A stretch of 27,671 bases of DNA from Ramazzottius varieornatus (GCA_001949185.1 BDGG01000003.1:1885823-1913493); one strand, 5' to 3'; shown: positions 1-27,671, counted from the first letter of the stretch. Numbers and translations: made by a program. Notes: a model not told the origin generated them from the letters alone.

Positions 1-1369
1 TGTCCCTATTGACGCTCGGCTCACAAGTCAAATATTTACCTTGGCCGCCCCAATCATTTGCTACTCTATAATACACCCGTCCCAACCGGCTGATTATCCT
101 CGACGCTCTTTTGTTCGACGCCCACACTTGACAGGATAATACCGGCCAACAATTTCCCCTCACCGGTTCTGCTTTGGTCGATGACAGCCGTCCTTCCTAA
201 GCCTTCCTTCTCTGACAAGCAGAATGCACACAGATCGACATCAAACCAGTATAATGGCCATATTTGTAAAATATGTTGTCAATTTGTATCCACACGCTTT
301 GCACATCCATTGCCCGCAGCCTTGACAAGCCTGCTTACGGCATATTCCCTCTCCAGCGAAGGAAGCGTAATCCCCTCTCCTCGCTTCATGTCAATCAAAT
401 TCCTGACCCGCCGCATCCGACCATCACTCCCGTTAAACAGCTCTAATCAGCTCATCTTCACCGCTGAGCCGACTAATTTGTAACCACACCACCGACTTCA
501 CTTTCCCAATCTTTCTTGCCGCGTAACTCTTTAATCCTAAAATAGCTTCTCTTGGGAGCCATATCTGCCTATACCACAAATGCTAGTTGTAGTAAATTAG
601 CTATCGGTTAGCAGAGTTCACAAGTTAGTGAAGAAATCTCGATTCCAACCTGAGTCGATATTTTCGGATGGCGAGGTCCGTTCTCGCGGTAAACCCGACG
701 CAGCTTTAGTAGACGAAGCCACACCCAGGATGTGATTGTTTTCTCAGATGAAGTGAACGTGGCTTCGTTATCTTAATCACGACAGACATGTCAGAAGGGT
801 TTCTCAAGGAAGTGATAAAGACTAATGTTTCTTTTGTTCAGGCTTTCCCACAAGGCGCATCTTGACATGGGAGCCGGTCTTATTACCGTTGATCAGACTG
901 CCATCTCAGCTTACCTTCATCACCGAACATAAGCCCCGCGTAACATTTCACTATGCCTTCACCATCAGAGCATCCTCTCTTCCGATGTTTCGTTCTTCTG
1001 TTTTTTCATCCACAGTTTTCTAGAGAACAAGAAGTGATATACTGATGGCCATGATCGGGCGTAAGTTAGTTAGCTTCGCTTACACGGGGCTGTGCGACAA
1101 ATGAGATGATGGTGGCGATGAGCGGTCATTTTCGGCTTCTCGCTCCGGCAACAGCCATATTGTATGACGGTATGATCACGCAGAATGTCCGCCCAAATCA
1201 ACACCAACTGTGATCACATTCGTGACACAAGTGTGAATCGCTCACTATTTCGGGCTTCCTGTCCCCCATTTGACGTCTTTCTCCCATTCTTTCACATCTG
1301 TGTATGGCGTGACATCGACTGCAAAGACAACATGACTAGGTAGTGGAAAAGGAGACCGCACATCCGGTC
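1..1369. repeat. Left arm of a long inverted duplication (partner 25768-27214), truncated by the window start
   Basis: By eye, 1-569 is the exact reverse complement of 26646-27214; the same 100-aa ORF appears at 181..483+ and 26732..27034-. 1126-1369 is the exact reverse complement of 25768-26011. The middle (570-1125 vs 26012-26645) is collinear but clearly diverged, with indels. Confidence 0.95.
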
Positions 1370-3720
1370 CGATCCGAAGTCAAGCATGTTTCTTAGATGA
1401 CCATTGATAAAGATAGTCTAAGGATGCTTTGTGCTCTTGCTTCCTCCACTTCTTTGCACATTCTTGTAGTTGTTGCTGAATGCTGTCCTTCAGTCTAGAA
1501 ATACAAAATGTGTCCGCTCAATTACATTTGTCCGTACGGGAAACACGTTCGCGAACCGCAGGGAACCTCGATTGGCAAGTAGCCAGACGGGTAACGCAGG
1601 AAAGCACTTGACGTATGATGAGACGCCACTTTTCGGTTTAATTACCATCTCATCACAGGTAAGTCAGAACCGTACGCCCAACTCGTTGATAACCTCCTAG
1701 CGTGCTCGTTGTTTCTACGAAGAGCCCAAAAGACCTTATTCGCTAGTCGTGAAGGGACCACTTTCTGAGCGAGGCTCTTGATTTCCTATCCTTTCAGACT
1801 AAAGAAAGGTGTGCTCACCAAAAGTGATGAGCTTGACGAACCCACCACTACAGTTCCGGTCTGACCAAAGTCTTTCTTGAGACAGCTTAGGTCAAATGGA
1901 GGACGATACCGAACACGGAGACGTTTTACTTGGACGAAAAACCGTTCTGACGAAGAGATAGAGAGTATCGTGGCGCCCTCTAATCAGATAAGGTGATGCG
2001 TACGTGCGGGTAACAGGCAGTTAAGAACCCAGTTCCCCCAGGCTCCGCCAGACAAAATCTAAAGAACGACTCGTAAAACTTCGAGTAAAAACCAGGGAAT
2101 ACTGAAAAGAATGCGTGGTAGATTTTTGAAGTTGCTGAGAAGCGTGGTTATTCGGTCCAGCGATGACCACAGTTGGTGGCGCAGCAAACATAATACAGCT
2201 TCATTTCCTCCTGTAGGAGAATCCCGAATCAGAAAACAAAGTGAATGCGATAGATGTGATAGAATCTTAAGCGTACTACCTCTCCTCGTCGGGATTGTGC
2301 TTGGAAGAAGACTGCGTTGCGCGCTTTGCAGTTCGGACAAGGATGCTCATCCGTGTGCGGCAGTGTGGGATCGGCGATGACATCCGCCACGATGTGCGTG
2401 AGCTCACTATAAAAACAGAAAACTCAAGAAGGCAGGTAATAATAACAGGACAGGATCATAACTACGGGCACGCCAAGAGAGAGGAAAACAGTCAAGAGCA
2501 CGGGAAAATGATATAGCGAGCAGCTGGCACAGCCCTGTTCACGGACTATCACGGCCGGAGCCATAACCCCCTCACGCACGAGTAAATAATAATTGGGACA
2601 CAATGTAAAATAATATTCGAAAAATAAAAAATATGTCGCTTACTCGACTTTGTGCAGGATTTTATTAACATATCTGGAAGCGAAAAGAGCATCATTACTA
2701 CAGACAAAAGCGGGTGTGATCGAGAAGGTGGGGAACGAAACTCACACGCAGTTGTCGCTCGAAGGCTTGGTGAAATCACAGTTGCGGCACTGTAAAATAT
2801 TCTGGTTAGGCATTCTGTCGCGCGCCGCTTATCAACACAGGACGATGAAGACTGAAGAGTGTTCCTTACGGTGTACATAAGCTCCTTCAACTCTTTGTTT
2901 TCCTTGGGATACAGCATGTTGTTACTGAAAGAACGAAAGCGGTACTAACGCATTTGCACACAACGAAGAGTAATGCAAACCCAGCCTGTCCCACCACTCG
3001 TCGCAAAAGCGAATTCCGACATATCCCGGCCCTTGTGATCCATCCACCATCGCCATATCCCTCTGTAGCCCAACCGAATCTTCTTTCGAGACGCTGCGGA
3101 ATCAGATGATCCAGCAGAAGTCAATCACTGCGCAGAAGACTTTGAGTTTGAAGTCATCGATGACGAAAATCGTACAAGAATGCGAAACTGTGCTGAGTGA
3201 GTTACCATATTGCTGACAGCTCATCGCCCACCACATACACGTTGCATAGGTGCAATGCTAGCCCTGACGTATGCTCGGTCGCAGCTTGGGCCTTGGAATC
3301 TTGGATCAACCAAGGCAGGGTGTTCAGCACAGCCTTGACCGAGAAACATCGGCAATGGACCGAGCCCAGATATCGCGCCGGCAGATCGAAAAGATTCGCA
3401 GAAGAATGGCTTTGATCCTCCGAAGTCCGAACCTGGACACAACCTGATTTATTTACCTGGTTAGGGGCTTTGAACCTTCTAGTCCTTCTGGTTTACGCCA
3501 GACAACGGGAATTTCCACAAAACCAGACACGCTGTAAATTTATGAATATTTTCCAGTCAGATCGTAATATACAGCCAAGTCCCAGGAGAAAATTTAGCAC
3601 AAACATCAAGCGTGCACCGGGATAATTTGCCACAGGGAAAAACTAGGTAGGAAAACGGATAGATGGAGAGAAATGAGAATGAAGAAAGACTTCAAAGAAA
3701 CATCAAATTTTGAACAAATT

Positions 3721-4578
3721 CTACTGATAGTAGCCTGAAGGACCTCCTGCTCCTCCTTGGCCTCCTCCGAACTGTCCTCCTTGACCACCATACCCTTGAA
3801 GACCGCCCAGACCACCATACCCGTTAAGGCCTCTTCCTTGTCGTCCATAGCCTCCGAGCTGCCCGTAGGGGCTGTAGGCTTCCAGCCCACCGTATCCTGC
3901 CATTCCTCCGTAGCCGCCAAGACCCAAGGCCGAGTTACCGTAAGCTCCATTCCTGTACAGGCCGTTGTCCAGACCGTACGAACGACCGTAGGCTCCGATA
4001 CCCTGACCAGCGAGTCCTGCGAACAAGGAAAACAAGTTATTAGAGTCGGGGAGAGATTCACAGAAACTCGCTAGCCGCAAGTTGAAGAGGAAGTGATTAT
4101 AAAATCAAGAATTTGCACTACCTTGGACGTTTCCAGGTTGGGCATACGGTCCGGCTCCTTGCGCTCCGGGCTGGATAGCTCCGACCTGAGGTGAAGACTC
4201 CATGAGGGCAGCGGCGACAGCTGGACTGATGGATCCGGCGTTGCCCATGTTAGGTCCACTTCCTCCTCCGCCCATCATCCCGTTTGGACCTCCTCCACTG
4301 GGACCTCCTCCGTTCGGTCCTCCAGCGTTAGGTCCACCTTGGTTGGGTCCACCCTGGTTGCCACCCTGGTTGCCACCCTGGTTGCCGCCCTGGTTTCCTC
4401 CTTGGCCGCCGTAGTAGCCGTTGCCGGTCTGACCTGAAGAAACACGGAAATTAAGAGGAGGGATGGCGAAGGTAAACCGAAAGTACAACGAGGCACAACA
4501 GAATTTTCAAGTACCTTCCACTGCACAAAGCGCCAGTGCCAGAACCACGACGAAAGAGTATCCTGTGAAGGATGACAT
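3721..4578 (-). CDS. Secreted low-complexity Gly/Gln/Asn/Tyr-rich protein, 223 aa (cuticle/eggshell/adhesive-type composition)
   Basis: Exons 4578-4515, 4433-4122 and 4016-3721, GT-AG, both introns phase 1, 672 nt total. Signal peptide-like MSSFTGYSFVVVLALALCAVEG, followed by GGNQ/GGPN repeats and YGG-rich repeats. Confidence 0.85.
4349..4396. repeat. Coding 12-bp tandem repeat x4 (QGGN)n
   Basis: CCACCCTGGTTG x3 plus CCGCCCTGGTTT, inside exon 2 of the Gly-rich gene. Confidence 0.9.
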
Positions 4579-4980
4579 AGTGGACAGAAAGGGGAGCTCA
4601 CTGGGCAGAACGAAGACTCTCAAAGCTGAAGGAACGAAAACTGAAATGTGAAAAAGGTATTCCGGCCAAATGAAGACTTTTTCCCAAAAACGCACCGGGC
4701 ACAGGTCTGCCTGTTCCCAGCTGGAAAATTGTACAGTTTTTTGCTCGAACCCCTTTCGATGTCTATATGTGTGACACCTACCGTTCGTTGTGTAGCGGAG
4801 TAGGATGAGACGCTACATTGGTCCAATTTGCAAGCAGTTTCCCTCATGCCACGCCTCCAGCTGCGCCTAATATTGAACTCGAGCTTCCACATGGTATCCA
4901 TACACAGTAAATGGTCGATAGTAAACCCCGTGGTTATAACTTTTATTCTGGTGCACAAAAGGTCCTGTACGCACACCAAG

Positions 4981-5073
4981 ATGACGTCATGGATGCTTGG
5001 CACAGATTCTAGATGGATTGCTGATTGAGTAGTTCAGCCGTGGACGGGTGTTTTATTCAGCCTTATATCGATA
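4981..5073. promoter_or_regulatory. Candidate motifs in a divergent promoter: CRE palindrome ATGACGTCAT (4981-4990) and DRE TATCGATA (5066-5073)
   Basis: Exact matches to the CREB/ATF site and the Drosophila DREF/BEAF element, between the head-to-head Gly-rich gene and VPS54. Function is not shown. Confidence 0.35.
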
Positions 5074-5496
5074 ACTACGGAACTAGCGCCTACGACCTGT
5101 CACGAGCCGGTACAACGGGTAATTTTTCCATCAGTGCGCAAATTCTACCTCTACTGAACTGCAGACCGGGTGTTCGAACGACATTCGGAAGGGTGTTTCT
5201 GATATGAAAAATATTGATCGACTGGAATTGTCGTTCCAAAGTTGGGCTGCGCTCGACTTTGCGAAGCCGTTCTGTGTATGGATAATTCACTGAATAAGTC
5301 ACCTGTCCACCGCTGGAGTAGTTGTTAAACGAAAGTTGCAGTTTGCTCACTTTGCTGATTCGCGCTGGATCATCTTCGACATTCTTCCCGTACCGACGCT
5401 CATCTTATAGTCTTATCGGCTTGAATGGTAGCGCAGAAGGGTGGCCTATCGCTGCCATGAAGGACCGCCATACAGCAGAAGCCGCTACACGCTAGA

Positions 5497-8400
5497 ATGT
5501 CGTCGGGAAGGCACAACTCGACCTCCCATCTTCGCACTGAGGAAAGTGCGAACAGCTCGCCAGATTCCGTTTTGAACCGCTCCATCTCCAGAAACGATGT
5601 GGCTAATGGAAGCCTCATGGATGTCTCTTTATCGCGACCGCAGTCTCGTGTGTCGGTCAGCTCCAGAGTTGGAGCAGTATCCAGGCAGACATCATCGGCA
5701 TCTGGACAGTACGGTAAGTGTTTGATTGTTTGATGTATTCGGAAATGTGGTAGTATTTTCTCACTTGTTGTGGACTTGTCGTTTCTCTCCGTAGAACGGA
5801 ATCCTGATCGGGTCTTCGACTTCTATGACGCGTCGGTGAATCTGCCAGCTACCCTGAACGATCCGCGGAAGCCTCGTCCCAATGACTTCCTCACGAGAAC
5901 CTGGGGCGAAGGTTTTGTCGAGTCGACTGTTCCACCTTCGTCGCGCATCGTCGACATCGACATGTCCGTCTTTCGTGCCTACATCCACTCGATCAACATT
6001 CGTGAAGCCCTTCTCAAAGGTACCTGCTCGATGGCCGATGTTTCTGGAAGGCAAATCTCTGCTCGGACATCGAAACAGACCTCGAGCGCGGCGGCAGAGC
6101 TCGATTCCATTCCGAAGTTGTTCTTCAGTCAGTCTTTCAGTTTAGAAAATCCGATTACGTTCCGCGATGTGTTCGGTAGTTGGAAACTTTCAGAGAAGGA
6201 TGGCCTCAAGACTCTCAGGGCGACGCAGGAGAGACTGGCGCACTTTCTGGACTTGGTGGAAGCAGAAATTGCGAGAGTGGTGTCAGTCAGAGCGGAAGCC
6301 TTCTTCGGCATCGTCATCAGCCACGATCTTCTCCAAGAACGAATGGCGACGTCGCAGGAGAAAGTGACTGCCGCTAGGAACAGCCTTCGGGCTGTCGCAG
6401 ACATTTCAGTGAAACCTGCCATCAAAAATATGACGCTAGTCCAGGTAAGATTCGAACTTTGTGTTTACGGAAAGTTTCACCCGAGTGATTTTTAAGGAGT
6501 ATCATGTGAAACAGAATGTGGCTTTTTTCTACTTTCCAGAAGCGACATAACCTGGAAGAAATCTTCCAGAAGCTTCAGACGATGGCCACGATAAGTCAGA
6601 CGCAACTGACCATCCAGATGCTTCTGTCCAACGGGGACTTTGTCGGTGCGCTGGACCTCATCACGACGACGCGGGACATTCTGACGACAGACTTGGCCGG
6701 CCTCGTCTGCTTTCGACATCTCTCCCATCAGCTAACAGAGATGGAGAAGTTCATCGATAAGATGATGAGCATGGAATTCCGCAGGGCGTTGTCGGCCCAT
6801 CTCAACCGCTCGATAGAGATGTCCACAGCCAAAGAACAGATGCTGAACAGGGAACGGTTTGTGGCCATCGTAACGGGACTGCTCAGGCAACGGAGGTTCA
6901 ACGTCGTCGACTGGTTCCGAGAAGAAGCTCTGTCAGCGCTGCAAGCAACGCTGAAGTACGTGCTTATAAAACAGTTGACTGATCATCAAGAAGGCGATGT
7001 AGAAGATGGCAAGAACGGGAGAAGAAGTAGCGAAGAAGGAAGTCTACCGTATCATCTTCTGAGAACGCTGGAATTTCACGGCGTCGTTAAACTCCTCCAC
7101 GGTAAATTCTAAACTATTTTATCTAGAGGGAGCTGTTTATCGAGCATGAAAATCTTTCAAAAGCAGAAATAATTGTGAGAATTGACAACCGAAATAAATA
7201 TCTGGGAGCTCGGCAAACAAACTCGGCAACATCAACTTTTCAAGTAGCGCACGTTTCCAGTGTTATTGCGTAGAACGTGCACCACTTGTGGAACAATCTT
7301 GTTTCATAGGATTGTTTGCCGATCTGCCAATTAATGTCCGGGGTTTTTCGGTGGAAATATTTTATTTTTGCTGCTTTCTTCTGATAGGTATGAAGGATCC
7401 ACTGAAGGAAATCCTGACACGGATCAAAGCAGCTCATGACGTCACAAAGAGTCTTGACGTGCAGTTCCTCGCTCAAGAATCGCGGACGGGAACTCGGACG
7501 GAAGATACTTCCGGTGTGAGTTCCGCCGATCTGAACCGTCTTAGCACTCAGCTCCAAGAACTGCTCTTCGCTGTCGGCGAAGAACTACAAGAAGAAATTG
7601 TCAAAATATTGAATAAGACCAAGACCTGGCAAGACTTGAAACTGCAGAACGACAACCTCGTTCCCCTGTGGGACATCCTGCAGGATATCGCGAAGGACAG
7701 TGAAGCCATACTGGGTGTCAGAATGACCGTTCTGACGGCTCAGCTACAGAAACTGGCTTTCGCTTTCTTGAGTAAGTTCCACGAGGACAGAAAGCAGAAG
7801 CTGACGTTGATACTGGACAGCGAACGGTGGACGTCAGCTGAACTTCCGGTGGAGTTCCAGTCTTTCGTCGATAACATCGTCGACAAAGGAAGCTTCCTGG
7901 TTCCCTTACCACGACAAAGATCCGAAGAAGTGGTCAACGGGTAAGTTCTCTTTCGTCCTCACTGATGTTCTCTAATATGAAGGTTGGAATTGGGTAGTTT
8001 CGGAAAAAGAACTCCAATGGTCCGCAGACAACGCGTGCGTTTCTCAGCCACTTGCATCCCCTGAACTCAACATTTCGCGTGGTATCCATGTGTGTAGGAA
8101 CATGCAATGTAGTACAGATGACGGTCTGTCATGTACCTACGTATAGTCACCCGTATTTGCAGTATGGCCCGTCGGTATGCAGGTTGCAAGGAGACGGTTC
8201 AATTCATTTGCCGACTGCCAAGTGTTTCGCGATCTCATGTTTTCATCACAGTTTGTTCCTGTGGTACCCAGGGTGTTGTTTCAGTATTAATTGTTGTACG
8301 TTCCGGTGAAACAGTAATTGTTGTTTTCCAGGGACGAGCCAATAAGGTCGCCCAAGGCCGTGGTATCCTCCCTCGTGATCGGCGGAGAAGTCTACCTGGT

Positions 8401-9184
8401 GGTTGGGACCGTGGTGCTTCTCCTCAGGATGCTGGGCGAGTACATGGCTCTGACAGAGAAGCTGCCGTCCTCCATGAACATTGGCGGTGATCTGCTTCAA
8501 AAAGTGGTGGAGCTGTTGAAGATGTTCAATTCAAGGACATGTCAGCTGGTGCTGGGTGCGGGCGCCATGCATTCAGCTGGCCTCAAGTCCATCACTAGCA
8601 AGAACCTCATTCTTTCCTCACGCTGTCTCCAGCTGGTGAGACTCTTCGTTCCAGTAGTTCGAGAAGATCTCGTTAGATGCCTGTCTTCCAAGCAGAAACA
8701 CTTGACCAAAAACTTCGATACTCTGTTACGCGACTACGATTCCCATATCGAAGTAAGCACGTGAAAACCTGGAAAAAAAATTCGGATGAACATTAAAAAT
8801 GCTCTGTGTGTGTGTTTGCAGGAAGTCGAGAAAAAGCTGGTGCAGATCTTTGACGCTCAGCTCATCACGCACTTCTCTCGGTGGGAAGCGGCATTTCCCA
8901 TTCCTTCGCCTGCATTCAAAGCCATTGTTACGTCGGTAAAACGGTTGTACGATGCCGTCTCTGAAATGTTACCTCAAGCTCACTTGGAGCGCCTTTTTAA
9001 AAGTCTTTTGATTTTGTTCAAACGTAGACTAAAACAGCAGATTGCCAAGCTTAGTATACCACACGATGGTGGACCTCAACATGGCGTTGTCGTGTCAGAG
9101 ATCGCGTTCTTCCGCCACGAACTGCACGCACTCAAAAAGCTCAGTAGTTTAAGTGATATTTTAGATGATGTCTGGGAAAAATGA
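5497..9184 (+). CDS. VPS54: Vacuolar protein sorting 54 (GARP complex subunit), 921 aa
   Basis: Exons 5497-5713, 5795-6444, 6540-7101, 7388-7940, 8332-8752 and 8822-9184 splice in frame (2766 nt). Characteristic VPS54 motifs: NLPATLNDPR..DFLTRTWG, QERLAHFLDLVE, DFVGALDLI, FHEDRKQKLTLILDSERW, FNSRTCQLVLGAGA...GLKSITSKNL, DGGPQHGVV. Confidence 0.95.
7203..7329. mobile_element. ~125-bp fold-back (MITE-like) family, copy A, VPS54 intron 3
   Basis: Termini TGGGAGCTCGGCAAACAA ... TTGTTTGCCGATCTGCCA; core CAAGTAGCGCACGTT-N18-AACGTGCACCACTTG (7241-7288). Confidence 0.75.
7991..8220. mobile_element. Degenerate fold-back family copy H (termini only), VPS54 intron 4
   Basis: Left TGGGTAGTTTCGGAAAAAGAACTC and right CATTTGCCGACTGCCA resemble the family termini. 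The core is not recognisable. Confidence 0.4.
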
Positions 9185-9320
9185 AACTCGGTGTTGGTAG
9201 ATTCTTTTTTTGTTTGACGTGGTGCTGAAAATTTGTGATATGCAAAGAATGATAAAATACAAAACACGAAACAGAAGACTCGAACAATACGTTACAAAAT
9301 TAGTGAATAAAACATGGAGA

Positions 9321-11206
9321 TTATTGCTTCGCATTTATTAACGCGTCGTTCCTTCTAGAAACCTTCCTTAAAGAATCATTACTGCTGGGGGCATCACCAG
9401 TTACTAAAGGAATAGCACTGAAATTCTCTGTGAGAACTTCTCGTACAGTATCCAGGAAGTCAGTATTACTGTTGAGGGATTCAGTCAGCTGCTTGACTTG
9501 CTGCACGTAATTCAGCAGATCGCTTGGCTGACCATCACGAGCCACTACAAAGGTGGCAGTCTTGATCAGGACAGCAGCGAGATCCAAACCTTGGTCCACC
9601 GCGTGGGACATGAAAGCCATGATGTTCTTGACGAAAGCCGTCCGGTAACAACCACTGGCATAGACCAAGTCATAAATGTACCTACATTCGTCCGTCAGTT
9701 TGGTAAGACCCAGCCAGGTTTCTGTCAGGAACTGATGGTCTTTCTTCTCCAGGCCCAGGTCCATGATGGACAGACACTCGAGTGTCCCATCAGGTCTTTT
9801 CCTGAAACTGACGTCTCGGAGCTGCTGTAAGGGAAGGCTTTCTTGGACAATGTCTTCGGTGAGGATGGCGAGTACTTCCGTGTCGAGTATGGCTACTTGA
9901 TCAGGAAGCTGCTCAAGGACCGCTTTCGCATACAAGGAATCTCGTGCTGAATCAATTCTCCTGGAGGAGGAAGTCAGCTGGTTTCCCGAAGCTTTGGGAG
10001 ACTCCAGAGACTTGTCTGGTGCTATTCTTTTCCGTTCTGTTTTCAACATCACCTGCTTACCCGCTTGTTTTATCTACAGAGGGAAAAGCATTCAGCCAAT
10101 TGTGGTGAGTCCGAGAATGAAACACTGATCACGCACGACGTCAACATTGACGTCTTGAGTACTGACGTAACGCGGGAGTCAAATGGGGCAGCGGCCCCGT
10201 TGCTTACCTGATCGAGGGTCACTTCGCTTTGCGTCATTAGCTTCCTCTTGTTGTTCCTGTACCTTTCATAAAGACCATGAAAGCTGGGATCGTTGAAAAC
10301 TTTCTCCATACTCAAAGCATCCATTTGTAACGGTGAAAGCGTTGGTTTTCTCACGCCCAAGGAAAACAGCTCATCGCCCAGTTGGGAAGCTTTTGCTGAA
10401 GATGGGCGGGAAACGGACGAATCCAGCTGCAACTTCGTCGCGTTCTCAACAACTGAGGAATTGTTTTCGAGCTTCGAAGAAGGTTTGAGACGACTCATCT
10501 TAGTTCTTTCTAGCGTCCGTTTTTCTCTTCTCTCGTCAGCAGATTTCAGTTCCCAGCCAGCTTTTGTTACGTAATGGTTCTTGTCAATGTAGGAATCGCT
10601 GACTGCTGGTATATTTGCCGAGCATCGTGCTTGGGAAGATATCAAACTGCCCAAATCAGACGTCGAAGAGCTCAGAGGAGACTTCAAGGCTTGTAGGTAC
10701 TTCCTGGCTGTCTCGGTAACTGGTGATGTCTTTACGGGTGTGGCGGACTCCGAGGATGTTTCCTGAATCAACGATGCCAGCGATCCATCCGTACTGGTCT
10801 TTGTTCTTTCTCTTCCGGGTGCCGTCAGTTTCGTCCCGGTAAGGGTTTCGTTACTGCGTTTAGTTTCGGCAGATGTTCCCGACGCTCGTGGGCTATCCTG
10901 GGAGGACTTTTGTTGCAGGTAAGAGTTTGACGAGTCTGTCGTCGGCGGAGAAGACAGCTGATGCGCCGATCGAATTGTCTGGCCTTCAGAACCTTCGGTA
11001 ATCACGCTTCGTCTTCTGGCAGAAGTAGGCTGCGTCGCGGCAGATGCGTGAGAGCAAGCAGTAGGAAGTTTTCGGGAAATACTGTGTTGCGCGGAACGTG
11101 TGGGTAAGCGAAGGCAGTGGAAAGAGTCTTCCGCACGCGAACGGGAGGGCGGAATCAGGCATTCATCGCCGTGATTACTTTGCGGTCTCTGCGACGGTTT
11201 ACTCAT
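9321..11206 (-). CDS. Uncharacterised 583-aa protein: Ser/Thr-rich, likely disordered N-terminus and helical-looking C-terminal domain
   Basis: Exon 1 is 11206-10208 (ATG to ...TLDQ|GTAAGC). A phase-0 intron (10207-10074) ends TTTTCCCTCTGTAG. Exon 2 is 10073-9321. This joins the 378-aa and 243-aa ORFs; no family recognised. Confidence 0.75.
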
Positions 11207-11883
11207 TTTTCACAGTCAAAACAAGATTCACTCCACCAAATAGTTATTTTCAGCTTGCCATTTTCTTTGTCAATAGGAAAATATATTACTGGAAATTTCG
11301 AAGTGAATTTTCCAGTGATATCCGAAACGATCGATGTTCCTTGAATATTTTGCTCATGAATATTATTTCGTAGGAGTATTTCAAGTGGCGGGATGTAGAG
11401 TGTTCTTGTGAATTGCTGGTTGCGAGTGATTGAACGAGAGGTTGCAAAGCAACTGTTCCTTTTCCTGCGGAGGACCTCAACATCGAAGCGAAGACCCAAA
11501 GGAAAAACCCTCTGAAAGATCGAACTTGCCCTGCCTTGAATCTTCACGGTTCAAACAAGGATCGCATGATGAAAAGGTGTTTGTTTATAATTTACAATCT
11601 GACAAATTATTACTATACGACAAAAAGCTACAGTGGAATCAGTCACAAGTCGGAATAAAATAAGACTTACTAAAAGTCCGGACGTGCGAGCAAGCAAGCA
11701 TACAGACATACATACAAGGACTATATAAAAGACTAGGTTTGTCAGAGGAAAAATTTCATACAAAAGAGCTGCTTAAATTAACCTTGTCGAGACAAAACAA
11801 GTTAACTTAAACAACATCGAGAGAGGGATAGAATTCTGTAAGAATGAATTCACTACAAAGGCACGGAAACTTCAAAGATCACT

Positions 11884-14029
11884 TTACACCATCTTGTCGT
11901 ACATGCCAGGAGAGCTAGGAAAGGAGGCTTGGTAGGTGGCCGGAGCAGTCATCTGTCCGTAGGGTGAGATGGAGCTCTGGCGAGAGACGCTGACGGGAGC
12001 AGGAACTGGGATGAAGCCGCGACCGTTAGAACGTGGACGCTGGTCGACATGACCCGCTTGAAGTTGCACCAGAGACTGCTGTAAAAAGAAAATTTGATGG
12101 TTAGTTTCCAGAAGAACAAGAAAGCTCGACGAACCCGGAAGCTGTATGGTTCTCATTTAGGAGCTCTGTAAACAAGATCAATCTCGAGTGGCGCACCCTT
12201 CCAGCCAGTAACAATGAAAACGTGCGCCACTCGAGAGGACAACCTTGTACGTTCCGTATGCTCAGCCCTGATTTGATTAAAAAAATATGGAATACTTCAC
12301 CAACAAACAAAAACACTGAAAAAAATAACTAGGGTAGCCATAAAATAAAAAGGGAATTACCCCGTATGAAGAAACGCGATCCGCCGACGAAGGTCGTTCT
12401 ATACCGAAGGACTGGTTGGGCGAGCTGTTCACCCCGTATCCTTGCTCGATCATCTGCAACAACGAAATTAAAATAAGTGAAAGAAAAAGAGGACGCCATG
12501 GTTTTCAAAATCAACCACTGACCAAGTCCACCGCTCGTTCTGTTTTTGGTACTCGGTAAACTGGCTATGGGTCCATGGGACTTTGACTTTGTCGTAACCA
12601 AATCAGAAACTTACCTGAGAAGCCAGTTGGTAGAGTTGAGCTTGTGAGCTTTGACTGGGAGTTGGGGGAGAAACGTTGCCGTTATCCTGGATCCATCCAC
12701 CACGAGGAGACTGAGGCTGAGCCGGCATGGGAACGCAGGGAGCCGTCGTGTAGGGATATCCAGCAGGCGCCATGTAGAAAGGATTGGCGTAAGCCCCACC
12801 AGGCTGAAAAACAGAAAAGGAACAAGATGATAACAGCAACAGACACCGAACTCAGCTTCGGGAGGGAGGATTGAGAAACCTACGTTCAACCCAGATGAAA
12901 CGTGATAAATGAACTGGACCGAGTTCTTGTCAAGTGGCGCACATTTGTCGTCAATAACAATGACAACGTGCGCCACTTAGGATTGCCATCTGGTTCATTT
13001 TTTTGGTCCCCGTTCCAAGCCATGATCGAGAAGAAACAGAGGAGGAACTTACCGACATGGGACCTTTCTGTGCCTGAAGCCACGGGTTGGCAGCAGCATA
13101 GAAATAGGAAGCATCCACAGGCATAACGGGAGCGAACATCGGCGGTGCTACGGGATAAAACGAGAATAAAAATCGAGAAACAACAAAAACTTGTCAATTT
13201 TCCGCAGAAAAATCCGAATTCAGAAAACTGATCTCTAACGATACTCACCGATGAGACGACCAGTTGGTGGCTGCTTCCGGAAGGCATTGCCGATGGTGAG
13301 TTTGCGTCCATGGAGCTCCACGTCTTGTGTGATGAACTGCAAGGCCAAAGGAAAACGAATCACAGAGAGATGTCGACAAGACCAATCGACCAAAATGGGG
13401 AAAATGTTTGAGAAAGCCCCCTAAGCAAACTTCACCTCTTTTAGTAGCTTCTGAGCGTTCTCTGGGCTCTCGACGTCGATGAAGGCGTAGCGACGAGGCT
13501 CCCCGGAGCGAGCAGGCTGTCCCCGGTCCGTGATCAGCTTGACTTCCTTCACGGGCATCACCTTCTCGAAGATTTCACGCAGATCCTTTTCCGTAGTCTG
13601 AAACGCAAGAAACTCAGGTTAGACGGTTCCAATAGAGAACAAACTCGAGCAGACATTTGGGGTAAGGCTGGCCCTCGAAAGGAGAGAGGACGGAAGTTCT
13701 AAATGAGGATGCTCACTTTCTCCGCCAAGCCTCCAACGAAGATCTTGTTCTGCAGAGGCGTCGTCCCCCACATCAGACCATCCTCCATCGTTCCACGAGT
13801 CATGACTTGCGTGGCGAAGGGGTAGTAGGCAGCTGGACTTGACGGAGGAGCCACGTATGAACGCTAAGGACAGAAGAAGGAATATCCATAAATTCGCCTT
13901 CAGAACGGGATGGAGTTCCAAACAAGATCTACACCAGCTTTGGGCAATTTCTCATGTTATACAAAACCGGGTGTAAAGACAAGATCAAGGGGAACTTACA
14001 GGACTTGCGTAGGAAGACTCCGATGACAT
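11884..14029 (-). CDS. BOLL: Boule/DAZ-family-like single-RRM RNA-binding protein (divergent), ~332 aa
   Basis: Exons 14029-14000, 13863-13717, 13597-13436, 13336-13249, 13147-13053, 12803-12615, 12453-12361 and 12078-11884 are all phase-consistent. RRM: GTTPLQNKIFVGGLAEKTTEKDLREIFEKVMPVKEVKLITDR...RRYAFIDVESPENAQKLLKE...GRKLTIGNAFRKQ, resembling the Boule signatures IFVGG, VKEVKI..DR and KLNIGPAIRKQ. Pro/Tyr/Gln-rich tail. The start codon could lie further upstream. Confidence 0.68.
12159..12270. mobile_element. Fold-back family copy B, last intron of the boule-like gene
   Basis: Perfect 15-bp inverted repeat TCTCGAGTGGCGCAC (12182-12196) / GTGCGCCACTCGAGA (12222-12236) with a 25-nt spacer; left terminus GGAGCTCTGTAAACAAG. 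Confidence 0.8.
12905..13005. mobile_element. Fold-back family copy C, boule-like intron 12804-13052
   Basis: AAGTGGCGCAC (12932-12942)-N25-GTGCGCCACTT (12968-12978); spacer homologous to copies B and D. Outer limits are approximate. Confidence 0.75.
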
Positions 14030-14392
14030 GGTCGTCGAGAGAAGAGCGTCCAGATGTTCTTTGAAAGCTTCCTGATACCGAGTTCCCGATCCTTCTTCCA
14101 GTTCCCCAAGACTCCTGAACCTAAAGGGAAGAAACACGAACAAGGCAGAACAAAGTGTAACAACTTGAGGAAGAGAGTTTCTCCTGGCGATTCGGAAGAG
14201 TGACTGACCGATCATCGAGGAGTTTTATAACGCGAAGATTTTCCAATGTTGTCGAGACAGGACGTTCCCCTTTGTACGTACGCTCGAAGGGACTTCTTGA
14301 TTGGCTCACGTTACCTCCAGAGGTGGAGTTAGCCAATCGGCCAGCTGGCAACTATATACCGCGTTGGAATGCCTAAACTGAATAGCGTTACC

Positions 14393-15094
14393 TGACGTCA
14401 TCACAGTCAGACGCCTGCCGGTCTAGTCGACGACGAAATCAGCACGCGATTGCACAATGGCGTCACAAACAGAAGTCGGCAACCTTTCTTTGTAGCATTG
14501 ACCGGCGACAAGAGGCGGGCTTTTGAGGTGGTACAAGTGAAGTTTGCGGAATATGGAAGACTCGAATGGAAACTTGGAAAGCGAACTCATTCAGTCTCCT
14601 TTTGTTTGTGGTTCGAATTCGGGATCCGGCTGCAAGTGGGCCATGACGAGATTTTATCAGAAAATTCTCTTTTCTTGAAAGCTTGCTTTTCTGGAGCATC
14701 CGGGAGCTCAGGCCACGCGGAGCCAGACAGAGCAGCAAGGATCGAAATCCTGGCACCACGAAGTCCTTTGCCCAACATCGGCTCTGCTAAATTAATGGAC
14801 ATTTCAAAGAGAAAAAATATAAACATTTCGGCCAACAACTTCTTATCGACGAAAGACATTTAACCGACAGGAACCCACGCAGGCAGACCGTTGGTCAAAT
14901 GACGCAGTCACGTGCTAGACGGTAGAATTCTGTAGCCCGTGAGGGACACGTTGACAAAGTGGGTTGGTGAGATGTTAGTTGTATACGACATGAAGCAGCA
15001 TAAGATGACATAACACGACAATGACATACTCTTGTCTTACTCGTTAGGGGAACACGGGAGAAACGTTTACACGCCTGTGAAGTGCATGACGTCA
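14393..15094. promoter_or_regulatory. Head-to-head intergenic region with two full CRE sites TGACGTCA (14393-14400, 15087-15094)
   Basis: Exact palindromic CRE matches, one toward each of the divergently transcribed boule-like and POLE3-like genes. Confidence 0.35.
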
Positions 15095-15334
15095 GGATTT
15101 GTAAGGACGGGTATGGAGCTCCTCGTCACGATGTCGACCAAAACGTGACGATATGCGCAGAGCGCAACGAAAATTAGTTACCCATCTTTCCTTTGCTCTG
15201 TTCGCGTCTCGGAAATGTTTTCTTCCACTGTGCCGTTCTGAGTCCACTGACTCTACTCACCCTGAATCAGAGATTGTGTTTCTTGTTTCCAGGTTGTATT
15301 TACAGAAGCAAGAAGAAAGCTTTGAAGTTGGAGG

Positions 15335-16428
15335 ATGGAAGCAAAAGAGCCTGTCGAGGAGAACGGCAGTCGGTCCGACAACGCTGAGAGCGACGATGGT
15401 CATCCAGAGAAAGACTCCGAAGGCCACCAGACGTCCGCTCCGAACGTCCAGGACCTCAAGCTGTACAACAACGTAGTGACGAAGATCATGAAAGAAACTG
15501 TGAGTACGGTCGTTTGGATGCAATTGTGACACGGTCGCGAGAAGCTGACAAGTTTGAATGTCGCGGTTCAGACGTCTCAGTATATCTTGTTCTTACCTGC
15601 GCTGTTTGTGGTCTAGCTTCCCGAGGGAGCAGAAGTTTCCCCACAAGCCCAAGAAGTAATGAGGAGGCTGCCCACAATCTTTGCGTTATTCCTTACGGAC
15701 CGGTAGGTGCTGTGACGCGTTGTTTCTAACGTCGGAGAGATCTTCAAAAGTTCGAAACTTGCTACAGTATCACTTGTTCGCCGGTGGGTGATGCATCATG
15801 CATGCGCTTGTTTTCCGCAGTGCTCTGGCTGTAACGCATAAGGCGAAACGTCGCACACTTCTTCCGGAAGATGTCGTGGAAGCCCTGGATGCGAACGGGT
15901 TTTCTGCCTACCGCAGCAAAGTTATCCCCATTGTAGAAAGTAAGTTTGCAGTTTGCAGCGAGATTTTTCTGCGAAACTTATTCTGTGCGCTGCTTTCTTA
16001 TGACAGAGAGACGGTCAAATTTCCACAAGCGCGGACCGAAAATAAAGCCAGCTGAATCTTCGAAGCCAGCAAACGAGCAAGCTGTCAGCGAATCACCTTC
16101 GAATGTCAACGGAAACCCAACGAGGGATTCCAACCGTCGTCAAAACGATCAGTTGGAGAAAGATGATCGGAAGAAGGACCAGAACGACGCTACGATAGAA
16201 GAAAAATCATCGTGGAGTGAAGCAGAGGGTACGCAGCACATGGGCGGAGAAAGTACGTCCGGCGAAGACGATGATGAGAACGAGGAAGAGGATGAAGAAA
16301 AGGAGGATGATGAGAATAGCCACCACGCCTCAGTTCCTTCCCGCCCCACGGATTCACCTCCTTCTGATGGAGCAATGGACGGTAGAAGCAAGGAAGACGA
16401 CGAATCTAGCGACTCCACCGAAGATTAG
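15335..16428 (+). CDS. POLE3: NF-YB-type histone-fold protein, POLE3/CHRAC17-like (divergent), 263 aa, with a long acidic tail
   Basis: Exons 15335-15499, 15617-15702, 15821-15939 and 16007-16428 are in frame (792 nt). DLKLYNNVVTKIMKETLPEGAEVS...IFALFLT...KAKRRTLLPEDVVEAL resembles the POLE3 fold ([20 protein letters not shown]...KRKTL...DV); D/E-rich C-terminus. Confidence 0.65.
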
Positions 16429-16717
16429 CGGGGAAATGCCTTTCGTCTTTTTGACTATCTTTTACTACGCTGTGTCTTTCGCACTAAGTCTTCATCTTTC
16501 GAAATTAATTAAAAATATTGGTGGGAAAAATCGGCTTTTATCTTTTATCAATCACTGTACAGTTTCAGAACTGTTTCATACGTGCATACATTGAAAAAAC
16601 ACTTTAGCATCGATTTCCGCACTGTAAAAACAAGCTTCAGGACCGCGCGGTCAGGTGAACTTCCGGCGAGTGTTTTTAGTTGTGAGGAAGGACTACCAGA
16701 GAGATGACTACCGTTAG

Positions 16718-17311
16718 TTAACCTTCTTTCGGAGGGGCCGCTGGTGGTGGTGGTGGAGGAGCTGCTGCTGGTGGAGGAGCTGAAATTTATACAGCTCAGT
16801 GTAAGATACGAATCCTTTTCAAGGTGGCGGACTTCGCAAGAAAGATATTTTTGGGGTTACCGATTAGTTTTTGCAGGAGTATTCCATAAAGGATGCCATC
16901 GAGTTGGCCACCGTTGCCACCATACGCACGTTGTCCGCTTCCATAACTTCGCTTCCCTCGGTCTGGTATTCCATCTACGGCAAAACTGTCTCAAGAGTCA
17001 AGAGCGACCTCCGATAAGTGGCTTCACAGCTCAAAGCTGCAGTGCTTAAAGTGCATCCCTTGCGGTGGTCGCGTGGTCTCATAACATCAATCACTGGTAA
17101 CGAGCGTCACGTGACCACCGCAAGGGATGGATTTTCAGCACTGTGGTATGACCTATGATGTATCTATTGATCCAAGGATGTCCTTACCGTTCCTTTCGCC
17201 CGCGAGCTCCGCGATGAGCTCTTTCGGTATATCGACATGCCCATTATGCGGAAAAGATGCGACTATTATCGAAATGCAGCAGGAAAATGTGAGTAGCATA
17301 GTCCAATTCAT
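16718..17311 (-). CDS. Secreted prepropeptide, paralogue 2, 99 aa
   Basis: Exons 17311-17188, 16974-16861 and 16779-16718, both introns phase 1, GT-AG. Translation: MNWTMLLTFSCCISIIVASFPHNGHVDIPKELIAELAGERNDGIPDRGKRSYGSGQRAYGGNGGQLDGILYGILLQKLIAPPPAAAPPPPPPAAPPKEG. Independently supported by homology and identical exon structure with paralogue 1. Confidence 0.85.
17040..17143. repeat. 104-bp hairpin (inverted repeat) in intron 1 of peptide gene 2
   Basis: CATCCCTTGCGGTGGTCGCGTG (17054-17075) pairs with CACGTGACCACCGCAAGGGATG (17108-17129) with 1 mismatch; pairing extends outward to CAGTGCT/AGCACTG. Confidence 0.85.
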
Positions 17312-17993
17312 GGTGAGTGTCTGGGTGAGAGTCAAAGTGCGGTACGAGGAAAATATCGGGGAATTTCCAAACAAAGAAACTGATGAATGGAAAAAATATT
17401 GTTCTTTGCGCGAAATCTGTTTCTTTTATACGTGTTTTGATCTTATACAGCCTAGCGAACCAGCGCCTTCAGAAGTGGGCTTCCAGAATTGCAGCCCTCG
17501 TCAGCGCTTCTTCCAAAGTAGCCGGTACGTGCCGGATCCTGCTAGTGACCGTCCCTGAAAAGTCAGCTTGTCTACATGCTTGAGATTTTGTTGTCTTGAA
17601 TCAACAACCGACGAGCAGCAACGATCTACTTCTGTACGACATGTAAACAAAGGTGACTGCGTTGCTGCAGTTGTCTATTCCGATTAGAGTTGCGCTTCTG
17701 AAGTGGCACTGAAGTCTTTACCATCACCGGTGTCCATCAACAGACAACAGTTATCGAGTAATAGGCAGAGAATACCATATCTGTGATCATAAGCATGAAA
17801 AATACAACACATACGGGGCATGGGCAAAAAAGAATTCAACGCCATTGTTTTCCTAAGTAACGCACACTTTCAGCGAATACTGTAGCAAAGGACACCTGCG
17901 CCGCTTGAGATGACGATCATGTTCAATTTATTGGCTGACGTCCAAATAGAAATCGCAAAGAATGATGGGAACGAAAAGTCAAATTTACTATCT

Positions 17994-18501
17994 TCACGGC
18001 TTTTTTGTCGTGTCCCCGGCTGGTGCAGCAGCGCCTCCTGATCCTCCTGCAATTTGTATGCGAATTTAGATAAACCGTAACAGACGTTGCTATCTTTATA
18101 GAAGCGTACCGAGAAGGGAACCCAACGTGAGACCCCACAGCATGCCGCGGAATCCACCACCTACGCCGAAACCTCCTCCTCCAAACCCGCCACCACCGCC
18201 GCCACCGCCGCTAATCGGAATGAAGTAACCTCCTCCACCGCTTCGCTTTCCTCTGTCCACTAAGCCATCTATACACAAAAGAACACACCGGAAGTCAAGG
18301 TAAATTCGCTCTTACGCATACAACTCAGTTTGGATTCGATCGCCACTTACCGTTCTTTTCTCCAGCTAATATACTGACCAGCATTTCTCTATGAGAGAGA
18401 TTCTTTGCGGAGAGTAGAGTGACTTTGGAGATTCTGTTCAGCCCAAGAGCGGAAGGGAGCAGGAGGAGAACGCATAACCAGGATCCGAAAGACACAAACA
18501 T
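17994..18501 (-). CDS. Secreted prepropeptide, paralogue 1, 120 aa (Gly-rich)
   Basis: Exons 18501-18351, 18268-18110 and 18046-17994, both introns phase 1. Translation: MFVSFGSWLCVLLLLPSALGLNRISKVTLLSAKNLSHREMLVSILAGEKNDGLVDRGKRSGGGGYFIPISGGGGGGGGFGGGGFGVGGGFRGMLWGLTLGSLLGGSGGAAAPAGDTTKKP. Confidence 0.85.
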
Positions 18502-19037
18502 CTTCACTGTATGAAACGGATTTCCGGGTACTTCGGTTGACTTTACTCGAACCACAGAGACTGCTGTTTTCCTCACAGAACGTTCTGCTTTTATCCTAAT
18601 GGAGTGTTTCCTACAGGCGCCTGAGAGCAACGTTCCACTTGGCTCGTGGTCAACATCAGCCGACTTCCATAACGCCATATTTAGCACGAAGGATTCTGTC
18701 GACGTGGGTCTTCGTGGTGCTGACTCGTGCCAGTAACATCATCTGTTCATTCTAGTTTTTTTCTGCAGATTTGCGGTTGAGTTACGACGACAAGAGCCTC
18801 TCTCGACAACAGATATCAGGTGCCATATCTGGACATCCCGGTAGAAAAACAATCGGTGAGTGTCAGATGTCAAAACTGAAGAGCCATTTCATAACAGTAG
18901 AAGACACTAGCAAATTTCACCTTGAAATTGCAACATGCAAATTCAAGAGTAATTCATTTCCCGCAATTCGTGAATTGAATTTTTCTTCGCAACCTTCCAG
19001 GCTTGATAAGTTACTGACCAACTGCCATCTCGGACGG

Positions 19038-22000
19038 TTATCTTGGTACCGCAGCAGAGGGTGTTCTATTCACCTTCGAGGCCCGGAAGCTCCTGTACGA
19101 ACACTTCCGGTCAGTCTTGAAGAAGCTGTTTTGGCTTCCATCTATATCAGCTTGTTCTAAAATACAGAAAAAGCAATAAAGTTATCCCTCCGCTATTTAC
19201 TTCAGACAAGCCATTCTTACCGCGCAGCTTTTTCTTATAGGCCGCATACTGCTTGGCCACCGCAACCCGCCGGAAGTACACAAGGACGTACAGAATGGCC
19301 AGCACGAGAAGAACGAGAAGCGTGACAACAAACACGGGAATGCTGATGGTGTACGGGTTTGGGTTTGCGCCCCGAAGTCTTATCACAAACTCCAGCTCAA
19401 ACAAACAGTAGGTGTCCAAGGCGGGCAGATCCCTGCAGAACAATATTAGATAACGATCCCCAAGGCATTACTTTCGTGGTTAGCTTGAACTGCTTCGTAG
19501 TGCAGGAACCCACCTGTTCGAAACACGAATCAAGAAGTTAAGGTTCGGTTCTTCGAAGAGATTGACGTGGGGATCTCCGCAGGGTGAGGAAGACTGGCAG
19601 ATGAACTGGATAACGTTATGCTTGTAATCCAGTATCCGGCCGTTTTTGGTGGTCCAGTCCGGATCGTCTGTGGCCGAGACCCAAATCACTTTACCTTTGT
19701 TCGAGCTGCAAATAATGACGTCAAAACTTGATAATCAACGAAGAGTTCAACTGTTCTTTTTTTCGATGCAGACCACGAACCCATCAGCAAAGTCGGTGTT
19801 GTACTGTGGGATGTCGGCTTCGGGGAACCTGGTGATGTTATCGGGATCGCCGACTGAGAACCCGATGACTTCCAGACGGAATGGACCGGTAAAGTTTGTG
19901 CCTTGATTCGTAGCGTAGTCCATTAATCTCAAGTAGATGGGAACATCTGTGTATGTTTACCCGATTTATATCTCATTGAAATGCTTTTTTCCAGGCTTCG
20001 TTAGGTGAACTGTCTTACTTGCAGAGTGATCTATGCACGGCTGTTTGGCTCTCGGGTTGCTACAGTCGAAGAATCCCCTGACCGATTTATCAGCCAGAAG
20101 CTCCCAGTCAAACTGTAACTGGACCGATGGCCGACAGCCAACATACACTGTCATCTCGTAGAGGTCCTGAATAAGGTCAAAAAGATCAATTACGATATCA
20201 AAGTGCACGGGAGTTGAAGAAGCAGAGCGTATAAGATCGTTGTTTTGAGTGGCGCACGTTCTCGTCAATTACAATGAATCGTGCGCCACTTGAGCTAACG
20301 ATCTTGTATACTTTGTTTGCCCAGGTCTCAAATGTTACTGTACAGGAGGAGTAAGCATGTGTGACCCAGTGAGGAAATGTGTGACCCAGTAGTCTCAGAC
20401 GGCATGATATGTATCAAGTATGCATTACGTTAACAGAAACACTTTTTATGTAAGATAGACAACACTGTAATTCGTTNGTCATAGGCNNNNNNNNNNNNNN
20501 NNNNNNNNNNNNNNNNNNNNNNNNNNNNNNNNNNNNCTGCTTTTCTATGGATGCGCCGTCTGAGACTGGGTCACACATTTCCTCACTGGGTCACACATGC
20601 TCACTCCTCCTGTACTCAGTTTAGCTACTCATAGTTTCGTTTCTGTTCGTAGACGGGATTCGTACTTTGTTGGGGAAGCAGTCGATAGGCTGCGGAACCG
20701 TGATGGACAAGACATCAGTGACTAAGGGTCCACCTGGTAAGTCTTGTGGCAGTGAGCCGCTCTCCATCAACGTCACGACGTACTGCACCACGCTAGTTGC
20801 CGGGAAGTACTCCACACTGACATTTCCGGTTAGCAAAGATCCGTTAATCATATGGAAGCCGACTTTGGGGAACCCGGTCAACGAATCCCCTCTGCCAAAC
20901 CCACCTGCGGCACGCGGAAAGAGGTACTTTTATCGCTTAATTTACACGAGAAGATAAAAGACGTTGTTGTCCTACCGGTAACTTCAATGTCGTAGATCGA
21001 CACCGTAATCGACACAACACCGAAACGGTCGACGTAGATTTCGTTGGGGACGTTACTCATAATAACGTTGTCGTCGTGTACTGTCGTGTCTTCGAAATCT
21101 TCTTTGATCAACAGGATACGTCGCGGGTCGGATCTTGCTAGGATCTTCTCAAATTTCTGCAATAAAGAACGAATATAAGCAAGTATAGGCGAACGATTTC
21201 CTGTTTTAATTTGCTTGTTTGAATCATTACCCATTTGTCCGGATAGGGACTGTTGATGAAGTAGCCAGAGACCAACTCGCTTTTTCCCGGTGGCGTGGTC
21301 GTGTAGTTCTGCCCAATGTCCGACATGGCTGTGTCAAAGAGGGACTTGACGATGACCGAGTACACCGTGACCACTTCCGGGTGTTTGAAGTAGTCGTCTT
21401 GCCTCGTTTGGGGCCGCAAGAACCGGAAGTACTGAAGGAAGAAGTAGGCAGGTAAGCGGCGAAGCAACCGAGGAACCCAACACTAAAGTCACGTACTTCG
21501 AGCCGTTCCATGTATTGACGATTGTTCAGTTTTATCGTCATCTGTGGACAAGCATTGGCGTTGCCTTTCAAGGCGGCGGTCTTCTCATCGGTGAAGAGGT
21601 CCATCTTGACGGTATGAACGGCTGGAATCAGCTCTTCATATGGAAACTTGAGCGTTTTAAGATACCGGGAAGTGTTGCCGTGGTAGGCGAACGTCTGTAA
21701 GAGAAGTACTTTGTTCGATATGTTGAATGTGTCGGTTGGAATTCGGGAAAGTAATCTAGATTTGGCATTACTTGTTGTAGATTGCCAAGGCTGTCAAAAA
21801 ACACACCTAGCTCGACACTGCTGTTCCCGCTGTACGTCGTCCATTCACTGATGTCTGACTTGTTGTCGGAGAGGAGGAACTGCGACAGCTCCCATTCGTA
21901 GGTCGGATACAGCCGGTAAATTTCGGGCTGTCCCCATCGCGCTACCCAGATCTAAAATACAACATGGAAGCTCTTTCTCTATCGAGTTCTGACGAAAGAT

Positions 22001-24918
22001 GCTTTCGTCTGCAGGTACTCACCTCCAGAACTGGAGTTGTATATCCGACAATAACCGGCATGGCGATGTAACGACCAGCAGTATGGGACACCTGTAGGCT
22101 CTGGATGGTTCGTGGAACCGGGATGGCGCCACCTGTCACGGACAGAAACTTGTGGAAGTATATCCAGCTTACTCCCTTATCCGAACTGAAAATATAGAAA
22201 AATATCATGATAGCACGAAATTTTAGTATTCGTGGATTCAAAACCAATCGGGAAACAAATCAGAAATTTTTTTCGAGTGGTACAGGCTCTCAGCCAATAT
22301 GGCTGCACACATGCACCAGTTGGGTAGACGATCTGCTCGAGCCTATTTGCCGAGCTCCCATTTACAGAATATCCAAGTCAAAGCATATCAATATCAAATC
22401 TACAAATAAAACAGACTGAAATTGAATAGTGGCGGATCGCTACCTGTAGAAAAGGGAATTGCCGAAAGCGTAGTACTCCTGTCCACCGATATCCCTCTGC
22501 TGGATTCCCTTGATGACGGTTGCTCGTCCTGTCGAGGGAACCGAAAAGTTGTCCGACACGACGGTGAAGGGCATGTTGACATCCGCTGTAGGTATGTAGG
22601 TTGGCAGACAAGACCGTAGCTTCCAGTTTCCGGCGCTGTTGCTGTCGTTTGATTTCACGTACTTGACTAGGCAGTTTAGTGGTTGTTTAGTAGCATCGTC
22701 GGTGGCCATTGCCACATGAAAGACTGCGCTACTGTCAGCGACATCGAAGGCGTTGAAGATGCTGCAGGTCGAGAAGGAGGCTCCATTTGGTATCACGTTC
22801 TTTAAATCCGGACAGGGATCTTTCACCAAGGTAGTGAAAACGAACTTTCCTTCTATCAATGATAATTATGAAGTCAAACGTGCCTTGATTAACCAACAAA
22901 AATTTCTGATATCATTTTATCAAGTGTTACCTGGCATGAAGTACGGGGACATTCGCACTTCGTTGTCGGAAATCACAGTGACAAATGCTCCACTGAAGCT
23001 GTTGATGTCCGGTAGGATGATCCGGTAGAAGCATTTGTCGCTAATGAGTACGTCTTGTTTAGGTATATTAGGGTACTTCCTCGAAGCAGTTAGTGACAGA
23101 ATCTGGACCAGTCCGTACTGAAACACAACAAGTGGAAAAAGCCAAGAGAATATTCACAAATAAAGAGCTGATGATGCAAATTCGACCCACGTTTGTAGCG
23201 AGGAGGATACGGTCATGTAGGACCGCATGGCCCAGGATGGAATATCCTGAGCCACAGATGGGAGACGACACGCCGGCTGGCGCGGAGTTGAACTGGTAGG
23301 TTGTGTAGATAAGGCCTTCGTTGGGTGTATAGATCAACATGTCGCTGCAGCTCGTGGACCCCGCTTGGGCAGTAGAACAACTTCCGGTTAGCAACATGGG
23401 CAGCGGGAAAGAAACGAGGGTATTGATGCGAGGTGGTAGCGTCAGGTTGTTGCTGTTGCTCAGCTGTACGACGGAGAGTATACTGTTGTCAAACTGGGTG
23501 GTGTTACCCGAACGGTAATCGTCGATGTAGATTCGGAAACTGCAATGAATTTAATTTGAAATGCAAATGAATTGGTCATATTGGAGAGCCCGGCAAGAGG
23601 ATTTTCCAAGCGACGCAGCACGGTTTCAGTGTCAGTGCCCGGAAGAGTGCGCCACTTGGAAAACTCAAAGTTATTTTCCCAAGTGGCGCACGGTTCCCTT
23701 CTTACTGGACGAAGTGTGCGCCAGATGGGAGAACACTCTTGTTGAGTTGGTTGGCCGAGCTCTTTGTTGAATGATAAGACAAAAAGCTCGCCGTGGTACT
23801 GACTGTTTCTCGTTTCGAGGTGCGCCGACTCTTGGCGAATGGATCATGACGTCGATGGAGTACATGGAAGTGTTGGTGGGGATGGGCGCGAACCACATGG
23901 TGTATGGGAAGCTGACATCGGTCAGCAGCCGAATGTCCGGTTGGGTGTCGTTACGAGCTTCTGGCATATCTTCGGGAGCCGGATCTGTCCCGTCTATGTA
24001 ACGATGGAACATACAGGTAACACAGCTTCCAGTTCATGAAACTGAGATACAGTATATTATGATGGATGAATGTTTTTTTTTAAACTTACTAAGCTGACTG
24101 AGAGCGGAAATGTACACCAAAACGCCCTCCATGTCGACCATCAACCTTTTCTTTACACTCAAGACACTTTCTGTAATACCAAGGTAGATCCGAGTAAGAA
24201 GATTCCGAAAATAGTCTGACGTATGGTATGATATGTCGGCAAATGATGGATGATCTCACCCGGGCGTTATCTCAAGTGGCGCACCCTTGTATTCTCATTG
24301 GCCGATAACGTGCGCCATTTGAGAAAACTATCCGTGTGAATTCATTTTCCAACATCCTACATTGCTTACCGTCGTAAAGCGTCAATCGCATGACCACACG
24401 AGGATGGCTGTTGGCTAAAGCCATGTTGATAATTTCCGTTTCGTCCACCTAAAGTTGACACCTCTCGTTAAAGCTGGTCAGGCCTGATACCGTCATGCCG
24501 GTAATGTTCAGCAGATCGTGGGTTCGTAGGCTTACTCGGTCTGGACAACGAATGTTGATCTTGAGGAGATATGGATATCCAAGGAAGGACTACAAGTACG
24601 GTTCAAGTATCCGAAATTACATCAGCATTCTACATGTACAGTAATTAGCCTCGACCCGCACAAAACTGGTACACTACAGCAAACCTCGTTGTTTTGGGTG
24701 ATACGATCGTTGAGAAAGTCCACCGTCATGTTTTGCAGAACGCTGGTAAAGTTAACGAATGGCTTGGACGGGTTGACAGCCGGCAGAAGTTCCAACGTGG
24801 TAGCATCCACAATGTCTGTGTACCACCGACATCCGTCGTCGTATGGCTTGACGAACGCCCTTACTGGACCCGCAACGACCACCAACAAGATTGCGCACAG
24901 ACAAGACCTCATTTTCAT
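19038..24918 (-). CDS. CATSPERG: Cation channel sperm-associated auxiliary subunit gamma (CatSper-gamma)-like, 1193 aa, type I membrane protein
   Basis: 19 phase-consistent exons (3582 nt): 24918-24685, 24589-24536, 24448-24370, 24170-24090, 23993-23804, 23539-23191, 23117-22931, 22852-22444, 22185-22023, 21951-21772, 21694-21497, 21431-21231, 21156-20976, 20904-20666, 20166-20019, 19946-19781, 19705-19514, 19432-19221, 19156-19038. Signal peptide present. Motifs resembling vertebrate CATSPERG as I recall it: FLGYPYLLKINIRC, MWFAPIP, PNEIYVD, VYVGCRP...FFDC...PC, IQFICQSSSPCGD, FLIRVSNR..DTYCLFELEFVIRLRG. One C-terminal transmembrane helix. Confidence 0.88.
20209..20329. mobile_element. Fold-back family copy D, CatSper-gamma intron 20167-20665
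   Basis: ATAAGATCGTT..AGTGGCGCAC (20248-20257)-N23-GTGCGCCACT (20281-20290)..AACGATCTTGT; right terminus GTTTGCCCAGGTCTC. Confidence 0.78.
20343..20612. mobile_element. Tc1/mariner-type TIR element (MITE or collapsed larger element) spanning an N gap
   Basis: ~60-bp terminal inverted repeats CAGGAGGAGT[A/G]AGCATGTGTGACCCAGTGAGGAAATGTGTGACCCAGT...; TA on both sides (20341-20342, 20613-20614); CAG...CTG ends; internal direct repeat ATGTGTGACCCAGT x2 in each TIR. Confidence 0.8.
20487..20536. other. Assembly gap (50 N)
   Basis: Run of N; the true length is unknown. Confidence 0.99.
22245..22360. mobile_element. Degenerate fold-back family copy G, CatSper-gamma intron 22186-22443
   Basis: Core CGAGTGGTACA...TGCACCAGTTG (22274-22322). 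Right terminus ATTTGCCGAGCTCCCA is the reverse complement of the copy A left terminus. Confidence 0.65.
23584..23763. mobile_element. Fold-back family copy E with a duplicated core, CatSper-gamma intron 23540-23803
   Basis: Arms GTGCGCCACTTGG (23647-23659), CCAAGTGGCGCAC (23679-23691), GTGCGCCA (23716-23723), plus a degenerate first arm; termini GAGAGCCCGGCAA / TTGGCCGAGCTCT. Confidence 0.75.
24231..24357. mobile_element. Fold-back family copy F, CatSper-gamma intron 24171-24369
   Basis: TCTCAAGTGGCGCAC (24270-24284)-N25-GTGCGCCATTTGAGA (24310-24324); outer ATGTCGGCAAAT / ATTTTCCAACAT. Confidence 0.78.
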
Positions 24919-25767
24919 CAGTCAAATAACTATCTTTCTACCTCGACTGTGACATATTGCTGATAAATTAACCGGTAACAAGACACTCTACGTAATGAAG
25001 TTGGTGGTTCAACGTCCGCTGGAGTGTGTCGCGGGAACGCGTACACGAGGTAGCATTACTTGGTAACGGAGCAGAAAAGGGCTGCGCGTTAACGTTCTGC
25101 TACCCTCGCAGTGTGGACTTGCAAGAGGGCGCCACTGTCTAAGCAGCATGGTAAGATGGTCAGAAAGGCAGCGTTAAGGAACGTCTGCGTGTTTTCGCTC
25201 ATTAGGGTAGAGATTCAAGTCGGCGTGTCTGGTTCTCTGAAAGAAACGCAGTCTTTGCCGCTGGAACCAATTAGTGTTCTCAGAAGGTGTAATTCGCATG
25301 TCGGATGACTATCATGCTGTGCTTTAAATTTAGAGGCGGGTAATTGAGCTGAAAAGTGACGTTTCCGGGATTGCGTTGCGTATCTTTCCCGGGGTGCCCA
25401 TCTGGCCACTTCAATTACCCCTCCAGGTTTCCTGCGGTTTCTAAACGTGCTTCCTGTGTCGACTAATTTCTCCTCAAACGTACGTGCATTATCCTTCTTG
25501 TCTCGCTCTTCCGGTCATGCGGACACTGCTCACATGCAGAGAAGCTTAATTGCCCGGTTTATCCCTAGGTTTGAACTAACCGGCAGCTACACTGTACAGT
25601 GTTTCCAGAACAGTGCAGGAAGCAAATCAACAGCAGCATATAAACTCGGAAGTCCTTAATTATGTATCGAGTGATATCTCGAATAGCCGATAATTTTTCT
25701 GAAAGGAAACAAATATCGAAAGAAAAAATGCGCATGTATAAGTAACAGGTTTGGATTCAAATTATAC

Positions 25768-27214
25768 GACCGGATGTGCGGTCTCCTTTTCCACTACCTA
25801 GTCATGTTGTCTTTGCAGTCGATGTCACGCCATACACAGATGTGAAAGAATGGGAGAAAGACGTCAAATGGGGGACAGGAAGCCCGAAATAGTGAGCGAT
25901 TCACACTTGTGTCACGAATGTGATCACAGTTGGTGTTGATTTGGGCGGACATTCTGCGTGATCATACCGTCATACAATATGGCTGTTGCCGGAGCGAGAA
26001 GCCGAAAATGAGTATACTCGTGTCAGCCGTATGCAGTGCCACCATCTTTTCATTTGGCGCACAGCCCAGGGTAAGGCAAGCTAACGCTACTGCCGGAAAC
26101 CCGATCATGGCCATCAGTGATATCACTCATTCCTTCCTTGTCTTTTCTCTGGGGAAAGATGAATGGATGGAGGAACCAAACACCGGAAGCGATAATGTTC
26201 TGATGGCCAACTGATCAAGGTGAGCTGAGACCGCGAACTAATCATTGGTCATGCATGTTAATGAAACCGGCCTCCATACCAAAATGCGCCCTGTAGGGAA
26301 GCCTGTCTAAAAGAAACATTATAAGTCTTCATTACTTTCAAGAGAAGCCTTCCTTTGACATGTCTGTAAGATAAACGAAGCCACGTGCACTTCATCTGAG
26401 ACAGCAATGACATCCTGGGTGTGGGAGCGTCCAATCCTCATCACTCACTTCTTTGTCCAAGCTGTGTGGTCGTTGTGCAAGTTTACCATGTGAGCGAAGC
26501 TCGCACTCTAAAAAGATCGACCCATGCACTATGTCGAGAACTCAACCATTTCACAAGGCTTTAAGCGTGAAATTATGGCCGAGGGCTGTGTTAGTAACTG
26601 GAGTAATCAAAAGCCAGTTCAACTGGCATGAGATTTCCTGGTATTGGCAGATATGGCTCCCAAGAGAAGCTATTTTAGGATTAAAGAGTTACGCGGCAAG
26701 AAAGATTGGGAAAGTGAAGTCGGTGGTGTGGTTACAAATTAGTCGGCTCAGCGGTGAAGATGAGCTGATTAGAGCTGTTTAACGGGAGTGATGGTCGGAT
26801 GCGGCGGGTCAGGAATTTGATTGACATGAAGCGAGGAGAGGGGATTACGCTTCCTTCGCTGGAGAGGGAATATGCCGTAAGCAGGCTTGTCAAGGCTGCG
26901 GGCAATGGATGTGCAAAGCGTGTGGATACAAATTGACAACATATTTTACAAATATGGCCATTATACTGGTTTGATGTCGATCTGTGTGCATTCTGCTTGT
27001 CAGAGAAGGAAGGCTTAGGAAGGACGGCTGTCATCGACCAAAGCAGAACCGGTGAGGGGAAATTGTTGGCCGGTATTATCCTGTCAAGTGTGGGCGTCGA
27101 ACAAAAGAGCGTCGAGGATAATCAGCCGGTTGGGACGGGTGTATTATAGAGTAGCAAATGATTGGGGCGGCCAAGGTAAATATTTGACTTGTGAGCCGAG
27201 CGTCAATAGGGACA
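25768..27214. repeat. Right arm of the long inverted duplication (partner 1-1369); may continue to the window end
   Basis: See the left arm. Paired coordinates sum to 27137 for the inner identical block and 27215 for the outer identical block. Confidence 0.95.
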
Positions 27215-27671
27215 ACATTGTGTCGACTGATGAGCAAACAAGGCTGCTTTTTTCAATGGTCAAGCAAAATGTTGTGAAGAGTGCGGCCGTTCATTGACGG
27301 AGAATGAGCAGAGAAGCCTCTCAATCGATGGCCACAACATTGATTTATCCGCAGTGGGAAAACATCCACGTGCTCGAGAGGGCTGTTTTCTTTCGGTGCT
27401 ACTTTGCTTGGACAACTCTTGGCCTTCGCCTAGCCATTCAGGCCGCGCCGCTGGTCTTTGCCGAAGACCAGTAGGAAGGTAGCTCGGTGCGGAAGGGTCG
27501 CGCAGCTCACCCTGTAAAATGGTTGCTGAGTGCGCGGGCATGTTTGGCAGGAGGAAGTGCTGAAACCAGCAAGTCAAGCCAAGTATTGGTCAGAGGAATA
27601 TGATCTGCAAAGTGGCTTCCTCCCCCGCCGATACATGTTTGATGTAGCTGTCCATTAGGCGGGATTACTGT

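What the first reader, a model, noticed from the sequence alone, without database searches (positions are those of the whole stretch)
16718..18501. Hidden tandem pair of paralogous prepropeptide genes sharing LAGE[KR]NDGxxDR-GKR: candidate new secreted peptide family
Seen: neither gene appears whole in the ORF track. Once spliced, both have three exons with phase-1 introns at homologous positions and the same layout: signal peptide, the block LAGE(K/R)N|DG(L/I)(V/P)DRGKRS, a variable Gly-rich stretch, a hydrophobic G(M/I)L(W/Y)G(L/I)xLxxL(L/I) segment, and an Ala/Pro tail. Established: Gly-Lys-Arg is the classic amidation plus prohormone-convertase signal, and R-x-K-R is also a furin site. Inference: conservation peaks immediately upstream of GKR, as expected if a ...NDGxxDR-amide peptide is the bioactive product. 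Alternatively, the Gly-rich C-terminal part is released, as in Gly-rich antimicrobial peptides. Paralogue 2 also ends in Gly, a possible second amidation. I do not recognise the family. Its position next to CatSper-gamma raises a speculative seminal or reproductive role.
Basis: partly seen in the sequence, partly recalled or inferred. Interest (0 to 1): 0.82.

Follow-up and report, generated by a model that had tools for sequence, protein, structure and literature searches.

The report
Tardigrade-only secreted peptide precursor gene pair
Two neighbouring small genes of the water bear Ramazzottius varieornatus are real and already annotated as hypothetical proteins; they belong to an undescribed family, found only in tardigrades, of secreted precursors that are probably cut at a furin-type site to release a C-terminal peptide with a conserved hydrophobic glycine-zipper core, not the amidated neuropeptide first proposed.

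Summary
Window 16718-18501 (minus strand) carries two three-exon genes with GT-AG, phase-1 introns at matching positions. Their exon translations match the public models RvY_07093-2 and RvY_07092 of Ramazzottius varieornatus exactly, so they are hidden only from an ORF track. They are paralogues (BLASTP E 3e-9).

I found eight family members: five in this genome (this pair, a second tandem pair on contig C2, one gene on C7), an adjacent pair in Hypsibius exemplaris and one gene in Paramacrobiotus metropolitanus. A profile search of 1.84 billion proteins, Pfam, PDB sequences and a metagenome scan found nothing outside tardigrades.

- **Cleavage site:** Lys-Arg is kept in 8/8 members and Arg at P4 in 7/8. 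The Gly of "GKR" is kept in only 2/8, the two window genes.
- **Conservation:** Family-wide it peaks downstream of the site, in a 12-13-residue hydrophobic GxxxG helix.

Best reading: a convertase-processed secretory precursor whose C-terminal peptide (36-79 aa) is the product. It is probably self-associating or membrane-active, but the function is inferred only. A receptor-ligand or structural role remains open. Nothing links the genes to reproduction. Moderate interest.

The parts
18351..18501 (-). Gene A (public model RvY_07093-2) exon 1, coding part. Covers ATG 18499-18501, the signal peptide (about residues 1-20, 18442-18501) and a pro-region ending LAGEKN plus the first base of a split Asp codon.
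   Evidence: The translation equals residues 1-50 of P0005. The h-region has KD10 2.51, with an A-L-G cleavage-type site.
18269..18350 (-). Gene A intron 1: 82 nt, phase 1, GTAAGT...TAG.
18110..18268 (-). Gene A exon 2. Contains D-G-L-V-D, the R-G-K-R site (18243-18254), a Gly/aromatic-rich stretch and the conserved hydrophobic core (18111-18167).
   Evidence: AF2 predicts a helix at residues 91-103.
18047..18109 (-). Gene A intron 2: 63 nt, phase 1, GTACGC...CAG. This intron is absent from family members C, D and E.
17994..18046 (-). Gene A exon 3, coding part: a Gly/Ala/Pro/Thr tail ending KKP, with stop codon TGA at 17994-17996.
17927..17932 (-). AATAAA hexamer about 62 nt downstream of the gene A stop codon; a likely polyadenylation signal.
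   Evidence: read from the sequence. Function is inferred.
18588..18595 (-). TATA-like GATAAAAG about 90 nt upstream of the gene A ATG.
   Evidence: read from the sequence. Function is inferred.
17423..17430 (-). TATAAAAG about 115 nt upstream of the gene B ATG, inside the 682-nt spacer between genes A and B.
   Evidence: read from the sequence. Function is inferred.
17188..17311 (-). Gene B (public model RvY_07092) exon 1. Covers ATG 17309-17311, the signal peptide (about residues 1-18) and a pro-region ending LAGERN plus the first base of a split Asp codon.
16975..17187 (-). Gene B intron 1: 213 nt, phase 1, GTAAGG...TAG.
16861..16974 (-). Gene B exon 2. Contains D-G-I-P-D, the R-G-K-R site (16949-16960), a short Gly/Tyr stretch and a divergent hydrophobic core (16862-16918).
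16780..16860 (-). Gene B intron 2: 81 nt, phase 1, GTAACC...CAG.
16718..16779 (-). Gene B exon 3, coding part: a Pro/Ala tail ending KEG, with stop codon TAA at 16718-16720.

Best explanation
The interval holds two separately annotated genes, RvY_07093 and RvY_07092 of the tardigrade Ramazzottius varieornatus. They belong to an undescribed family of 88-133-aa secretory precursors found so far only in eutardigrades.

Each precursor has four parts:
- an N-terminal signal peptide;
- a pro-region of roughly 30-40 residues;
- an invariant Lys-Arg, set in a furin-type R-x-K-R in 7 of 8 members;
- a C-terminal product of 36-79 residues.

The product starts with a variable Gly/aromatic stretch. It then carries the family's best conserved element, G-x-G-G-G-x-R-G-(M/L)-L-W-G-L-x-L-x-x-L-L, a short hydrophobic helix with a GxxxG(xxxG) glycine zipper. 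It ends in a variable Pro/Ala/Thr tail that usually carries Lys.

Most likely mechanism (inferred):
1. The signal peptide takes the precursor into the secretory pathway.
2. A furin/PC-type convertase cuts after Lys-Arg.
3. The freed C-terminal peptide is the active product. In three members it would start with Gln, which can cyclise to pyroglutamate.
4. It acts outside the cell through its glycine-zipper helix, by self-association and/or insertion into membranes. This is a host-defence-like or other membrane-active role, not an amidated neuropeptide.

What is shown: the gene structures, the paralogy, the family census, the pattern of conservation and the presence of convertase genes. What is inferred: secretion, cleavage and the activity of the product.
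For: Gene models:
- Exon translations are identical to public proteins P0005 and P0004.

Family:
- A second tandem pair lies on contig C2 and a single gene on C7. Both share the same phase-1 intron just before the cleavage block.
- Hypsibius exemplaris has the adjacent pair BV898_09128/09129, and Paramacrobiotus metropolitanus has XP_055342391.

Conservation:
- KR 8/8, Arg at P4 7/8, Gly at P3 2/8.
- Mean pairwise identity is 51% in the core block and 34% in the block upstream of the site.
- Three Gly and one Leu are invariant in the core.

Secretion and processing:
- All 8 members have an N-terminal h-region with KD10 of at least 2.5, followed by sites that fit the (-3,-1) rule.
- The genome encodes proprotein-convertase P domains at several loci.

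Structure and hydrophobicity:
- AF2 predicts the core as the only helix after the pro-region (residues 91-103, block pLDDT about 68). The Gly stretch is predicted disordered.
- The core is too short and too weakly hydrophobic for a membrane anchor. The best 19-residue KD is about 1.1, and member C has four prolines 12 residues into it.

General pattern:
- Tandem duplication, restriction to one lineage and variable low-complexity length are typical of effector-type secreted peptides. This rests on established knowledge and was not tested here.
Against: - There is no expression, peptidomic or activity data. No paper in the library mentions any of the locus tags, and three sets of supplementary tables contain none of them.
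- The predicted products are not cationic (net charge -1 to +2), unlike most antimicrobial peptides.
- The core is well conserved between Ramazzottius and Paramacrobiotus. That fits a specific binding partner at least as well as a membrane-active role.
- Signal-peptide and cleavage calls rest on heuristics and motif logic, not on SignalP or ProP.
- The AF2 model is low confidence overall (pLDDT 54).
- In the A/B/Hypsibius subfamily the pro-region motif LAG-x-x-ND is invariant, so the pro-region may have a function of its own.
Confidence: 0.45

Rival explanations
1. Signalling peptide or hormone. The C-terminal product released at R-x-K-R is a ligand for a receptor, and its conserved core is the binding determinant.
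For: The architecture is signal peptide, pro-region, dibasic site, then product. The core is well conserved across superfamilies, with 14 of 22 positions identical between member C and the Paramacrobiotus protein. Three products would begin with Gln, a pyroglutamate candidate common in bioactive peptides. Convertase and copper-monooxygenase genes are present in the genome.
Against: The conserved core is uniformly hydrophobic or small rather than amphipathic. There is no second dibasic site delimiting a short peptide. No C-terminal amidation signal is conserved. The product contains long low-complexity stretches of variable length. There is no similarity to any Pfam neuropeptide family.
Confidence: 0.25
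2. Structural or protective extracellular protein. The Gly/aromatic 'glycine-loop' peptides assemble into cuticle, eggshell or an extracellular matrix, and convertase cleavage serves as a maturation step.
For: Products of the A/Hypsibius type are 35-46% Gly with interspersed Phe, Tyr and Trp. The tails are rich in Pro, Ala and Thr. The proteins are Cys-free and predicted disordered. Convertase maturation of cuticle precursors is known in other ecdysozoans (established knowledge, not tested here).
Against: The Gly-rich stretch is nearly absent from members C, D and the Paramacrobiotus protein, where only 5-9 residues separate the site from the core. There is no match to any cuticular-protein family in Pfam. 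The products are very small.
Confidence: 0.15
3. The pro-region ending ...NDGxxDR is released and amidated through Gly-Lys-Arg, and that peptide is the bioactive product.
For: Both window genes carry R-G-K-R. LAG-x-x-ND is invariant in the A/B/Hypsibius subfamily. The genome has Cu2_monooxygen domains.
Against: Gly at P3 is present in only 2 of 8 members and in neither Hypsibius homologue, which have RHKR and RDKR. No conserved upstream dibasic site would liberate a short peptide. The pro-region of subfamily C/D/E/Pm shares little with it.
Confidence: 0.07
4. Single-pass membrane micro-protein. The hydrophobic core is a transmembrane anchor and the Lys-bearing tail is cytoplasmic.
For: The core has a GxxxG motif typical of transmembrane helix packing. 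Most tails contain Lys or Arg, which fits the positive-inside rule.
Against: The best 19-residue Kyte-Doolittle mean is about 1.1, below the usual 1.6. The hydrophobic run is 12-13 residues long and in member C is followed at once by T-P-P-P-P.
Confidence: 0.05

Closest known systems
Furin/proprotein-convertase-processed secretory pro-proteins (general class)
   Same: Signal peptide, pro-region, and an R-x-K-R site followed by the conserved product. Convertase genes are present in the genome.
   Different: This is a class defined by processing, not a homologous family. Cleavage was not shown here, and one member (E) has only K-R.
Glycine-rich antimicrobial peptides of ecdysozoans (insect attacin/gloverin-type; nematode NLP/CNC YGGW-type peptides)
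   Same: They are small, secreted and Cys-free. They have Gly plus aromatic low complexity of variable length and occur as tandemly duplicated, lineage-restricted genes. Some are matured at furin-type sites, and some nematode peptides begin with Gln-Trp. This comparison is from memory and was not tested by alignment.
   Different: No sequence match in Pfam. The products are not cationic. The defining element here is a hydrophobic GxxxG helix that those peptides lack, and Gly-richness is not family-wide.
Amidated neuropeptide precursors (Gly-Lys-Arg type)
   Same: Signal peptide and a dibasic site. The two window genes carry G-K-R.
   Different: The Gly is not conserved (2 of 8). There are no repeated peptide copies and no flanking second site. 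The conserved part lies after the site, not before it.
Glycine-zipper (GxxxGxxxG) membrane-active or oligomerising helices
   Same: G-x-x-x-G is invariant in 8/8 members, and a third small residue at +8 is present in 6/8. The segment is predicted helical.
   Different: This is a motif class, not a family. The segment is shorter than a bilayer-spanning helix. No membrane activity has been shown.

Membership tests
Amidated neuropeptide precursor | Gly immediately before the dibasic site (amidation donor), conserved in orthologues and paralogues | tested here: not met
   Gly at P3 in 2 of 8 members. The others have H, D, A, A, T and S.
Amidated neuropeptide precursor | Sequence membership in a described neuropeptide family | tested here: not met
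   No Pfam family for any exon or for any of the 8 full-length members. No paper in the library mentions the loci.
Amidated neuropeptide precursor | N-terminal signal peptide | tested here: met
   All 8 members have an h-region with KD10 of at least 2.5 and sites that fit the (-3,-1) rule. This is a heuristic; SignalP was not available.
Amidated neuropeptide precursor | Expression in neurons or endocrine cells and detection of the mature peptide | not testable with these tools
   No expression or peptidomic data could be reached. The supplementary tables searched do not list these genes.
Furin/PC substrate | R-x-(K/R)-R motif in a protein routed through the secretory pathway | tested here: met
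   R-x-K-R in 7 of 8 members and K-R in 8 of 8. Signal-peptide features in 8 of 8.
Furin/PC substrate | Convertase present in the organism | tested here: met
   PF01483 P_proprotein matches above the cut-off at several loci of the genome.
Furin/PC substrate | Cleavage demonstrated | not testable with these tools
   Needs mass spectrometry or an in-vitro cleavage assay.
Glycine-rich antimicrobial peptides | Homology to a described family (attacin, gloverin, diptericin, coleoptericin and others) | tested here: not met
   No Pfam match. Nothing outside tardigrades among 1.84 billion representatives.
Glycine-rich antimicrobial peptides | Gly-rich, net cationic mature peptide | tested here: not met
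   Gly content is 14-46% among the six products measured, and net charge is -1 to +2 for all eight.
Glycine-rich antimicrobial peptides | Induction by infection and antimicrobial activity | not testable with these tools
   No data available.
Glycine-zipper transmembrane helix | GxxxG(xxxG) motif | tested here: met
   GxxxG in 8/8. The third position is G, A or S in 6/8.
Glycine-zipper transmembrane helix | Hydrophobic span long enough to cross a bilayer | tested here: not met
   Best 19-residue KD is about 1.1. The hydrophobic run is 12-13 residues and is followed by four Pro in member C.
Arthropod-type cuticular proteins | Chitin-binding R&R or another described cuticular domain | tested here: not met
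   No Pfam match.

The most novel reading that the evidence does not exclude
A tardigrade-specific family of convertase-released peptides whose glycine-zipper helix drives oligomerisation in or on membranes. It could be a new class of non-cationic pore-forming or membrane-sealing peptide, used in host defence or in protecting cell surfaces during desiccation.
Probability: 0.2. Interest if true: 0.65.

Novelty: new variant of a known kind. Interest (0 to 1): 0.38.

Why it matters
Tardigrade-restricted protein families (CAHS, SAHS, MAHS, Dsup) have repeatedly explained tardigrade-specific biology. This is another small, conserved, secreted family seen only in eutardigrades, with eight members in three genera. 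It has no name, no Pfam model and no mention in the literature I could search.

The result gives a clear, cheap set of experiments: locate expression, detect the processed product, and test a synthetic peptide of about 40 residues. It also corrects a tempting over-reading of 'GKR' as an amidation signal. The Gly is specific to one gene pair, while the furin-type site and the downstream hydrophobic core are what the family conserves.

If the function turns out to be ordinary, such as a minor structural or defence peptide, the value is mainly in annotation.

Tried and rejected
Searches that found nothing:
- Pfam on every exon and on all 8 full-length members: no family.
- PDB sequence search with the family profile: only a chance hit at E 0.055.
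- ESM Atlas: nothing usable. The best feature scores were 0.78 and 0.77, to unnamed arthropod clusters, below the noise level the tool states.
- Exhaustive profile search: the only non-tardigrade hit, P0008, is a 1812-aa bacterial repeat protein whose score is the sum of 13 weak stretches. I rejected it as spurious.
- JGI metagenome scan with the core pattern: 127 pattern matches, none confirmed.
- Third word-index search: swamped by low-complexity words, nothing new.
- Literature: no paper contains any locus tag or accession. Supplements of three tardigrade transcriptome papers do not list the genes, and one paper has no supplements held.

Readings rejected:
- Transmembrane anchor and GPI-signal readings, on hydrophobic length and on the position of the segment.

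Weak or limited results:
- The tree of 8 proteins has no supported branch. It only suggests two subfamilies.
- PF15064 (CatSper-gamma) found no match in the genome, and Pfam found nothing in the neighbouring ORFs.
- No fold search was run, because the AF2 model is too poor (pLDDT 54).

Not done:
Intron positions and synteny in those species were therefore not tested.
Full-length searches used the public protein ids that the tools returned.

Full report
**1. What is in the sequence**

I read the minus strand of window 16690-18560, translated the pieces and checked coordinates by script.

Gene A:
- Coding exons 18351-18501, 18110-18268 and 17994-18046.
- Introns of 82 and 63 nt.

Gene B:
- Coding exons 17188-17311, 16861-16974 and 16718-16779.
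- Introns of 213 and 81 nt.

All four introns are GT-AG and phase 1. Intron 1 splits an Asp codon (G|AT) at the same place in both genes.

Each gene has its own TATA-like box about 90-115 nt upstream of the ATG (18588-18595 and 17423-17430). Gene A has an AATAAA 62 nt after its stop codon (17927-17932). The genes are 682 nt apart. The promoter and polyadenylation roles are inferred from the sequence.

**2. Organism and public annotation**

The assembly is 55.8 Mb in 200 contigs. A word-index search with exon-2 peptides given by reference returned Ramazzottius varieornatus proteins.

- P0005 = RvY_07093-2 (120 aa).
- P0004 = RvY_07092 (99 aa).

Every exon translation from the window is an exact substring of these proteins, in order, with bridging residues D/G and D/A as the split codons predict. 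So the splice models agree exactly with the public gene models, and the genes are already in the public record as 'hypothetical protein'. They are hidden only from an ORF track.

This is a tardigrade contig, not human. All full-length analyses used protein ids that the tools returned.

**3. Paralogy is real**

- BLASTP of P0005 against P0004 gives E = 3e-9 over the pro-region, site and core.
- In the 16-codon shared block, 12 residues are identical, and 7 of those are encoded by different codons. This is protein-level constraint after an old duplication, not recent gene conversion.

**4. The family is larger than the pair**

Six-frame searches of the window's own genome found three more members.

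- Genes C and D form a second tandem pair on contig C2 (L002). Gene C is RvY_04808 (P0010) and gene D is RvY_04809 (P0002).
- Gene E is a single gene on contig C7 (L009), RvY_12248 (P0001).

All three have the same phase-1 intron just before the cleavage block, splitting an Asp or Asn codon. None has the second intron.

A degenerate DNA pattern for the core found exactly members A, C, D and E and nothing else. B lacks the Trp. The census in this genome is therefore five genes.

Outside this genome:
- Hypsibius exemplaris has the adjacent pair BV898_09128/09129 (P0007, P0006).
- Paramacrobiotus metropolitanus has XP_055342391 (P0009).

A tree of the eight proteins has no supported branch. It suggests two subfamilies, {A, B, He, He} and {C, D, Pm, E}.

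**5. Absence elsewhere**

- A profile search of 1.84 billion representative proteins found only these tardigrade proteins, one 49-aa fragment of gene C, and one spurious bacterial repeat protein.
- Pfam gave nothing for any exon or full-length member.
- PDB sequences gave nothing.
- The ESM Atlas gave nothing above noise.
- A JGI metagenome scan gave nothing.
- No paper in the library names any of the loci.

**6. What the family conserves**

I anchored the eight proteins on the cleavage site and on the core.

| Feature | Result |
|---|---|
| Lys-Arg | 8/8 |
| Arg at P4 | 7/8 |
| Residue at P3 | G, G, H, D, A, A, T, S |
| Mean pairwise identity, 19-column block around the site | 34% |
| Mean pairwise identity, 22-column core block | 51% |

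Gly-Lys-Arg therefore exists only in the two window genes. The core block has three invariant Gly and one invariant Leu.

Within the A/B/Hypsibius subfamily, the pro-region motif LAG-x-x-ND and R-x-K-R-S are invariant.

The Gly-rich stretch between site and core ranges from 5 to 25 residues, so it is an expandable spacer rather than a defining feature. Tails are rich in Pro, Ala, Thr or Gly, vary in length (11-50 residues) and mostly carry Lys. Only B and D end in Gly.

**7. Physical features**

- All eight proteins have an N-terminal h-region with KD10 of at least 2.5, followed by sites that fit the (-3,-1) rule.
- The predicted products are 36-79 residues long, Cys-free, and have net charge -1 to +2.
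- The core's best 19-residue Kyte-Doolittle mean is about 1.1. In gene C it is followed by T-P-P-P-P after 12 residues, which argues against a membrane anchor.
- GxxxG is invariant, and a third small residue at +8 is present in 6/8.
- AF2 on the 6-row alignment is poor overall (pLDDT 54). It predicts the core (residues 91-103 of A) as the only helix after the pro-region, with the Gly stretch disordered. I ran no fold search on a model this weak.
- The genome encodes convertase P domains at several loci and copper monooxygenase domains. The processing machinery is therefore plausible.

**8. Interpretation**

Shown:
- Two real genes.
- An eight-member family found only in eutardigrades.
- A conserved furin-type site.
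- A conserved hydrophobic glycine-zipper core downstream of that site.

Inferred:
- Secretion.
- Convertase cleavage after Lys-Arg.
- Release of the C-terminal peptide as the product.
- Action through self-association or membrane interaction.

I put about 0.7 on the 'processed secretory precursor with a C-terminal product' part and about 0.45 on the whole statement including the mode of action.

The main rival is a receptor ligand (0.25), favoured by the tight conservation of the core.

The reproductive speculation rests only on adjacency. PF15064 finds no CatSper-gamma match in this genome and Pfam sees nothing in the neighbouring ORFs. A very divergent homologue is not excluded by this.

**9. 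Limits**

- No expression or peptidomic data could be reached.
- Signal-peptide and cleavage predictions are heuristic.
- Comparisons with glycine-rich antimicrobial peptides and with glycine-zipper peptides are from memory, apart from the negative Pfam result.

**10. Verdict**

This is an undescribed lineage-restricted precursor family of a familiar general kind, with an unusual conserved hydrophobic core. It has moderate interest, mainly as a well-defined target for tardigrade biology.

Noticed in passing
window 3721-4488 (minus strand): Two consecutive long ORFs encode Gly/Tyr/Gln/Asn-rich low-complexity sequence (GYGG and GGNQGG repeats). This is probably another multi-exon gene for a low-complexity protein. 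The family profile search of the genome did not hit it and it has no Pfam match.
   Followed up: partly
L002 (G000:C2:4079871-4082936), genes at L002:1254-1602 and 2232-2605: A second tandem pair of the same family (RvY_04808/04809), in the same orientation and about 630 nt apart. Each gene has one phase-1 intron and no second intron. A TATATAAT lies about 90 nt upstream of the second gene.
   Followed up: yes
L009 (G000:C7:1149338-1152460), gene at L009:1258-1746: The divergent fifth member (RvY_12248) has only K-R at the site. Its long Ala/Pro tail carries a second hydrophobic stretch and an RRRR run, which may be a second processing site.
   Followed up: partly
window 19038-24918 (neighbouring gene): Another note of the scan calls this neighbour CatSper-gamma. 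Pfam PF15064 gave no match anywhere in the genome, and four long ORFs there have no Pfam hit. This does not exclude a very divergent homologue.
   Followed up: partly
window 17127-17558 (plus strand): A 143-aa ATG ORF runs antisense across gene B's exon 1 and promoter. It is most likely a chance ORF, and it is not among the proteins the searches returned.
   Followed up: no
window 15946-16428 (plus strand): An ORF encodes a Ser- and acid-rich stretch (long Glu/Asp runs) just downstream of gene B on the opposite strand. It has no Pfam match and is probably an exon of a neighbouring gene.
   Followed up: no
P0008 (profile search hit): A bacterial 1812-aa protein made of 13 near-identical repeats reached E 4e-12 against the family profile by summing weak stretches. 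Repeat proteins can imitate homology to short low-complexity profiles.
   Followed up: yes
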